From: Alphaproteobacteria bacterium
GTDB lineage: Bacteria; Pseudomonadota; Alphaproteobacteria; Bin95
Length of the DNA stretch: 64,000 nt
Reading direction: 5' to 3'
NCBI GenBank assembly: GCA_964291285.2
Contig: OZ219785.1
Span: 256,001-320,000 of the forward strand
Under the pieces are notes generated by a model, which saw only the letters and a list, made by a program, of their open reading frames with translations, was not told the DNA's origin and did not search any database. Position 1 is the stretch's first letter. Each line of letters opens with the position of its first letter. Both the position numbers and the translations under genes were made by a program. Below, piece by piece: positions 1 through 64,000 of the stretch.

Positions 1-571
1 CCGTGCCCCGCGCCAGATCCATTTCCGCCAGCGCCAGGCCGGCCCTCGCCTGCACGAGCTGCGCGCGCGCCGCATCCAGCTCGGAGCGCAGCCAGGCCCG
101 CTCCTGCTCCTTGTCCTGCAGGCGCGCCTTGCTGAAGGCGGCCGAGCGGCGCAGCTTCTCGTAGCGCGCGATCTCCTGCTCGACCCGCTCCAGCCGGGCC
201 CCGGCGGCCAGGGCACGGGCGGCGACCGCGTCGGCCGTGGCGCCGCGGGCGTCGCGCTCGGAGGTGAGCCTCTCGATATCGAGCACCGCCAGCACATCGC
301 CCTTCGCCACCCGGTCGCCCACCTGCACGCGCATTTCCGTGACCGCGCCCACGGTCTGCGCCGCCACCGAGCCGCGCATCCGCGACACGAGCCTGCCGAA
401 CACCGGCGCAGTCTCCGCCAGCGGCTCTACGACGACCTTGTCCACCCGGACCGGCGAGGGACGCTGGGCCTCGGCTCCGGCAGGCCAGAGCGCGAGGAAC
501 GCCAACAGCGCCGAACCGGCGGCCAGGGAAAGGAAATGCAGCGATGGAAACCGCGCCGCGATGATTGCCAT
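1..571 (-). CDS. Efflux RND transporter periplasmic adaptor (membrane fusion protein), 3' part outside window
   Basis: Manual translation MAIIAARFPSLHFLSLAAGSALLAFLALWPAGAEAQRPSPVRVDKV...VAAQTVGAVTEMRVQVGDRVAKGDVLAVLD: signal/TM segment plus lipoyl-like MFP motif. Confidence 0.8.
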   Translation of the reverse strand, partial: MAIIAARFPSLHFLSLAAGSALLAFLALWPAGAEAQRPSPVRVDKVVVEPLAETAPVFGRLVSRMRGSVAAQTVGAVTEMRVQVGDRVAKGDVLAVLDIERLTSERDARGATADAVAARALAAGARLERVEQEIARYEKLRRSAAFSKARLQDKEQERAWLRSELDAARAQLVQARAGLALAEMDLARGT

Positions 572-722
572 GGGCAGCTCTCTTGCCGCCGCAGGACCGA
601 CGGACGGCGGCGCAAATTGGGGCTGGGCCCGACGGAAGTCAACGGGACGGGCCCCGCTGCCGGACGATCCGGCTATGATGGCGGGACCGGGACCCGCACG
701 CCGCCGGGAGGCCGGATTCGAC

Positions 723-1652
723 ATGACCACGCTGCTGTTCGTCCACGATGCCGCTGCCGGCCACGATACCGGCCCCGGCCATCCCGAGCGCGCGGCGCGG
801 GCCCGCGCGGTCGCCGCCGCGCTCGACGCGCCGGATTTCGACGGCCTCGAACGCCGCGAGCCGCCGGAGGCCGGGCGGGAGGCGCTGGAGCGGGTCCACT
901 CCGGCGAATATGTGGACCTCGTGCTCTCCAACATGCCGGCGCGCGGCCATGTGCGCTTCGATGCCGACACCGTCGCCTCGCCCGGAACGAAGGAAGCGGC
1001 GCTCAGGGCCGCGGGCGCCGCGACGGCGGCGGTGGACGCGCTCATGGCGGGCGAGGCGGAGACCGCCTTCTGCGCCATGCGCCCGCCCGGCCACCATGCC
1101 GAACCCGCCCGCGCCATGGGGTTCTGCTTCTTCAACAGCGTCGCGGTCGGCGCCGCCCATGCCCGCACCGTTCACGGCGTCGGTCGCGTCGCCGTGGTCG
1201 ATTTCGACGTCCATCACGGCAACGGCACCCAGGCGGTCTTCTGGGACGAGCCCGATGTGCTGTTCGCCTCGACGCACCAGATGCCGCTCTATCCCGGCAC
1301 GGGCGCGGAGCGGGAATCCGGCGCGCACGGCCAGATCGTCAATGCGCCCCTGCCGCCGGGCGCGGACGGCGGGGCGTTCCGCCGGCGCTTCGAGGAGCGC
1401 GTGCTGCCAGCGGTGGAGGCGTTCCGCCCGGACCTTGTGCTGGTCTCGGCCGGTTTCGACGCCCACCGCGCCGACCCGCTGGCGCAGCTCGAACTCGACG
1501 CGGAGGACTTCGCCTGGGCCACGCGGCAGTTGCTGGCCGCCGCCCGGCGCCATGCCGGCGGCCGGCTCGCGGCCGTGCTCGAAGGCGGCTACGACCTCGA
1601 TGCGCTGGAGGAATGCGTCGGCGCGCATGTCGGGACGCTCGCGGGGGCCTGA
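723..1652 (+). CDS. Histone deacetylase family / acetylpolyamine amidohydrolase-like protein
   Basis: HPE, RPPGHHA, GFCFFN, DFDVHHGNGTQ, SAGFDAH, LEGGY motifs; start set at ATG 723 (MTTLLF). Confidence 0.92.
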   Translation: MTTLLFVHDAAAGHDTGPGHPERAARARAVAAALDAPDFDGLERREPPEAGREALERVHSGEYVDLVLSNMPARGHVRFDADTVASPGTKEAALRAAGAATAAVDALMAGEAETAFCAMRPPGHHAEPARAMGFCFFNSVAVGAAHARTVHGVGRVAVVDFDVHHGNGTQAVFWDEPDVLFASTHQMPLYPGTGAERESGAHGQIVNAPLPPGADGGAFRRRFEERVLPAVEAFRPDLVLVSAGFDAHRADPLAQLELDAEDFAWATRQLLAAARRHAGGRLAAVLEGGYDLDALEECVGAHVGTLAGA

Positions 1653-1679
1653 CGCTCCGGGCCGGCCGGTAACAGTGGT

Positions 1680-1955
1680 TCATTCGCAAGAAATCAGTAA
1701 TAATTCCTTATTTATTATTGACATATCGGAATCTTGTGCTATATTGGAGCGCAGGAAGGAAGCGGCGTCCGGGGCCGCTTCGTTTCGCCGTTCGCGCCGG
1801 CGCGAAAAAAGCCCCCGATTCGGCCGACAGGCGAGGTGCGCCCTGCGTCCGCCTCGCGCGCACGGGCGCACCCGGGCAATCAGGCGCGCGAACCGCGCCG
1901 CCGCGGAACGCGCGCGGACGGGCGCGGGCACCGGCGCGCATTACGCGCGAATTAG
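1680..1955 (+). repeat. Dispersed non-coding element copy A, 5' part (continues after the two ISs)
   Basis: Shares TTCGCGCCGGCGCGAAAAAAGC, CGGGCAATCAGGCGCGCGA and CATTACGCGCGAATTAG with the reverse complement of ~37340-37610. Confidence 0.75.
1718..1745 (+). promoter_or_regulatory. sigma70-like promoter at head of dispersed non-coding element
   Basis: TTGACA-16 nt-TATATT with a TG just upstream of the -10, in an AT-rich patch. Confidence 0.55.
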
Positions 1956-5183
<3,228 letters not shown>

Positions 5184-5329
5184 CCGACAACACAGTCGCT
5201 CTCCCGCCTGCGGAAGAGGCCGGGAGCGGGCCGGCGGCCGTGCGGCTCGCAAATACCTTGCCGGAACAAGAAAGGGCCTCCCGCGGTTCTCCCTTGGCCA
5301 GGCGAAGGAAGGGGATTCGCGGAAGGATC

Positions 5330-5445
5330 CACCTCATGCCCGAACCGGATACAGGATATGCACCTTTCGCATGCAAAACATGACATCTCATGACATGCCG
5401 CACGGCGCCTCACGGCAAAACATGACATTCCATGACATGCCCGGC
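5330..5445 (+). repeat. Dispersed element copy A, 3' part with CATGACAT pairs
   Basis: AAAACATGACATCTCATGACAT and AAAACATGACATTCCATGACAT; homologous to the reverse complement of ~37085-37210. Confidence 0.7.
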
Positions 5446-5611
5446 ATATCCCGGCAGCCGCGCCGCCGCTGCCGGGATGCGCTCGCACGCCCGCCCGTTC
5501 CGGGCCGCGGCCAGCCGGGTCCGGCAGGCATATCGATGGATAAGCGTTGTTCCCCGATGCGCCCGTTATCCATTATCGTGATCCACGTTCGATCCCAGGT
5601 CGGAGAAGACG

Positions 5612-6709
5612 ATGCCGCAGGACACAGCAGGCCCCGACAGGCCGAAATGGTACGGCTATCTGCAACTCGTCGTCATTCTCGGCGCGATCGCCGTCGCGCT
5701 CTATCTCGCCCGGGCGCCGGAACGGGTTGAGCGCATCGACAGGTCGGCGCTGGAAACCCGGGAAAGGCGGCCTGCCGTCAATGTCATCCAGCCGACGCCC
5801 ACGGAGCAGGCGCTGACGCTTCGCCTGACCGGCTCTGTCGTGCTGAAGGAACGGGCGGCGGTGGTATCGGAAGTCGTCGGGCGCGTTGTCTGGGTCTCGC
5901 CGAAATTCGAGCCTGGCGGGTCTATAGAGGCCAATGAGGTGTTCATCCGGATCGACCCCGAGGAATACGAACTCAGGGTTGAAGAAGCGAGGCTGGAAGT
6001 AGCGGAACTCGAACATGACATAAGCGGGAAGGAAGCCCGCAACGAAAACACCGCGCGCCTGGCCCTGAAGCTGGAAAAGGCGCGCGTGGCGCTTCGGCTG
6101 GCGGAGCTGCAGCTTCGCAGGACGAACATTTCCTTTCCCTTCGATGCCCGCGTGATTTCCTCGAGCGTCGAGGTCGGCGAGCTTGCCGGCCCGGCGGAGA
6201 AGGTCGGCAAAGCCGCAATATTGGGCCGCGTCTATCGACCCCAATCCATCCGCGTGGCGGCTCCCGTCGAGCAGCGGGACCTCAGGCATCTCGCCCCGGT
6301 GGTCGGGCGAACGGCCGAAGTCCGCACCAGAACCGGGGTCTTCAGGGCGAAAGTCGCAGCGGTCTCCTCGGTGGTGGCGGCCAAGAGCCGGCTCGCCTCG
6401 CTTTTCCTGAACTTTTCCGACGACCTGCCTGCCGCCTCCCTGCCTCTTCCCCGCACCTTCGCCGAGATCGTCATTGCCGGGCCGGAACACAGCGGCGTCT
6501 ATGTGTTGCCGGACGCGGCCGCGCAGGCCGGCGACCGCGTCTGGGTCGTCAGGGACGGCGCGCTCAACTCGGTCGAGCCGCGGATTCTGGGCAGGATCGA
6601 CGGCGGATGGGTGGTGGAAGCCTTCGATGCCGGCGACGGCGTGGTTCTCGGCACCCTGCCGGCAGCCCGCGAGGGCCTTGCCGTGACCGCCGCGAAACCG
6701 CAGGCATAG
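5612..6709 (+). CDS. RND efflux membrane fusion protein
   Basis: N-terminal TM, VVSEVVGRVVWVS lipoyl-like motif, coiled coil, TNISFPFDA; directly upstream of an RND permease. Confidence 0.85.
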   Translation: MPQDTAGPDRPKWYGYLQLVVILGAIAVALYLARAPERVERIDRSALETRERRPAVNVIQPTPTEQALTLRLTGSVVLKERAAVVSEVVGRVVWVSPKFEPGGSIEANEVFIRIDPEEYELRVEEARLEVAELEHDISGKEARNENTARLALKLEKARVALRLAELQLRRTNISFPFDARVISSSVEVGELAGPAEKVGKAAILGRVYRPQSIRVAAPVEQRDLRHLAPVVGRTAEVRTRTGVFRAKVAAVSSVVAAKSRLASLFLNFSDDLPAASLPLPRTFAEIVIAGPEHSGVYVLPDAAAQAGDRVWVVRDGALNSVEPRILGRIDGGWVVEAFDAGDGVVLGTLPAAREGLAVTAAKPQA

Positions 6710-6718
6710 GGGCGCGGC

Positions 6719-9700
6719 ATGAGCAACAACGACGCGGGCGGGGGCGCCGGCGGGACCGGAGCGCCTGTGCGGCGGGGCCCGATCGCCTGGTTTGCGGCGA
6801 ACCCCGTCGCCGCGAACCTCCTGATGGTCTTCCTGATCGCCGCGGGCGCGATCGCCGGCTCGCAGCTCGTGGTCCAGAACTACCCGGAATTCGACGCGCG
6901 CCGCATTGCCGTCAAGATCCCGTCGCCCGGCGCATCGCCGAGGGAAGTGCAGGAGGACGTCGTCCGCCGGGTCGAGGAAGCGATTGTCGGCATACCCGGC
7001 GTCAGCCGGGTGGTCAGCACGGCGAAGGAAGGCATCGGCCTGATCGACGTGGAGCTCGAGACCTTCGCCGATGACGAGGCGGTTCTGAACGACGTCGAAA
7101 GCGCCATCGACACCATAGAGAACTTCCCGCCTCCGAACGCGGAACGGCCCAAGGTCTCCCTTCTCAGATGGCGGAACGATGTCGTGACGATTGCGGTTTT
7201 GTCCGCCTCGGCGACGGAAGCCGGCCTTCGGCTCGCGGCGGAGGATTTGCGCGACTCGCTGCTGGCCCTGCCGAAAATCTCCCACATAGAGTTCCAGGGC
7301 GCGCGCGACCGGGAGATCACGATAGAGCTGAGCGAGGAGGACCTGCGGCGAAACCGGCTCCAGATATCCGACGTCAGGCAGGCGATCCGGCGCGCCTCGC
7401 TCAATCTGACCTTCGGCGAGCTGCGGACCGATGCGGGCGGTGTCGTGCTGCAGGTGGTGGCGAAGCGGAAATACAGCACGGAATTCAAGGACATACCGCT
7501 TATCACCCGCCTCGATGGAACGGTGGTGACGCTGGGCGATGTCGCCAGGATTCGCGACGGCTTCGTCGATGAAAATGTCCTGACCGAACTCGACGGCACA
7601 CCGGCCGTATTTCTCCGGATAAGCGCCACGGGCAGGCAATCGACCAAGGAGGTCCGGAACATTGTCGTCGGGTTTCTCGATAGCTACAGCCCGGCCGGGC
7701 ATGTTTCGGTCGAAGTCTGGGACGACAAGGTCGATCTAACGGTCGAGCGGCTGACGCTGATTCTGGGGAACGCCGTGATCGGTGCGGTCCTGGTGTTCAT
7801 CTGCCTGGTCGCGGTGTTCGACCTTCGGGTGGCTTTCTGGACGGCCTTCGGCATTCCTCTGGCCTTCGTCGGGTCGCTGGTCTTCTTCACGCCGGCCGAC
7901 CTGACCTTGAACATGGGCACCCTGTTCGCCTTCTTCCTGATGGTCGGCATCGTGGTGGACGACGCCGTTGTCGTCGGGGAGAGCATCGCGACGGAAAGAA
8001 GCCGCGGCGGGACGGCGCTTGGCGCCGCGATTGCCGGCGCACGAGCCGTTGCAGGGCCGCTGGTCGTCGGCGCGGCAACGACGATGATCGCACTGGTCCC
8101 CCTGCTGTTCATCAACGAAGGCACCTGGCAGATCATCCGGGTCATCCCCTGGGTGGCGCTGTTCGTGCTGGCGGTTTCCCTGGTGGAGGCATTCTTCATC
8201 CTGCCGGCGCATCTCTCGCATGACAGGCCCTGGAGCGCGCCGCCGCTGAGCGGTTGGCAGGGGGCGGTGCGCGGCTGGCTCGACGGCGTCCGCGACAGCG
8301 TGGTGGCTGCAACCGTTTCCTGGTCGGTGCGCCATGTCTGGATGGCGCTCGCCATCGGGATCGCCGTCGTGGCGTGCGCGGTGCTGCTTCTGCGCCAGCA
8401 CGAGGTGCGGGTGCTGTTCGCGGAGACAAGGGCGAGCGTTTCCAACATGGTGCAGGTGGAGTTGCGCCTGCCGGCCGGTTCCCCGTTCGAGGCGACGCTC
8501 GCCGCCGCCGAGCGCTTCAGGGATGCCGCTGAGGGGGTAAACGAGGACCTGGAAGGCACATCGGTCAAGTCGGTCAGCATCGTGGTCGGCAAGATCCTGT
8601 CCACCCGACCCGGTGACGCCGAGCTCTCGGGCGACCATCTGGCGACGGTAAGGGTTCATCTTTATCGCCGCCCGGTCCGCATAGCGCAGCCGAGCGAGGT
8701 GGAACGCGCCTTGCGGGCCCGCGTCGGCGATGTTTCGAGCCTCGAACATGTGGAATATGTGACCAGCCGGAGCAAGCTCAGGCCGAATCTCGCCTATTCG
8801 ATACGCCATGACGACCCGCAGGTCCTGCAGGGCGCCGCGCGGAAGCTCCGCTCCGCCCTCGCCTCGATACACGGCGTTTACGGCGTTTACGACAATCTCT
8901 CGCCCGGCAAGCGGCAGCTCGAGATAGAACTGACGCCGGCCGGCAAGGCGGCCGGGCTTTCGCCGGCGCTGCTGGGAGCGCAGTTGCGCGCCCGGCTTCA
9001 TGGCGCCGAAGCGCAGCGCATCCAGCGTGGCCGCGAGGAAATCGAGGTCGTCGTCAGATATCCCGCGGAACGCCGCCGGAGCCTGAAGGAACTGGCCGGG
9101 ATGCGCATAGACCGGCCCGGCGGGGGCGAGGTGCCGCTCTCCCTGGTCGCAACGCTCACCGAAAAGCAGGAAATGGCCGAGCTGACGCGGATCGACGGCA
9201 AGCCGGCCGTCTTCGTGGAGGCGAAGGCGGACGCCGCGGTCATCACGCCGATCCAGGCCCGCAGGCTGATCGAGGACGGCGTCGTGCGGGAGCTGCGCGC
9301 CGCGCATCCCGGAATCGCGGTGGAGAGGGACGGCGGGGCGCGAAACGAGCGGCGGGTGCTGGAAACGCTTGCCACGCTGGTGCCGCTTGCGCTGATCGCC
9401 ATGTATGCGGTCATGGCGGCGTTCCTGCGCAGCTACTGGAAGCCGCTGGTCGCCGCGGCCGGAATCCCGGCCGCCTTCGCCGGCGCGGTGCTGATGCACT
9501 GGATACTCGGCTGGGATTTCTCCTTCATGTCGGTATTCGGGATCGTCGCCGTCTCGGGCGTCGTCGTGAACGATGCGCTGGTGCTGCTCGACCGCTACAA
9601 CATCATCCGCCGGGAGAACGACGCCCTGCCGGCGGTCGCCGCCGCGGCGGCCGCCACGCGCCACCGTTTCCGCGCCGTGCTGCTCACCAGCCTGACGACG

Positions 9701-9859
9701 GTGCTCGGCCTCTCGCCCCTCCTTTACGAGCGCAGCGACGCCCTGCTCTTCCTGGTGCCGTTCGTCGCCAGCATGCTGGGCGGGCTCGTATTGGCGGGCA
9801 TGTTCGTCCTGTTCCTCCTGCCGGCGATGGTGATGATCGCCGACGGCAGGCATGAATAG
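6719..9859 (+). CDS. RND efflux permease (AcrB/AcrD/AcrF family)
   Basis: 1046 aa; NPVAANLLM start, GIVVDDAVVVGE, GVVVNDALV, RFRAVLLTSLTT motifs. Confidence 0.93.
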   Translation: MSNNDAGGGAGGTGAPVRRGPIAWFAANPVAANLLMVFLIAAGAIAGSQLVVQNYPEFDARRIAVKIPSPGASPREVQEDVVRRVEEAIVGIPGVSRVVSTAKEGIGLIDVELETFADDEAVLNDVESAIDTIENFPPPNAERPKVSLLRWRNDVVTIAVLSASATEAGLRLAAEDLRDSLLALPKISHIEFQGARDREITIELSEEDLRRNRLQISDVRQAIRRASLNLTFGELRTDAGGVVLQVVAKRKYSTEFKDIPLITRLDGTVVTLGDVARIRDGFVDENVLTELDGTPAVFLRISATGRQSTKEVRNIVVGFLDSYSPAGHVSVEVWDDKVDLTVERLTLILGNAVIGAVLVFICLVAVFDLRVAFWTAFGIPLAFVGSLVFFTPADLTLNMGTLFAFFLMVGIVVDDAVVVGESIATERSRGGTALGAAIAGARAVAGPLVVGAATTMIALVPLLFINEGTWQIIRVIPWVALFVLAVSLVEAFFILPAHLSHDRPWSAPPLSGWQGAVRGWLDGVRDSVVAATVSWSVRHVWMALAIGIAVVACAVLLLRQHEVRVLFAETRASVSNMVQVELRLPAGSPFEATLAAAERFRDAAEGVNEDLEGTSVKSVSIVVGKILSTRPGDAELSGDHLATVRVHLYRRPVRIAQPSEVERALRARVGDVSSLEHVEYVTSRSKLRPNLAYSIRHDDPQVLQGAARKLRSALASIHGVYGVYDNLSPGKRQLEIELTPAGKAAGLSPALLGAQLRARLHGAEAQRIQRGREEIEVVVRYPAERRRSLKELAGMRIDRPGGGEVPLSLVATLTEKQEMAELTRIDGKPAVFVEAKADAAVITPIQARRLIEDGVVRELRAAHPGIAVERDGGARNERRVLETLATLVPLALIAMYAVMAAFLRSYWKPLVAAAGIPAAFAGAVLMHWILGWDFSFMSVFGIVAVSGVVVNDALVLLDRYNIIRRENDALPAVAAAAAATRHRFRAVLLTSLTTVLGLSPLLYERSDALLFLVPFVASMLGGLVLAGMFVLFLLPAMVMIADGRHE

Positions 9860-9947
9860 GCCGGCCGGCAGCGAAACGCGGTTTGACAGCCGGCAGGCGG
9901 GGCCCTAGTTTGCCTGCCGTTCCAGTATTGCAGCGGAGGCGCATGCG

Positions 9948-10115
9948 ATGGCCAAGCCGGCAACCGTCATGGTGAAGCTCGTCAGCACGGCCGACACGGG
10001 CTATTTCTACGTCACCAAGAAGAACCCGCGGACCAAGACCGAGAAGCTCGAGATCCGCAAATTCGACCCCATCGCGCGCAAGCATGTCGTCTTCAAGGAA
10101 CAGAAGATGAAGTAG
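9948..10115 (+). CDS. rpmG: 50S ribosomal protein L33
   Basis: Manual translation [55 protein letters not shown] (below the ORF track cutoff). Confidence 0.97.
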
Positions 10116-10170
10116 CGGCGCCAGCCGCTTCGCCTGCTGCGGGCGCGGGCCGCCTATCGGACGGGATTTC

Positions 10171-11340
10171 ATGGAAGCCGGCGAGGTCGCGGCCGTTTGC
10201 CGGAATTGCGGCCGTCCCGCCGCCGCGCCCGTTCCGACACGCTGCCCGTCCTGCCGTTCTCCGCGCTTCGCCGCGCATCCCGAGATTGCCCGCGTCGGCA
10301 TCGCGCATCTCGACTGCGACGCCTTCTACGCCGCCGTCGAAAAGCGGGACGATCCGGGCCTTGCCGACCGCCCGGTTGTGATCGGCGGCGGGCGGCGCGG
10401 CGTCGTCGCCGCCGCCTGCTATGTCGCGCGGCGCTTCGGCGTGCGCTCGGCCATGGCCATGTACAAGGCGCTCGAAGCCTGCCCCCATGCGGTGGTGCTG
10501 AGGCCCGACATGGCGAAATACCGCAAGGTGGGACGCGAGGTCCGGGCCCTGATGCGCGAGGCCACGCCCCTGGTCGAGCCGATCTCCATCGACGAGGCGT
10601 TTCTCGACCTCAGCGAACACAAGCTCCCGGCCGCCGCCGCTGTCCGCCTTGTCCGGCGGATCGAGGACGAGGTCGGCATCACGGTCTCGGTGGGACTGGC
10701 GGCCAACAAGTTCCTCGCCAAGATCGCCTCGGACCTCGACAAGCCGCGCGGCTTCGCCGTGATCGGCCCGCAGGAAGCGCCGGCGTTCCTTGCCGGGAAG
10801 CCGGTCACGATCATCCCGGGCGTGGGCGCCGCAATGGCCCGGCGGCTCCGGGCCGAGGGCGTGCTTGCGGTCGCCGACCTGCGCCGCTGGACGGAAGCGG
10901 AGATGACGGCCCGGTTCGGCGCGTTCGGGCGGCGCCTCTATAACTTCGCCCGCTGTCGGGACGACCGGCCGGTCCAGCCGGTGAGCGAGACGCGCAGCAT
11001 TTCAGCCGAAACGACCTTCGAGAACGACCGCAGCGGCTATGACGACCTCGCCCGCGCCCTGCCGCCGCTGGCCCGGACGGTCGCAACCCGCCTCGACACC
11101 GCCGGACTCGCTGCCGGGTCCGTCGTGCTGAAGCTCAAGACGGCCGACTTCCGCACGCATACCCGCAGCCACGCGCTCGCCTTCGCCACGCAGCGCGCGG
11201 ACCGCCTGCTGGAAGAGGCGGAGCGGCTCCTCCGGCCCGAGGCGGACGGCCGCGCCTTCCGCCTGATCGGGCTCGGCGCGGCGGACCTCGCGCCGCCGGA
11301 CGCCGCCGACCCGCCGGAACTCTTCGCCGGCGCGTGCTGA
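10171..11340 (+). CDS. dinB: DNA polymerase IV
   Basis: HLDCDAFYAAVE, ACYVAR, SIDEAFLD, KIASDLDKP; N-terminal Cys cluster typical of alphaproteobacterial DinB. Confidence 0.93.
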   Translation: MEAGEVAAVCRNCGRPAAAPVPTRCPSCRSPRFAAHPEIARVGIAHLDCDAFYAAVEKRDDPGLADRPVVIGGGRRGVVAAACYVARRFGVRSAMAMYKALEACPHAVVLRPDMAKYRKVGREVRALMREATPLVEPISIDEAFLDLSEHKLPAAAAVRLVRRIEDEVGITVSVGLAANKFLAKIASDLDKPRGFAVIGPQEAPAFLAGKPVTIIPGVGAAMARRLRAEGVLAVADLRRWTEAEMTARFGAFGRRLYNFARCRDDRPVQPVSETRSISAETTFENDRSGYDDLARALPPLARTVATRLDTAGLAAGSVVLKLKTADFRTHTRSHALAFATQRADRLLEEAERLLRPEADGRAFRLIGLGAADLAPPDAADPPELFAGAC

Positions 11341-11371
11341 ACACATGTCGCGGCCTCAGGGCCGGAACAGG

Positions 11372-13717
11372 TCAGGCGGCCTGCCGGCGGCGTCGAAGCT
11401 GGGACAGTCCGACAAGGCCGAGCAACGCCATCCCGATAGGATAGACCAGCTCCTTGGGCGGCAGGCCCGTCTGCTCGATATCGACGCCGGTCACATAGTC
11501 GCCCCAATCCAGCCCGGCCCGCTCGGCCATGCCGTTGAAGGCCAGGTCGGCCACGGCATAGCGCCCGTCGTCTTCGCGCCCGATCCGGAGCCCGAAGGTT
11601 TCCGCGGGGCTGCCGGCCGGGTCTTCGGGGGTCTTCAGGGCGAACAATTTGTAGCGGTCCCCATAGTCGGTCTCGCGCGTCACATGCAGCCGGACATGCC
11701 GTTCCGGCACGGGCGCAAACCCACCCGAGACGAACGATTCGAAGTCGACCGGCTCATAGGGCGGTGCGACCTGGTCCATGAAGAAGCCGGGGCGGAACAG
11801 CATGAAGCAGGCCACGGCGAGCAGCGCTCCCTCGTACCACCTGACCCGGACCAGCATCCAGCCCTGGGTAAGCGAGCTGAATGCCAGAATGGCGAACAGC
11901 GACATGAGCACGACAAGGGCTCCGTGCCAGATGTTGTCGATGCCGATCAGCAGCAATTCGGTGTTGAACAGGAACACAAGCGGCAGGACAGCGGTGCGGA
12001 TGTCGTAGAGGAAAGACTGCACGCCGGTCTTCAACGGGTCCGCCCGGGAGATGGCGGAGGCCGCGAATGCCGCGAGGCACACGGGCGGCGTCGAATCCGC
12101 CAGCAGCCCGTAATAGAAAACGTAGAGGTGGACGGCGATCAGCGGCAGGACGAGGCCGGAAGCGCTGCCGAGCTCCACCAGCACGCCGCCGAGCAGGGAG
12201 GCGACGACCAGGTAGTTTGCGGTCGTCGGCAGCCCCATGCCGAGCACGATGCAAAGCACGGCGGTCAGTCCCAGAAGGACATAGACATTGCTGCCGGCAA
12301 TGGCCTCGACGACGCCGACCATGGCGTTGTTGAGGCCGGTCGATGACACCGCGCCCACAATGACGCCCGCGGCGGCCACGGCTACGGCAATCCCGATCAT
12401 ATTGCGGGCGCCTGCGACCATGCCGGCATAGATCTCGGCGAGCCCCTGCGCCACGGCGTCGATGACGGCGACGCCGTCTCCCCGTATTGCCCCGGCGATC
12501 CGGCGGACGAGGATGATCCCCATGAGGGAGAGGATGGAATAGAACACCGCGCTGTGCGCACTCCAGCGCTCCACCATCAACAGATAAACGAGGATCACGA
12601 TGGGGATGAGGTAGTGCAGGCCGCTCAGGAAGGTCGTCCGGAGCGGCGGGACCTCGGCGGCGGGCAGCCCGGAAAGCCCCAGCTTCTGCGCCTCGAGGTG
12701 GGAAATGTAGAACAGCGCGATATAGCTGAGGGCAGCCGGGATTGCCGCCGCTATCACCACATCGACATAGGAGATGCCGATGAACTCGGCGATGATGAAC
12801 GCCGCCGCGCCCATGATCGGCGGCATGATCTGGCCGTTCGTCGATGCCGCGACCTCGATGGCGCCCGCCTTGACCGCCGGCATGCCGATCCGGCGCATGA
12901 CGGGAATCGTGAAGGTGCCCGTGGTGACGACGTTGGCGATCGACGAGCCCGAAATCATGCCCGTCATGCCCGAGGCGAGGATCGCCCCCTTGGCCGGGCC
13001 GCCGCTGTATCGGCCCACCATGGCGAAGGAAAGCGCGAGGAAATACTGCCCGGCCCCTGCCTTGTCGAGCAGCGCACCGAACAGCACGAACAGGAAAACG
13101 AAACTGACCGAGACGCTCAACGGGATGCCGAAAACGGCCTCTCCAGTCAGCCACTGGTAGCCGATCAGCCGGTTCAGGCTGAGCCCCTTGTGCGAGACGA
13201 TGTCTGGCATCACCTGGCCGAAGATCGAATAGACCAGGAAGACGAGGCAGACGATGACCAGCGGCGTGCCGACCGCCCGGCGCGCGGCCTCGAGCAGCAG
13301 CACGATGCCGATGCCGCCGAGAATCGCCTCGACCGGCACGCCGTTCCAGACATGGAGCACGCCCTGCCGGGCAACGAGGCCGTCCCATCCGAAGAACAGG
13401 TAAAGGGCGGCGAGGCAGCCGAGAAGGGCGCAGGCGACGTCATGGAAGGGCAGGTCGTGCCCTGCCCGGCCGCGCGACGCCGGGTAGATCAGGAAGCACA
13501 GCAACAGGGCGAAAGACAGATGAATGCCGCGGGCGGGAACATCGCCAATGACCGCGAAGTCGAGCATGAACGGGAAAGGAGAGGCGATCCACAGCTGGTA
13601 GATCGACCAGGCGAAACAGATTGCGCTGACCGCTACGGCGAGCCGCGGTCCTTGCCGGCGGCCCTGGAATTCCACGTCCTCCAGGGTCTTGTCGGTATCG
13701 GCAGGCGGCTTCGCCAT
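11372..13717 (-). CDS. TRAP transporter fused 4TM/12TM permease
   Basis: GGPAKGAI, GSSIANVVTTGTFTIP, GQIMPPIMGAAAF, GMGLPTTANY motifs. Confidence 0.92.
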   Translation of the reverse strand: MAKPPADTDKTLEDVEFQGRRQGPRLAVAVSAICFAWSIYQLWIASPFPFMLDFAVIGDVPARGIHLSFALLLCFLIYPASRGRAGHDLPFHDVACALLGCLAALYLFFGWDGLVARQGVLHVWNGVPVEAILGGIGIVLLLEAARRAVGTPLVIVCLVFLVYSIFGQVMPDIVSHKGLSLNRLIGYQWLTGEAVFGIPLSVSVSFVFLFVLFGALLDKAGAGQYFLALSFAMVGRYSGGPAKGAILASGMTGMISGSSIANVVTTGTFTIPVMRRIGMPAVKAGAIEVAASTNGQIMPPIMGAAAFIIAEFIGISYVDVVIAAAIPAALSYIALFYISHLEAQKLGLSGLPAAEVPPLRTTFLSGLHYLIPIVILVYLLMVERWSAHSAVFYSILSLMGIILVRRIAGAIRGDGVAVIDAVAQGLAEIYAGMVAGARNMIGIAVAVAAAGVIVGAVSSTGLNNAMVGVVEAIAGSNVYVLLGLTAVLCIVLGMGLPTTANYLVVASLLGGVLVELGSASGLVLPLIAVHLYVFYYGLLADSTPPVCLAAFAASAISRADPLKTGVQSFLYDIRTAVLPLVFLFNTELLLIGIDNIWHGALVVLMSLFAILAFSSLTQGWMLVRVRWYEGALLAVACFMLFRPGFFMDQVAPPYEPVDFESFVSGGFAPVPERHVRLHVTRETDYGDRYKLFALKTPEDPAGSPAETFGLRIGREDDGRYAVADLAFNGMAERAGLDWGDYVTGVDIEQTGLPPKELVYPIGMALLGLVGLSQLRRRRQAA

Positions 13718-13791
13718 GATCGGACCGCCGTTTCCCGCTGCCGCAAGGCTGGAGCGCGCCCGGCCGCTGCCCTGCGGGGCGACAGATGGTC

Positions 13792-13830
13792 AAAAAGAGA
13801 CGGCCGGCGCCCGCTCGGGGCGCCGGCCGC
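13792..13830 (-). terminator. Intrinsic terminator / stabilising hairpin after TAXI gene
   Basis: CGGCCGGCGCCC...GGGCGCCGGCCG stem followed by TCTCTTTTT on the minus strand. Confidence 0.6.
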
Positions 13831-13842
13831 CAGAGGCTGAGG

Positions 13843-14841
13843 CTATTTCACCAGGCCTTTTTCCTTGTAGTACTTCTCGGCGCCGGAATGCAGGGGCGCG
13901 GAGAGTCCGTCCATCGTCATGTTCGCCGGATCGAGATTGGCGAAGGCGGGATGCAGGGACCGGAAGTCGTCGAGGTTCTCCATCACCGCGCGGGTAACCT
14001 CATAGACCACCTGCTCGGGCACATTCTCATGCGTGACAAAGGTTGCCATGACGCCGAAGGTCGTCACGTCCTCGGCGGTCGTCTTGTAGGTGCCCGCCGG
14101 GATCGTCGCGAACGCATAGTAGGGATTCTCCGCGACCAGCTTCTTCTCGACATCGCTGTTGAGGTTGACGATGTAGGCTCCGCACCCGTCGGTTGCCACG
14201 GCAACGCCCGCATTCGGCACGCCGACCGTGTAGCCGTAGGCGTCGATCTTGCCGTCGCAGAGCGCCTGGGACTGTTCGGACGAGGTCAGCTCGGTTGCCA
14301 CCGCCAGGTCATCCGCGCTCATGCCGTGGCCTTCCATCAGCACCTCGGTCGTGCCGCGCTGGCCCGAGCCGGGATTGCCGATATTCATCCGCTTGCCCTT
14401 GGCGTCGGTGAAGGAGCCGATGCCGGAGCCGTCGGCGGCGATCAGGTGGAAGGGCTCGGGATGGACCGAGAAGACAGCCCGCAGGCCGGGGCAATTCGTG
14501 ACCTTCTCCGAACTGCCGTTGACCGCGTGGAACTGCCAGTCGGACTGGGCGACGCCGAATTCGAGCTCGCCCGCGCAGATCTGGCCGATATTGTAAGTCG
14601 AACCGCCGGTGGACGGGGCGGCGCAGCGGATACCGTGCTTGCGGCCCTTCTTCCGGCCTTCCGCGGCTTCCTTGTGGACCATGCGGCATACGGAGTTGCC
14701 GACCACGAAATAGACGCCCGTCGGGCCGCCCGTGCCGATGGAGATGAATTGTTTGTCCTGGGCCGCGGCATCACCCGCGGCGAAGCTGGCGCCAACCAGG
14801 GCGGCGGCCGCCAGCGCAGTTGTGGGGATGAACTTTCTCAT
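13843..14841 (-). CDS. TAXI-family TRAP solute-binding protein
   Basis: Signal peptide, ISIGTGGPTGVYF, STGGSTYN, AQSD, GNPGSGQR, PLHSGA motifs. Confidence 0.92.
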   Translation of the reverse strand: MRKFIPTTALAAAALVGASFAAGDAAAQDKQFISIGTGGPTGVYFVVGNSVCRMVHKEAAEGRKKGRKHGIRCAAPSTGGSTYNIGQICAGELEFGVAQSDWQFHAVNGSSEKVTNCPGLRAVFSVHPEPFHLIAADGSGIGSFTDAKGKRMNIGNPGSGQRGTTEVLMEGHGMSADDLAVATELTSSEQSQALCDGKIDAYGYTVGVPNAGVAVATDGCGAYIVNLNSDVEKKLVAENPYYAFATIPAGTYKTTAEDVTTFGVMATFVTHENVPEQVVYEVTRAVMENLDDFRSLHPAFANLDPANMTMDGLSAPLHSGAEKYYKEKGLVK

Positions 14842-15479
14842 GGCATCTGCTCCTCTGCAGTGTCGTCTGCACAACGGTAAACGCGGAATGCGACAGATCT
14901 CTTTCGGTCTTGCCTCGCTTGTCGGCGCAGGGCGTACTCCCGGAACATCAGGAGCAACACGTCTTCGGGTCGAGTGAGCCTTCGCCGGGGATTCGGGAAA
15001 AGGCGGAAGTCACGTCGCCGGCTCGCGTCGCAATGACCGTCGGTATCATAGTTAGGCATAGCGGTATGAAAAAGGGGGCGGCCGTGCGGTGCAGTCCAAC
15101 CGGCCTTGCCGTCGGTGCCTATCCGGTGCGAACACCGCCTCCTCTTTGTCGGCGCGCCGGCCGATCAGCAGGTTCATGCCGTCGCCGGCACCCTCCGGCG
15201 GGAAAACCTCCTCCCGCTCGTTCTCCCCGAAGTCATCTCCGGTGCTCCTCGTCACTGATGCGTTCGTGACCGGGCAGCATGGAGGAGGACGAGGGGGTAT
15301 TCATCTCTCGTGACAGGCCGCGGCGGGCGACATGACAGACTCTACTGTCGTTAAGCACCCGGCTCTGACCCTTCATGATTGAATGCAATCAATCGCTTAT
15401 GGCGCTGATCGGCGTCCAAGCACCGCGCCGGGCAACACCTTTGGGCGATTTCGAACGCCAAGGTGTTGTTGGACCGAGT

Positions 15480-15715
15480 CGATGCTCTAGAGAACCGCCC
15501 GAAACGCCGCCGCGTCACCCATTCCGGGCTGCGATTGCCCATCCCGGACGACCCGGAAGAGGGGTGCCCCGGTGAGCGCGCGGGCACTCTCCTCCGCTTC
15601 GCTGAGCACGGTGTCGAGGGTGGCGTTGATGCGCGGGATGGCCACGTTTAGGGTGGAGATGGGCCCGCACAGCGTCCGGTTCTCCCGCCTCGCGTCGTCG
15701 GACTGCGTCAGGGCA
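15480..15715 (-). pseudogene. Possible remnant of a GAF-domain sensor/regulator
   Basis: Fragment ...ISTLNVAIPRINATLDTVLSEAEESARALTGA resembles GAF N-terminal helices; no intact gene. Confidence 0.3.
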
Positions 15716-15734
15716 CCTCCCTTTCCGATCTAGC

Positions 15735-16031
15735 TCATTTTTATTGAAACGACATCATAAAATCGATTGCTCACACGTACATTTTACACATGATGTTCTA
15801 CAGTCGAGCAGAATTGGCTTGCTGGTTCGACGAAACGGAATGCTGCGGGGTCGGCAGCCGGTGCATGTCGTGCTGGATACTGCGCCAGCGCGGCTTCCTT
15901 GAGGCGGCGGAACCGGATGCTTCGCCGCTGGCGTTGCAACTGCGTGAGGTTCCCATATTCGCAGACAATCTCGGCAACGAGCCACGAACCGGGGTGGCTC
16001 CCGGCCCCGCGTCGCCTCCGACCGCCGCAAG
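15735..16031 (+). repeat. 297-bp repeat, left copy (promoter/leader of left RiPP operon)
   Basis: Reverse complement of 29945-30241 with about 3 mismatches by manual comparison. Confidence 0.95.
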
Positions 16032-16052
16032 CAAGTCGGGCGAGGCGCCGTC

Positions 16053-17171
16053 ATGAACTTCGAAGAGGGACTGGTTGTCACGCAGGAGCGCCTTTCCCGC
16101 GAGGCAGGTTCCCTGGGGGAATTGCTTGCACGGCTGCGCGGCCGTATTTCCTCCGTGCTGATCGGAGACCGGGAATGGGAGCAGCTCCTGGAACGCGCCC
16201 GGGAGCTCCCCGCCGCCATGGCCGCCTTGCCCTTCGGCTTCGAACTGCCGCTGCACGAACGCCGTCCGGGAGCCGACCTCGGCGTATCGGTAGTCGGCGG
16301 AACCGGATCGGCCGTGTATTTCGAAAACATGGTCCGGTCCGGAAACGAAGATCCGGTCGTCTCCGGAATCGTAGGGCTGCTGCGCGAGACGGAGCGGGAT
16401 GACTCTCATCTCGGTCAGGTCATCGGCCGCAAGATGATGCTCGAATACGACGTCTGGTCAGCGCCAGGCGGCACGCGCCCGGCCCCGGGGATCTTCCTGC
16501 GGCCGGCCGAACGGCCCATCGCGGGCGATGGCGATGCGGGGCGGATTCGGGATATCGGTGTCGTGCTGGCGGCCTTGGCCTCCGCCGCGGGGTGGAACCT
16601 CGATGCTGCCGAGCGCCGGTTGACCGAGCGCGTTCACCTGGCGCAGCCGGCGGATACGCGCATCGATTCCTTCGGCGTGTTTCCCGCGCGCGAACAAGCC
16701 ATCCGGCTGGCGGTAACCGGTTTTCGGTCTCTGCACGACGTCGCGGCGTTTCTGGAGCGCGCCGGCTGGCGCGGGGGAACGGTCCTCTCCACTGCGTCCG
16801 GTCTCGAACAACGCGGCGGCTTTGCGAGCCTCGGGGCCCACATCGACGTACGGGCCGACGGCCCGGGTCCTTCGCTCGGGCTGAGTTTCCTCGCGAAGCA
16901 CCGAATAGCCAACGACCCGAGCTATTGGCTGGACTGCCCCGATCAGTGGACAACCTTCCTGGATGGGTTGCGTCGGGAAGAACTTGCCGTCCCGGAGAAA
17001 CTGGATGCGCTGGCCGCATGGTCGCCGGGTCCGACGACATTGTTCGGTGCGTCCGGGGCATTCGTGCTGGTGCGGGGCATTCACCATATAAAGCTCGTGC
17101 TGACCGGGGACCGGGTCGCGCAAGTCAAGGCCTACCTTTTCATGGCGATGACCGCCGCGCCACCCCCCTAG
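16053..17171 (+). CDS. Uncharacterised RiPP tailoring enzyme, putative ABBA-fold prenyltransferase
   Basis: FGFELPL..ADLGV, MLEYD, PGIF, IRLAV, HIDV...GPSLGLSF, HHIKLV...VKAYL pattern; lies inside the NHLP cluster. Function inferred. Confidence 0.55.
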   Translation: MNFEEGLVVTQERLSREAGSLGELLARLRGRISSVLIGDREWEQLLERARELPAAMAALPFGFELPLHERRPGADLGVSVVGGTGSAVYFENMVRSGNEDPVVSGIVGLLRETERDDSHLGQVIGRKMMLEYDVWSAPGGTRPAPGIFLRPAERPIAGDGDAGRIRDIGVVLAALASAAGWNLDAAERRLTERVHLAQPADTRIDSFGVFPAREQAIRLAVTGFRSLHDVAAFLERAGWRGGTVLSTASGLEQRGGFASLGAHIDVRADGPGPSLGLSFLAKHRIANDPSYWLDCPDQWTTFLDGLRREELAVPEKLDALAAWSPGPTTLFGASGAFVLVRGIHHIKLVLTGDRVAQVKAYLFMAMTAAPPP

Positions 17172-17216
17172 ACGAGTATCGGCCGGGCGTCACCCGCACC
17201 CGATATCCACAGCCGG

Positions 17217-18107
17217 ATGGAGAGCAAATTGCCCCGACCGCACGATGTCGATCACATGCGCGCCGTCGAGCGCCACTACACCAGCATGACCGAGAAGTTC
17301 TATCTGAACGGCTGGAACCGGGACCATAATCATCTCGGGCTGTTCGAGCCGGGAGAACTGCCCCCGCCGGGCCAGAAGCCCCGGCATTCGGCAGGAGTAG
17401 CAAGGGCGGTGGAACGCATGATCGACGTCGTGGCCGGACCTGCCGCGATTGCGGAACACCATCATGTGGTGGATGCCGGATGCGGCGTTGGCGGTACCGC
17501 CATTCATCTCGCAAAAGCACATGGTTGCAGGGTCACCGGCGTGAACATCAACCGGCTCCAACTGGAGATCGCGCAGAAGAAAGCGATGGATGCGGGCGTT
17601 GCCGACCGGGTCGGCCTCGAATATGCGGACTGCTGCCGGAGCCTGCCCTTTGCCGACAATACAATCGACGTCGTGGTCAACATCGAAAGCGCCTGCCACT
17701 ACAGCGACCGGGAACGATTTCTCCGCGAGGTCCATAGAATCCTCAAGCCCGGCGGAAAAATCGTTGCGATGGACTGGATGGCGCGGGACCGTCTGTCGAC
17801 CGAACAGTACGACCGGTTCATCCGGCCGGTCTGCCAGTCATGGGCGATGGTCAGTCTGGAATGCCAGGCCACCTACACCGCCAAGCTGCAGGAGGCGGGC
17901 CTGGAGATCGTGGAGTTCGAGGGTTTCGGCGGGAAGGAAATGGACAACCTGAAAATCATCGAGAACGACTATCGCAACCTTACGCTCATGTATTTCGGCG
18001 GATTCGGGACGCCGCCGTTTCTTGAGCTGATGGAGGGGATCGGCAGACTGTACGCGGCCTGGCGAGACGGTTATTTCGAGATCAGGCGCTATTGTGCGCA
18101 GAAGTGA
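17217..18107 (+). CDS. Class I SAM-dependent methyltransferase (sterol/tocopherol/prenyl-MT-like)
   Basis: HLGLF, VDAGCGVGG, LPFADNTIDVV, ESACHY, RILKPGG. Confidence 0.9.
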   Translation: MESKLPRPHDVDHMRAVERHYTSMTEKFYLNGWNRDHNHLGLFEPGELPPPGQKPRHSAGVARAVERMIDVVAGPAAIAEHHHVVDAGCGVGGTAIHLAKAHGCRVTGVNINRLQLEIAQKKAMDAGVADRVGLEYADCCRSLPFADNTIDVVVNIESACHYSDRERFLREVHRILKPGGKIVAMDWMARDRLSTEQYDRFIRPVCQSWAMVSLECQATYTAKLQEAGLEIVEFEGFGGKEMDNLKIIENDYRNLTLMYFGGFGTPPFLELMEGIGRLYAAWRDGYFEIRRYCAQK

Positions 18108-18196
18108 GAAACCGTCCGCCGGCCCTGCGCAACCGGCTTTCCATCTGCGTGCGACCGCGAAGACGGACGCCGAGGGCTCCGTGACGCAGATCCGAT

Positions 18197-19066
18197 CTAG
18201 GGAGCCCTCCGGCCCGACAGGAGCCGGTAGGTGAACGCGCCGCGGCGCAGCCCCTCATCGAAATCCAGCGCTGCCTGCATGAAGTCGAGCCATGGTCGCC
18301 GCTCCTCGCCCGGGTGAGGATTCGCAAACCGGTACAGAAGCCAGCTTGCCCTGGTTGCCTGCGCCGATGGCGCCACCTCCGCATCCAGCTTCCTTGCCTC
18401 CCCGCCCTCAAGTTCCGCTTTTTCGAGGTCTGCAAGCGCCTGGCGCCATGTGACGAGCGGCGGCATGCGGAAGCCCTGCTGCATCCTTGCGTGGACCTCT
18501 TCCAGTTTCGGAGAAAGCGGCCGGCCGCTCAGCAACCCTTCCAGGGCCTGCCACCGCCCCCCGGGCTTGAGCACCCGGCGGACGCCTCGAAGATACGCAA
18601 CCTTGTCGGGCGCGTAGCAGAAGGACTCGTGGTTGATCACGGCGTCGAAACTCGCATCGGCGAACGGCAGGTCCATGAAGTCCCCGTGGAGAAACTCGAC
18701 CAGATGGCCGACCCCTCGTCGCTCCGCCTGCTTTGCCGCTACGGCGACATGCGGTTCGCAGTTGGTCAATCCCGTGACGTTGACCCCGTGCGTTTCAGCC
18801 AGGTAGATCGCCGTACCCCCCACGCCGCAGCCGGCATCCAGCCAATGCGCTCCCGGCTCCAGGTTGCATCCCTCGGCCAGCACCCGGTTGGCCCGCAACA
18901 GGGCTTCGCGGTCCGTCCCGGTGTCCGGGCCCCAAAGCCCGAAATGGCACGCCAGCAGGTCCCCGTTCGACACAATCATCGCCGGCGTTATTGCCGTGTA
19001 GAGGTCGGGGACGGACAGCTCCGTCTGCGCCTCCCCGGACGATCGGCTGGAAGCGCCGCCGGTCAT
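18197..19066 (-). CDS. Class I SAM-dependent methyltransferase (paralog of 17217-18107)
   Basis: HFGLW, LDAGCGVGG, LPFADASFDAV, ESFCY, RVLKPGG; ATG overlaps the MMPL stop (ATGA). Confidence 0.88.
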   Translation of the reverse strand: MTGGASSRSSGEAQTELSVPDLYTAITPAMIVSNGDLLACHFGLWGPDTGTDREALLRANRVLAEGCNLEPGAHWLDAGCGVGGTAIYLAETHGVNVTGLTNCEPHVAVAAKQAERRGVGHLVEFLHGDFMDLPFADASFDAVINHESFCYAPDKVAYLRGVRRVLKPGGRWQALEGLLSGRPLSPKLEEVHARMQQGFRMPPLVTWRQALADLEKAELEGGEARKLDAEVAPSAQATRASWLLYRFANPHPGEERRPWLDFMQAALDFDEGLRRGAFTYRLLSGRRAP

Positions 19067-21435
19067 GCTTCGGGCCGATGCCGGCGCTTCGACTTCAGGG
19101 AAGGGCTTTCGCCGCCGGCGCCGCGATCGACGGCCATGAGCAGCGACGGCAGGTGCGTCAGGTCGGCGAGCAGCGCGAACCCGATGATCATTGCGATGAG
19201 CAGGCCGACCTGAGCGGTGGGGATGAATGGTGAGAGCACCAGAATGAGGAATCCCGCCACAAATATGACCGTGGTCGTCGCGAGCGCCTGTCCAACCGAC
19301 CGGAACGCGCAACGGACGGCGTCTTCCGCCGTGCAGTCGCGCTCGCGCCGGGCGCGCTGGTATTTGCTCAGGAAGTGCACCGTGTCATCGACCACAATCC
19401 CGATCGTGATGGCCACCACCACGGATAATGCGAGCCCGACCTGCCCCACCGCCAGGCCCCAGACGCCAAACGCCAGGATTGCGGGGGCGAAGTTGGGCAC
19501 GAGGCTGACGATGCCCAGCCGGAACGAACGCAATGCAAACAGAAGAACAATGGAAATGCCGAGAAGGGCAACCGAGGTTCCAAGCAGCATCGCCCGGATG
19601 CTCCGCTGGCCGATATGCCCGAACAGGAGCGCCGGGCCGGAACTGTCAACATGCACGATGCGGGATGCATTGGCTTGCAGCCAGGCCTCGGCGCGCCCGT
19701 TCAATTCAATGACATCCTGCGACGACAGCGTCTGCGTCGTCACCGTCATCCGGGTCGCAGACCGGTCGGGGTCGATCCGGTCGTTCAGGTTGCGGCCCTG
19801 TGGAAGCGAAAACTCGTAGAGCAGGAGGTATTGGGTGGCGAGTTCCCGATTCGCGGGCAGGCGATAGGCCTCCGGATCGTCGCCATGCATGCTCTTGTTG
19901 AGTTGCCGAAAGGTATCGGTGATGACTTCGACGTGCCGCGTCTCCGGCTGTTCGCGATACCAGTCGGCGAAGGCGGCCACTTCGGCCAGAAAGGCCGGGT
20001 CGGTCACATCTCCCGGTCGGCCCGCCGCCAGCGAATACTCGAATTGCGTGGTGCCGCTCAGCCGCTTGTCCAGGAAATCGGTATCTTTACGGACCTGAGT
20101 GCTCTCATCGAAAGAGTGCACCAATACGTCGTTCAGTTCATTGCGCGGAACTGCTGCCAGCAAGGCGAGCACGACCGCCGCCGATCCCCACATCAGGATC
20201 TTCCGTCGGCCGACCACGAATTCGGCCATGGCCGTCATCACCCGACTGTCGCGTTCCCTGGCGGCCGGTGTGCTTCGCAACGGCAGAAGCGACAGCAAAG
20301 CCGGCAGAAAGGCGATCGAGAGCGGGAACGCGGCGACGATGCCGAACGCCACGAAGTTCCCGAGATCGCGGTGGGGCGGAACCTCGGAGAAGTTCAGGCT
20401 CAGAAAACCGAGTGCGGTAGTCAGGTTGGTCAGAAAGATCGGATGCAGGTTGATCCTTACGGCTTCGATGATTGCCGCGCGCCTGGCATCGCCGGCGCGC
20501 AGGCGCTGTCGCAAGGCAACCAGCAGATGCACACAGTTGGCGACCACGATCATCATTACGATGCTCGGCGCCGGAGTAGCGGTAGGCGAGAGGGGCAGGC
20601 CGGTCCAGCCGCCCAGCCCCATCGATACGATGACCGAAAAGACAATCGCAAGCACTGTCGCCGCAACTCCCGCAATACTCCGGGTCAGGAGTCCGAGGAT
20701 CACGACCATGACCGCGAGGCTTGCAGGCAGAAAGACCTTGTGGTCGTTGACCGATGCTTCCGAAAAGGCGTGGTTGATGACGACCGTCCCAACCGCTCGG
20801 AACCCGATGCCGGGGAACCGTTCCTCCGCTTCCGCAACCACGCCGTCAGCAAATGCGGCGATCTCGGGCACCCGAACCGCCTGATCTTCTTCGACCAGCT
20901 CGACGGTTACGTTGACGGCGCTGACGCTTCCGTCCCGGGACACCAGACTTCCTGCGAGGCCGAGGTCGGCCAGGGCAATGTCACGGACCCGGATACGCTC
21001 CCGTTCCTGGCCCAACAGCGCCGGATCCACGAGGTTCCGTACGGATAACTCATCTCCATCTGCGGTAATGCGCTGGAAATTCGCCATCGAATCGACGCGC
21101 TTGGAGTATGGCGTCTGCCACGCACGCTCAGTGAGCCAAACCAAAGCTTCGAGCGCCTGTTCCGACGTGGCGTCGCCACCATCCGGAACGATCATGAAGA
21201 GGATGTTGTCAGTTTTCCCGTAGGTGCTTTCCAGCGCTTCGTACGCCAGAAGTTCAGGATTGTCCTTGCTGAAGAATATGCGGTAGTCGGTCGTGAAATT
21301 CAGAAACAGGCAGCCGCTTCCGGCCAACAGAACCAAAATCGTACCGACTGCGATGACAGGCCAGCGGAAAGCGACCGCCCACCGGGCGCACCGTTCTTCG
21401 AGCTTGAGGGTCCGGACATCGGGCGTCTCTGCCAT
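19063..21435 (-). CDS. MMPL/RND-superfamily exporter
   Basis: Two repeats of TM bundle plus periplasmic domain; PIFLTNLTTALGF, GIVVDDTVHFL. Confidence 0.88.
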   Translation of the reverse strand: MAETPDVRTLKLEERCARWAVAFRWPVIAVGTILVLLAGSGCLFLNFTTDYRIFFSKDNPELLAYEALESTYGKTDNILFMIVPDGGDATSEQALEALVWLTERAWQTPYSKRVDSMANFQRITADGDELSVRNLVDPALLGQERERIRVRDIALADLGLAGSLVSRDGSVSAVNVTVELVEEDQAVRVPEIAAFADGVVAEAEERFPGIGFRAVGTVVINHAFSEASVNDHKVFLPASLAVMVVILGLLTRSIAGVAATVLAIVFSVIVSMGLGGWTGLPLSPTATPAPSIVMMIVVANCVHLLVALRQRLRAGDARRAAIIEAVRINLHPIFLTNLTTALGFLSLNFSEVPPHRDLGNFVAFGIVAAFPLSIAFLPALLSLLPLRSTPAARERDSRVMTAMAEFVVGRRKILMWGSAAVVLALLAAVPRNELNDVLVHSFDESTQVRKDTDFLDKRLSGTTQFEYSLAAGRPGDVTDPAFLAEVAAFADWYREQPETRHVEVITDTFRQLNKSMHGDDPEAYRLPANRELATQYLLLYEFSLPQGRNLNDRIDPDRSATRMTVTTQTLSSQDVIELNGRAEAWLQANASRIVHVDSSGPALLFGHIGQRSIRAMLLGTSVALLGISIVLLFALRSFRLGIVSLVPNFAPAILAFGVWGLAVGQVGLALSVVVAITIGIVVDDTVHFLSKYQRARRERDCTAEDAVRCAFRSVGQALATTTVIFVAGFLILVLSPFIPTAQVGLLIAMIIGFALLADLTHLPSLLMAVDRGAGGESPSLKSKRRHRPEA

Positions 21436-21645
21436 GCTCACGCCCACCGCAAGCGAACGCCCCGCAAACGGGCACGACCGCCCGTCTTCAACATTGCTGC
21501 AACGCGGCGGTGGAAATCGCGGCCGGACGGGCAATCGGCGGCTTGCGCCATGCGGCGTCGGCGCTCACCGTTCACGCCCGCAAGCGCCGATAGTCTGGAG
21601 CCGCCCCGAGTTCGGCTTCACCGGCCCCGGGGCAGCAAGACTGCG

Positions 21646-21900
21646 TCAAGTTCCGCAGCAGCACCAACCGGCGGAGATTGCCTCAAGCTGTTCTTCATTC
21701 AGCACCGGCGTCGGCGGCAGTGCAAGATGAACGGTCTGCATGTCGCTCTCATGCACCTTGATCTCGGTGCTGTCCGGAACGGTGATCCCGAACTCTTGAC
21801 TCAGGACACCTTTGGGATCGGACACAAGCTGGGCTCGGAAGTCTGCATCTTCAACGGCTTTCTGAGTCAACAGCGAAAGCGTTTCCTCTGCAGTTTGCAT
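21646..21900 (-). CDS. NHLP-family RiPP precursor, core WCCCGT
   Basis: KAVEDADFRAQLVSDPKGVL...IKVHE...VHLALP nitrile-hydratase-like leader; LNEEQLEAISAG double-Gly-type cleavage motif; strong RBS AAGGAGAAGGAGG. Confidence 0.92.
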   Translation of the reverse strand: MQTAEETLSLLTQKAVEDADFRAQLVSDPKGVLSQEFGITVPDSTEIKVHESDMQTVHLALPPTPVLNEEQLEAISAGWCCCGT

Positions 21901-21932
21901 AGCTGGCCTCCTTCTCCTTTACGGTCACGCTC

Positions 21933-23384
21933 GGTCGTGTCCCCAGGGGTGGTGTAGGAGCTGAAGCTTCCGGTGGTAGCTGTGGGTAAGTGGCCCGCCG
22001 CCGCGACCGTCTGGAGTCAGGCGGCGGCGGGCCACTTACCCACAGCGGAGGCCATCGCGGTGCCGGTTAGGGTTGGGCTGTCACAGTCCACCTGACCGGA
22101 GGAGTACCACGATGACCACCACCGACATGATGACCCTGCGGGCGCTGTTGGAGAAGAGTTCCGACGCCGACCTGCTTCGCGAGATGATCGGGTTCACGGC
22201 CGCGCGTCTGATGGCGCTTGAGGTTGAGGGCCTTGCGGGCGCCGCGCACGGCGAGCGCTCGCCGGACCGGATCACGCAGCGCAACGGCTACCGGGACCGG
22301 GTCTGGGAGACGCGGGCCGGCACGGTCGAACTGAAGATCCCGAAGCTGCGCAAGGGGAGCTACTTCCCGGGCTTCCTTGAACCGCGGCGGATGGCGGAGA
22401 AGGCGCTGACGGCGGTGATCCAGGAGGCCTACATCAAGGGCGTATCGACCCGCTCGGTGGACGACCTGGTGCAGGCGATGGGCATGTCGGGCATCTCCAA
22501 GAGCCAGGTGTCGCGGCTGTGCGGCGAGATCGACGACAAGATCCGCGACTTCCTCGACCGGCCGCTGGAGGGCGACTGGCCGTATCTCTGGCTTGACGCG
22601 ACCTATGTGAAGATGCGCGAGGCCGGGCGCGTCGTCTCGGTCGCGGTCACCATCGCGGTGGCGGTCAACGATCAGGGCCGGCGCGAGGTGCTCGGCATGG
22701 CGATCGGCGCGTCCGAGGCCGAGACCTTCTGGACCGACTTCCTGCGCTCGCTCGCCCGCCGCGGCCTGCGCGGCGTCAAGCTGGTGATCTCCGACGACCA
22801 CAAGGGCCTGAAGGCCGCCGCCACCCGCATCTTCGGCGCCACCTGGCAGAGATGCCGCGTCCACTTCATGCGCAACCTGCTCGCCCATGCCGGCAAGCAG
22901 GGCCGGCGCGTCGTCTCCGCCTTCGTCACTACCGCCTTCGCCCAGGAGGATGCAGACAGCGCCTCCGCCCAGTGGCGCCAGGTCGCCGACCAGCTCAGGC
23001 CCAAGGCGCCAAAGCTCGCCGCCATCATGGACGAGGCCGAGCACGATGTTCTCGCCTACATGACCTTCCCGGCCGCGCACCGCGCCAAGCTGCACTCGAC
23101 AAACCCGCTCGAACGCCTCCACGGCGAGATCAAGCGGCGCACAAACACCGTCGGCATCTTCCCCAACGAGGACGCCATCACCCGGCTGATCGGCGCAATC
23201 CTGCTCGAGCAGAACGATGAATGGGCAGTCCAGAGAGCCAGATACATGACACTGGAATCCATCGCTCCCGTGAGCGACAATACAACCGTCAAGTTGCCCG
23301 CCGTGGCAGCCTGAGCGTTCCGGCCCTACCCGCCGGACACCGCTACGGACGCCAGGCTCTTACACCACCCGCGGGGGCACGATC
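21933..23384 (+). mobile_element. IS256-family insertion sequence
   Basis: Imperfect ~29-bp IRs (GGTCGTGTCCCCAGGGGTGGTGTAGGAGC vs GATCGTGCCCCCGCGGGTGGTGTAAGAGC); 8-bp TSD TCACGCTC (21925-21932 / 23385-23392). Confidence 0.93.
22112..23314 (+). CDS. IS256-family transposase
   Basis: [50 protein letters not shown]. Confidence 0.95.
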
Positions 23385-23595
23385 TCACGCTCGGGATATC
23401 TGGCGCATGCCGCCAGTCAGCAACCGATATAACAGCGTATCGGATGATGACGTAAGTTGCAATCTGTTATCCCGATATCATCCAATCGACAGCGATGACC
23501 GAGAGTGCGAACGCCGCGACGCGCCCGGCGGCGACCTGGGCTCGATGATGGTCACGGCCGTGGTCGAGGGTTGGACGCTCGGTCCCGACCGCGTT

Positions 23596-26517
23596 TCAGG
23601 CCAGTTGTCGGCGAACCAGAGTCTGAAAGACGCCTTCAGTCGCCATCAGTTCCGCAAAGGATCCCTCCTGGACGACCTTGCCTGCCCGCATCACGTAGAT
23701 GCGATCCGCCTGACGCAGCGTGGAAAGGCGGTGCGCGATAACGATCCGTGTCGAGGTCATGGATGCGAGGTTCTGCATGACCGTGGCTTGGCTGTCGTTG
23801 TCGAGCCAGTTCGTCGCTTCATCAAGCAGAAGAATGCGGGGATTGCGAAGCAGCGCATGGGCGATCACGATGCGCTGGCTCTCGCCTCCCGAAGTGACGC
23901 CGGCGCTAGTGCCAACGCGCGTCAGCATGCCCATGGGCATCGCCGATATCGCGCGATCGACGGCCGCAAGCCGTGCGGCCCGCCACACATCCTCTTCGGT
24001 TGCATCCTCGTTATCGTCGACGATGTTGTCCCACACGTCCTCCGGATGGAGCCGCACATCCTGAGGTACCACGCCAATTCGCCGGCGCACCTGCTTGATG
24101 TTGAGGTGATTCAGGTCGCGACCATCGTAGTACACCGAGCCGGAAGACGGCCGGTCCAACCCAAGCGCGAGACGGAAAAGCGTGCTCTTGCCGGCTCCCG
24201 ATTCGCCGGCAATGGCTACGAACTCCCCGGGTCGGGCGTGGATCGACACGTCGTCGAGGATCATCGGGCCCTCCGGATCGTAGCGGAAGTTGACGTGGTC
24301 GAACACGATGTCGCCGCCCAAAGTCTCGACCATCTCTCCATCAACACTCGTCTCCGGGGGCTCCGCCAGGAGCGGCCGAACCTGATTCAGCGCCGGCATG
24401 ACGGCGGCCACGGCGCCGAAGGACGCGCCGAGGCGGGTCACCGCCGTCTGGAACACGAGGAACACCGTATAGACGACGAGAAAGTCCCCTACCTTGAGGG
24501 CCTCGCGGTCCGGCAGCGTCGCGGCGGCGAACAGCACGGCACCGGCGAGGAAAGGCAATGCGGCGCTGAGCGCCTGCAGACGATCTTCGATGGCGTCCCG
24601 TTTCAACTCGGCCTGTTTCTGCTCGCGATAGTCCCGTGCCCAGACCGCGAACGCCGACCCTTCCGCGCCCTCGACCCGCAATGCGGAAATCCCGTTGATG
24701 AGCTGGAACAGCCGACCGGCCAGGCGCCGCACGGCCCGGATCACTCTGCCATGGGGTGTTATCTGCCGCACGCCGAGCGCCACGGTCGCGACGAGCGAGA
24801 CGAGCCCGAAGGCGACGGTCACGCAACCCAACGTGACGTCGTAGAAGAAGATGAGGATGAAGGCAGGGGACAGGAAGACAATCGACAGCACGGCGTTGGC
24901 GACCACGCCCTGAACGGTATCGCGAAGAGTCTGGAACGTCATGCCCCTCATGGCGAGGTCGCCGGCCGGATAGCGTTGGAGGAAACTCGGAGGCAACCGG
25001 AGCAGACGATCCCAGAACGCAGCCTCGACCCGTGATGCAACGCGTCCTTCGAGGCGCATCAGCGCCATTCCCTGGAGGACGTGGAGCAGCGCCCCGAGCA
25101 GGGCGACCACGGCCAGCGTCGCGGTCGCCACATACAGCAGACCAGGCTCTCGACCAGCGATCACCTCGTCCGCGACGAAGCCCAGCATCAGCGCCGGCAG
25201 CAGCGTGACCAGACCGCCGAACAGCCCGGCCACGACGAAACGCGCGAGGTCGATGTTCAGTCCCGTTCCGGCGAGCCGCAGCAGAGCCCCCAGCCCTACA
25301 CCGGTGGACGGGAGTGGACGATAGAACAGCCATGCGTCGGTGCGGAGCGTTTCGGCGCGCCCGGCCGTAACCCTGATGCTGCGCCGCGCACCGGGATCCA
25401 CTTCCCGATAGCGCCCTGACATACCCGGCAACAACACCACGGACCGGCCGTCGTCCGCCCGGAACGCCAGCATCACGCCGGAGTTTCCGATCCACCACTT
25501 GTCGCGGCGGGCCAGCCGCACCCGGCGGGCGCGCACGCCGGAAGCATCCAGCACATTGCCGAGGATGGCCGAGGTATTGGAGGCTTCCATCCGGGCCGGC
25601 CACCTGAAGTCGATTCCTTCGTGACGACCGATGATCTCCAGTGCCTTGAGCAACGCCGTCTCGCCAGCGTCGGCATTTGCCTCTTCAGCGAGACCGTACA
25701 GGTCGAACAGGCGATGCCGGGCGCTGTCCTCGTCGATGCGGCGGCTGGTCGCCCGCGCCCGCTCCAGATTCGCCTCGTCGACGACCGCGAGGCTCCGGTT
25801 GAGGCGCTCCAGAGAGAACGCTGCGGCATGGAAATCCGCCAGGGCGGATAACAGACGGCCCTCCTCGGCGAGGGTGTCGGAGGACCGGGCGGAGAGCAGC
25901 ACCTCTTCCGTCAGTGATAGCCATGTCGCCGGCGTGAGCGGCACCGCGCCCGACCCGCCGCCGCCATCCGGCCCGCTCTCCACCGGATCGATCAGGCCCA
26001 GGAACAGGCCCGCGCCTTTCGCCACCGACACCCACTCCACGCCGCGCCGGGTACTGACCGTGCCGGCACTTGTCTTCGGGACCTCCCCGGCTTCGACCAG
26101 GACATCCGGGCGTGGCCGATAAGCGACATCCCGGGAGAGCATGGCGGAAACCGCCATGAGCCACGCATCGACATGCTCCGCCAGTTCCGCACTGCCGACC
26201 GCCGCCAGATCGTCAGCCGGGATGCGCCGCAGCACCGTACCCGGCAAGCCCTTGGCGACAAGGCTCAGAGTGGTGTGTTCCACCTGCGGTGCGACACCGG
26301 GCAAGAAGCGCCCGGAAGCGGCCCGAAGCAGGTGTTGCGGCACCGATTGCTCTACCCCGTCCCGGTGTTCCACCAGGAACAGGTCCACCGCGCCTTCGTC
26401 GACAAACCAGGCGAACTGCGGATCGCTCATGTCCAGCGGCAGGTTACCGGCGCAGGGCACGGGCACCCCCGCTTCAGCGGCAAGCTGGGCAAGCGGGCGG
26501 CGTTGCGGCAGCGCCAT
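23596..26517 (-). CDS. NHLM bacteriocin system ABC transporter, ATP-binding/permease (no peptidase)
   Basis: 973 aa; N-terminal extension, TM domain, GESGAGKST, SGGESQR, LLLDEAT. Confidence 0.9.
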   Translation of the reverse strand: MALPQRRPLAQLAAEAGVPVPCAGNLPLDMSDPQFAWFVDEGAVDLFLVEHRDGVEQSVPQHLLRAASGRFLPGVAPQVEHTTLSLVAKGLPGTVLRRIPADDLAAVGSAELAEHVDAWLMAVSAMLSRDVAYRPRPDVLVEAGEVPKTSAGTVSTRRGVEWVSVAKGAGLFLGLIDPVESGPDGGGGSGAVPLTPATWLSLTEEVLLSARSSDTLAEEGRLLSALADFHAAAFSLERLNRSLAVVDEANLERARATSRRIDEDSARHRLFDLYGLAEEANADAGETALLKALEIIGRHEGIDFRWPARMEASNTSAILGNVLDASGVRARRVRLARRDKWWIGNSGVMLAFRADDGRSVVLLPGMSGRYREVDPGARRSIRVTAGRAETLRTDAWLFYRPLPSTGVGLGALLRLAGTGLNIDLARFVVAGLFGGLVTLLPALMLGFVADEVIAGREPGLLYVATATLAVVALLGALLHVLQGMALMRLEGRVASRVEAAFWDRLLRLPPSFLQRYPAGDLAMRGMTFQTLRDTVQGVVANAVLSIVFLSPAFILIFFYDVTLGCVTVAFGLVSLVATVALGVRQITPHGRVIRAVRRLAGRLFQLINGISALRVEGAEGSAFAVWARDYREQKQAELKRDAIEDRLQALSAALPFLAGAVLFAAATLPDREALKVGDFLVVYTVFLVFQTAVTRLGASFGAVAAVMPALNQVRPLLAEPPETSVDGEMVETLGGDIVFDHVNFRYDPEGPMILDDVSIHARPGEFVAIAGESGAGKSTLFRLALGLDRPSSGSVYYDGRDLNHLNIKQVRRRIGVVPQDVRLHPEDVWDNIVDDNEDATEEDVWRAARLAAVDRAISAMPMGMLTRVGTSAGVTSGGESQRIVIAHALLRNPRILLLDEATNWLDNDSQATVMQNLASMTSTRIVIAHRLSTLRQADRIYVMRAGKVVQEGSFAELMATEGVFQTLVRRQLA

Positions 26518-26521
26518 TGGG

Positions 26522-28744
26522 CTAGCCCGCCTTGACGAGCCGGTAGTAGGCCCCGTCCTCGTCCGCCATCAACTCGTCGTGGGTGCCGCGCTGCGCCTCC
26601 GTGCCCTTCTCGAGCACGATGATCTGGTCGCAATCCCGGATCGTACTCAGCCGGTGCGCGACAATCAGGCAGCTCACCCCGCGGCGGCGCAGCGCGTCGT
26701 TCACTTCCTCTTCGGTGGCGGCGTCGAGAGCGCTCGTCGCCTCGTCAAGCACCAGCACCGTCGGGCTGCCTACCAACGCACGGGCGATTTCGAGCCGCTG
26801 CCGCTGGCCGCCGCTGAAGTTGCCCCCGTCCTCATCCACCAGCGTCGCATAGCCGAGCGGCCGGGCGAGGATCTCATCGTGGATGCAGGCGTCCCTGGCC
26901 GCCGCTGTCACGGCGTCGTCGGGAACGGAGTGATTCCACAGGGTGATGTTGTCGCGCACGGTCGCGGAGAAGAGGACAATGTGCTGTTCCACCGTCGAGA
27001 GCGAGCGCGACAGCACGTCGCCGGGAATCTCGTTTCGCGGACGTCCGTCGAACAGAATCTCGCCGGACCAGGGCTCGCAAACGCCGGAAACCAGGCGTGA
27101 CAAGGTGGATTTTCCGGACCCGCTCGGGCCGACCACCGCGATCCGCTGTCCCGGCTTGATCGTCAGATTGAAATCTTCGATCAGGGGCGGCCGGGCGCGA
27201 TTGTAGCCGAAGGTGACGTTGCGCAGTTCCACATGGCCGGCCAGTTGCAGCCGACCGTCCAACGTCGCGATGGCCTCCGACGACGGGGCCTCATCCGCCG
27301 CCTCTCCGTCTTCCGGCGCTTCCATGATGTCATCCAGGCGCTGCATGTCGGCCTCGAGCGCCTGCCGCTCATCGGCGAACTCGACGAAGCGTCCCACCGG
27401 TGCGAGGAACATGGCGGCCACGATGTAGAACCCCGCGAGCGCGCCGAGCGTCAACTCGCCGGCGATGACCTGGATTGCCCCGAAGGTCAGCACCACCGCG
27501 TTCCCGAGCACCATGAAAAAGCCCGGCAACGCTGAATTGACATGGCCGAGCTCAGCGACGCGCTGGCGTGCGACGAGCTCGCGAGCCTGATGGCCGCTCC
27601 ACCGGGAGAAAAAGCCATCGTCTGCGGCGGTCATGCGCCGGGTATCCGTGTGGTGCAGCATCAGCGTGCCGACACCCGCCAAGAGCCCCTGCTCGCGGCG
27701 CAAGATGTGGCTCCTGTCGGTCCGGAGGCGCGCGATGACGCGCACGAACGCCGCGTTCAGTACCGCCAAGCCAAGCACGATCAACGCCAGGACAGGCTCG
27801 TAGGCGAGCATCACCGCCAGAAACACCGCACTCATCACGAGCTCGGCCAGGAACGCGGGAAAATGCTCCGACATGCCTCTGGCGATCCTCTCGATGGAAA
27901 GGACGCGCGCGGTCAGTTCGCCGCCGAGCTGTTGACTGAAGAAATCCACCGGCATCCGCAGCAGTTGCGACATGCAACGGTTTCCCGCAATGACCGAAAC
28001 CCGTGCAGCCAGCCGCCGCAAGCAGCACTGCTTGAGCCTGGTGAGGCCATAGGCCAGAACGGCGGCCGCAGCCATGATGGCGGCCACGAACTCCCCCCAG
28101 GGCTCGTTCTCCAGCAGCACCCGATCCACGAAAACCGCGAGCAGTGCCGGGGTCACTAGGGCCAGCGCGGCCAGCATCAGCCCACAGGCGATCGTGTAGG
28201 TTAGAGCACCTTTGGCACCGCCGAGCCACTGCGGGATCCGTTTCAGGAAGTTGGGACGCGCACCGCCGCGTTCGAACGCCGGGCCGGGTGCGAATTCCAG
28301 TGCAATTCCTGTGAAGCCGATGCTGAATTCTTCGGTCGAGAGCGTACGGCGGCCCGAGGACGGGTCGTTGAGAAAGAACCGATGGCGGTCGAAGCCTTCC
28401 AGGATGAGGAAGTGGTTGAATTCCCAAAACAGAATGAGCGGTAGCGGCAGCTTTCTGAGCTGGTTCAGCTTCACGCTGCGGCCAGTGCATTCCAGACCGT
28501 AGTGTCTGGCGGCACGCGAGATGCCGGCGGCGCTGGAGCCGTCCCGGCTGACCTCGCATCTGACGCGCAACTCGTTGAGCGGTACCCATCGCCCGAAATA
28601 GGCGAGCACGCTACCAAGGCATACGGCGCCGCACTCGGTGGCGTGCATCTGCAGCAGGAGGGGCGTGGTGACCCGCTTCTTCACGAGCTCCGTTGGGGCT
28701 TCGTCGCGCGCTTCCACGGATGCGTTCCGGCCGCGCCCGAGCAT
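26522..28744 (-). CDS. NHLM bacteriocin system ABC transporter with C39 peptidase domain
   Basis: LQMHATECGAVCL, WEFNHF, LNDP (C39 Cys/His/Asp); GPSGSGKST, FSGGQRQR. Confidence 0.93.
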   Translation of the reverse strand: MLGRGRNASVEARDEAPTELVKKRVTTPLLLQMHATECGAVCLGSVLAYFGRWVPLNELRVRCEVSRDGSSAAGISRAARHYGLECTGRSVKLNQLRKLPLPLILFWEFNHFLILEGFDRHRFFLNDPSSGRRTLSTEEFSIGFTGIALEFAPGPAFERGGARPNFLKRIPQWLGGAKGALTYTIACGLMLAALALVTPALLAVFVDRVLLENEPWGEFVAAIMAAAAVLAYGLTRLKQCCLRRLAARVSVIAGNRCMSQLLRMPVDFFSQQLGGELTARVLSIERIARGMSEHFPAFLAELVMSAVFLAVMLAYEPVLALIVLGLAVLNAAFVRVIARLRTDRSHILRREQGLLAGVGTLMLHHTDTRRMTAADDGFFSRWSGHQARELVARQRVAELGHVNSALPGFFMVLGNAVVLTFGAIQVIAGELTLGALAGFYIVAAMFLAPVGRFVEFADERQALEADMQRLDDIMEAPEDGEAADEAPSSEAIATLDGRLQLAGHVELRNVTFGYNRARPPLIEDFNLTIKPGQRIAVVGPSGSGKSTLSRLVSGVCEPWSGEILFDGRPRNEIPGDVLSRSLSTVEQHIVLFSATVRDNITLWNHSVPDDAVTAAARDACIHDEILARPLGYATLVDEDGGNFSGGQRQRLEIARALVGSPTVLVLDEATSALDAATEEEVNDALRRRGVSCLIVAHRLSTIRDCDQIIVLEKGTEAQRGTHDELMADEDGAYYRLVKAG

Positions 28745-29635
28745 TCAGGATTGTCCGTGGACGAGAAGCGCTGCCGGCGTGCTCCGGCCAAGTTCGATCC
28801 GTACGCGGCAAGGGGCACCGTCGGGCACGGAGAGAGCTGGTTCGTGCGCAAGGACGACATCGATCCGGTGTCCTGATTCCGCGGTTGCGGGCAGCATCGC
28901 TGCCAACCAGTGGGGCAACGGCCCGGCGGCCACTAAAGCGACCTCGCCTTGCAGGTGCCGAATCGCACCGTCCGACATTGTGACCTCGACGGACGCCCCC
29001 ATGCCGGGCCGGATGCGTTGCGCCATGTCGGGAGCGGCGCGGAGCACCGCTTGCAGCGGACGATCGTCCGCCTCCCGGAGCAGAGCCACCGGCGCACCCG
29101 CCGGCAGATAGTCTCCCGCAGCGGCGTACAGGTTCACGACCTCGCCTCCGATCCGGCTGACGACCAACGCCCGCGCGGCACGACGGGCTTCCATCTGCAA
29201 CAAGGCGGCATGAGCCGAGGCCAGCAACGAACGCAATGCGTCGCCCCCTCCGCCGGCCTCCCGGATTTCCGCCTCCAGAAAGTCCACGCGCTCGCGCAGG
29301 ATCCCTATCTCCCGATCCAGTTGCGGCACGCTCTGCCGGGCGATCGGGTCACCGGCCGCGATGCGGCTTCCGGGAACGACCAGGAGCTCCACGAGGTGAC
29401 CGGATTCGGACGAAACCACGTTGTGGCGGGCGCCCGGCTCGATCAGGACCCCGTCGAAGGCGACGCTGCGAGCGATACTGCCGAACAGCGCCCATGCCAC
29501 AAACCCTGCCAAGACCAGGCCGATGCCGGCCAGTATGACGCGTTCGTGGGGCGCGGTTATCCGCAGCAGACGGTCGAGTTGCTGGCGCTCGTTCCTGCTG
29601 ACGGCGGCTTCCTCGCGAAACGGGTTGCTGAACAC
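28745..29635 (-). CDS. NHLM bacteriocin system secretion protein (HlyD-like)
   Basis: FREEA...QLDRLLRIT N-terminus, single TM, lipoyl-like motif; GTG start after GGAGAG. Confidence 0.85.
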   Translation of the reverse strand: MFSNPFREEAAVSRNERQQLDRLLRITAPHERVILAGIGLVLAGFVAWALFGSIARSVAFDGVLIEPGARHNVVSSESGHLVELLVVPGSRIAAGDPIARQSVPQLDREIGILRERVDFLEAEIREAGGGGDALRSLLASAHAALLQMEARRAARALVVSRIGGEVVNLYAAAGDYLPAGAPVALLREADDRPLQAVLRAAPDMAQRIRPGMGASVEVTMSDGAIRHLQGEVALVAAGPLPHWLAAMLPATAESGHRIDVVLAHEPALSVPDGAPCRVRIELGRSTPAALLVHGQS

Positions 29636-29944
29636 CGGCTATCGCTCTCCAATCGTCCGGTCGCGGCTATAGGCAAGGCGGCGCGATTGTGTGGCGGAGG
29701 CCGCGCCCTCGAAGCGAGGCGAGGTGCCGTGCATCGCCCACCCCTCGCGATGACCGGGATCGCTCCGCATGTAGGCCCAGGCACCGCATCCCGGTCCGTG
29801 GCTTTGCCGCGGCTCACCGTCCGCCGTCCCGGCAAGCGCCGCCTGGAGGCACGCTGCAGACGGCTTCACCACCACGCGTTCAGCCGGAGCCGGGTCACGT
29901 CGACCTCGATCTCCGCCGGGCTGTCGACCTTCCCCGAGCACGCA

Positions 29945-30241
29945 CTTGCAGCGGTCGGAGGCGACGCGGGGCCGGGAGCCGCCCCGGTTCGTGGCTCGTT
30001 GCCGAGATTGTCTGCGAATATGGGAACCTCACGCAGTTGCAACGCCAGCGGCGAAGCATCCGGTTCCGCCGCTTCAAGGAAGCCGCGCTGGCGCAGTATC
30101 CAGCACGACATGCACCGGCTGCCGACCCCGCAGCATTCCGTTTCGTCGAACCAGCAAGCCAATTCTGCTCGACTGTAGAACATCATGTGTAAAATGTACG
30201 TGTGAGCAATCGATTTTATGATGTCGTTTCAATAAAAATGA
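29945..30241 (-). repeat. 297-bp repeat, right copy (promoter/leader of right RiPP operon)
   Basis: Inverted near-identical copy of 15735-16031. Confidence 0.95.
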
Positions 30242-30259
30242 TCCGATCTTCCCTGCGGC

Positions 30260-30766
30260 ATGGCGCACCGCGGTCCCGCCGCCCGGACCCGGGTCCAGAA
30301 GCGATCCAGCCAACCGGAGGTTGGCGGCCGGTCCGTGTGCGCCGCCCCGAACACCCACCGGCCCTTGCGGTCCAGCGCATTCAGGATGTTGCGGGCGGGC
30401 GTGGACAGCCAGACGGTTTTCGATCCCGTCTTGCCGTCTCGGAGGAACAGATGGCCTTCCCGGCAGTCGCGCCATTGCAGGGTGAGGAGTTCGCCCTTGC
30501 GGCAGCCGGTCGGCAGAAGAAGCCGGATGACCGCGACCTGCCGCGGCCGCCGAGGCGCGCGCCTCGTCGATGCTCATGGCGCCGGCATCGCCGACAATCT
30601 TCCAGACACGCTCGCCGCGATGCTGGCACTGGATGAAGAACCGCTTCCTGCCGGTGGGCATCACCCGGACGCCGAAGCCCTTGAGTCTGGCGTCCCGGAT
30701 GTCGTAGGGTGACCTGCGAGGTTTGAGCGCCTCGATGCGGGCGGCGGTAAGGGTAACCTTGGGCAT
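30260..30766 (-). pseudogene. Degenerate tyrosine integrase
   Basis: Arm-binding N-terminus MPKVTLTAARIEALKP..YDIRDARLKGFGVRV joined out of frame to catalytic fragment IRLLLPTGCRKGELLTLQW..KTG; middle and C-terminus missing. Confidence 0.8.
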
Positions 30767-30942
30767 GTCGCTCTCCCGGTTCCAGTTGCTGACGGGGAAG
30801 CGCCAGTGGTGGCATTTGTTCCCCGGTTGCAGTTTTTCGGGAGAAAAAAGCGATGCCATATCAGATAGTTGGTACCACAAGGTGCGTATCCGGTGTCTTC
30901 TTCCGCAAAACCGACGACGATCAGGGAAAGGAACCCCATCCG

Positions 30943-31710
30943 ATGGACCTGCGACTGGCCGGGAAAACCGTGCTCATCACCGGCGCCTCGAAAGGCATCG
31001 GGCTTGCCTGCGCCGAACTCTTCGCGGAGGAAGGCTGCAACCTGCACCTGGTGGCGCGCACCGGGGCCGACCTCGAAGGCGCGCGCGACGCCATCCGCGG
31101 CCGGCACAATGTCGCCGTCACGATCCATCCGCTCGACCTTTCGGACGGCGGCAATGTCAAACGCCTGGTCGCCGAGACCGGCGGAAGCCTGGACATTGTC
31201 GTCAACAATGCGGGCGCCATTCCCGGCGGGCCGATCCACATGATCGACGAGGAGCGCTGGCGCGAGGCCTGGGACCTCAAGGTGTTCGGCTACATCAACA
31301 TGTGCCGTGAGTTCTACCCGGTCTTCAAGGAGAAGGGCGCGGGCGTCATCGTCAATGTCGTGGGCACCGGCGGCGAGCGGCCGAGCGCGGGCTATATCGC
31401 GGGCGCGGGCGGCAATGCCGGGTTGATCGCGTTCACCCGCGCGCTCGGCGGCAAGAGCCCCGATGACGGCTTCCGCATCGTCGGCGTCAATCCGGGCCCG
31501 ATCCTGACCGAGCGCCTCACCACCATCATGCGCGCCCAGGCGCTCGACCAATTGGGCGACGAGGAACGCTGGCAGGAATGCATGCCGACCAACCCGCCGC
31601 CCGGCGAGCCGGAGGACTGCGCCGACCTGGTGGTCTTCCTCGCATCCGACCGCGCGAAGCACATTTCGGGCACCGTCGTCACCATCGACGGCGGCGCCGT
31701 CTCCCGCTAG
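30943..31710 (+). CDS. Short-chain dehydrogenase/reductase
   Basis: TGASKGIG, VNNAG, VNPG, SGTVVTIDGG. Confidence 0.9.
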   Translation: MDLRLAGKTVLITGASKGIGLACAELFAEEGCNLHLVARTGADLEGARDAIRGRHNVAVTIHPLDLSDGGNVKRLVAETGGSLDIVVNNAGAIPGGPIHMIDEERWREAWDLKVFGYINMCREFYPVFKEKGAGVIVNVVGTGGERPSAGYIAGAGGNAGLIAFTRALGGKSPDDGFRIVGVNPGPILTERLTTIMRAQALDQLGDEERWQECMPTNPPPGEPEDCADLVVFLASDRAKHISGTVVTIDGGAVSR

Positions 31711-31725
31711 GAGCCCCGTGACGCC

Positions 31726-32340
31726 ATGAGCAGCAAACTAGAGTTCTTCTTCGACGTCTCCAGCCCGTGGACCTATCTGGCCTTCCACCGCATCGAGGAC
31801 TTCTGCGACGAGCTGGAGCTGGATCTTGTCTGGAAGCCGTTCCTGGTCGGCGGCGTCTTCAACAAGGTCAATCCCAGCGTCTATCAGCGCCGCGAGAATC
31901 CGGTCCCGCCCAAGGACGCCTACTACCGCAAGGACATGGACGACTGGGCCCGCTACGAGGGCATCGAGATCGGCAAGCCCTCGGTCTTCCCGGTCAACTC
32001 GGTGAAGGCGATGCGCGGCTGCTTCCACGCCATCGACGAAGGACGGGTGTCCGCCTTCGCGCGCGGCTGCTTCGAGGCCTATTGGCGCGACGACCGCGAT
32101 ATCGGCCAGGAGGACGTGCTGGCGGAAGTCGTGGAGTCCTCCGGACTCGACAAGCAGCGCTTCTTCGCCGCCATCGCCGATCCGGGGATCAAGCAGAAGC
32201 TGTTCGACACCACCGACGAGCTGATCGAGCGGGGCGGTTTCGGCTCGCCGACCTTCTTCCTCGACCGGGACGACATGTATTTCGGCAATGACCGCCTGGA
32301 GCTGGTCCGGGCGGCAGTGGAAAGGAAGCGCAATGGCTGA
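31726..32340 (+). CDS. 2-hydroxychromene-2-carboxylate isomerase / DsbA-like protein
   Basis: FFFDVSSPWTYL, FPVNS, GGFGSPTFF, FGNDRL. Confidence 0.88.
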   Translation: MSSKLEFFFDVSSPWTYLAFHRIEDFCDELELDLVWKPFLVGGVFNKVNPSVYQRRENPVPPKDAYYRKDMDDWARYEGIEIGKPSVFPVNSVKAMRGCFHAIDEGRVSAFARGCFEAYWRDDRDIGQEDVLAEVVESSGLDKQRFFAAIADPGIKQKLFDTTDELIERGGFGSPTFFLDRDDMYFGNDRLELVRAAVERKRNG

Positions 32341-33631
32341 ACCCGTGCTCACCGCCGAAGAATCGGCGCTGCGCGAGACCGCGCGCCGCGTGCTGCCGGC
32401 CGGCAGCTTCGGCAATGTGCCGTTCGAGACCGTCATCCGGTCCGGGCGCGGCAGCCATGTCTGGGACGTTTCGGGCAACGAATATATCGACTACCTGCTC
32501 GGCTCCGGGCCGATGCTGGCGGGGCACTGCCATCCCGAGGTGGTCGAGGCGGTGATGGAGCAGGTCGGCCGCGGCACGACCTTCTTCGCCAACAACGAGC
32601 ACGGCATCCGGCTTGCCGAGGCGGTGACCGAGCGCGTCGCCTGCGCCGAGAAGGTGCGCTTCGTCTCCAGCGGCACCGAGGCCACCTTCTACGCCATGCG
32701 GATCGCCCGCGCCTTCCGCGGCCGCGACAAGATCCTGAAGTTCGAGGGCGGCTTCCACGGCATGAACGACTATGCGCTCATGTCGATGGCGCCGAAGCGG
32801 CCCGGCAACTTTCCGCAGGCGGCCCCGGACAGCGCCGGCATTCCCGCCGCCGTCCGCGACGAGGTGCTGATCGCACCCTTCAACGACGCCGAAACGGCGG
32901 TGCAGTTGATCCGCGACCATGCCGACGAACTGGCTGCCGCCATCGTCGAGCCGTTCCAGCGGCTGATCCCGCCGAAGCCCGGCTTCCTGGAAGCGTTGCG
33001 CGAGGTGACGGAGGAAACCGGCGTCGTGCTGATCTTCGACGAGGTGGTGACCGGCTTCCGGTTCGCGCGCGGCGGCGCGCAGGAACGCTATGGCGTCACG
33101 CCCGACATGTGCTCGCTCGGCAAGGTGGTGGGCGGCGGCTATCCGCTCGCGGCCGTCGCCGGGCGCGACGACGTCATGGCGCATTTCGACGCCGGCCGCG
33201 TGGACGGAGACCGTTTCGCGCAGCAGATCGGCACGCTCAGCGGCAATCCGGTCGCCGCTGTCGCCGGCCTCAAGACGCTGGAGGTTCTGGGGCGGCCCGG
33301 TGTCTATGAGCGCCATGAGCAGATCGGCGAGGCCCTGATCGACGGTCTGAAGGCGCTGCTGGAGGAGAGCGGGCACGAGGGGCAGGTGCTCGGCTCGCCG
33401 CCCATGTTCGATGTCATCTTCGCCGGCGGCGAGGTCGCCGACTACCGCGCGACCATGCGCGGCGACGCGGCCAAGACCAGGGCCTTCAACGCCGGGCTGC
33501 GCGACCGGGGCGTCTTCAAGGGCGAGAGCAAATTCTATCTCTCGGTCGTTCATACCGACGAGGACATCGCGAACACGCTCGACGCCGCGCGCGAGTCGCT
33601 CAAGGAACTGTCCCGGCCTCCCGCGCCCTGA
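32333..33631 (+). CDS. Class III PLP aminotransferase (GSA aminomutase-like)
   Basis: [37 protein letters not shown]. Confidence 0.88.
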
Positions 33632-35255
33632 TCCGGGCCCAGTCGTCGCGCAGCCCGATCGTGCGGTTGAAGCCGCCGTCGGGGTCGGCGGCGAAATAGC
33701 CGAGGCGTTCGAACTGCACCGTCCTGCCGGGCTCCATGCCCGCCAGGCCGGGCTCCAGGCGGCAGGTCTCCAGGACCTCCAGCGAGTCCGGGTTCAGGTC
33801 TTCGAGGCCCGCCGGCTCGTCGGAGGTGAAGAGCGGGCCATAAAGCCGGACCGGGGCGCGCTCGGCATGGGCGGCGGAGACCCAGTGGATCGTCGCCTTG
33901 ACCTTGCGGCCGTCGGGCGCGCTGCCGCCGCGCGTCTCGGGGTCGTAGCGGCAGCGTAGCTCCACGATTTCGCCGCTGTCGTCCTTCACCGCCTCGAGGC
34001 AGGTCAGGAAATAGGCGTAGCGCAGCCGCACCTCCCGGCCGGGTGCGAGGCGGAAGAACTTCCGGGGCGGGGCTTCCATGAAGTCGTCGCGCTCGATCCA
34101 GAGTTCGCGCGAAAACGGAACCTTGCGGCTGCCCGCCTCCGGGTCGCCCGGATTGTTGGCGGCCTCCAGCCACTCCATCTCGCCCTCGGGGTAGTTTTCG
34201 ATCACGACCCTGAGCGGGCGCAGCACGGCCATGCGCCGCTCGGCAGTGCGGTTCAGCTGTTCGCGCACGCAATGGTCCAGCAGCGCCGCCTCCACCCGGC
34301 CGGCGCTTTTCGAGATCGCGAGCCGGGAGACGAAGTCGCGGAGCGCCTCCGCCGGCACGCCCCGCCGCCGCAGGCCGCGAAGGGTCGGCATGCGCGGGTC
34401 GTCCCAACCCGCCACATGGCCTTCCTGCACGAGGCGGGTGAGCGCGCGCTTGGAGAGGATCGTCCCGGTCATGTCGAGCCGGGCGAACTCGTACTGGCGC
34501 GGGCGGCAGGCGGCCGGCACGCGCTCCAGCAGCCAGTCGTAGAGCGGGCGGTGGTCGGCGAACTCGAGCGTGCAGAGCGAATGCGTCACGCCCTCGATGG
34601 CGTCCGACTGGCCGTGCGCATAGTCGTAGGTCGGGTAAATGCGCCAGGCATCGCCCGTGCGCGGATGCGCATGGTCCAGGATGCGGTAGAGCACGGGGTC
34701 GCGCAGGTTGATATTGCCCGAGCCCATGTCGATGCGCGCGCGCAGCACGCAATGTCCGGGCGCGAATTCGCCAGCGCGCATCCGGCGCAGCTGGTCGAGG
34801 CTCTCCGCCGCCGGCCGGTCGCGCCAGGGGCTCGGGGCGCCCGGTTCGGTAAGTGTGCCGCGCGTTTCCCGTATCTCCTCCGCCGACTGTTCGTCGACAT
34901 AGGCATGGCCCGTCTCGACCAGATGCTCCGCCCACTCGTAGAGCGTGTCGAAATAGTCCGAGGCATGGACCGGCTCGCCCGCCCACTCGAAGCCGAGCCA
35001 GCGCACATCCTCCTGGATGGCGTCGATATAGGCCTGCTCTTCCCTTGCCGGGTTGGTGTCGTCGAAGCGCAGGTTGCAGTGGCCGCCAAATTCCGCCGCC
35101 ACGCCGAAATTGAGGCAGATCGACTTGGCGTGGCCGATATGCAGGAAGCCGTTGGGCTCCGGCGGAAAGCGGGTAATGACCGACTCGACCCCGCCCTCCG
35201 CAAGGTCGGCGCGGATGCGGTCGCGGATGAAATCGCCGCCCGTCGGCGCGTCCAT
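33600..35255 (-). CDS. glnS: Glutamine--tRNA ligase
   Basis: [63 protein letters not shown]. Confidence 0.93.
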
Positions 35256-35272
35256 GGGGCCGGCGCTCCGTC

Positions 35273-36106
35273 TCAGAAGGGCGACGTGCCGCGCGTGACC
35301 GTGCGGTGCAGCACCCGGGCCTCGCGGGCGCGCTCCTCGGCGCGGTGCAACAGGCAGCGATTGTCCCACATCAGCAGGTCGCCCTCGCGCCATTGGTGGC
35401 GCCAGACGAAACGCTCCGCCGTGCTGTGCGCCTCGATCTCCTCCAGCAGCGCCTCGCCCTCGTCCCGGTCCATGCCGAAAATGTGCGAGGCGTGGTTGCC
35501 GATGAAGAACGCCTCGCGGCCGCTCTCCGGGTGGCGCCTTACCAGCGGATGCGCCACGGGCGGATAGACCGCCGCCTCCTCCGGGCTCGCCTCGCGCTCG
35601 CCGGATTTCCGGCACGAGCGCACCCAGTCATGCACCACCTTCATGCCCCGGAAGGCTTCCCGCCGCTCGGCGGAATAAGCTTCGAAGGCGCGGTTCATGT
35701 TCGCGAACTCCGTGCGCCCGCCCTGCGCCGGCACCTTCACCGCATAGAGGAAGGTCGCGCAGGACGGCACCGTCCGGTAGGACTTGTCCGAGTGCCAGCG
35801 CAGGTTCCCCTTCGCCGCCGCCTCGGGTTTCGGGTTCCCGCCGGCGTCAAGGTTCGAGACCGTGTGGACGAGCGAGACGTCGTTGCCCTTGTTGCGCTGG
35901 ATATGCACGTCGAGCGCACCGAACCGGAGCGTCGCCGCCAGTTGCGCCGGCTTGTCCAGCTCCTGGTCCCGGAAGCACAGGACATGGCGGTCGAGGAACG
36001 CCTCATGCAGCGCGGCCCGGTCATCGTCGTCGAGCGGTTCGCGCAGATCGACGCCCCGGACCTCGGCGGCCAGCACGTCGGAAAGCGGTTGGATAGCGAG
36101 TGTCAT
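35273..36106 (-). CDS. TauD/TfdA-family Fe(II)/2-oxoglutarate dioxygenase
   Basis: [25 protein letters not shown]. Confidence 0.9.
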
Positions 36107-36164
36107 GGCCGGCAATCTAGCGGAGCGGAGAGCCGGGCGGTAGCGGGTTGCCACGCCGGCGCCT

Positions 36165-36196
36165 AAAGCGAAACGCCGGGCCCGAGGGCCCGGCGT
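36165..36196 (-). terminator. Hairpin terminator after Hsp20 gene
   Basis: ACGCCGGGCCC-GA-GGGCCCGGCGT stem followed by TTCGCTTT on the minus strand. Confidence 0.55.
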
Positions 36197-36228
36197 CCGG
36201 TTGCGTGAATGTCGAGAGGCGTGCGCGC

Positions 36229-36678
36229 TCAGGCCGCTTCGATGGCCTGCGGCGCGCCGGAGCCGATCTCGATCCGGCGGGGCTTCAGCGCCTCGGGCAC
36301 CTCGCTCACCAGCTCGACGGCGAGCATGCCGTTCTCCAGCTTCGCGCCGGCGGCCTTCACATGCTCGGCGAGGCGGAAGGTGCGCCGGAACTGCCGGGTG
36401 GCGATGCCGCGATGCAGGAAGACGCGGTCGTCGCCCTGGTTGCGGACCTTGCCGGCGATCACGAGCTCGTCGCCCTTCGCCTCGATCGCAAGGTCCTCTT
36501 CGCCGAAGCCGGCCACCGCCATCTCGATGCGGTAGGTGTGCTCGCCGGTCTTGACGATGTTGCAGGGCGGATAGTGCTCGGCCGTCGCGTCGGCGTTCAT
36601 GACGCGGTCGAAGTTCTTCATCAGCCGCTCGAAGCCGATGGTGGACCGCAGGAGAGGGGAGAAATCGAATGCCGTCAT
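36229..36678 (-). CDS. Small heat-shock protein (Hsp20, IbpA-like)
   Basis: DFSPLLRSTIGF, YPPCNI, AVAGF, FLHRGIATRQF, LENGML, KPRRIEI. Confidence 0.93.
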   Translation of the reverse strand: MTAFDFSPLLRSTIGFERLMKNFDRVMNADATAEHYPPCNIVKTGEHTYRIEMAVAGFGEEDLAIEAKGDELVIAGKVRNQGDDRVFLHRGIATRQFRRTFRLAEHVKAAGAKLENGMLAVELVSEVPEALKPRRIEIGSGAPQAIEAA

Positions 36679-36780
36679 CGGTCATCCTCCTTGAGAAGCG
36701 ATTGTCGATGTTCCGGGGCCCGCCGCTCATCGGCCGGACCCGCCGTCCTCCGCCCCCGTCAACCGGCGGGCTTCGGACAA
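36679..36780 (-). promoter_or_regulatory. Putative ROSE-type RNA thermometer in Hsp20 5' UTR
   Basis: ATCGCT-TCTC-AAGGAGGAT just before ATG (U(U/C)GCU motif facing the SD); GC-rich upstream hairpins. Confidence 0.5.
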
Positions 36781-36785
36781 TCTCC

Positions 36786-36813
36786 AGATGGGGATGCGCG
36801 GCGGCGATTCAAG
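36786..36813 (-). promoter_or_regulatory. sigma32 (RpoH) promoter
   Basis: CTTGAA-14 nt-CCCCATCT upstream of Hsp20. Confidence 0.8.
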
Positions 36814-36884
36814 ACGCCGGGGCGCTTCTTTCGACACAGGCCGCATGGCCGACGCCCGTAGCCCCTCTCTCCGGCGCGCGGAGA

Positions 36885-37610
36885 CCTGCCGGGATGTCAT
36901 GGGATGTCATGGGATGTCATGGGACCGGTCTCCGCTCCGGTCGTTCGCAAGGCATCGCAGCCTCCTTGGTCGAGCCATGGTCCCGGACGCCCGTTGCCGG
37001 AGGAGCGTCCCCCGCCCGCGCATGATGCGCGCCCGCCCGCGCGTGCGCGCCCGTCCGCGCATGGCGGCGGGACCGTCCTCTCCACCGTGGATGTCATGGG
37101 ATGTCATGTTTTGTCATGCGGCGTGCTCAGCCTGCTCCCGCGATACGTCATGAAATGTCATGATTCACATGCACGTGGCGCATAGGCGATGGTCCTTTCG
37201 GGCATGACGCCGTGCTTTCGGGGAGGAGTTGCGGGTATTCTGTCCGGTTTTCCCGGCTTTGCGTCTTCGGCATGGGTCTTTCCTTTCGAGCCCTCTTCGT
37301 TCCGTTCTGCCCGCCGCCGGCCTGACCGCGGCGGGGCCCTAATTCGCGCGTAATGCGCCCGCCCGCGCCCGCGCCCGCCTGCGCGCTTCGCAGCGGCGCG
37401 AATCGCGCGCCTGATTGCCCGCGCGCGCGGGTCAACTGCAGGACACACCTGTCCCGTCCGCTTCTCGGGTGCTTTTTTCGCGCCGGCGCGAAACGGGAAA
37501 GCAAACGGCTCCCAGGACACCGCCCCCTTTCCTGCACCCTATCTAGTGTTGGATTTTCCTGAGATCAAGCAGTAATTGGAATTATTTCTGATTTTATGAA
37601 CAAACATCAA
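36885..37610 (-). repeat. Dispersed non-coding element copy B (uninterrupted)
   Basis: Homologous to 1680-1955, 3974-4000 and 5330-5445; includes 3 x GGGATGTCAT at 36891-36920. Confidence 0.75.
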
Positions 37611-37656
37611 TCTTTCACGGCTAGCGGGACCTGCTTCCTTCCGGCCTCACATTGCC

Positions 37657-38943
37657 TTACTTCCCGATGCAGAACTCCCGGAAGATGGCGTCGAGCAGGT
37701 CTTCCACATCGACGCGGCCGGTGACGCGGCCGAGGGCGCGGACGGCGAGGCGGAGGTCTTCGGCGGCGAGGTCGGTCTGGGGAGCGGCGGCGAAGCGGTC
37801 GAGCGCCTCGGCCGACTGCCTGAGCGCGTGGACATGGCGGGCGCGGAGCGCGCCGGGTGGACCGGCGACGCGCGAGCGCACGGCTTCCGCTATGGCGCCG
37901 CGCAGCGCCTCCAGCCCCTCGCCCGTCCGGGCGGAGACGGCGAGGCCGGGGCCGGGCGCCGCGCCGAGGTCGGCCTTGGTGCGGACGGCGAGGCCCGGCA
38001 TGTCGGGAGGCGGCGGGACGTCGGGGGCGGTCAGCAGCAGGCAGAGGTCTGCCGACGCCGCCTCGGCGCGCGCCCGGCGCATGCCCTCCCGCTCGATGGG
38101 GTCCTCGCTCTCATGCAGGCCCGCCATGTCGATCAGGCGCACGAGATAGCCTTCCATGACCAGCCGCGCTTCCAGCACGTCGCGCGTCGTGCCGGCGCTG
38201 GGCGAGGTGATGGCGACCTCGCGCGCCGCGAGCGCGTTCAGGAGGCTCGACTTGCCGGCATTGGGCGCGCCCGCCAGCGCCACCCGGAAGCCGTCGCGCA
38301 CGACCTCGCCGCGCGCGCCCGCGGCCAGCGCTTCCGCCATCTCCGCGCCGACCGCAGCCACGGCCTCCGAGACCTGCGCCTCAAGCCCGTCCGGCAATTC
38401 CTCGTCGCTGAAATCGATCGCGGCCTCGATATGGGCGAGCGCCCCGACCAGCCGGTCCCGCCAGCCGTCGAATTGCCGCGCGAGCCCGCCGCCGAGCGCA
38501 TGGAGCGCCTGGCGGCGCTGCCCCTCGGTCTCGGCGTCGATGAGTTCGGCGAGTCCTTCGACCGCCGTCAGGTCCATGCGCCCGGCCTCGAAGGCGCGCC
38601 GGGTGAACTCGCCGGGTTCCGCCGGGCGCAGGCCGTCCAGCCGCATCAGCGCCGCCTGCACCGCGTCCACCACAACCGGCGCGCCGTGCAGATGCAGTTC
38701 CGCCGCGTCCTCGCCGGTGAAGCTCGCCGGGCCGGGAAACCAGACCGCAAGCCCCCGGTCCAGCAGTTCGCCGCTCTCCGGGTCGCGGACGGACCGCAGC
38801 ACCGCCCGGCGCGGCTCCGGCAGCGGCCCGGCAACCGCCTCCAGCGCCCTGCCCGCTTCCGGCCCCGACAGGCGCAGCACCGCGATGCCGGCCCGGCCGG
38901 GCGCCGTCGCCTCGGCGAAGATGGTGTCGGGCGGGTCCGTCAG
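37657..38943 (-). CDS. mnmE: tRNA modification GTPase MnmE
   Basis: [44 protein letters not shown]; start codon uncertain (CTG assumed). Confidence 0.93.
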
Positions 38944-39260
38944 GCGTCGGGGTCGAGCATCAGCCGGGAGACCCGGCCGCCGCCCTTCAGGTGCGTTTCG
39001 AGGATCTCGTCGATATCCGCCTCGTTCTCGTAGCGGTACCAGGTACCCTCGGGATAGATGACCATGGTCGGCCCGAGTTCGCAGCGGTCGAGGCAGCCCG
39101 CGATGTTGATGCGCGCGTTGGGCAGCGACCGGGCGCGCGCCTTCATGTAGGCGCGCAGCTTCTCCGAGCCCTTCTCGCTGCAGCAGCCGCGCGGATGGCC
39201 GGGCGGACGGGTATTGGTGCAACAGAACACATGCGCGTCGTAGTAGAGCGCGTCCGCCAT
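38940..39260 (-). CDS. Thioredoxin-like [2Fe-2S] ferredoxin
   Basis: [35 protein letters not shown]. Confidence 0.9.
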
Positions 39261-39308
39261 GATTTCCTTCCTCGCGTCCGGGAGTGCGCCAGTTTACCCT
39301 CCGGGGCC

Positions 39309-41312
<2,004 letters not shown>

Positions 41313-41376
41313 AGGGCGGAGGCCATGCGCGACCTGTTGCTGAAGGGTGGGTAATGGCGGAAAGGGCAAATGGAGA

Positions 41377-41405
41377 TTGACCATGGTCTCTGACCATAGT
41401 ATGTT
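41377..41405 (+). promoter_or_regulatory. TA promoter with overlapping operator
   Basis: TTGACC-17 nt-TATGTT; palindrome GACCATGGTC (41379-41388) and repeated TGACCAT. Confidence 0.55.
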
Positions 41406-41438
41406 CAGCCAATAGACGCTTGGGGAGAGGACGGGCCG

Positions 41439-41933
41439 ATGCAGCGTTACACCGTGAGGGACATGGCGGCGGCTTTGGGCGTGGAGCCGAAGGCCGTCCG
41501 TCGCCACCTGCGGTCCCTGGGCGTCTATCGCAATTCCGGCCGGCGCCATGAGTGGGACGGCGCCCGGTACCGCGAGTTGCTGGCGCTCGTCGGGCCGCGC
41601 ATCGCCGGCGGCGTTCCGACGAACCGGAGCGCGGGCGAAGCCGGGGCGCGTGAAGGGCTGCGGGAAATGCAGTCGGCCTATAAAGCGCCGGAAATGCCGG
41701 CGGGGATGGAGGAAATGCAGATATCCACCTTCAAGGCCACCTGCCTTGCGGTCCTCGAACGGGTGGGAAAGACCGGCCAGCCGGTGCTCGTGACCCGGTT
41801 CGGCCAGCCGGTGGCGCAGATCGTCCCGCCGCCCTCCGGCGAGTGGCTCGGCGCCATGGCCGGCTCGGGGCAAATCATCGGAGACCTCACCGTCCCCGCC
41901 CTCGACCCGGAGGAATGGGAAGCGCTCGGCTAG
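41439..41933 (+). CDS. Phd/YefM antitoxin, possibly with N-terminal HTH extension
   Basis: ISTFKATCLAVLERVGKTGQPVLVTRFGQPVAQIVP; alternative start at ATG 41706. Confidence 0.75.
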   Translation: MQRYTVRDMAAALGVEPKAVRRHLRSLGVYRNSGRRHEWDGARYRELLALVGPRIAGGVPTNRSAGEAGAREGLREMQSAYKAPEMPAGMEEMQISTFKATCLAVLERVGKTGQPVLVTRFGQPVAQIVPPPSGEWLGAMAGSGQIIGDLTVPALDPEEWEALG

Positions 41934-41939
41934 GCGCCG

Positions 41940-42329
41940 ATGCTGCTCGACACGCATATCTGGCTCTGGGCGCTGCTCGACCCGGGCCGGCTTTCCGGCC
42001 GGGTGCGGGCCCTGCTCGCCTCGCCGGCGGAGACGCTCCGGCTCTCCCCGGTGAGCGTGTGGGAGGCGCTGGTCCTGGCGGAGCGGGGCCGGATCGCGCT
42101 GGAGCCGGACCCGCGCCGCTGGCTGGACAGGGCGTTGGCGGCGGCGCCGGTCGCCGAGGCCCCATTGACCTTGGAGGTGGCGATGGCGAGCCGCAGCATC
42201 GCGCTGGACCACAAGGACCCGGCCGACCGCTTCATCGCCGCGAGCGCGCTGGTCTTCGGCCTGACCCTGGTGACGGCCGACGCGCGGCTGCTCGACTGCC
42301 CGGATATCGAGGTGCTGGCCAACCGCTGA
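41940..42329 (+). CDS. PIN-domain VapC toxin
   Basis: LLDTHIWLW, SVWE, HKDPADRFI, LVTAD. Confidence 0.9.
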   Translation: MLLDTHIWLWALLDPGRLSGRVRALLASPAETLRLSPVSVWEALVLAERGRIALEPDPRRWLDRALAAAPVAEAPLTLEVAMASRSIALDHKDPADRFIAASALVFGLTLVTADARLLDCPDIEVLANR

Positions 42330-42347
42330 CGGCCGGCCGCCTCGCCC

Positions 42348-43016
42348 CTATCCCTTTCCGCCGCCCGCGCCGAGATAGCGCGCGAGCGCCACCGCCAGCG
42401 CCGCGCCGGCGAACTGGGCGAGGATGAAGGCGGGCGCGTCCTCCGGGCGGATGCCGGAGAAGGTGTCGGTGAAGGCGCGCGCGACCGTCACCGCCGGGTT
42501 GGCGAAGGAGGTGGACGCGGTGAACCAGTAGCCGGCGGTGATGTAAAGCCCGACCGCCCAAGCCACGGCTTCCGATTTCGCCTTCAGGCAAAGCAGGATG
42601 GTGAACACCAGCCCGAAGGCCGCAATCCCCTCGGAAAAGGCCTGCGCGAAGCCTGAGCGCTCCTTGCCGGAGGCGAAGAACAGCTCCGGCTGCTCGAACA
42701 TGATGTGCGCCACCGCGACGCCCAGCAGGCCGCCCGCCACCTGCACGAGGATGTAGAGCGCCGCGTCGCCCGGCCCGATATCGCGCCGCATCAGGAAGGC
42801 GACCGTGACGGCCGGGTTGAAATGCGCGCCCGAGACCGGCCCCAGGATCAGGATCAGCACCACCAGGATCGCGCCCGTCGCGATGGTGTTGCCGAGCAGC
42901 GCGATGGCCACATTCCCGCCGGCAAGCGTCTCGCCCATGATGCCGGAGCCCACCACCACGGCGAGCAGCATGGCGGTGCCTGCGAATTCGGCGGTCAGTC
43001 GTTGGAAAAGGGTCAT
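42348..43016 (-). CDS. MIP/aquaporin family channel
   Basis: [10 protein letters not shown] and SFANPAVT (two NPA boxes). Confidence 0.9.
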
Positions 43017-44188
43017 GCCGCGGCCTCCAGCGCCGCCACGCCGGGCAGAACCCGGCCTTCAAGCCATTCGAGAAACGCGCCGCCCGCGGTCGAGACATAG
43101 CCGAACCGCTCGACCACCCCGGCCCCGGCGAGCGCCGCCACCGTGTCGCCGCCGCCGGCCACGGTCAGCAGCCCGTCCATGCCGGCCGCCGCCTGCGCCA
43201 CCTCATTGGTGCCCCGGTCGAAGGGCGGCACCTCGAAGGCGCCGAGCGGGCCGTTCCAGACCAGGGTACGCAGGATCTTCATCCGGAGGATCAGATCGGA
43301 GACGCTCTGCGGGCCGATATCGAGGATCATGGAGTCCGGCGGCACCTCGTCCACCGCCACGACCTCGGTCGGCGCGCCGGCTTCGAATGCAGGCGCCACG
43401 ACCGCGTCCTCCGGCAGGACCACCGTGCAGCCGCACCGCTCCGCGTCATTGAGGATGTCGCGCGCCGTCTCCGCCATGTCGCGCTCGCAGAGGCTGCAGC
43501 CCACCTCGTAACCCTGCGCATGAAGGAAGGTGTTCGCCATGCCGCCGCCGATGGCGAGCATATCGACCCGGGCCGAGAGGTTGCCGAGCAGGGTGAGCTT
43601 GGTCGAGACCTTGGCGCCGCCGACGATCGCGCCCGACGGACGCTCCGGCGCGTTGAGGGTCGCCTCCAGCGCTTCCAGCTCGCGTTGCATCAGCCGCCCG
43701 GCCGCGGCCGGCAGCAGCCGCGCCAGCGCCTCGGTGGAGGCGTGCGCCCGGTGCGCGGCGGAGAAGGCGTCGTTCACATAGAGGTCGCCGAGCGCGGCCA
43801 GCCGGGCGGCGTAGTCCGGGTCGTTGGCCTCTTCGCCGGGGTCGAAGCGCAGGTTTTCCAGCAGCGCCACCCCGCCCGCCGGCAGGCCGGCAATCACCGC
43901 GGCCGGGTCGTCGGCCGCGAAGGCCACCGGCGCCTCCAGCGCGTCCGCCAGCGCCTCCGCCACCGGGCGCAGCGAAAGCTCCGGCGCGGGCCTGCCCTTC
44001 GGCCGCCCGAGATGCGAGAGCACGACGACGCGCGCCCCCCTGGCGGCGAGCTCGCGGATCGTCGGCAGGGTGCGCTCGATGCGTGTGCGGTCGCCCACCC
44101 GGCCGTCGCGCATGGGCACATTCAGGTCGGCGCGCAGCAGCACGGTCAGCCCGGCCGCGTCGAGCCCGTCCAGCGTGCGCACCGGCAT
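43013..44188 (-). CDS. pgk: Phosphoglycerate kinase
   Basis: [49 protein letters not shown]. Confidence 0.96.
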
Positions 44189-44937
44189 CAGTTGTTGCCG
44201 ACCGCGCCGCCCAGCACGTCCCCGATCTCGTCATGCACGGTGAGGTCCGCGAAGCGGTCGAGGTCGGTCGGCTCGCGGTTGACGATGGCGAGGAAGGCCC
44301 CGTTGCGCTTCGCCGCGATCGGGAAGCCCGCCGCCGGATAGACCACCAGCGACGAGCCGCAGACGATGAACAGGTCGGCCGCCATCGTCTCGAGTTCTGC
44401 CCGGCGCATGGCCTTTTCCGGCATGGCCTGGCCGAAGGAGATCGTCGCCGTCTTCACCATGCCGCCGCAGGCATTGCAGAGCGGCAGCGTCTCGTCCCTG
44501 CGGAAGGCCGCGAGGATGTCGTCCAGCTCGTGCCGGAGGCCGCAATTGAGGCAGGCGGCGTAGGTCGAGTTGCCGTGCAGTTCGATCACCTTCTCGTCCG
44601 GCACGCCCGAGGCCTGGTGCAGCCCGTCGATATTCTGCGTGATGACGGCCGAGACGATGCCGCGCTCGACCAGCGCCGCCACCGCCCGGTGGCCCCGGTT
44701 CGGGCGGGCGCCGGTCATCGTCTTGTCGGTCTCGATCTTGCGCCGCCAGGTCTCGCGCCGCATCTCCTCCGAGGAGATGAAGTCGTCGAACATGATCGGC
44801 TTGTAGCGGTCCCAGACGCCGCCGGGGCTGCGGAAGTCCGGGATGCCGGACTCGGTGCTGATGCCGGCCCCGGTGAACACCACAGCCCGCCGCGCCTTCC
44901 CGATCGCCTCCCTCAGCCGTTCGATGCCGTCCCCCAT
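44188..44937 (-). CDS. Sir2-family NAD-dependent deacylase
   Basis: [36 protein letters not shown]. Confidence 0.92.
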
Positions 44938-44974
44938 CGCCGCCTCCGCCTTGCGCTCCCCGACCAGTCTTAGG

Positions 44975-45883
44975 TCACGCCAGGGCATAGCGCGAGTCCG
45001 GCCCCGGCGGGTCGTCGCCGGAGGCCGCGCGCCCGTCCTCGACCATATGCAGCAGATGCGAGAGCACGGAGCGCCCGGCAGCGCGGTGCAGCCCCGGATC
45101 GACATCCGTGTAGATGCGCCGGACCATGTCCGGGATCGTCGCCACGCCAGCTTCGAGGCAGACCAGGATCGCCTGCTCGCGCTCTTCGCGGTGCGCGATG
45201 AAGGCGTCGACGAACGGCCCCGGATCGGTGATCGGGGGCCCGTGACCCGGCCACCAGGGGGTTTCCGTGCGCGCCCGCACCTTGCGCAGGCTCGCCATGT
45301 AGTGCGCCATGTCGCCGTCCGGCGGGGAGACGATGGAGGTGGACCAGCCCATCACATGGTCGCCGCTGAACAGAGAGTCCTCCTCCGCGAGCGCGAAGCA
45401 GAGATGGTTGGAGATGTGGCCCGGCGTGAACAGGCCCTCCAGGGTCCAGCCCCGGCCCTCGATGCGCCCGCCGTCGGGCACCCGGATGTCGGGGTCGAAG
45501 CCCGTGTCGCCGCCTTCGGGCGAGTCGAAGGGCCAGTTGCGCCGGGCGCCGATGCCGTGCGGGCCGTAGCCGCAAAGCGGCGCGCCGGTGGCCGCCTTGA
45601 GCGCGGCGCAGCCGGGCGAGTGGTCGCGGTGGGTGTGCGTCGCGACGATGTGGGTCACGGTCTCGCCCCGGAGCGCATCCAGGATCGCGGCCGTGTGCGC
45701 GGCGTCCTCCGGGCCGGGGTCGATCACCGCCACCTCGCCGCGCCCGACGATGTAGGTATTGGTGCCCTTGAAGGTGAACAGGCTCGGATTGGCGCTGGTG
45801 ATGCGCCGCACCAGCGGCGTCAGCTCATAGACCCGCTCCGGTTCGATATCGAAGTCCCGGTAGAACGGAATCGGCGCGGCCAT
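44975..45883 (-). CDS. Metallo-beta-lactamase-fold hydrolase
   Basis: [23 protein letters not shown]. Confidence 0.9.
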
Positions 45884-45952
45884 GGCTCTCTCGCTGGGGT
45901 TACGGTCGCGCACCGGATTGATGGTCCGCGACCCTGCTGCTATCAATTGTGC

Positions 45953-46621
45953 ATGCGCCGGTCAACGCGGATCGCCCCGTCGATACTCTCCGCCGACTTC
46001 GCGGAGCTCGGGGCCGCCGTGGACTCGCTCGTTGCCGCCGGCGCCGACTATATTCATATCGATGTCATGGACGGCCATTTCGTCCCGAACCTCACCATCG
46101 GCCCGGCAGTGGTGAAGGCGCTCCGCAGGCGCACCGACCGGACCTTCGACACGCACCTGATGATTGCGCCGCTCGACCCGCTGCTGCCCGAATTCCTCGA
46201 TGCCGGGGCGGACATCGTGACCGTCCATGCCGAGGCGGGGCCGCACCTCCACCGCAGCGTGCAGCGCATCAGGGAGGCGGGCCGCCGGGCGGGCGTGGCG
46301 CTCAATCCCGGTACGCCGGCAAGCGCCGTGGATGCCGTGCTCGGCGACATCGACCTCGTGCTGGCGATGACGGTCGATCCGGGTTTCGGCGGCCAGAGCT
46401 TCCTGCCGGCCCAATGCGCCAAGATCGCGGCGCTCCGCGCGCGCATCGACGAATCGGGCCGGGAGATCGACCTTGAGGTGGACGGCGGCATCACCGACGA
46501 GACCGCGGCCGAAGTGCGGGCCGCGGGCGCCGACGTGCTGGTCGCGGGCAGCTTCGTCTTCGCCGACGGGCTCCAGGGCTGCGCCGGGCGCATCCGCCGG
46601 CTGCGCGAGGCCGCGCCTTGA
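45953..46621 (+). CDS. rpe: Ribulose-phosphate 3-epimerase
   Basis: [33 protein letters not shown]. Confidence 0.95.
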
Positions 46622-48182
46622 TCGGCGTGCGCGGCCTTGCGGGGCGGCGCCTCTTCCCTGCGGGGTTTTCAAGACGGCTCGGCGGCGGGGCGCGCAACCT
46701 CGCGGCCGCGCCGCGCGACCTGTGGCCCGGCGCCTCGGACCGGGGCGAGGCGCTGCTCAACGACGGCGGGCGCCTGGCGGCCGCCCTGCAGGCCCCGCCG
46801 GAGGACAACGCCGCGCTCCTCCTGCACCGCTTCGACTGGCTGCGCCATCTGCGCGCCATCGGCGGCGACCAGGGCCGGCGCGAGGCAAGGCGGCTCGTGC
46901 TGCTCTGGCTCGAGGCGCACGGGTCCGGCCGCGGCGAGGTATGGCGCGCGGACATTGCCGGCGCCAGGCTTTATTCCTGGCTCGGCAGCTTCGAGTTCTT
47001 CGCCGCGAGCGCGGGAGAGCTGTTCCGCGCCCGCGTCATCGACAGCATGGGCATGCACGCCCAGTCGCTTGCGCGCGGCATCGAGACAGCCCCGGAAGGC
47101 GCGCCGCGCTTCGCCGCACTTGCGGGCGCGCTCGCCGCCGCCATCGCCTTCGGGCAGCAGCCGGGGGCGCTCCTGCGCCGGATCGAGCGCGCGCTCGACG
47201 AGCAGTTCTTCGCCGACGGCTTCCACCGCTCGCGCAACCCGGTCGCGCAATTGTCGGCGCTGCGCCGGCTGATCGAGGTTCAGGGCCTCTTGCGCGCGGC
47301 CGGCATCGCGCCGCCGGAACGCCTGGCCGAGACCGTCCGCGACGCCGGCCCGCCGCTTACCTTCTTCCGCCACGGCGACAAGCGGCTCGCCTGCTTCCAT
47401 GGCGGGCACGAGTCCGAGAGCGAGTTGGTCGATCTGGCGCTCGCGCGGGTGGACCGCCACACCCGCCCGCCAACGCGCAGCATCGAGGCCGGTTTCGACC
47501 GGCTCCAGGCGGGGCGCACGCTGGTGCTGGTGGACAGCGGCCTGCCGACGGCCAAGGGTTTCGACCGGGGCGGCCATTCGAGCCCGCTCGCGATGGAGTT
47601 CAGCGACGGGCCCCGGCGCATCGTGGTCAATTGCGGCGCGCCGGCGGACGGCTCCGAGCCGTGGAACGAGCTCGCGCGCGCCACCGCCGCGCACTCCACG
47701 CTGACGGTGAACGACGTGCATGCCGTCGAGATCGACAAGGGCGGCGGCGTGCGCGCGGGCGGCCTCCATGTCGAGGCGCGGCGCACCGAGGCCGAAGGCG
47801 GCCTCTGGCTCGACCTCAGCCATGACGGCTATGCCGCGCCCTTCGGCCTCATCCACCGCCGCCGGCTCTACCTCACCCGCCAGGGCGGGGACCTGCGCGG
47901 CGAGGACCTGCTGGAGGGCAACGCCGGCTGGCCCTTCAGCCTGCGCTTCCACCTCCACCCCGATGTCGAGCCGAAGCTGGAGGCGGGCGCGGTGCAGCTG
48001 ACGCTGCCCGGCCGCAGCAATGGAGCTTCCGTGCCTCCGGCGGCCGGATCAGCCTCGTCAGCAGCATCTATCTCGGCGAAGGCCGCCCCCGAAACACTGA
48101 CGCCATCCTGGTGGAAGGCAGGACGGGTGCGGAGGGAGCGGCGGTGAAATGGGCGTTCCGGGCGGAGGGGCGGGGCGGCTAA
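46618..48182 (+). CDS. Heparinase II/III-like protein with apparent frameshift near 48015
   Basis: [44 protein letters not shown]; family-like tail [18 protein letters not shown] lies in another frame ending TAA 48182. Confidence 0.75.
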
Positions 48183-48211
48183 AAGGACGCGAACGAAACG
48201 GGAGGCACGCC

Positions 48212-48412
48212 GTGAACAGGCAACTGACCGCCATCGTCGAGCGGGACGGCGACGGCTATGTCACCCTCTGCCCGGCAGTGGATGTCGCAAGCCAGGGCGA
48301 CACCGTGGCCGAAGCCCGGGACAAACTCGCCGATGCGCTGGCGCTGTTCTTCGAGACCGCGCCGGAAGAGGAAGTCTCGTGGAGGCTCAGGAACGACGCC
48401 TGTGCAACCTAG
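48212..48412 (+). CDS. HicB-family antitoxin, orphan and possibly truncated
   Basis: LTAIVERDGDGYVTLCPAVDVASQGDTVAEARDKLADALALFFE; GTG start after GGAGG; no hicA nearby. Confidence 0.7.
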   Translation: MNRQLTAIVERDGDGYVTLCPAVDVASQGDTVAEARDKLADALALFFETAPEEEVSWRLRNDACAT

Positions 48413-48523
48413 GCTAAGATTCCCGTTCCCGCTGAAGCGCAGTCACTCCACCGGTGGCTGTGGCCTGCCCCCCTTTCTCCCCAACAGGATTTCCTGTATT
48501 TTGACCATAGGAAAGGATGATCA

Positions 48524-49534
48524 GTGCAAAAATTTGACAACGTGATTAGCATTCGCGGTGAGGAAGTCACGCTACCCGCCGCTGATAACACGTCAGAAGC
48601 CCTAAAGGTTTTTCGGGCTGCAAATGCTTATTTTCGCAACATACCTTGGCCCAGCCCTTTCGACCAGACTTTTCACGCTATTGCTCAGGGTGACGCTCGC
48701 GACCTTTCGCATATTCCAAACGATTCTGTCCATTTGATTGTTACATCGCCGCCATACTGGACACTCAAGGCATATAACAAAACTTCAGGACAACTTGGGG
48801 ATATAGAGGACTATGACATATTTCTATATGAACTTGACAAAGTTTGGAGAGAGTGCGCTCGAGTTCTAGTTCCAGGTGGACGCATCTGTTGCGTGGTAGG
48901 CGATGTTTGTATTCCTCGTCGCCGACATGGAAGACATTTTGTTATGCCCCTTCATTCAGATATTCAAGTTCGTTCCCGCGCTTTGGAATTGGATGTTCTT
49001 ACTCCTATAATTTGGCACAAGATCGCAAATGGCGTAACAGAAGCGCGAGGAAACGGGTCTGGGTTTTATGGAAAACCGTATCAACCAGGAGCTGTCATTA
49101 AGAATGACATTGAGTACATACTATTTTTACGAAAAGGACGAGAGTATCGCAAAGTTAATTCACTGCAAAAGGCTCTTTCGATCTTGACTAAGGAAGAAAT
49201 GCAGCAGTGGTGGCGATCAATTTGGACGGACATAAGAGGTGCATCTACCCGCATGGGTCATCCTGCTCCTTTTCCGCCGGTGTTAGCCGAACGACTAATC
49301 CGCATGTTTTCCTTCGCCGGAGACACTGTATTGGACCCATTTCTTGGTACTGGCAGCACAGCTATCGCGGCGGTTGCATCGGGTCGTAACTCCATAGGGA
49401 TCGATATTGATTCGAAGTACGTCGAAATTGCTAGGGACAATGTCAAAGAGACAGCTCTGAAGAAGCGAGAAACAGGCGCGATACACGCAGTGTTGAAACC
49501 TGTCAGCGAGCAACTCCAACAAGAAGCGAGATAG
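48524..49534 (+). CDS. Amino-DNA methyltransferase (beta class, likely N4-cytosine)
   Basis: VTSPPY precedes HPAPFP and VLDPFLGTGST; AT-rich relative to flanks. Confidence 0.9.
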   Translation: MQKFDNVISIRGEEVTLPAADNTSEALKVFRAANAYFRNIPWPSPFDQTFHAIAQGDARDLSHIPNDSVHLIVTSPPYWTLKAYNKTSGQLGDIEDYDIFLYELDKVWRECARVLVPGGRICCVVGDVCIPRRRHGRHFVMPLHSDIQVRSRALELDVLTPIIWHKIANGVTEARGNGSGFYGKPYQPGAVIKNDIEYILFLRKGREYRKVNSLQKALSILTKEEMQQWWRSIWTDIRGASTRMGHPAPFPPVLAERLIRMFSFAGDTVLDPFLGTGSTAIAAVASGRNSIGIDIDSKYVEIARDNVKETALKKRETGAIHAVLKPVSEQLQQEAR

Positions 49535-49537
49535 GCG

Positions 49538-50248
49538 TTGGCTTACCAACTTCTCGAAACATTCCGAAACTTATTTCACGGGCAGGCATATCGTCATAGG
49601 AAGTCTAATCTCGGCGATACGGTTGCGCGACAGCTCTACGAAGACCTTCATCGGCTTGAGCGGTCGGAAAAATACGTACGCCGTGTGGAGAACCGACGAA
49701 GCGTCGTAAACATACAGAACAGGCGCCACGGAGTTCGAGCTCGGCGCGGTGATGGCAGCTTTGGTGAAATAATTCCCAATGAGACACCGATTGCGGAGGA
49801 AGAGTTTTTGGTCGCTCGTGGGCCGATAGCTACCATAGAGATTGGCGTTGAGGTAAAAATTATGATGAAAGCAATGATCAAGCAGATTGATAGGGTTATC
49901 AACGACCTTCATGGGCAGGTGGAACAATTTCGATCGGGCGGTGGAAGCCCAATTTGTGTCGGGATCGTAGGTGTAAATCATGCGCCATACTGTACAACGT
50001 ATGAAGGAGATCGGCAGTATAGAACAAATGGGTCCAGTACCTTCAAGCATCCCATCGAGGAGGCCGACGAGGCGGAGCGGCGATTGATACAGTTTGTTGG
50101 CTCAGAATTTGACGAATTTATCATTCTTCGTTTTGGGGCGACGAACGAATCCCCATTTGAGTTTGATTGGACCAACCGGCGAAGTACTCATCTAGACTAT
50201 GGTGCGGCATTGGCTCGAATAAGCCGGGAATACGACATTCGTTTTTGA
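49538..50248 (+). CDS. Putative type II restriction endonuclease
   Basis: 3 bp downstream of the MTase, AT-rich, GD...EVK candidate PD-(D/E)xK motif. Confidence 0.65.
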   Translation: MAYQLLETFRNLFHGQAYRHRKSNLGDTVARQLYEDLHRLERSEKYVRRVENRRSVVNIQNRRHGVRARRGDGSFGEIIPNETPIAEEEFLVARGPIATIEIGVEVKIMMKAMIKQIDRVINDLHGQVEQFRSGGGSPICVGIVGVNHAPYCTTYEGDRQYRTNGSSTFKHPIEEADEAERRLIQFVGSEFDEFIILRFGATNESPFEFDWTNRRSTHLDYGAALARISREYDIRF

Positions 50249-50415
50249 CTACAGGTGCCAATGTTAGCAGCAAAGATTCTCGTTGCCGCTGGTCGAAAAC
50301 ACGAAGGGCGCTTGGGCAGCTTGAAAAAATAGCGTGCTACCAGCTTCGATTTACTTGGTAGTAGCGATAGGCAGTGGGCGTAATAGGCTTATTTCTACAT
50401 CAACAACATACTACT

Positions 50416-51168
50416 TCACCGCCGCAACCGCTCCGCCGCCTTTCGCAGCCGTGTCTGCGCGTCCTCACTGTGCCAGAGTTCGGTCTGGCGGGCTACGCGG
50501 GCGGGCATTTGTTCGCGGAGGTCGGCGCAGAAGCGGCCGAGGCGCATGCGCTTCGATTCGGCGAAGGCGGCGGGGGCGAGATTGCACAGGGAAAGCAGCT
50601 TTTCCCACGCCATGTCCTCTATCTCCGCCTTCGGGCCGGTTTCGTGGACGAGGCCGAGGCTGCGGCCCTCCTCGGCGTGGATGAGCCGGCCCGTATAGAT
50701 CAGGTCGGAGGCGGCGAAGTCTCCCGCCACGAAACGCAGCAACCGGTCGCCATAATAGGGGTTGGGCACGCCCAGCAGGATTTCCGGCTTGCCGATGAGC
50801 ACGCGGCCCGCCGCCCCGTAGCGGTAGTCGCAGGCGAGGAACATGGCGAGTCCCGCGCCTATCGCATGGCCCCTTATGGCGCCCGCCACCGGCACCGGCG
50901 CTTCCAGCAGCGCCAGGATGAGCCGGCCCAGTTCCAGGAACATCTCACGGATCGAGTCGCGCGGCTCTTCGAGCGCCCAGTCGAGATCGACGCCGTTCGA
51001 GAAGAACCTCCTGCCGCCGGCAAGCAACACGCCGCGGGCGCCGCGCCCGGCCTCCTCCGTCGCGTCCGCAAGCTCGCGGATGAGCGGTGTCGTGAGCGCA
51101 TTGGCCTCGCCCCGGGCAAGGCGGATGCAGACGCAGCCGTCGCGGCGCTCCACGGAAATGCCGGTCAA
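50416..51168 (-). CDS. Enoyl-CoA hydratase/isomerase family
   Basis: FFSNGVDL, AIRGHAIGAG, CDYRY, PEILLG. Confidence 0.87.
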   Translation of the reverse strand: MTGISVERRDGCVCIRLARGEANALTTPLIRELADATEEAGRGARGVLLAGGRRFFSNGVDLDWALEEPRDSIREMFLELGRLILALLEAPVPVAGAIRGHAIGAGLAMFLACDYRYGAAGRVLIGKPEILLGVPNPYYGDRLLRFVAGDFAASDLIYTGRLIHAEEGRSLGLVHETGPKAEIEDMAWEKLLSLCNLAPAAFAESKRMRLGRFCADLREQMPARVARQTELWHSEDAQTRLRKAAERLRR

Positions 51169-51183
51169 GGCGCTGCCCGCCCC

Positions 51184-52605
51184 TCAGCCTGCCGTCCGCC
51201 GCTTCAGCCTCACCTTCAGCCCTGCGGGCAGCATGGTGAAGGCCAGATGCTCCTGGACCTGCGCGCGGGGCGTGGCCGGCTCCAGGTCGAAATTGCGGCA
51301 GAGCATGGCGAGGACCGTGCGGATTTCGAGCAGCGCCAGCGCCCGGCCGGGGCAAAGGCGCGGGCCGCCGCCGAAGGGCAGGAAGGTGCGGCGGTCATGG
51401 GGGCTCGGGCGCGTTTCGGGAGGGGCAATCCAGCGCTCCGGGTCGAAGCGTTCGCCGTCCGCGAAATGCTCGTCGCTCGTCGCCGCATGGCGGAGCAGCA
51501 TCATGATCGGCGTGCCCCTCGGGATCAGGCAGCCGAGCATCTCCGTGTCCTCCAGCGGCTCCGCCACATGCATCGGCGCCACCGGCTTGAGGCGCATCAC
51601 CTCGTTGCAGAAGGCGTCGAGGAAGGGCAGCCGGTTCGCCTGTTCCAGACCCTCCATGGCCGCGGCCGGCGCAATCACGGAATCGATTTCGTCCCGGGCG
51701 CGCCCGAACAGGTCCGGATGGAGCGCGAAATAGTGCATCGCCCAGGCGATGCTGTTCGCGGTCGTGTCCTCGCCGGCCAGCAGCAGGGTGCCGGCATTGG
51801 CGAAGATGTCGGCATCCGAGATGCCGGACCCCTCGTCCGCGGCCGCCGCCATTATCGCCTCCAGGAAGTCGGCGGGTTCGCGGTCCGGGTCCGCCGCCAT
51901 GCGCTCCCTGGCGGCGCGCACCATCTCGCCCACCTCGCGCCTTATGGCTTCCAGCGCCCGGTCGAGCGCCCGGTCCGAGGGCAGGCGGAACCAGCGCCAA
52001 TAGGCGAAGGGCGCATTGGTGCGCCGGTGCAGCACGGGGAACACCTTGTCCAGATGGCGCTGGATCACGGGGCCGGGCGTCTCCAGCGTGTTGGCATCGA
52101 CGCCGAAGGCGAGTTGCATGGTGACATCGACGGTGAAGCGCATGAGGTCGCTGCAGACATCCACCGGCTCGCCCCGGTCCGCCGCATCCTCCCAGCGGTG
52201 CTGCAGGCGCGCGGCGATCAGGGCGAGCTTCGGGAAGAAGTCCGCGAGCTTGTGGCGGTTGAGCGCCGCGGTGACGATCCGGCGCTGCCGGCGCCAGTCC
52301 TCGCCCTCGGCGGCGAACACGCCTCTTAGCCCCATTTCCACCGCCACCGACTCGAGCCGGCGCGTGCGCCGGAAACCTTGCGGGCGCTGCACCAGGATAC
52401 GCTGGATGGCCGCGCTGTCCGACACCACGGCGATCGGGTGCGGCCCCATATTGATCCGGAAGAGCGGCCCGTACCGGTCCGCCCATTCCTCCAGCGTCAG
52501 GTGCAGCCGGTCGAAGCGGAGCCGGTGCAGCACGCCCACCAGGGGCAAGCCCCTCGGGCCGGGAAGGTCGCGAAGCCGGGTCAGGGCGCTGGCGGTCTCG
52601 GTCAT
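51184..52605 (-). CDS. Cytochrome P450
   Basis: AGEDTT, EVMR, PERW, FGGGPRLCPG heme motif. Confidence 0.95.
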   Translation of the reverse strand: MTETASALTRLRDLPGPRGLPLVGVLHRLRFDRLHLTLEEWADRYGPLFRINMGPHPIAVVSDSAAIQRILVQRPQGFRRTRRLESVAVEMGLRGVFAAEGEDWRRQRRIVTAALNRHKLADFFPKLALIAARLQHRWEDAADRGEPVDVCSDLMRFTVDVTMQLAFGVDANTLETPGPVIQRHLDKVFPVLHRRTNAPFAYWRWFRLPSDRALDRALEAIRREVGEMVRAARERMAADPDREPADFLEAIMAAAADEGSGISDADIFANAGTLLLAGEDTTANSIAWAMHYFALHPDLFGRARDEIDSVIAPAAAMEGLEQANRLPFLDAFCNEVMRLKPVAPMHVAEPLEDTEMLGCLIPRGTPIMMLLRHAATSDEHFADGERFDPERWIAPPETRPSPHDRRTFLPFGGGPRLCPGRALALLEIRTVLAMLCRNFDLEPATPRAQVQEHLAFTMLPAGLKVRLKRRTAG

Positions 52606-53023
52606 GGCGCCATTCTACACCTCGCAGCCCGGTCGGGGAGTGTGTCACCGCGCCTCTCCGGGCCTGCCGCCCGCGCGGAACGGCCGGGCAGAGTTATTTG
52701 AAAATATTATGAAACAAAGAAGAAATCGGTATTGGTTCTTTGCATAGCGGCCTTGCAAGACTGCGAATGTCCGCTTCGGAAATCCTCCGCGCCGGGCGCT
52801 GGGACTCGAAAGAAACGGCAAACGCCGGAGAAACGAGAGATGAGTGTTCGGCAAATAACGGCAGGTTGCGATGCGGGACGCAAATGGAGTGTCGAAGAGG
52901 GGCGCAGGCGGCGCGGGACCCCGGTGACGGCGGTCCCGGCTCCGCACGGCGCCCCGGCCCGGACTCAGGCCGACTTCCTCGACATTCCCTGCCGGTAGCG
53001 TTTCCTCCACCGCAACCGGCAGC

Positions 53024-53064
53024 GCAGCCGGCGGGGCCCCCAAACCCGCCGGCTGCTTTCCTTT
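53024..53064. terminator. Strong hairpin, probable terminator
   Basis: GCAGCCGGCGGG...CCCGCCGGCTGC followed by TTTCCTTT on +; also just downstream of the minus-strand synthetase. Confidence 0.6.
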
Positions 53065-53076
53065 GGGTCGGACCGT

Positions 53077-54579
53077 CTAACGTCCCCCGGCCTTCACCCA
53101 CTCCCTCAACTCGTGCTTTCGCGTCTTGCCCAGGGCGGTCCTCGGGAGCCCATCGACGAACAGCACCTCCTTCGGATGCTTGAAACGGGCGAGCCGGCCT
53201 TCGAAGCGGGCGAGAAAGTCCGATGCCGCGATCCTTGCGCCCGGGGCAGGAACGACGACGGCGACCGGCACCTCGCCCCAGCGCGCGTCCCCGCGTCCGA
53301 CCACGGCCACATCGGCGATATCGTCCATCCGGTGGACCAGCTGCTCGATCTCGGCCGGGTAGATGTTCTCCCCGCCCGAGATCACGATGTCCTTCTTGCG
53401 GTCGATGACGAACACGTCGCCCTCTTCGTCGCGATACGCCACGTCGCCGGTATGGAACCAGCCGCCCCTGAGCGCGCGGCGCGTCTCCTCCCCGTTGTTC
53501 CAGTATTCGCGAAGGACGTTGCCGCCGCGGATCAGGATTTCCCCGGAGGCGCCGACCGGAACCTCGTTGCCCTCGTCGTCGGCGATCTTCATCTCGCAGT
53601 GGAGCCCGCATTTCCCGGTCGAGCGGGGCTTGCGCAGCCCGTCGCCCGGCTTCTGGTAGATCGAGACCGGCGCCGTCTCCGTCAGCCCGTAGGTCTGGCA
53701 TACCGGGATGCCGCGCGCCTGCACAGCGTCGATCAGGTGGCGCGGCACGACCGAGGAGCCGGTGGTGAGCAGACGCAGGCTGGAGAGGTCCGCTTCCACC
53801 CAGCCCGGGAGGTCGATCACCGCCTGGATGGTCGCCGGGACCAGGACAAGCTGCGTCGGGCGCTCCCCGACGATCGCGCGGAGCGTTGCCTCGGGCTCGA
53901 AACGGCGGTGCAGGATCACCGTCCCGCCGGCATAGAAGGCGGGCGAGGTGAGGATGTTGAGCCCGCCCACATGGAACATCGGCAGCACCGTCAGCACGCG
54001 GTCGGCGTCCGTCAGCCCGGCATAGTGGACGCAGTTGAGGGCGTTGACCTGGATCGCCCGCTGGTCGAGCACCGCGCCCTTGGGATGGCCCGTGGTGCCC
54101 GAGGTGTAGACCAGCAGGCAGGGGGTCTCCGGCCCGGCATGCGCGTCGCGGTCTTCGCCCGCCGCTGTCTCCGCCTCGCGGGCGATCCCGTCTGCGGGAA
54201 TGACGGCGGTCTCCAGGCAGTCCGCCGCCGCCTCGCGCGCGAGCTCCGCGTGGCCGGCGTCCGCGACCAGTATCCGAGGGGCGGAGTCGCCGAGGATATA
54301 GGCGAGTTCCGGCGCCACAAGGCGCCAGTTGAGCGGCGAGAACATCGCGCCGACCCGCGCGCAGGCGAAGAAGAGCGCCAGCATTGAGGGGCTGTTGAAG
54401 CCGAGAAAGGCGACCCGGTCGCCGCGCCCGACGCCGTGGACGGTCTTCAGTGCCCTGGCATGGCCCCGGATCGTCTCCGCGAGGCGGGCGTAGTCTATGT
54501 CCTCGCCCTCGAAGCGGATCGCGGTTTTCGACGGTGTGAACGCGGCGTTCTTCTCGACCCACGAGGACAGGTCGTTCAT
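53077..54579 (-). CDS. AMP-binding acyl-CoA synthetase
   Basis: YTSGTTGHPKG, YGLTE, FHTGD, ISGGENIYPAEIE. Confidence 0.92.
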   Translation of the reverse strand: MNDLSSWVEKNAAFTPSKTAIRFEGEDIDYARLAETIRGHARALKTVHGVGRGDRVAFLGFNSPSMLALFFACARVGAMFSPLNWRLVAPELAYILGDSAPRILVADAGHAELAREAAADCLETAVIPADGIAREAETAAGEDRDAHAGPETPCLLVYTSGTTGHPKGAVLDQRAIQVNALNCVHYAGLTDADRVLTVLPMFHVGGLNILTSPAFYAGGTVILHRRFEPEATLRAIVGERPTQLVLVPATIQAVIDLPGWVEADLSSLRLLTTGSSVVPRHLIDAVQARGIPVCQTYGLTETAPVSIYQKPGDGLRKPRSTGKCGLHCEMKIADDEGNEVPVGASGEILIRGGNVLREYWNNGEETRRALRGGWFHTGDVAYRDEEGDVFVIDRKKDIVISGGENIYPAEIEQLVHRMDDIADVAVVGRGDARWGEVPVAVVVPAPGARIAASDFLARFEGRLARFKHPKEVLFVDGLPRTALGKTRKHELREWVKAGGR

Positions 54580-55832
54580 TCGTCTTCTTCGCCGCGCTCG
54601 TAGAGCGCCTCGCGGCCGAGCTTGTCGATGCAGAGCTCCGCCGTCCACGGCAGCATCAGCGAGCCGCAGCGGCTGTCGCGGTAGAGCCGCTCCAGCGGCA
54701 GGCTCTTCAGCATCGACTGCCCGCCGCAGGTGCGGATCGCCTTCTGGCAGAGGTCGTTCGCCGTTTCCATCACCGTGTACTGGGCGCAATAGGCGCGGAG
54801 CACCGAGGCTTTGGACGGGTTGGGGCGGGCCTCGCCGAGCATCTGGAACCAGAGCGCCTTGGCCTGCTCCAGCGCGACCAGCATCTCCGCGACGGCGTGC
54901 TGCTTGGTCGGGTACATGCGCCGCTTGACCGGCGGCATGCCCGGCACCTCGCCGCGCAAATAGCGGACGGTGAAATCGTAGGCCGCCTGGGCGATGCCCA
55001 TATAGGCCGGGGTCAGCGTGGTGAACATGTGAGGCCAGCGGGTCGCCGCCTCGAAATAGACCCCCTTGGGCATCAGCGCCGCGTCGTCGGACACGAACAC
55101 GTTTTCGAACAGGAGGTCGCGCGAGACCGTCCCACGCATGCCGAGCGGGTCCCAGTCGCCGACCACGCTCACCCCCTCGGCATCGGCGGGGACGGCGAAA
55201 TACATCGTGTCGCGGCGGCTCAGGTTCTGCTTCTTCTCGGTGCAGAGCACGCCGTAATAGTCCGCCGAGCCGGCGAGCGAGGCGAAGATCTTCTTGCCGT
55301 TGATGACCCAGCCGCCCTCGACCCGGTCGGCCAGCGTGCCGAACGGGCGGAAGCCGGCCGCCGCCGCACCGCCTTCGGAGAACGGCTGGGCGTAGATCGC
55401 TCCCTTATCCACGATGCGGGTGTAGTGCAGCGCGCGCCGCCGGTTGTGCTCTCGCCGCTGTTCCCGCTTCATCGGCAGGTCGTCGGCGAGCGCCCCGGTC
55501 CACAGGCACGAGCTCACATGCATGTTGAAGGTGAGCGCCGTCGAGCCGCAGTAACGGCCGATTTCCGCCGCCATCAGCGAATAGGTCTTCAGGTCCGCGC
55601 CGTGCCCGCCATGCTCCTTCGGCACGCAGACGGCGAGCAGGCCCGCCTCGTGGAGGTCCCGGTAGTTCGCCATCGGGAAGATCGCGTCGCGGTCCCATTC
55701 GTCGGCGCGCGCCGCGAAGCTCTCCTCGCCGAGCCGCCGGGCCTCCGCGCAGAGCGCCGCCTGTTCGCCGGTGAGCCCGTAATAGTCCGGGTCGAACATC
55801 GGCGCGTCGCGCCGCTCGTCGCTGGAAGCCAT
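54576..55832 (-). CDS. Acyl-CoA dehydrogenase family
   Basis: PFSE, INGKKIF, WDPLGMRGTVS, GG..LERLYRD. Confidence 0.9.
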   Translation of the reverse strand: MASSDERRDAPMFDPDYYGLTGEQAALCAEARRLGEESFAARADEWDRDAIFPMANYRDLHEAGLLAVCVPKEHGGHGADLKTYSLMAAEIGRYCGSTALTFNMHVSSCLWTGALADDLPMKREQRREHNRRRALHYTRIVDKGAIYAQPFSEGGAAAAGFRPFGTLADRVEGGWVINGKKIFASLAGSADYYGVLCTEKKQNLSRRDTMYFAVPADAEGVSVVGDWDPLGMRGTVSRDLLFENVFVSDDAALMPKGVYFEAATRWPHMFTTLTPAYMGIAQAAYDFTVRYLRGEVPGMPPVKRRMYPTKQHAVAEMLVALEQAKALWFQMLGEARPNPSKASVLRAYCAQYTVMETANDLCQKAIRTCGGQSMLKSLPLERLYRDSRCGSLMLPWTAELCIDKLGREALYERGEEDE

Positions 55833-55851
55833 CGCCACGCCCTCCACCTGC

Positions 55852-56892
55852 TCAGGAATCGACCAGCCGGCCGGCCTCCACCACATTCACCCCGTCGAGG
55901 CTCACCGTGCAGTTCCGCATCGGCAGGTCGAAATGCCCGAGCGTGTGGCGGTTGGCGAACTCGTTGGCGCCGGTCGAGTAGAGGAAGTTGCCCGCGAAGG
56001 CGCGGATCTCGGTGCCGTTGAAGTCGCGCTGGTCGTACATAGCGAGCGCCTCGTAGCGGGCCGCCTCGTTCAGGCCCCACCCGACATGTGAAGTGGCATA
56101 AGCCTCGCGGTCGCCCCAGGCGGCCCAGTAACGCCGGAAGAGCTCGGCATCGGTGCCCTCGCCCTCGATGGCGGTGACGTAGTCATCCTCGACGGTGAGC
56201 GCCACCGGCGCCTCCAGGTAACGCTTGAAGGTCAGGTTGACATCGCCGGTATCGAGCACCAACCGGCCGTGGACGGAGCCGGCGGCGGGGAAGGCGACGA
56301 CGATCCCGCCCGGCCAGTGGGCGACCGTCCTCGGCCGGTCGCAATAGCCCCAGACCCCGGCGCTCGGCGCGCCCTCCAGCGCGACGGTGAGGTCCGAGCC
56401 GGCTTCGGAGGTCACGCGCATCTCCTTCGCCGCCCGGATCCGCCTGACCGCCGCCTTGACACGCTCGGTGAGCGCCGGGTCGGGCAACAGGCGCTCGAGC
56501 GCGTCCGGGTGCTCGTTGGAGACCATCAGCAGCCGCGCGCCGTCGGCGATGATTTCCGGCAGCTCCGGCGCATGGAGCATTCCCTCCACCGTCACATCGA
56601 CGACGAGGGAGCTGGCGGCGAGCGCCCTGATCGCCGGACCCAGCCCCTGCAGGGCGGGCGACGATCCGGTCGAGCGCACCGGCACGGGGGCGGTCTGCGG
56701 CGGCGAGACGACCGTGACATGGAACGGCCGCGCGCCGCGCCGGAGCAGCGCAAGCTCGGCCAGTTCGACATTGAGCCGCCGCGACTGCGTTTCCGAGAGG
56801 ATCGCGACTTCCTCGCCCTTCTCCACCTTGCAGAGGCCGAAGACGGTGTCGAACGCCGCGATCCAGCGTTCCTCTATGCGGTCGGTGAACAC
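55852..56892 (-). CDS. NicX-like 2,5-dihydroxypyridine dioxygenase / M29-like protein
   Basis: VAHWPGG, SHVGWGLN, RAFAGNFLYSTGANE, GHFDLPMR; GTG start. Confidence 0.75.
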   Translation of the reverse strand: MFTDRIEERWIAAFDTVFGLCKVEKGEEVAILSETQSRRLNVELAELALLRRGARPFHVTVVSPPQTAPVPVRSTGSSPALQGLGPAIRALAASSLVVDVTVEGMLHAPELPEIIADGARLLMVSNEHPDALERLLPDPALTERVKAAVRRIRAAKEMRVTSEAGSDLTVALEGAPSAGVWGYCDRPRTVAHWPGGIVVAFPAAGSVHGRLVLDTGDVNLTFKRYLEAPVALTVEDDYVTAIEGEGTDAELFRRYWAAWGDREAYATSHVGWGLNEAARYEALAMYDQRDFNGTEIRAFAGNFLYSTGANEFANRHTLGHFDLPMRNCTVSLDGVNVVEAGRLVDS

Positions 56893-57099
56893 GTCCGGTC
56901 TCTCCTTCCCGGTTGCAGGCGCCGCCTGTCGGGCATTTGTAGCACCGCCGGCGCGTTCGTGGCTTTCCCTGAAACGAGGAAAAGGACGCGGTCCCGCGGG
57001 CGCCGGAATAGAGCTGGAACCCGGTGTAATCCGAAAGGAGTCCGTCTCCGAGGACGACGACTGCACCCGCCCTCGCAAGCAGGCCCGGAGGCCGGCTGC

Positions 57100-58869
57100 C
57101 TATTCCGCCGCGCGGCTGTCGGCGCTCTCGTTCTGCATGGCGGTGTCGACGCTGCCGTCCCGCATTACCGCGCGCAGGCGCGCCGTGGCGGCCTCGTCGG
57201 CCGTGCGGCCGTCGGCAGCGAGCACGACGCCGTAGTCCCGCTCCGCGCCCTCGGGCGAAAGCAGTTCGTTCAGTACGTCGCGGGCCACGGCCGTCGGTTC
57301 GCGGTCCAGCGGGTCGCCCCAGCCGCCGCCGCCCGCCAGCTCGTGCAGGAACACATCGCCCTCATGGATGTTGCGCGTAATCTTGGAGGGGACCGGCTCG
57401 CCGTTCAGATAGTTCGCCGCCGGCTCGCCCGGCTTGCCGCCGGAAAGGCCGTAGGGGCGGAAGGCCATGCGGTCGGCGCGCACCTGCAGCACCGCCTCAT
57501 GCTCCAGGAAGCGGTATTCCCGCCGGTAGGGCGCGCCGCCGCGATAGGCGCCCGGCCCCATCCGGTCCGCCACCAGGTCGTAGCGCAGCACCTGGACCGG
57601 CTGCTCCGCCTCCGTCACCTCGACCGAGTGCGAGGCCATGTTGGCGAACATGTTGGCGTTGCCCTCGAGCCCGTCCGCATAGGGCCGCCCGCCCCAGGTG
57701 CCGCAGGCGAAATCGACATAGATGAAGGGCCGGCGTTCCTTGTCGTAGCCGCCGATGGACACGCCCGTGTTGCCGCCGTCGGAGCAGGCGAACACCCTGT
57801 CGGGCGCGCACCCGGCGAGCGCGCCGAAGGCGCAGTCCACCATGCGGAAGCCCGTCAGCCCGCGCGCCGCGCAGGCCGCCGGCAGCACCGCATTGGCGAT
57901 GGTGCCCGGCGGGGCCGTCACCTCGATGGCGCGGAACACGCCTTCGTTATTGGGGATGCCCGGCGGCAGGATCGAGCGCACCGCGCAATAGGTCGCGGCC
58001 TTGGTGAAGGAGAGCGTGTTGTTGATCGCGCCCTTCACCTGCTCCGACGAGCCGGTCCAGTCGGCCTTCATCGAATCGCCCGTCTTGGTGAAGGTCACGA
58101 ACAGGCGGATCGGCTTGCCGACATCGATGCCGTCATCGTCGATCCAGTCCTCGAAGGACCAAGTCCCGTCCGGCAGTTCCAAGAGCGCCGCGCGGGTCAG
58201 CCGCTCGGCATAGTCGATCACCGCCTCCATATAGACGCCGACGCGCTCCTCGCCGTATTTCTCCACGAGGCCGAGGAAGGCCGCCTCCGCGATATGGCAG
58301 GCCGCAAGCTGGGCGCGCAGGTCGCCCGCAAGCCGCACCGGCACGCGGACATTGCTTTCGATCAGCGTCCAGAGCGTCTCGTTGCGCTTGCCGCGCTCGA
58401 ACATCTTGAGCGGCGGGATGCGCAGCCCTTCCTGGTAGATCTCCGTCGAGTCGGAGGCGTTGGAGCCCGCCACGCGCCCGCCGACATCGGTGTGGTGGCA
58501 GATGGTGCAGGCGAAGGCCAGCCGGCGCCCCTCATGGAAGATCGGCTGGAAGACGAAGATGTCCGGCAGGTGCATGCCGCCGTCGAACGGGTCGTTCAGG
58601 CAGAACACGTCGCCCGGATGGATGTCGTCCCGGAACCGCTCGACCACCGTGGCGAGCGCGGTCGGGATCGACCCCAGATGCCCCGGCAGGGTGAGCCCCT
58701 GGGCCACCAGCCGCCCGTCGGCATCCGCAAAGGCGGTGGAGAAGTCCATATTGTCGCGCAGCACGCCGGAATAGGTGGTCCGGCAGATGGTGAGCGCCAT
58801 CTCGTCGGCGATCGAGAAGATGGCGTTCTTGAAGAGCTCGAAGGCGATGGGATCGTCGATTTCGGTCAT
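57100..58869 (-). CDS. Hydantoinase B/oxoprolinase family
   Basis: NDPFDGGMHLPD, HHTDVGG, EIYQEGLRIPP, GGGGWGDPLDR. Confidence 0.92.
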   Translation of the reverse strand: MTEIDDPIAFELFKNAIFSIADEMALTICRTTYSGVLRDNMDFSTAFADADGRLVAQGLTLPGHLGSIPTALATVVERFRDDIHPGDVFCLNDPFDGGMHLPDIFVFQPIFHEGRRLAFACTICHHTDVGGRVAGSNASDSTEIYQEGLRIPPLKMFERGKRNETLWTLIESNVRVPVRLAGDLRAQLAACHIAEAAFLGLVEKYGEERVGVYMEAVIDYAERLTRAALLELPDGTWSFEDWIDDDGIDVGKPIRLFVTFTKTGDSMKADWTGSSEQVKGAINNTLSFTKAATYCAVRSILPPGIPNNEGVFRAIEVTAPPGTIANAVLPAACAARGLTGFRMVDCAFGALAGCAPDRVFACSDGGNTGVSIGGYDKERRPFIYVDFACGTWGGRPYADGLEGNANMFANMASHSVEVTEAEQPVQVLRYDLVADRMGPGAYRGGAPYRREYRFLEHEAVLQVRADRMAFRPYGLSGGKPGEPAANYLNGEPVPSKITRNIHEGDVFLHELAGGGGWGDPLDREPTAVARDVLNELLSPEGAERDYGVVLAADGRTADEAATARLRAVMRDGSVDTAMQNESADSRAAE

Positions 58870-58914
58870 GGCAGGGGAGCAAACCACAGCTTGGCGGCCG
58901 GGAACAGAAGTAAA

Positions 58915-59865
58915 TCAGCCCGGCGGCGCCTGCATCAGCGCCATGAAGGACGCCAGCCCGACAAGAGTGACGAACACCGCCCCGGCATAGTTCATCCCGT
59001 GCCGGAGCGCGCCCAGGCCCCGGTTGCCGCCGGCCCGCTCCATGACCCGCATCGCGGTCTGCCTGGCGAGAATCGCGCCCACCCACAGAATGCAGATGCT
59101 GAGCCCGATCCCCAGCGACATCGCCGCCACGAGCAGGAACCCCGGAACGATCATGCCGTTGGCCACCGCGTAAAGCATGATGAGCACCGCGCCGGGGCAC
59201 GGCGCCATGCCCGCGGCGAGCGCCAGCAGGCCGCCTTCCGCCCTGCCGCCGTGATCGTGATGGTGGCCGTCATGGCCGTGGCGGTGATGGTGGCCGTGAG
59301 CGCCGGCGCCGGGATCGAGCGAGGCCCGGACGGCCGAATACAGCATGTACACGCCGATTCCCACGATGATCAGGAAGCTCCCGGCGCGCAGGCCCGGCAC
59401 TTCGGAGAGCCCGATGCCGAACCCGGCCTTCAGCGCGATGTCCGCCAGCCAGACGACGACGACCGCGGCGATGACATGGACGATTGCGACCTGCGCCGCC
59501 ATGACGACCCCGCGCACGACCCGCGCCTCGCGGCCGAGAAAATAGGAAACGATGACGAATTTCCCGTGCCCCGGCCCGAAGGCGTGGATGCTTCCATAGG
59601 CGAATGCAATCGCCAGCCCCAGAAAGAAGGCGCCGAGGTCGTCGCCGCGCTGCAGGGCGCTCATGTGCAATGCGATTTCCGCATTCGCCTGGCGCTGGAA
59701 TTCGACGGCCGGCCCGATGAGGCGCGCGAGCCGCCCGCCGCCTTCGGCCGTTGCGGCGTCCGGCGCCGCCTCCGTGTGCGAGCCCGCTTCCGGCGCGGCA
59801 AAGGAGGCCGCCAGCGCCAGCGCAAATGGCGCCATCCACAGCCGCATTCCAGTGCCGGGCAGCAT
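58915..59865 (-). CDS. Ni/Co transporter (RcnA/NiCoT-like)
   Basis: YGSIHAFGPGHGK, His-rich loop, GMAPCPGA; start uncertain. Confidence 0.85.
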   Translation of the reverse strand: MLPGTGMRLWMAPFALALAASFAAPEAGSHTEAAPDAATAEGGGRLARLIGPAVEFQRQANAEIALHMSALQRGDDLGAFFLGLAIAFAYGSIHAFGPGHGKFVIVSYFLGREARVVRGVVMAAQVAIVHVIAAVVVVWLADIALKAGFGIGLSEVPGLRAGSFLIIVGIGVYMLYSAVRASLDPGAGAHGHHHRHGHDGHHHDHGGRAEGGLLALAAGMAPCPGAVLIMLYAVANGMIVPGFLLVAAMSLGIGLSICILWVGAILARQTAMRVMERAGGNRGLGALRHGMNYAGAVFVTLVGLASFMALMQAPPG

Positions 59866-59949
59866 GGCTCGAATGTTCGGACACCGGTCGGGCGTGTCAA
59901 GCAAGACATGGCGCCGGGCAATCGCCCGGCATCGAGCGGAGCCTGCGTC

Positions 59950-61080
59950 TCAGACCTTGCCGGCGGCGGCGGGATAGTCGTTTATGCCGAGTTCGCCCCG
60001 GAAATCGGCGCTCATCTGCGCTTTCTGCACCTCCAGCGGAATGCCGGTCGCATCGGCGACCCGCACCACGGCATTGAAGATGGCGAGCACGCCGGCGGCA
60101 TCGACCAGCGCCTCGCCGCCGATTTCCTCATGCAGCCGGTCCCGCGCCGCCGCAAAGCCCGCCCTGCCCTCTTCGTAGAAGCTGTCCGCATAGGCGGTCA
60201 GCGCCGCCCCCGCCGCGACGCCGCCGCCGGTCCCGTCCCCGGCGACCATCGCCGCCAGCTCGTAGTCGTCGCCCGTATGTTCGCCGCTCTCACGGAGCAG
60301 CACCGCATGGCTGGTGGTTCAGTAGACGCAGCGGTTGATGGCCGACACCCGGCCCGCGAGGAACTCGGTCTGGGCGTGGGTGAGCGCGCGGTATTCGGTG
60401 CCGTAGTCCCGGAGCTGCCCGTCGGGCAGGTAGTGCACCGAGTCCATGTCGAAGAAGCCTGTGACTTCCGCGGGCACCAGCGAGAGCGCGCGGTGGATGT
60501 TCACGGCCGAGAGCCCGTCATACATGCCGGCCTCCGCGTCGGTCAGGTCCTCCGGCGCCACCGTCGGCACCCAGGCGAGCCCCTCCTTCGCGCCCGCCGG
60601 CCGGCGCCGGCGCGGCTCCCCGGCAACGGGCGCCGGCAGCGCATGGCGCGGCAGCCCCATGGCGTCGCAGAAGCTGTCGACGGCGATGACCGTCGCCATG
60701 ACGCCCACCGTCTCGACATATTCGGCGTCGCTCAGCCCGCCGGCCAGAGCGTCGGCGTAGAAGCGCGGCGTCAGGCGGCCGGGGTCGGTGCGGATGCGGT
60801 GGACGACCTCGACCAGCACTTCGGGCAGGTCCGTCGCCGTCTCGTGCGCGCCGGTCACGGCATAGGGCGAGAGCGCCGCCTTGCGCTCCCGGCAGAGTCC
60901 GCAACGTTCCGCCGCGCGGGTCTCCTCGGCGATGGCGATGCGCACGGCGCCCGGCCACCACTCGCCCGGCGCCGCCAGCCGCGCCCAGGCGCGCTGCTGG
61001 GCGGCAACGAGGTCGCCGCGCACCGGCAGGGGGCTCAGACGATAGTCGAGGGTCCCGATCCCTGCTGTTTCCCCGGACAT
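59950..61080 (-). CDS. AhpD-like alkylhydroperoxidase-related selenoprotein (in-frame UGA at 60319-60321)
   Basis: ORFs 60319-61080 and 59950-60303 are in frame, separated only by TGA: NRCVY(U)TTSHAVLLR; SECIS-like hairpin follows. Confidence 0.75.
60283..60301 (-). promoter_or_regulatory. Putative bacterial SECIS hairpin
   Basis: GCUGCUC-CGUGA-GAGCGGC, stem starting 17 nt after the UGA, GU in the apical loop. Confidence 0.6.
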
Positions 61081-61482
61081 GGCCCGCCTCCCGTTTGCTG
61101 TTTCCGGCAGTGTACCACGGCCGGCCCCGGATCGGGTTCAGGCAGGCTTTGCGGGCGTCCGTGCCGGCGGCGGAGGATCGTTACATGCTTTTTTTCCTGA
61201 AAAGAGTTTGACTTTGTCCCTGAATGGCCTATATTACCCTCCATAAGAGTATGAATCGGGAACGAACAGGCAGATGACCTGACGGTGCTGAGCGCGTGCG
61301 GCATGGGCCGCCTTGTGGCGCTACTCGGGATTTCGAAGGGCGAAACCGGCCTCGGGCCGGGCAGGGAAGGTGCGCGCGCCGGCCGCGGGAGAACCGACCG
61401 AGTTGTCGTAATTCCGGGGTGGAATCCACGCGCCCGACCCGTTCGAAATAGGCCGCCGGACGGTGCGGCCGGGGGAGGAGTC

Positions 61483-61887
61483 ATGACGGACTTGCTGGCG
61501 GGACGGAGCCAGGGGCTGGCGTTCGGCGAGGACCTGCGCCGCCGGGCGGTTGCGGCGGTGCTGGACGAGGGGATGACCAGGGCGGCCGCGGGCCGGCGGT
61601 TCGGGGTCCATCCCCAGAATATCTCCCGCTGGGTGAAGCGCTATCGGGAGCGCGGCCATCTGCGGCCCGATCCGAGGGGCGGCGACTCCCGGTCCTGGCG
61701 GATCGAGGCGGAGCGGGACCGGATCCACCGCCTTCTGGAGAGGCGGCCGGGCATCAGCATCCGCGCGCTTCGCGACGCGCTGGCAGCGGAGGGCGCCGAG
61801 TTCGGGTTGGGCGCGGTGCAGCGCTTCCTGAAGCGCCACGGCCTGGAGCGCGCCCGCCGCCCGGCCGGGGCCGGCCGGCGCAGGTGA
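61483..61887 (+). CDS. IS630-type transposase N-terminal HTH only
   Basis: EDLRRRAVAAV..GMTRAAAGRRFGV...ISRWVKRYRERG..PRGG; no DDE domain follows; RBS GGAGGAG. Confidence 0.65.
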   Translation: MTDLLAGRSQGLAFGEDLRRRAVAAVLDEGMTRAAAGRRFGVHPQNISRWVKRYRERGHLRPDPRGGDSRSWRIEAERDRIHRLLERRPGISIRALRDALAAEGAEFGLGAVQRFLKRHGLERARRPAGAGRRR

Positions 61888-61954
61888 CGGCGGGCGCCCG
61901 GCAGCCGCGCCGATTGCAGGCGGCGGGCCGGCGGAGTAGAAGACGGGCGCCCGG

Positions 61955-62031
61955 CGGGGCGTAGCGCAGCCTGGCAGCGCGTCTGCTTTGGGAGCAGAAG
62001 GTCGCGAGTTCGAATCTCGCCGCCCCGACCA
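61955..62031 (+). tRNA. tRNA-Pro(TGG)
   Basis: Canonical cloverleaf CGGGGCG...TCTGC-TTTGGGA-GCAGA...GTTCGAATC...CGCCCCGACCA. Confidence 0.96.
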
Positions 62032-62112
62032 CCGTTCGGACCGCGCGCCCTGCGCCAGCCCGGTCGAGCGCCCGGATTGCGTTACGGGCCCGGGAACGGG
62101 AGGACGGACGGC

Positions 62113-62310
62113 ATGAGCGGCGAAACGGCGGTCATCATCCTTGCGGTCATCGGCGCCGGGGCTGCTCTCGGCCTGCTGATCGTTCCGGGCCAACGCGAAT
62201 TGCGGCGCGACATTGCGAACCTGTGCGAACGAATGGCGCGCGTCGAGGGTGCGGTCGAGGCCCTGCGCAACGCCATTGCGGGGCAGCGGAGGGGAACCGC
62301 CCGCGAATAA
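62113..62310 (+). CDS. Small TM plus coiled-coil hypothetical protein
   Basis: MSGETAVIILAVIGAGAALGLLIVP..RELRRDIANLCERMARVEG; RBS GGAGGA. Confidence 0.55.
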   Translation: MSGETAVIILAVIGAGAALGLLIVPGQRELRRDIANLCERMARVEGAVEALRNAIAGQRRGTARE

Positions 62311-62847
62311 ATCCCGTCCGGCGGGGCCGTTCGTCCTCGTCGCGCGGTTACCGGCGCACGCAACGCATTTTCGGCACTGCCTGGGGCCGGCGTCGGCCTC
62401 CCGACTAGGCGTCCGCACTTACGCCTGCTCGCCGCTCCGCTTGGTGAAGCCCTCGAACAAGCCCTCCAGACGGGCCATGCGCTTGCGCAAGTCGGACATA
62501 TCGCGATGCAGGTTCCAGAGAAAGCCCGCACCACGTTGCGGCGATCCGGTCTAATCCCGTCCGCTCGATCCGTTTCATGCCTTCCACATACCGACAGCGC
62601 TGACCCACCTGTGCCGGGTCGCCCGCTTCCGTAATGGGACTCCGTAGCAGCCAGCGCCGTTGAAGCCTTTGGCAATAGCGGGTGACCCAACCAAGCGGGA
62701 CCCGTGGCGCTGTTTGCAGGGCTATCATCCCAGCAAATTATTTTTCACCAAACGATTGACAAGAGTACATATCCATGATAATTGCGGAGACGGCGGTGGT
62801 GCGGAGAGGCTTGACTCCATTCTGTCTTGATGCAAAATGCGTCTGAA

Positions 62848-62922
62848 GGCGGGGGAGCGTGACGGCCACGCCGGGAACTAGAAAATCCACGTAAGCCGGT
62901 TCGACTCCGGTCCCCGCCTCCA
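62848..62922 (+). tRNA. Atypical tRNA-like gene (Cys-like body, loop reading AGA)
   Basis: GGCGGGG/CCCCGCC acceptor, T-CCA end, GCCGG-TTCGACT-CCGGT T arm, GCGT/ACGC D stem; anticodon stem imperfect. Confidence 0.65.
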
Positions 62923-62933
62923 GACATGCCGAA

Positions 62934-63007
62934 CAGGGGGTAGTCTAGCTGGTAAGGCACCCGCTTTAGGAGCGGGAGACTTGGGTTCGAGACCCAACCC
63001 CCTGACC
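62934..63007 (+). tRNA. Atypical tRNA (Pro-like body, TAG anticodon, short variable loop)
   Basis: CAGGGGG/CCCCCTG-A acceptor, CCCGC-TTTAGGA-GCGGG anticodon arm, TTGGG-TTCGAGA-CCCAA T arm; ends ACC without full CCA. Confidence 0.75.
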
Positions 63008-63230
63008 GGCGTTTTAATTAGCGTTGACATATTACCTCTTGTCAAGCGCCCTAGTTCTTGATATTTCGTTCAACTGGTGGCTATAGGGAACGCTACCATG
63101 CTGGATAAGGCCAAGCTCGACCTGTTGGCCAAGGTCATGCAGCGCGTGGTTCAGGAACGGCTAACCCCCAATGCTCCCGCCAAGGAACCGCCGCAACCGG
63201 CGAAGTGATCAAGAGACGCAGCAGAGCTTT

Positions 63231-63338
63231 TGGTGCAGGCGGTGGGATTTGAACCCACGGGGCACGGGGTTGCTTGGAAGCTTGCCGCGCCCGCCGGCGT
63301 CTAAGGCCGGTGCAATAAGCCAACTCTGTTACACCTCC
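63231..63338 (-). tRNA. Atypical class II tRNA (TAG anticodon, very long variable arm)
   Basis: GGAGGTG/CGCCTGC-ACCA, CCGGC-CTTAGAC-GCCGG, ~34-nt variable region, GTGGG-TTCAAAT-CCCAC. Confidence 0.7.
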
Positions 63339-63798
63339 AATAGCGTAGCGCCCCGGTTGATATCATATGTCAGCCGGGGCGCAGCTATAACCTAGCATCG
63401 GCTAGTCAAGATAAATCTTGAATGCGCATTTGCCATGATCGCGGGCATAGACGCGCGTGCCGTCTTTCTTGGTGAACCAAGGCCGCAGAATGTATCGGCG
63501 ACCATCGGTATCAACGTAGATCTGATCGGACATTATGTCCTCCACTGGAAAACCTGTGGAGAGACACTTGCGCTAAACAAACTGGTGCGGGTAAGGTTGC
63601 CTTGCTCGCGCCTGATCAGCGCAAGTGCTCTCTGTGGGAGAGTGGGGTCGAGGTCGTCCAAGGGCCTCGGCCCCTTTCCGTTTGACACCTCCTGTCAACG
63701 ACAGGCGTCAGGCTAGATCACAGGCAGTGAGGCGTCAACATACGAGATGCATGGGAAAGTTTGACAAACTACACAACATCTTGGAAACTGTGGATAAC

Positions 63799-64000
63799 TT
63801 AGTCCACCACCAACCCGGTACACATCACCCGCTTGCCAATTAGCCCAACTACCACGTCGCGCATTTGAGCAATGGTGTCCTCATCTCGCACGTTATGGCG
63901 GCCGGCGAACTCGGTAACGTAGCGATGCAGGTACTTCTGGCTAATCTTGTGGAAAGTGCCCTTATGCGCCCGTTTAAGCATGGCCCAAAATGACTCAATG
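63799..64000 (-). CDS. IS1595-family transposase, C-terminal part (5' outside window)
   Basis: IESFWAMLKRAHKGTFHKISQKYLHRYVTEFAGRHN matches the IS1595 DDE C-terminal motif. Confidence 0.88.
   Translation of the reverse strand, partial: IESFWAMLKRAHKGTFHKISQKYLHRYVTEFAGRHNVRDEDTIAQMRDVVVGLIGKRVMCTGLVVD

Follow-up and report, generated by a model that had tools for sequence, protein, structure and literature searches.

A predicted ABBA-fold protein of srp-type RiPP clusters is a candidate leader-guided peptide prenyltransferase

Introduction

A reading frame on the forward strand (16053..17171, +) of an alphaproteobacterial genome (assembly GCA_964291285.2, contig OZ219785.1), within the 64,000-nucleotide stretch of DNA that was analyzed (hereafter the window), raises the question of whether bacteria make isoprenoid-bearing peptides with enzymes that sequence searches do not recognize. 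An earlier note, written from the letters alone, had taken its product for an orphan enzyme that resembles the ABBA-barrel peptide prenyltransferases found with lanthipeptides (NctP-like) and that works without a lanthionine synthetase. Here we ask what the predicted fold, the sequence family, the gene neighborhood and the predicted binding partner say about this protein, which we refer to as the PT-fold protein.

Results

A predicted ABBA barrel outside the known sequence families

The frame starts with ATG, is intact and encodes 372 aa. Ten motifs had been singled out as strand-like (FGFELPL, ADLGV, MLEYD, PGIF, FGVF, IRLAV, HIDV, LGLSF, HHIKLV and VKAYL); each occurs once in the translation, and all ten overlap β-strands of the AlphaFold2 model (pLDDT 92.4, pTM 0.91), far above chance. 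Pairs of helices alternate in this model with pairs of strands, which group as 61-66/75-81, 127-132/146-149, 203-209/217-224, 259-267/270-280 and (328-332)/335-351/354-368. As modeled, the protein has the ABBA architecture, an antiparallel barrel of about ten strands built from repeated α-α-β-β units and ringed by helices.

Comparison with solved structures, the check that had been proposed for the barrel, bore it out. Foldseek returned 112 matches in the PDB at E<=0.001 (top E 2.1e-6), and all that were listed are ABBA aromatic or peptide prenyltransferases. The structural matches listed include NphB, DMATS-type enzymes, MpnD, TleC, PagF, LimF and FunA. Upon VIA re-alignment, 131 of 999 chains reached Z>=8 and none fell between Z 5 and 8; the best 50 of the 131 are all prenyltransferases, with MpnD (4yla) first (Z 16.8, rmsd 4.5 Å, 309 residues aligned). 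The DMATS-type enzymes MpnD, TleC, CymD, IptA and PriB give the best matches (Z 16.8-13.5) and the NphB/CloQ-type enzymes score Z 13.4-12.4, with 260-310 residues aligned for both groups. Their likeness to the PT-fold protein extends to size (about 350-375 aa) and to N-terminal helices ahead of the first strand. In contrast, identity in the structural alignments is 6-15%, no profile matches, and the DMATS- and NphB-type enzymes take free small molecules. The nearest named clusters in the ESM Atlas are PF11991 Trp_DMAT (0.91) and, as a lead only, PF11468 PTase_Orf2 (0.88). A fold that is shared with prenyltransferases is no proof of function.

As far as sequence comparison reaches, no link exists between this family and any known prenyltransferase family. 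Pfam (E<=0.1) and NCBIfam gave zero family matches for the 372-aa protein, the PF11991 and PF11468 profiles matched neither of the two PT-fold copies of the genome at E<=10, and a profile search of PDB sequences had an ATP synthase as its best match (E 0.55). Pfam families were likewise found in 0 of 52 distant family members at E<=0.01. The proposed likeness to NctP thus stands for fold and logic and fails at the level of sequence profiles. The family is nonetheless large: 648 database relatives reach E<=1e-3 among 8000 scored candidates, and 1298 representative clusters of a 50%-identity library match at the same threshold; Pfam holds no model for this ABBA-fold family. The members of the family clusters are named only "hypothetical protein". 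Alignments with homologues begin at residue 1 of the PT-fold protein, and 2 of 301 sampled genomes from the phylum of one locus (L023) match it.

Twelve polar residues are conserved at 85% or more across 59 sequences that reach down to about 25% identity: E64, D75, E131, Y132, D133, R213, R218, K316, H345, K347, K359 and Y361. The majority are located on barrel strands, with an i, i+2 spacing within the pairs H345/K347 and K359/Y361. The emphasis that the earlier note had placed on the terminal HIK...KAY was well placed, since H345 (98%), K347 (94%), K359 (93%) and Y361 (96%) are among the positions that vary least in the superfamily. Together with acidic residues, R213, R218, H345, K347, K359 and Y361 may form a putative diphosphate site. 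The window copy retains all superfamily-conserved residues; at position 215 it has Gln, where at least 90% of close relatives have Arg.

The PT-fold gene belongs to an srp-type cluster

The description as an orphan had to be given up. The PT-fold gene forms part of the core of an srp-type NHLP/proteusin RiPP cluster, in which 4.5 kb separate it from the precursor gene; at other loci its usual place is directly after a YcaO cyclodehydratase gene. The absence of a lanthionine synthetase did hold, as all genes between 16 and 30 kb could be assigned and none is LanM- or LanC-like.

The PT-fold gene is followed, after 45 nt and in the same orientation, by the gene for MT1 (17217..18107, +; 296 aa), a class I SAM methyltransferase (Methyltransf_11, E 7.8e-23) whose closest solved chains are a D-glucose O-methyltransferase, MitM and 3bus ("Methyltransferase"), with weaker matches (~1e-10) to prenyl-diphosphate C-methyltransferases. 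Its paralogue MT2 (18197..19066, -; Methyltransf_11, E 9.5e-23; 30% identity, BLASTP E 1e-28), also of class I, likely starts at an ATG (19066-19064) that forms an ATGA overlap with the stop codon TGA of the next gene; the mechanical ORF reaches 19312. That next gene encodes an MMPL/HAE3-type RND transporter (19063..21534, -; 823 aa; PF03176 MMPL, E 1.2e-38), for which the matches to TIGR00921 HAE3 (E 1.7e-45) and to an HpnN-like model (E 1.7e-34) are both below cut-offs. The precursor gene (21646..21900, -; 84 aa) matches TIGR03793 leader_NHLP at 65.8 bits (cut-off 50.9). The leader ends in ...LNEEQLEAISAG and is followed by the core WCCCGT, so that the precursor combines, in the srp manner, an NHLP leader with a short core of three consecutive Cys and flanking residues. 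When the window precursor is aligned with 35 relatives (36 sequences), A77, G78, C80 and C81 do not vary, and at least 90% of the sequences have C82. Three export genes complete the cluster: an NHLP-type bacteriocin export ABC permease/ATPase (23596..26517, -; 973 aa; TIGR03797, E 9.9e-206, 685 bits against a cut-off of 709), a Peptidase-C39 ABC transporter (26522..28744, -; 740 aa; Peptidase_C39, E 2.6e-31, with ABC_membrane and ABC_tran) and a HlyD-family adaptor (28745..29635, -; 296 aa; HlyD_3, E 5.2e-9).

A noncoding repeat of about 300 nt stands before the PT-fold gene (15738..16033, +) and, inverted, before the HlyD/ABC export operon (29944..30238, -). Alignment of 15700-16060 with the reverse complement of 29920-30260 shows that the two copies are almost identical over about 300 nt; a DNA search of the genome returned them at 100% and 99%, along with five weaker or partial copies elsewhere, and Rfam gave nothing above threshold over the 1.2 kb upstream of the PT-fold gene. 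An 88-aa ORF that overlaps the PT-fold start codon (15790-16056) is probably noncoding, given that its counterpart in the orthologous locus L002 differs by single-base gaps. Window positions 15700-22000 are contained in three sequencing runs from one study (shares 0.98-0.99), with no RNA run listed. A small share (0.15) of the same region is present in a sponge-metagenome run.

The srp clusters of sponge microbiomes encode a precursor, SrpE, a YcaO protein, SrpC, and a flavin-dependent Trp brominase, SrpI (Nguyen et al., 2021, as excerpted in PMC10858898 and PMC10286304), and the same excerpts describe SrpC as turning core Cys into thiazolines. Passages of further sources (PMC9426513; bioRxiv 10.1101/2023.06.09.544420; PMC10858898) count these clusters among those RiPP clusters that sponge microbiomes share most broadly and transcribe most strongly, call the product cryptic, and assign activities to the YcaO and the brominase only. 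The genome studied here has the same precursor family and, beside its second PT-fold copy, the same YcaO. This second, canonical copy lies 228 kb away, next to the single YcaO of the genome (C1:44130-45143), and the precursor there, ...EEQLEAISAG-LCCCW, has the published SrpE core. In the srp order, the PT-fold gene has the YcaO gene on one side and the precursor gene on the other, and from this order we infer that it may be the gene lettered srpD. In contrast, the window cluster is a variant, with the core WCCCGT, two added methyltransferases, and no YcaO (hence no SrpC counterpart), terpene cyclase or halogenase in cis. Trp_halogenase-family genes, as would correspond to SrpI, are absent near either cluster, the matches in the genome being on contig 3, and neither cluster includes a polyprenyl synthase, of which the genome has two on another contig.

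These departures raise the question of whether the window cluster is a broken satellite in which a duplicate of the PT-fold gene, without a function of its own, is decaying. Besides the missing YcaO, the canonical second copy and the replacement of R215 by Gln, there is an integrase remnant nearby and an IS256 insertion (~21933-23588) between the precursor and ABC genes, carrying a transposase gene (22073..23314, +; Transposase_mut, E 1.6e-121; NF033543). The insertion is present in the source genome only, and synteny with the orthologous loci L001 and L002 skips it. However, it interrupts no reading frame, the PT-fold ORF is intact, and the ten-gene architecture, without the IS, is kept in four other genomes (L001, L002, L003 and L029) at 82-91% nucleotide identity. 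The dN/dS values of 0.22-0.28 for six pairs (the window gene and its orthologues in L001, L002 and L003) argue, as a sequence-based measure, that the gene is under purifying selection, that is, kept. We consider decay very unlikely.

Enzyme clades follow the precursor core

Of 85 PT-fold copies, 76 share their locus with a precursor gene, and 51 have one within 500 nt. A quick tree of these 85 rows splits into two clades with a support of 100, and the clades match core type exactly: 63 rows have the core LCCCW or no precursor in the locus, and 22, including the window copy, have other cores. From sequence, the constant core feature across the family precursors is CCC only, with no conserved obvious acceptor; 17 of the 22 copies in the window clade go with cores that lack any aromatic residue.

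The clades also differ in their companions. A protein with a terpene cyclase fold is encoded in the same locus for 51 of the 63 copies of the LCCCW clade and for 0 of the 22 of the window clade, which travels with methyltransferases in place of the cyclase. Residues 113-433 of this companion have a class II terpene cyclase fold (AsDMS, Z 30.5, rmsd 2.3, 285 aligned; MstE, Z 28.4; unrelated α/α toroids, at most 19.5), and they are preceded by an N-terminal NHLP-like domain. Of 78 loci, 41 have an HAE3/HpnN-like RND gene; when the window is counted with these loci, 33 of the 79 sources have a LolA-like gene.

The most frequent arrangement, seen for 58 of the 85 copies, is a YcaO gene directly upstream on the same strand, typically with a gap of about 10 nt, and this tight pairing could equally reflect a role in heterocyclization. 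The PT-fold protein would then be a YcaO accessory that holds the leader and presents CCC for thiazoline formation, or that acts on azolines, with no prenyl transfer. P0277 (851 aa), in which a YcaO domain is joined to 65% of the PT-fold protein, would fit such a role, although this sole fusion among 8000 long candidates may be a gene-calling read-through. An accessory would also fit the partially modified SrpE and poor activity that an excerpt of PMC10286304 describes for SrpC alone. On the other hand, neither the window copy nor the four orthologues nearest to it (L001, L002, L003 and L029) adjoin a YcaO, and yet these genes are under purifying selection, the twelve conserved polar residues on or near the barrel strands exceed what a scaffold needs, and the cyclase-fold companion points to isoprenoid chemistry. 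Thus, we find it unlikely that the protein merely serves the YcaO.

Predicted binding of the precursor

The PT-fold protein was predicted to bind its precursor. Their co-fold scored 0.67, compared with 0.00 for the best of three controls; of 157 solved complexes, 116 score this high, as do 2 of 215 mismatched pairs, counts that apply only roughly here, since our own alignments were used. The runs agreed in at least 89% of contacts, with a partner pLDDT of at least 78. Peptide residues 71-82 contact enzyme residues 59-60, 79, 127, 152, 286-293, 327-340 and 365-370, S79 and K127 of the enzyme being among those that touch the peptide, and the C-terminal end of the leader and the core are located at the barrel mouth. 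The models thus support precursor binding and say nothing on chemistry; binding of this kind would also be in keeping with a YcaO accessory.

The predicted complex likewise bears on whether the protein is a true ABBA transferase that acts on something other than the precursor, such as a small aromatic or thiol metabolite or a leader-free exported product, or that uses a non-standard donor. Most solved ABBA enzymes use small molecules, the many aromatic-free cores of the window clade would fit, and one distant match in an unrelated genome (G146, E 1e-34) adjoins a gene for an FAD-binding monooxygenase with no recognizable precursor, in 74% G+C DNA where gene calling is difficult and the context unclear. 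However, the co-localization of the precursor with 76 of 85 copies, the exact match between enzyme clade and core type, and the position of the core at the barrel mouth, even with the rough calibration of the co-fold, all argue for the precursor as the substrate, and we regard another acceptor or donor as quite improbable.

Discussion

We favor, with moderate confidence, the reading that the PT-fold protein is a peptide prenyltransferase that is guided by the leader and belongs to a new sequence family. Predictions and comparisons cover its fold and family, its place in the cluster, the links to YcaO, cyclase and methyltransferases, and the precursor binding in silico; from these we infer prenyl transfer, residue roles, an order of steps and candidate acceptors. 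The soluble enzyme would grip leader residues ~71-78 (...QLEAISAG) with the surface formed by the loop/helix 286-293, which includes the invariant W292, and strands 327-340, such that the core W79-C82 is threaded into the barrel mouth. An isoprenoid group would then be moved from a prenyl diphosphate onto a core nucleophile, with the diphosphate held inside the barrel by R213, R218, K347, K359, Y361 and H345, while E64, D75, E131 and D133 could bind Mg2+ or serve as a base. In the window clade, MT1 and MT2 may modify the product afterwards, after which the C39-ABC transporter would cut the leader behind Ala-Gly and export the peptide, and the MMPL/HAE3 RND pump would handle a product made lipophilic. 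Trp79 is a candidate acceptor in WCCCGx cores; given that 17 of 22 window-clade cores have no aromatic residue, a Cys-derived or terminal acceptor atom is equally possible.

Two described systems show related logic. NctPC is a fusion of a prenyltransferase with an MstE-like cyclase that places geranylgeranyl onto Trp (Hubrich et al., 2024, as excerpted in PMC13290415). There, as proposed here for the LCCCW clade with its MstE-matching companion, an ABBA prenyltransferase is followed by a class II terpene cyclase on a ribosomal peptide. NctPC differs in that our PT-fold and cyclase-fold proteins are separate genes, the latter with its N-terminal NHLP-like domain, and in that the window clade has methyltransferases and no cyclase. 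The second system, MppC from Moorena producens (PMC12715784), is a leader-dependent ABBA prenyltransferase that geranylates Trp C5 of a Nif11-leader lanthipeptide. It too is a soluble ABBA barrel in a RiPP cluster with a long structured leader that contains L(X)4L (Nif11 there, NHLP here), and models of both enzymes put the C-terminal part of the leader on the enzyme surface. In contrast to MppC, to which no sequence relation is detectable, the PT-fold protein of the window has no lanthionine synthetase in its cluster, is partnered in the family by YcaO or methyltransferases, mostly faces cores in which Trp is missing or located elsewhere, and transfers prenyl groups by prediction.

A literature search on srp/proteusin clusters and prenylation, in its scope of papers other than the JACS 2021 srp and Chem 2024 isoprenoid RiPP papers and the supplement of PMC10858898, found none that assigns the PT-fold gene, and "NctP" as a whole word in PubMed Central and bioRxiv led to unrelated papers only. 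The bacterial peptide prenyltransferases listed in a 2026 review (PMC13290415) carry out C-, N- and O-prenylation only, and they use aromatic acceptors that the cores of the PT-fold family often lack.

A bolder version of leader-guided prenylation, which we offer as a speculation and consider unlikely, is that the family alkylates an S or thiazoline-derived atom of the C-terminal CCC. It would then be a bacterial RiPP counterpart of eukaryotic CaaX/Rab processing, with prenylation, proteolysis and methylation, carried out by an ABBA barrel in place of the zinc α/α-toroid enzyme. If so, the cryptic srp peptides of sponge symbionts would be membrane-directed terpenoid lipopeptides. In the LCCCW clade the class II cyclase with its NHLP tag would cyclize the lipid, and in the window clade the lipid would be methylated.

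More generally, the pairing of the PT-fold gene with YcaO, with cyclase-fold or methyltransferase companions and with exporters of the type that handles hydrophobes leads us to predict that the mature products are isoprenoid-bearing peptides. The presence of this fold in a RiPP cluster that is widespread among sponge bacteria suggests that their peptides carry an isoprenoid lipid, and the PT-fold family may catalyze the leader-guided lipidation of cores that often have no aromatic acceptor.

A conserved gene family with a predicted prenyltransferase barrel

The gene at 16053-17171 on the forward strand, an ATG-initiated ORF of 372 aa whose product we call the PT-fold protein, is real and conserved. 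A search scoring 8000 candidates gave 648 relatives at E ≤ 1e-3, the top 120 of which are all 367-439 aa long with no precomputed Pfam domain; a 50%-identity library holds 1298 representative clusters within E ≤ 1e-3, 497 of them within 1e-10 and 163 within 1e-30. Pairwise dN/dS among the window gene and three orthologues is 0.22-0.28 (six pairs).

As judged by sequence, curated prenyltransferase families do not include this protein: Pfam gave a sub-threshold chance match only (E 0.029, 14.9 bits, cut-off 27), NCBIfam gave no match, the family profile found nothing among PDB sequences (best E 0.55), and the PF11991 and PF11468 profiles did not match the gene in its genome even at E ≤ 10. In the ESM Atlas, these same two families are the named clusters closest to the protein (0.91 and 0.88, respectively). 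An AlphaFold2 model from an alignment of 40 sequences (mean pLDDT 92.4, pTM 0.91) is a PT barrel with helix pairs between strand pairs. Foldseek returned 112 PDB matches at E ≤ 0.001, and all those listed belong to ABBA prenyltransferases of the aromatic or peptide type (NphB/Orf2, 6-DMATS, FunA, IptA, DMATS1, EpzP, PriB, TleC, PagF, NotF, AmbP3, FamD1, CloQ, LimF and AtaPT). Re-alignment with VIA-align gave Z ≥ 8 for 131 of 999 chains and none between 5 and 8; MpnD (4yla) matched best (Z 16.8, rmsd 4.5 Å, 309 residues), and NphB-type chains scored Z 12.4-13.4. The earlier note had proposed such a barrel from ten strand-like motifs. Each occurs once in the translation, all ten overlap β-strands of the model, and the proposal withstands its refuting condition, a predicted fold other than a PT barrel. 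Prenyltransferase function is plausible. The protein represents a new sequence family, with a fold and a kind of RiPP chemistry that are already known.

ABBA enzymes line their barrel with basic residues and Tyr that bind the diphosphate, in some families aided by Asp for Mg2+. Across 59 PT-fold sequences, down to ~25% identity, the polar residues conserved at ≥85% are E64, D75, E131, Y132, D133, R213, R218, K316, H345, K347, K359 and Y361. Most of these are on barrel strands; H345 and K347, like K359 and Y361, are two positions apart (i, i+2), as would be expected of side chains pointing to one side of a strand. By analogy, the conserved residues form a putative diphosphate site. The window copy keeps all of them, and carries Gln at position 215 where at least 90% of close relatives have Arg. 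We consider it very unlikely that this copy is a decaying duplicate.

The surrounding gene cluster

The gene had also been described as an orphan, which is not borne out, since it sits in a cluster with an NHLP-leader precursor, methyltransferases and exporters. Downstream on the same strand is a class I methyltransferase gene (MT1, 17217-18107). The opposite strand, converging on these two genes, carries genes for HlyD (28745-29635), a C39-peptidase ABC transporter (26522-28744), an NHLP-type ABC exporter (23596-26517), the 84-aa precursor (21646-21900, C-terminal ...EEQLEAISAG-WCCCGT), an MMPL/HAE3 RND transporter (19063-21534) and a second methyltransferase (MT2, likely ATG 19066-19064). 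The MMPL stop codon and the likely MT2 start overlap as ATGA at 19063-19066, suggesting translational coupling of exporter and methyltransferase. An IS256-family element (21933-23588; transposase gene 22073-23314, + strand), present in this genome only, lies between the precursor and ABC exporter genes and may separate the precursor, MMPL and MT2 genes from the promoter of the upstream operon. Four orthologous clusters (L001, L002, L003 and L029; 82-91% nucleotide identity) have no IS, and synteny with them begins a short way ahead of the PT-fold gene, at a point that varies among loci from 15738 to 16036.

Two near-identical inverted copies (99%) of a ~300-nt non-coding stretch, 15738-16033 and 29944-30238, flank the whole cluster, each just upstream of one convergent operon (PT-fold/MT1 or HlyD/ABC). 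The genome has five further copies that are weaker or partial, one of them (71%) preceding the gene for a large protein with fibronectin-III repeats; the stretch may be a common promoter/regulatory region or a small repeat element. Beside the cluster's right end, an ORF at 30074-30880 on the reverse strand encodes an integrase Arm-DNA-binding domain only. This ORF, and the 82-91% cluster identity across MAGs labelled as different classes, would fit recent horizontal transfer.

Relation to srp clusters

Scanning one genome per species yielded 406 stretches encoding a PT-fold relative, of which 78 loci were kept, from MAGs labelled Pseudomonadota, Nitrospirota, Acidobacteriota, Gemmatimonadota, Thermodesulfobacteriota, Binatota, Verrucomicrobiota, Rhodothermota and Myxococcota. 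With the window and another copy from the same genome added to these loci, the set comes to 85 gene copies. Of these, 76 share their locus with a precursor that is ≥50% identical to the one in the window, and 51 have such a precursor within 500 nt; 58 are immediately preceded on the same strand by a YcaO gene. Cores among the 72 distinct precursors are LCCCW (50), MCCCGI (4), WCCCGN, LCCCGI and RCCC (3 each), LCCCGV (2), and WCCCGQ, LCCCGL, LCCCL, LCCCV and LCCSW (once each); the search pattern failed to parse the remaining two. [quoted passage not shown]

By gene order (YcaO as srpC, precursor as srpE), the PT-fold gene may be srpD. The literature searched, comprising accessible portions of sources including PMC10858898, PMC10286304, PMC12455567, PMC12537861, PMC9426513, PMC12426817 and bioRxiv preprints, leaves the gene unassigned for srp clusters and makes no mention of srp prenylation; earlier annotation is possible, as the discovery paper (JACS 2021) and Hubrich et al. 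2024 lie outside that literature.

The window's own genome (6.1 Mb, five contigs) has a canonical srp-type cluster 228 kb from the window cluster, containing the sole YcaO of the genome followed by a PT-fold copy 49% identical, an ...AG-LCCCW precursor, an MMPL gene, an ABC exporter, an NHLP-tagged protein and a desaturase-nucleotidyltransferase fusion. A 658-aa fusion of this kind at L013:5690-7666, joining a membrane fatty-acid-desaturase domain to a GlnE-like nucleotidyltransferase domain, has homologues in 52 of 79 sources and lies just upstream of YcaO in canonical and LCCCGx-type clusters. Three RCCC-core clusters from Nitrospirales/Nitrospira MAGs (L050, L057 and L072) have two PT-fold genes each; the second copies group apart on long branches and share 45-47% identity with the window protein.

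The tight YcaO/PT-fold gene pairing, one YcaO fusion, and the poor activity reported for SrpC alone in the accessible text of PMC10286304 speak for the PT-fold protein being an accessory to YcaO, a reading we regard as unlikely.

Two clades and a cyclase-fold partner

A quick maximum-likelihood tree of the 85 copies, whose careful search was incomplete, separates two groups, each supported at 100. The first (63 rows) has 55 LCCCW/LCCSW cores and eight rows with no precursor in the fetched stretch, whereas the second (22 rows) has WCCCGx, LCCCGx, LCCCL/V or RCCC cores and one locus with no precursor. A ~433-aa protein with an NHLP-like N-terminus is encoded in the same locus for 51/63 first-clade but 0/22 second-clade copies; conversely, one or both methyltransferases accompany 21/22 second-clade copies, including the window, and 0/63 first-clade copies. 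The canonical copy of the own genome is among the 12 without the ~433-aa protein because that gene falls in an adjacent stretch (L083:841-2142, reverse strand; about 48.8-50.1 kb on the own-genome contig C1). Another example is L013:4308-5609.

The model of the ~433-aa protein (pLDDT 78.7) is poorly defined over its first 110 residues, and its residues 113-433 match the class II terpene-cyclase fold: AsDMS, a drimenol/drimenyl-diphosphate synthase (Z 30.5, rmsd 2.3, 285 aligned), MstE (Z 28.4, 301 aligned) and squalene-hopene cyclases (Z 26.6-27.3), as against Z ≤ 19.5 for unrelated α/α toroids. D209-L-D211-S212, invariant in the alignment of the ~433-aa protein, is reminiscent of the acid motif (DxDD/DxDT) found in class II cyclases. 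The NHLP-leader-like N-terminus ends ...AEREAARTG, like a double-glycine cleavage site; such a tag might target the enzyme to the same C39 exporter or the same leader-binding enzymes. NctPC, as described in the accessible text of PMC13290415, joins a prenyltransferase and an MstE-like cyclase that act on a ribosomal peptide, the same pairing logic as in the LCCCW clade.

A proposed leader-guided prenyl transfer

Co-folding of enzyme and precursor, with the enzyme alignment and a 36-row precursor alignment, scored 0.67 (runs 0.67, 0.68, 0.67; best of three controls 0.00). Among solved complexes 116 of 157 attain this mark, as do 2 of 215 mismatched pairs; with our own alignments in use, these rates apply only roughly. 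Runs agreed on at least 89% of contacts, with partner pLDDT of at least 78. In the confident contacts, residues 71-82 of the precursor (QLEAISAG-WCCC) meet enzyme residues 59-60, 79, 127, 152, 286-293 (with invariant W292), 327-340 and 365-370; S79 and K127, on strands 2 and 3, contact the peptide. The prediction supports precursor binding, and resembles the leader-dependent mode reported for MppC in the accessible text of PMC12715784. A transferase with a non-peptide substrate or another donor is, in our estimation, decidedly unlikely.

Most likely, on the modelled fold and binding, the PT-fold enzyme performs leader-guided transfer of an isoprenoid onto the short Cys-rich core. The prenyl donors would come from general metabolism, because the two polyprenyl synthases of the genome lie on another contig than the clusters. 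Trp is present in WCCCGx and LCCCW cores, and 17 of 22 window-clade copies have no aromatic core residue; as CCC is the only constant core feature, the acceptor may be an atom of a Cys or of a thiazoline, or else a terminus. Since the window cluster has no YcaO in cis, its Cys residues may stay free or be cyclised in trans. The methyltransferases would act next in the window's clade, and the cyclase-fold protein in the LCCCW clade. The C39-ABC transporter would then cut the leader after Ala-Gly, and export parts of the kind used for hydrophobes would take over; an HAE3/HpnN-like RND gene is found in 41 of 78 loci, and LolA-like and DUF1302 genes in 33 and 22 of 79 sources, respectively. The context of the family, YcaO/proteusin clusters and Cys-rich cores, is new as well, and the family yields a testable prediction for the most widespread cryptic RiPPs of sponge microbiomes.

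Follow-up and report, generated by a model that had tools for sequence, protein, structure and literature searches.

Three tRNA-like genes with mismatched bodies and anticodons beside a decayed IS1595 element in an alphaproteobacterial genome

How do three tRNA-shaped genes, each with the body of one isotype and the anticodon of another, come to lie beside a dead transposase, and would they ever have served translation? Natural tRNAs with such mismatches are raw material for codon reassignment and programmed mistranslation. The question is raised here by a 64,000-nt stretch of DNA from an Alphaproteobacteria bacterium (GCA_964291285.2 OZ219785.1:256001-320000), the whole of which is called the window below, in which T1, T2 and T3 occupy 491 bp of inserted foreign DNA. 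An earlier note on this DNA had described three non-canonical tRNA genes, two in tandem on the plus strand and one of class II on the minus strand; all of them could be located, although T1 scores below the Rfam gathering scores. The features of the locus are as follows.

61955..62031, plus strand: canonical tRNA-Pro(UGG) (ARAGORN; Rfam tRNA, 68.1 bits)
62038..62718, no strand: GC-rich first part of the insertion (67.7%), containing fragments of small ORFs (GC)
62719..63023, plus strand: T1-T2 unit, two promoter-like sites and two tandem tRNA-like genes (GC step; joint in a sponge-metagenome contig)
62756..62782, plus strand: TTGACA..GATAAT site (TTGACA 62756-62761, GATAAT 62777-62782, 15-nt spacer)
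62811..62838, plus strand: TTGACT-16-CAAAAT promoter-like site ending 9 nt upstream of T1 (promoter scan)
62848..62922, plus strand: T1, tRNA-like gene with a U73-CCA end (Rfam, ARAGORN, similarity)
62934..63006, plus strand: T2, class I tRNA with a UAG anticodon (ARAGORN, Rfam)
63021..63049, plus strand: hairpin after T2 (-9.6 kcal/mol)
63077..63208, plus strand: 43-aa ORF, 36 aa from its first ATG (ORF call)
63231..63338, minus strand: T3, class II tRNA with A73-CCA and anticodon UAG (Rfam)
63348..63382, minus strand: GC-rich hairpin between the 63402..63533 ORF and T3 (-23.1 kcal/mol)
63402..63533, minus strand: 43-aa ORF whose ATG follows a GGAGG ribosome-binding site at a distance of 6 nt (ORF call)
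63644..63684, plus strand: terminator-like hairpin with a T-rich tail, overlapping TCCGTTTGAC
63799..64000, minus strand: 3′ part of an IS1595 transposase pseudogene (Pfam DDE_Tnp_IS1595, PF12762, 77.1 bits)

The DNA from about 62038 to 64651 is in its entirety an insertion, since tRNA-Pro abuts the groEL terminator in genomes of the same genus. The groEL-side match starts at query position 2837-2860 in 16 of 16 same-genus genomes, and 0-14 bp separate the tRNA-Pro piece from the terminator in at least eight (G004, G006, G010, G011, G012, G014, G015 and G016). The 3′ side of the canonical tRNA-Pro(UGG) is the hotspot for insertion, and the insertions found there in G001, G002, G003, G005, G009 and G013 contain no further tRNA-like gene at E <= 0.1. 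The first part of the present insertion (62038..62718), pieces of which recur at the same site with 80-88% identity in G002, G003 and G005, has no Pfam family above the cut-off and lies outside the tRNA block. At 62718/62719, where GGGCTATCATCC begins, GC content falls from 67.7% (62038-62718) to 55.8% (62719-63668), which agrees with the AT-richer segment that had been reported from 62719 onwards. The block with T1-T3 (55.8%) and the IS1595 relic (55.6%) are thus alike in composition, compared with 68% for the genome and 67.6-71.9% for the flanks. Within the block, the T1-T2 unit may be a separate indel. The ORF at 63077..63208 has no Pfam or PHROG match and is unsupported as a gene, and that at 63402..63533 is an orphan whose sole match among 5.8 billion proteins is itself, with no Pfam or PHROG family and no informative Atlas match. 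No nuclease, toxin or defence gene was found close to T1-T3, and no phage or plasmid genes remain in the island.

A promoter scan returned two promoter-like sites against 0.6 expected, among them the one directly upstream of T1, in which base 62833 is T in sequencing run X3, giving TAAAAT in place of CAAAAT. The runs X1-X3 derive from the same organism and study and are near-identical, and therefore they are not independent. The promoter-like TTGACA..GATAAT site proposed earlier has both motifs, but its spacer falls outside the 16-18 nt accepted by the scan and it was not called. The two palindromes that had been pointed out (63021-63049 and 63348-63382) do fold better than shuffled sequences, with z values of -3.0 and -3.9, respectively. 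The right arm of the former also pairs in inverted orientation with 62753-62772 (repeat I2, 20 nt, 80% complementary).

T2 has an ordinary cloverleaf, with 61.6 bits in the Rfam tRNA family (RF00005, E 2.5e-12; gathering score 29 bits), 21 of 21 stem pairs in the Rfam alignment and, in our own reading of the sequence, U8, A14, G18, G19, U33, G37, U54, U55, C56 and G53:C61. The earlier note had suggested a check by ARAGORN: the program called T2 with its defaults (74 nt, anticodon tag), T1 at -ps80 (75 nt, anticodon aga), and missed T3. Determinants of tRNA-Pro include C1:G72, A73, G35, G36, G37 and G15:C48, according to the portions of two papers available to us (PMC9976931, PMC10404621). Five of these six are kept in T2 (C1:G72, A73, G36, G37 and G15:C48) in both the cmscan alignment and an alignment with three tRNA-Pro(UGG), and A35 in place of G35 is the sole change in the anticodon loop, turning UGG into UAG. 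When T2 and the three tRNA-Pro(UGG) were folded jointly by RNAalifold, 22 of 22 pairs were kept in all four sequences, nine of them with compensatory changes. Nucleotides 18-46 of T2 are 93.1% identical to an annotated tRNA-Pro of Streptomyces phage Samy, and nucleotides 17-49 are 90.9% identical to tRNA-Pro(UGG) of a tRNA array on a Mycolicibacterium alvei plasmid. In both of these arrays (Gln-Cys-Leu-Pro and Gly-Cys-Trp-Pro-Val-Met) tRNA-Cys comes before tRNA-Pro, as T1 comes before T2. The 4-nt variable loop lacks the long arm of bacterial tRNA-Leu; A73 is the tRNA-Leu discriminator, but the Leu determinant A15:U48 is absent, the pair being G15:C48. T2 is also without an encoded CCA, its 3′ end reading ACCG, unlike all canonical host tRNAs. 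By its sequence, T2 is a flawless cloverleaf of the tRNA-Pro(UGG) type whose anticodon became UAG by G35A.

T1 is, by similarity, a derivative of tRNA-Cys with an AGA anticodon and a crippled anticodon stem. It is 85% identical over 59 nt to the canonical tRNA-Cys(GCA) of another alphaproteobacterium and reaches no Rfam gathering score, its best family being tRNA-Sec (30.1 bits, cut-off 47, E 0.0026). The changes, as counted by eye, are unevenly spread: the acceptor and T arms have three, all pair-preserving (for example, C5:G68 to G5:C68), and the D and anticodon half has 13 plus a 1-nt insertion. The anticodon stem has only three Watson-Crick pairs, and G8/G14 and A15/A48 replace U8/A14 and G15/C48. 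A helix between leader and trailer lengthens the acceptor stem (fold z -3.85). Two ideas on T1 were tried and rejected. An anticodon UAG common to all three genes does not hold, as the only 7-nt-loop register of T1 reads AGA. A tie between T1 and a second CysRS was likewise dropped: of 17 genus genomes, 4 have two CysRS genes, and T1 is missing from three of these 4. The two CysRS paralogues of the present genome are 62% identical and align over 460 aa, and therefore neither lacks the C-terminal part. Furthermore, selC* tRNA-Cys combine U73 and an anticodon of GCA or UCA with a long variable arm and an 8/4 layout in which A51a is bulged; T1, which has U73 but an AGA anticodon, a 5-bp T stem free of a bulge and a 5-nt variable loop, falls outside this group.

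T3 was found by the Rfam tRNA model (RF00005) with 38.4 bits (gathering score 29, E 6e-06). It has a 33-nt insert as variable arm and two stem mismatches (G2xG71 and A10xC25). The long arm and A73 would fit the tRNA-Leu class, but the body matches tRNA-Ser: its best host match is tRNA-Ser(UGA), and 10 of 15 among the phage matches listed are annotated as tRNA-Ser. Nearest to it is an accessory tRNA(UUA) of the congener G016, compared with which the anticodon stem of T3 shows double compensatory changes at 27:43 and 31:39 (by eye). T3 thus joins the class II body of a tRNA-Ser to a discriminator of the Leu/Tyr type (A73) and a UAG anticodon. In all three genes the body belongs to one isotype and the anticodon to another, which is new relative to the earlier observation.

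Homologues of the island proved rare. No match to the 1082-nt block was obtained by blastn against plasmids and phages, and T1-T3 were not found in 36 family genomes or in 400 class genomes (the best two candidates per genome were scored), both sets yielding only tRNA-Cys or T-arm-sized matches. T2 alone gave two short T-arm matches in 400 phylum genomes. Its anticodon-arm pattern had no match in viral_contigs and two chance matches in genome_contigs, inside coding sequence and with no tRNA, and two of its 20-21-mers had no match each in viral_contigs. The anticodon-arm 17-mer of T3 was found 61 times in metagenome_contigs, none of these being followed by a T arm. The only homologue found is a copy of part of the island, about 90% identical, in a sponge metagenome (run X4, a contig of 2799 nt). 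To the left of the match this contig has about 1.5 kb more, in which the ancestral element may be less decayed. It spans 63085-64130 with 97 substitutions and five one-base indels, and its joints (62718>63024, 63050>63085 and 64130>64642) are weak, with 27-29 nt on the shorter side. All five indels lie in spacers and none in T3, either small ORF or the hairpin; by our own arithmetic, in an argument framed after seeing the data, this gives (315/714)^5 = 0.017, and for T3 alone the value is an uninformative (938/1046)^5 = 0.58.

The 3′ end of an IS1595 transposase, which had also been noticed before, is indeed present at 63799-64000 on the minus strand. Past the window, the gene continues as far as window-equivalent 64585 and the IS as far as 64651, and the nearest proteins are 68-69% identical. 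A tblastn search with a 311-aa relative revealed two frameshifts, an in-frame stop and the loss of aa 119-165 (~47 aa, including the first catalytic Asp); the transposase is a pseudogene and this IS copy is dead. The end at 64651, which has the GGGRATTAT form of the family, was set by the copy in G002 and by empty sites and is the sole end that can be defined. The matching inverted repeat and target duplication, proposed earlier as a check, were not found: in 62030-63800 the best match to a second repeat scores 16, against a shuffled average of 15.9, GGGRATTATA with up to two mismatches has no plus-strand match at 62719, and the 8-bp duplication is absent, the flanks reading GTTTGCAG and AAAGAAAA. 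An 8-bp target duplication is typical of IS1595. Candidates for the second repeat at 62719, 63669 and 63753 were considered, none of which exceeds chance. No second copy of this IS exists in the genome. A survey of IS1595 neighbourhoods, also proposed earlier, revealed no tRNA inside the other relatives scanned, the one tRNA match of L024 lying outside its IS match. An enrichment of the transposase in the matching rare codons was rejected too, with one CUA among 14 Leu codons and one UCU.

Considering the vehicle alone, 62719-64651 might be one IS1595-family transposon in which the tRNAs and small ORFs are passengers before the far inverted repeat, a model that we regard as somewhat unlikely and that is compatible with any functional reading of T1-T3. 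IS1595 members can carry passengers, as the earlier note had said: another IS1595-family element of the same genome (four copies, 2.4 kb) has one in the same relative position, a DNA methylase-HNH fusion flanked by the 3′ end of the transposase on one side and by the inverted repeat on the other. The model also draws on the equal GC of tRNA block and IS relic with its sharp step at 62719, on the GGG with which the block opens like IS1595 ends, on the coincidence of the right IS end with the end of the entire insertion, and on the sponge contig, in which the block from 63085 on is contiguous with the IS. However, besides the chance-level score of the second end, the missing GGGRATTATA at 62719, the missing target duplication and the single genomic copy, the distances disagree. 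The inverted repeat of a related IS in G009 lies 135 bp past the transposase stop, and TCCGTTTGAC, a 10-mer that recurs unchanged within the inverted repeat of the other, sister IS1595 element, lies here 113-122 bp past the stop; with a spacing like that in G009, the tRNAs would therefore fall outside the IS. Because only the end at 64651 can be located and the second repeat is not above chance, carriage of the tRNAs within the IS is unproven. Of the mobile element carrying odd tRNAs that had been suggested, a foreign insertion contiguous with an IS1595 copy of the same GC is retained, but the IS is dead and its second repeat and duplication were not found.

The explanation that we prefer, tentatively and with less than even confidence, is that the locus is the relic of a mobile-element tRNA array beside a dead IS1595 copy, alloacceptor-remoulded for rare codons. 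In this proposal, 62719-64651 would be decaying, horizontally acquired mobile DNA, comprising the dead IS1595 copy and the adjoining remnant of a tRNA cluster. The promoter-like sites at 62756-62838 would drive transcription of T1 and T2, T3 would be transcribed from the minus strand, and all three would be processed as ordinary tRNAs are, with the CCA-adding enzyme supplying what T2 lacks at its 3′ end. T2 and T3 would then take leucine and read CUA, and the original benefit would have been the translation of AT-richer foreign genes; T1 would most likely no longer decode. Based on 1241 long ORFs with high GC3, CUA (0.55 per 1000 codons) is the second-rarest and UCU (0.95 per 1000) the seventh-rarest of the 61 sense codons in the host. 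In the accessible text of PMC9976931, Leu identity in E. coli depends on A73 and the tertiary core, with variable and anticodon arms dispensable, A15:U48 favours LeuRS, and tRNA-Ser has in G73 an antideterminant that keeps LeuRS and TyrRS away. T2 and T3 would accept leucine because both have A73 and bacterial LeuRS is independent of the long variable arm. Since T2 has G15:C48 and not A15:U48, and keeps five of six ProRS determinants, its leucine charging is a guess.

Several observations tell against remoulding. A canonical tRNA-Leu(UAG) is already present in the host, the lone G35A transition in T2 could be mere damage, T3 has its two stem mismatches and 38.4 bits, T1 lies below every gathering score, and T1-T3 are unconserved in the genomes searched. 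In addition, described tRNA arrays are far larger than the three genes found here.

T1-T3 could also be pure relics, three dead pseudo-tRNAs of a decayed mobile element in which all changes are neutral and nothing is made. The heavy decay of the adjoining transposase, the D and anticodon half of T1 and its failure to reach any Rfam gathering score, the mismatches and oversized variable arm of T3, the lack of an encoded CCA in T2 and the absence of homologues from the large collections searched would all be expected of such genes, and transposon-linked allo-tRNA pseudogenes and inactive species were found by Mukai et al., as far as the available part of that paper goes (PMC5389517). We nevertheless consider pure decay unlikely. 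The helices of T2, complete and with canonical conserved bases, differ from those of its relatives only by compensatory changes, and its 17-nt anticodon arm departs from theirs only at the middle anticodon base; with its helices intact, T2 is therefore unlike what random decay predicts. The pair-preserving changes in the acceptor and T arms of T1, and the ~9%-diverged sponge copy, whose five indels all leave T3, both small ORFs and the hairpin untouched, also speak against it.

The contrasting idea is that the genes are dual-identity tRNAs charged according to their bodies: ProRS would load T2 with Pro, SerRS would load T3 with Ser, and one or other of the two CysRS would load T1 with Cys. Some CUA codons would in that case yield Pro or Ser, and UCU would yield Cys, akin to the tRNA-ProX and allo-tRNA systems; restriction to the rarest codons of the host would keep the damage small. 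We hold this to be distinctly unlikely, and give no more credence to the joint reading that follows from it, namely a recoding cassette in which Cys, Pro and Ser scaffolds were refitted for rare UCU, CUA and CUA, codons whose meaning would become ambiguous (Pro, Ser or Cys) whenever the cassette is expressed; an equally improbable extension would make it a 7/5-geometry, synthetase-independent counterpart of tRNA-ProX and allo-tRNAs in an alphaproteobacterium. In this reading, the ochre-reading tRNA(UUA) of G016, likewise Ser-type with A73, hints at a larger family of accessory class II tRNAs with switched anticodons in the genus. The disagreement of body and anticodon isotypes in three of three genes is consistent with such charging, as is the intact anticodon arm of T2 and the fact that it has lost only G35. 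T1 has A34 and A15:A48, which are two unusual features of tRNA-ProX, and two CysRS are available in the genome. According to the published text at hand, tRNA-ProX whose anticodons are altered, one of them having U35, need no synthetase of their own for charging in E. coli and lead to mistranslation with Pro (PMC10404621), U73 alone gives Cys identity to minihelices (PMC9976931), and allo-tRNAs that bear a Leu or a UAA anticodon deliver Ser (PMC5389517, PMC7609411); G35, however, is given as a strong ProRS determinant (PMC9976931, PMC10404621). T2 also lacks the A33, A34, A15:A48 and G21 of tRNA-ProX, T3 has A73 and not the G73 of tRNA-Ser, and the distribution of paired CysRS genes in the genus does not follow T1. 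Moreover, no dedicated synthetase is nearby, PF00587 being represented by four genes genome-wide with no extra ProRS or SerRS, and conservation is limited to one close relative.

A role as non-translational mimics, which would either divert nucleases or toxins that attack tRNAs or mark where RNase P / RNase Z cut a short polycistron, is very improbable: the degraded anticodon arm and intact acceptor and T half of T1, the pairing of leaders and trailers that extends the acceptor helix in T1 and T2, and the irregular tRNA polycistrons linked to toxin-antitoxin loci in the available text of Mukai et al. (PMC5389517) would suit it, but the surroundings hold no nuclease, toxin or defence gene, neither small ORF matches any family, and T2 is a complete canonical tRNA.

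What the locus would mean depends on which of these readings holds. If leucine is accepted, as the preferred reading of a remoulded array has it, T2 and T3 would illustrate how new isoacceptors arise by remoulding; if the old identities are kept, a new mistranslation system would be at hand; and if the genes are dead, the island would be an ordinary relic that mainly marks the tRNA-Pro/groEL insertion hotspot. To our knowledge, only a few families of mismatched tRNAs have been described, namely allo-tRNAs, tRNA-ProX and some mitochondrial cases.

With respect to mobile elements, the relic resembles passenger-bearing IS1595 elements in its DDE_Tnp_IS1595 domain, its GGGRATTAT terminal repeat and the extra DNA past the transposase 3′ end, and is unlike them in its broken transposase, in the second repeat and target duplication not being found and in its single copy. 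The arrays of phage Samy (OR263580.1) and of the M. alvei plasmid (NZ_AP022566.1) are tandem and closely spaced accessory tRNAs on mobile DNA, as T1-T3 may once have been, and phage Samy also has a tRNA of class I length whose anticodon, CAG, is that of Leu. Their anticodons fit the bodies (UGG for Pro and GCA for Cys), whereas none of the three does in the island, which has only three genes.

Allo-tRNAs, as presented in the parts of PMC5389517 and PMC7609411 available, share with T3 a Ser-type long variable arm and non-Ser anticodons, including those that read CUA/CUG and UAA, and share with the island a link to mobile DNA, many damaged or inactive copies and short polycistrons of odd tRNAs (PMC5389517). 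Their acceptor branch has 12 bp arranged as 8/4 or 9/3, in contrast to the ordinary 7/5 acceptor/T geometry of T1-T3 (Rfam for T2 and T3, ARAGORN for T1 and T2), and they have G73 where T3 has A73; the published cases in these parts come from Clostridia, Proteobacteria and Acidobacteria. The tRNA-ProX family comprises tRNA-ProA, -ProN and -ProT of Streptomyces and Kitasatospora, as opposed to an alphaproteobacterium here (PMC10404621, seen in part). Like T2, its members combine a proline body (C1:G72, A73) with the anticodon of another amino acid, and like T1 they have A34 and A15:A48. Their A33, A34, A15:A48 and G21 contrast with U33, U34, G15:C48 and A21 in T2, and T1 differs from them in U33, G1:C72 and U73. 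The tRNA-ProX genes adjoin a ProRSx gene, whereas the island contains no synthetase and the genome no ProRSx (none of the four PF00587 genes is near). A UAG (Leu) anticodon like that of T2 is not reported for the family in the available part of PMC10404621. As measured against the portions of the allo-tRNA and tRNA-ProX literature at hand, in which neither was met, a tRNA-Pro-type gene of perfect structure that bears a Leu anticodon and a Ser-type tRNA whose discriminator and anticodon are both shifted towards Leu appear to be new.

An Rfam scan of the region 61500-64000 with permissive settings returned three tRNA-like genes (T1, T2 and T3) in addition to a canonical tRNA-Pro.

tRNA-like features in the region 61500-64000
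61955-62028, plus strand: tRNA-Pro (Rfam tRNA, 68.1 bits, E 4.1e-14)
62847-62919, plus strand: T1 (Rfam tRNA-Sec, 30.1 bits, below the cut-off of 47, E 0.0026)
62934-63005, plus strand: T2 (Rfam tRNA, 61.6 bits, E 2.5e-12)
63234-63338, minus strand: T3 (Rfam tRNA, 38.4 bits, E 6e-06)

Over the whole window, ARAGORN found two tRNAs, the canonical tRNA-Pro(UGG) (61955-62031) and a 74-nt 'tRNA-Leu(tag)' (62934-63007), which is T2; at 80% stringency it also reported T1 as a 75-nt tRNA with anticodon aga (62848-62922). The earlier note had described two plus-strand tRNA folds and a minus-strand class II tRNA from sequence alone, and these are recovered by the two tools; the palindromes and promoter-like hexamers (spacer of 15 nt) that it listed are also present. 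In all three genes, the isotype of the tRNA body (Cys, Pro and Ser in T1, T2 and T3) differs from that of the anticodon (AGA, UAG and UAG), and all anticodons correspond to very rare codons. Among 677,281 codons of 1241 long ORFs with high GC3, CUA is the second-rarest sense codon (0.55 per 1000) and UCU the seventh-rarest (0.95 per 1000), and the host tRNA set includes canonical tRNA-Leu(UAG) and tRNA-Ser(GGA). We tentatively favor the view that T1-T3 are what remains of a tRNA cluster on a mobile element, in which the genes had been remoulded into rare-codon readers.

T2 has a perfect cloverleaf with all universal nucleotides in the cmscan alignment (U8, A14, G18, G19, A21, U33, G37, U54, U55, C56, A58 and G53:C61), a variable loop of 4 nt and no encoded CCA. 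In a sample of 400 genomes from the phylum, no related tRNA was detected. A search with T2 by itself against annotated mobile DNA gave matches to tRNA-Pro in Streptomyces phage Samy (nt 18-46, 93.1% identity) and to tRNA-Pro(UGG) in an array on a Mycolicibacterium alvei plasmid (nt 17-49, 90.9%). When T2 is aligned with these two tRNAs and with tRNA-Pro(UGG) of the host, none of the 22 predicted pairs is lost in any of the four sequences, compensatory double changes are seen at nine of them, and the anticodon loop of T2 (UUUAGGA) differs from that of its relatives (UUUGGGA) only at position 35. Because of this pairing and this single loop difference, T2 is, as judged from the alignment, a tRNA-Pro-type gene that has been well maintained and carries the anticodon UAG. 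It retains C1:G72, A73, G36, G37 and G15:C48, given as ProRS determinants in PMC9976931 and PMC10404621, and has lost G35. A tRNA-Pro with a UAG anticodon is absent from the available portions of these two papers and of PMC5389517 and PMC7609411. The tRNA array of phage Samy (OR263580.1) has the order Gln-Cys-Leu-Pro; its tRNA with the Leu anticodon CAG (L114:200-274) measures 74-75 nt, the length of a class I tRNA. Mobile elements other than this island can therefore also carry tRNAs that have a Leu anticodon but no long variable arm.

T3 is a class II tRNA with an insertion of 33 nt at the variable arm in the Rfam alignment. Its top host match is tRNA-Ser(UGA), and 10 of 15 phage matches, among the matches listed, are annotated as tRNA-Ser. 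It is most closely related to an accessory class II tRNA (89 nt) of a congener (G016), named 'tRNA-Stop (tta)' by ARAGORN, which has a Ser-type body, A73-CCA and anticodon UUA, and which would decode the ochre stop UAA. This gene (L010:1501-1589; G016:C1, about 245828-245928, minus strand) lies within lower-GC DNA, 3.4 kb from canonical tRNA-Ser(GGA), and is present in one of the 17 genus genomes; elsewhere the best match of T3 is ordinary tRNA-Ser(UGA) at 76-80% identity. Both tRNAs carry A73 in place of the G73 of tRNA-Ser, and T3 differs from the G016 tRNA by compensatory changes at 27:43 and 31:39, a variable arm 17 nt longer and the mismatches G2xG71 and A10xC25. In PMC9976931, the G73 of tRNA-Ser is described for E. 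coli as an antideterminant against both LeuRS and TyrRS, with A73 as the key Leu determinant. By these rules, the A73 discriminator together with the UAG anticodon makes T3 look like a Ser scaffold moved Leu-ward. Since A73 is found in both T2 and T3 and LeuRS is independent of the variable arm, both are, on the favored reading, probably Leu acceptors.

T1 was aligned with three alphaproteobacterial tRNA-Cys(GCA) genes. Three changes separate its acceptor and T arms from theirs, and each preserves pairing (C5:G68 to G5:C68; C65 to U); in the D and anticodon half there are 13 substitutions and one inserted base, including paired changes at tertiary positions (8/14 from U/A to G/G; 15/48 from G/C to A/A). 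Three Watson-Crick pairs remain in the anticodon stem, the 3′ end is U73-CCA, and in the precursor fold leader-trailer pairing lengthens the acceptor helix by five pairs and covers the CCA. T1 is probably inert. Two CysRS paralogues, both full-length and only 62% identical, are encoded in the genome (C3:1746392-1747285, minus strand; C2:1223164-1224060, plus strand); three other genus genomes also have two CysRS genes (4 of 17 in total), and no link was found between the second CysRS and the Cys-like T1.

The three genes lie in a genome of 6.1 Mb (five contigs, 68% GC), of which the window is C1:256001-320000. The groEL-side flank match begins at window-equivalent 64635-64658 in all 16 other genus genomes, and in at least eight of them a tRNA-Pro piece lies 0-14 bp from this flank; because the two nearly abut there, approximately 62038-64651 is an insertion. 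It has two parts, a host-like one (62038-62718, 67.7% GC) and an island with 55.6-55.8% GC throughout (62719-64651), whose start agrees with the AT-richer segment noticed previously. Insertions recur in the short gap that separates tRNA-Pro from the groEL terminator (62031-62040), a hotspot whose cargo differs among genus genomes: G001, G003, G005, G009 and G013 carry other insertions, including a group II intron (G009) and a 590-aa ORF with a transposase fragment (G001), and at E <= 0.1 no further tRNA-like gene turned up in any of the relatives' insertions. Just 5′ of tRNA-Pro, a 200-aa ORF (61285-61887, plus strand) has transposase-type helix-turn-helix domains (HTH_28, HTH_23 and HTH_Tnp_1) but lacks a catalytic domain in the same frame. 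Two small ORF fragments, 62437-62510 (minus strand) and 62113-62310 (plus strand), have a common motif, L-R/H-R-D-x-x-x-L-x-x-R-M-A-R-L/V-E-G; the former recurs at several unrelated sites in genus genomes (82-90% DNA identity).

The IS1595 transposase 3′ end reported in the earlier note is real (DDE_Tnp_IS1595, 77.1 bits for the C-terminal ORF piece), and its nearest proteins have 311-325 aa and 68-69% identity. In an alignment with one of these proteins, residues 2-46 are in one frame and 54-118 in another, residues 119-165 or so, where the VEVDETY motif and first catalytic Asp of the relative sit, are missing, and residues 166-311 are interrupted by an in-frame stop; on this reading-frame structure, the transposase is a pseudogene. 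The match to an IS copy in G002 (79-82% identical) stops at the exact base of the insertion end (...GGATTATAATTCC/AAAGAAAA), so the transposase-proximal IS end is 64651, where the inverted repeat reads inward GGGAATTATAATCC. The earlier proposal that the IS carries the tRNAs stands as to a foreign-looking insertion with an IS1595 relic, but the second IS end was not located: the best local match to the repeat in 62030-63800 scores 16 (shuffle mean 15.9), the family end consensus GGGRATTATA, which summarizes seven ends in four relatives, gives no match in suitable orientation with up to two mismatches, and no target duplication flanks the insertion. A long IS enclosing the tRNAs as passengers is somewhat doubtful. 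Another IS1595-family element of the same genome (2.4 kb, four near-identical copies, C3:2119246-2121670 and three more, L002-L005; end repeats GGGGATTATCCGYTTGAC) has a passenger past the transposase 3′ end and convergent with it, a 400-aa N6_N4 DNA methylase-HNH endonuclease fusion. A short IS adjoining the tRNAs is possible; the distance from transposase stop to repeat is 135 bp in a relative with three copies in G009, and in the island, 113-122 bp past the transposase stop, there is a 10-mer that also occurs without mismatch in the repeat of the other element. The vehicle is a question independent of the function of T1-T3.

The island stretch is nearly unchanged in three runs of the same organism (X1-X3); one of the few differences listed over the 3 kb compared is a C>T at 62833 in X3, which changes the -10-like hexamer before T1 from CAAAAT to TAAAAT. 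A sponge-metagenome contig of 2799 nt covers 63085-64130 with 97 substitutions and five single-base indels, with weak joints hinting that 62719-63023 and 64131-64641 are missing from it; the island is therefore older than the split from this relative of approximately 9% divergence. All five indels fall in spacers (0.017 for all features jointly by post-hoc arithmetic, T3 alone being uninformative). Neutral decay, to which the altered D and anticodon half of T1 and the mismatches of T3 might be ascribed, is a main rival of the favored reading but rather unlikely for the three genes, T2 having its pairs intact.

The other main rival, that T1-T3 have dual identity and truly mistranslate, appears improbable, T2, with its Pro-type body, being the strongest candidate by the precedent of tRNA-ProX. 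As described in the available portion of PMC10404621, tRNA-ProX combines A33, A34 and A15:A48 with ProRSx; since these never occur all together in T1, T2 or T3, none is a member of that group. The remoulded rare-codon readers that we favor are likewise distinct from the allo-tRNAs of PMC5389517 and PMC7609411, as far as the available portions describe them, because all three have 7/5 geometry.
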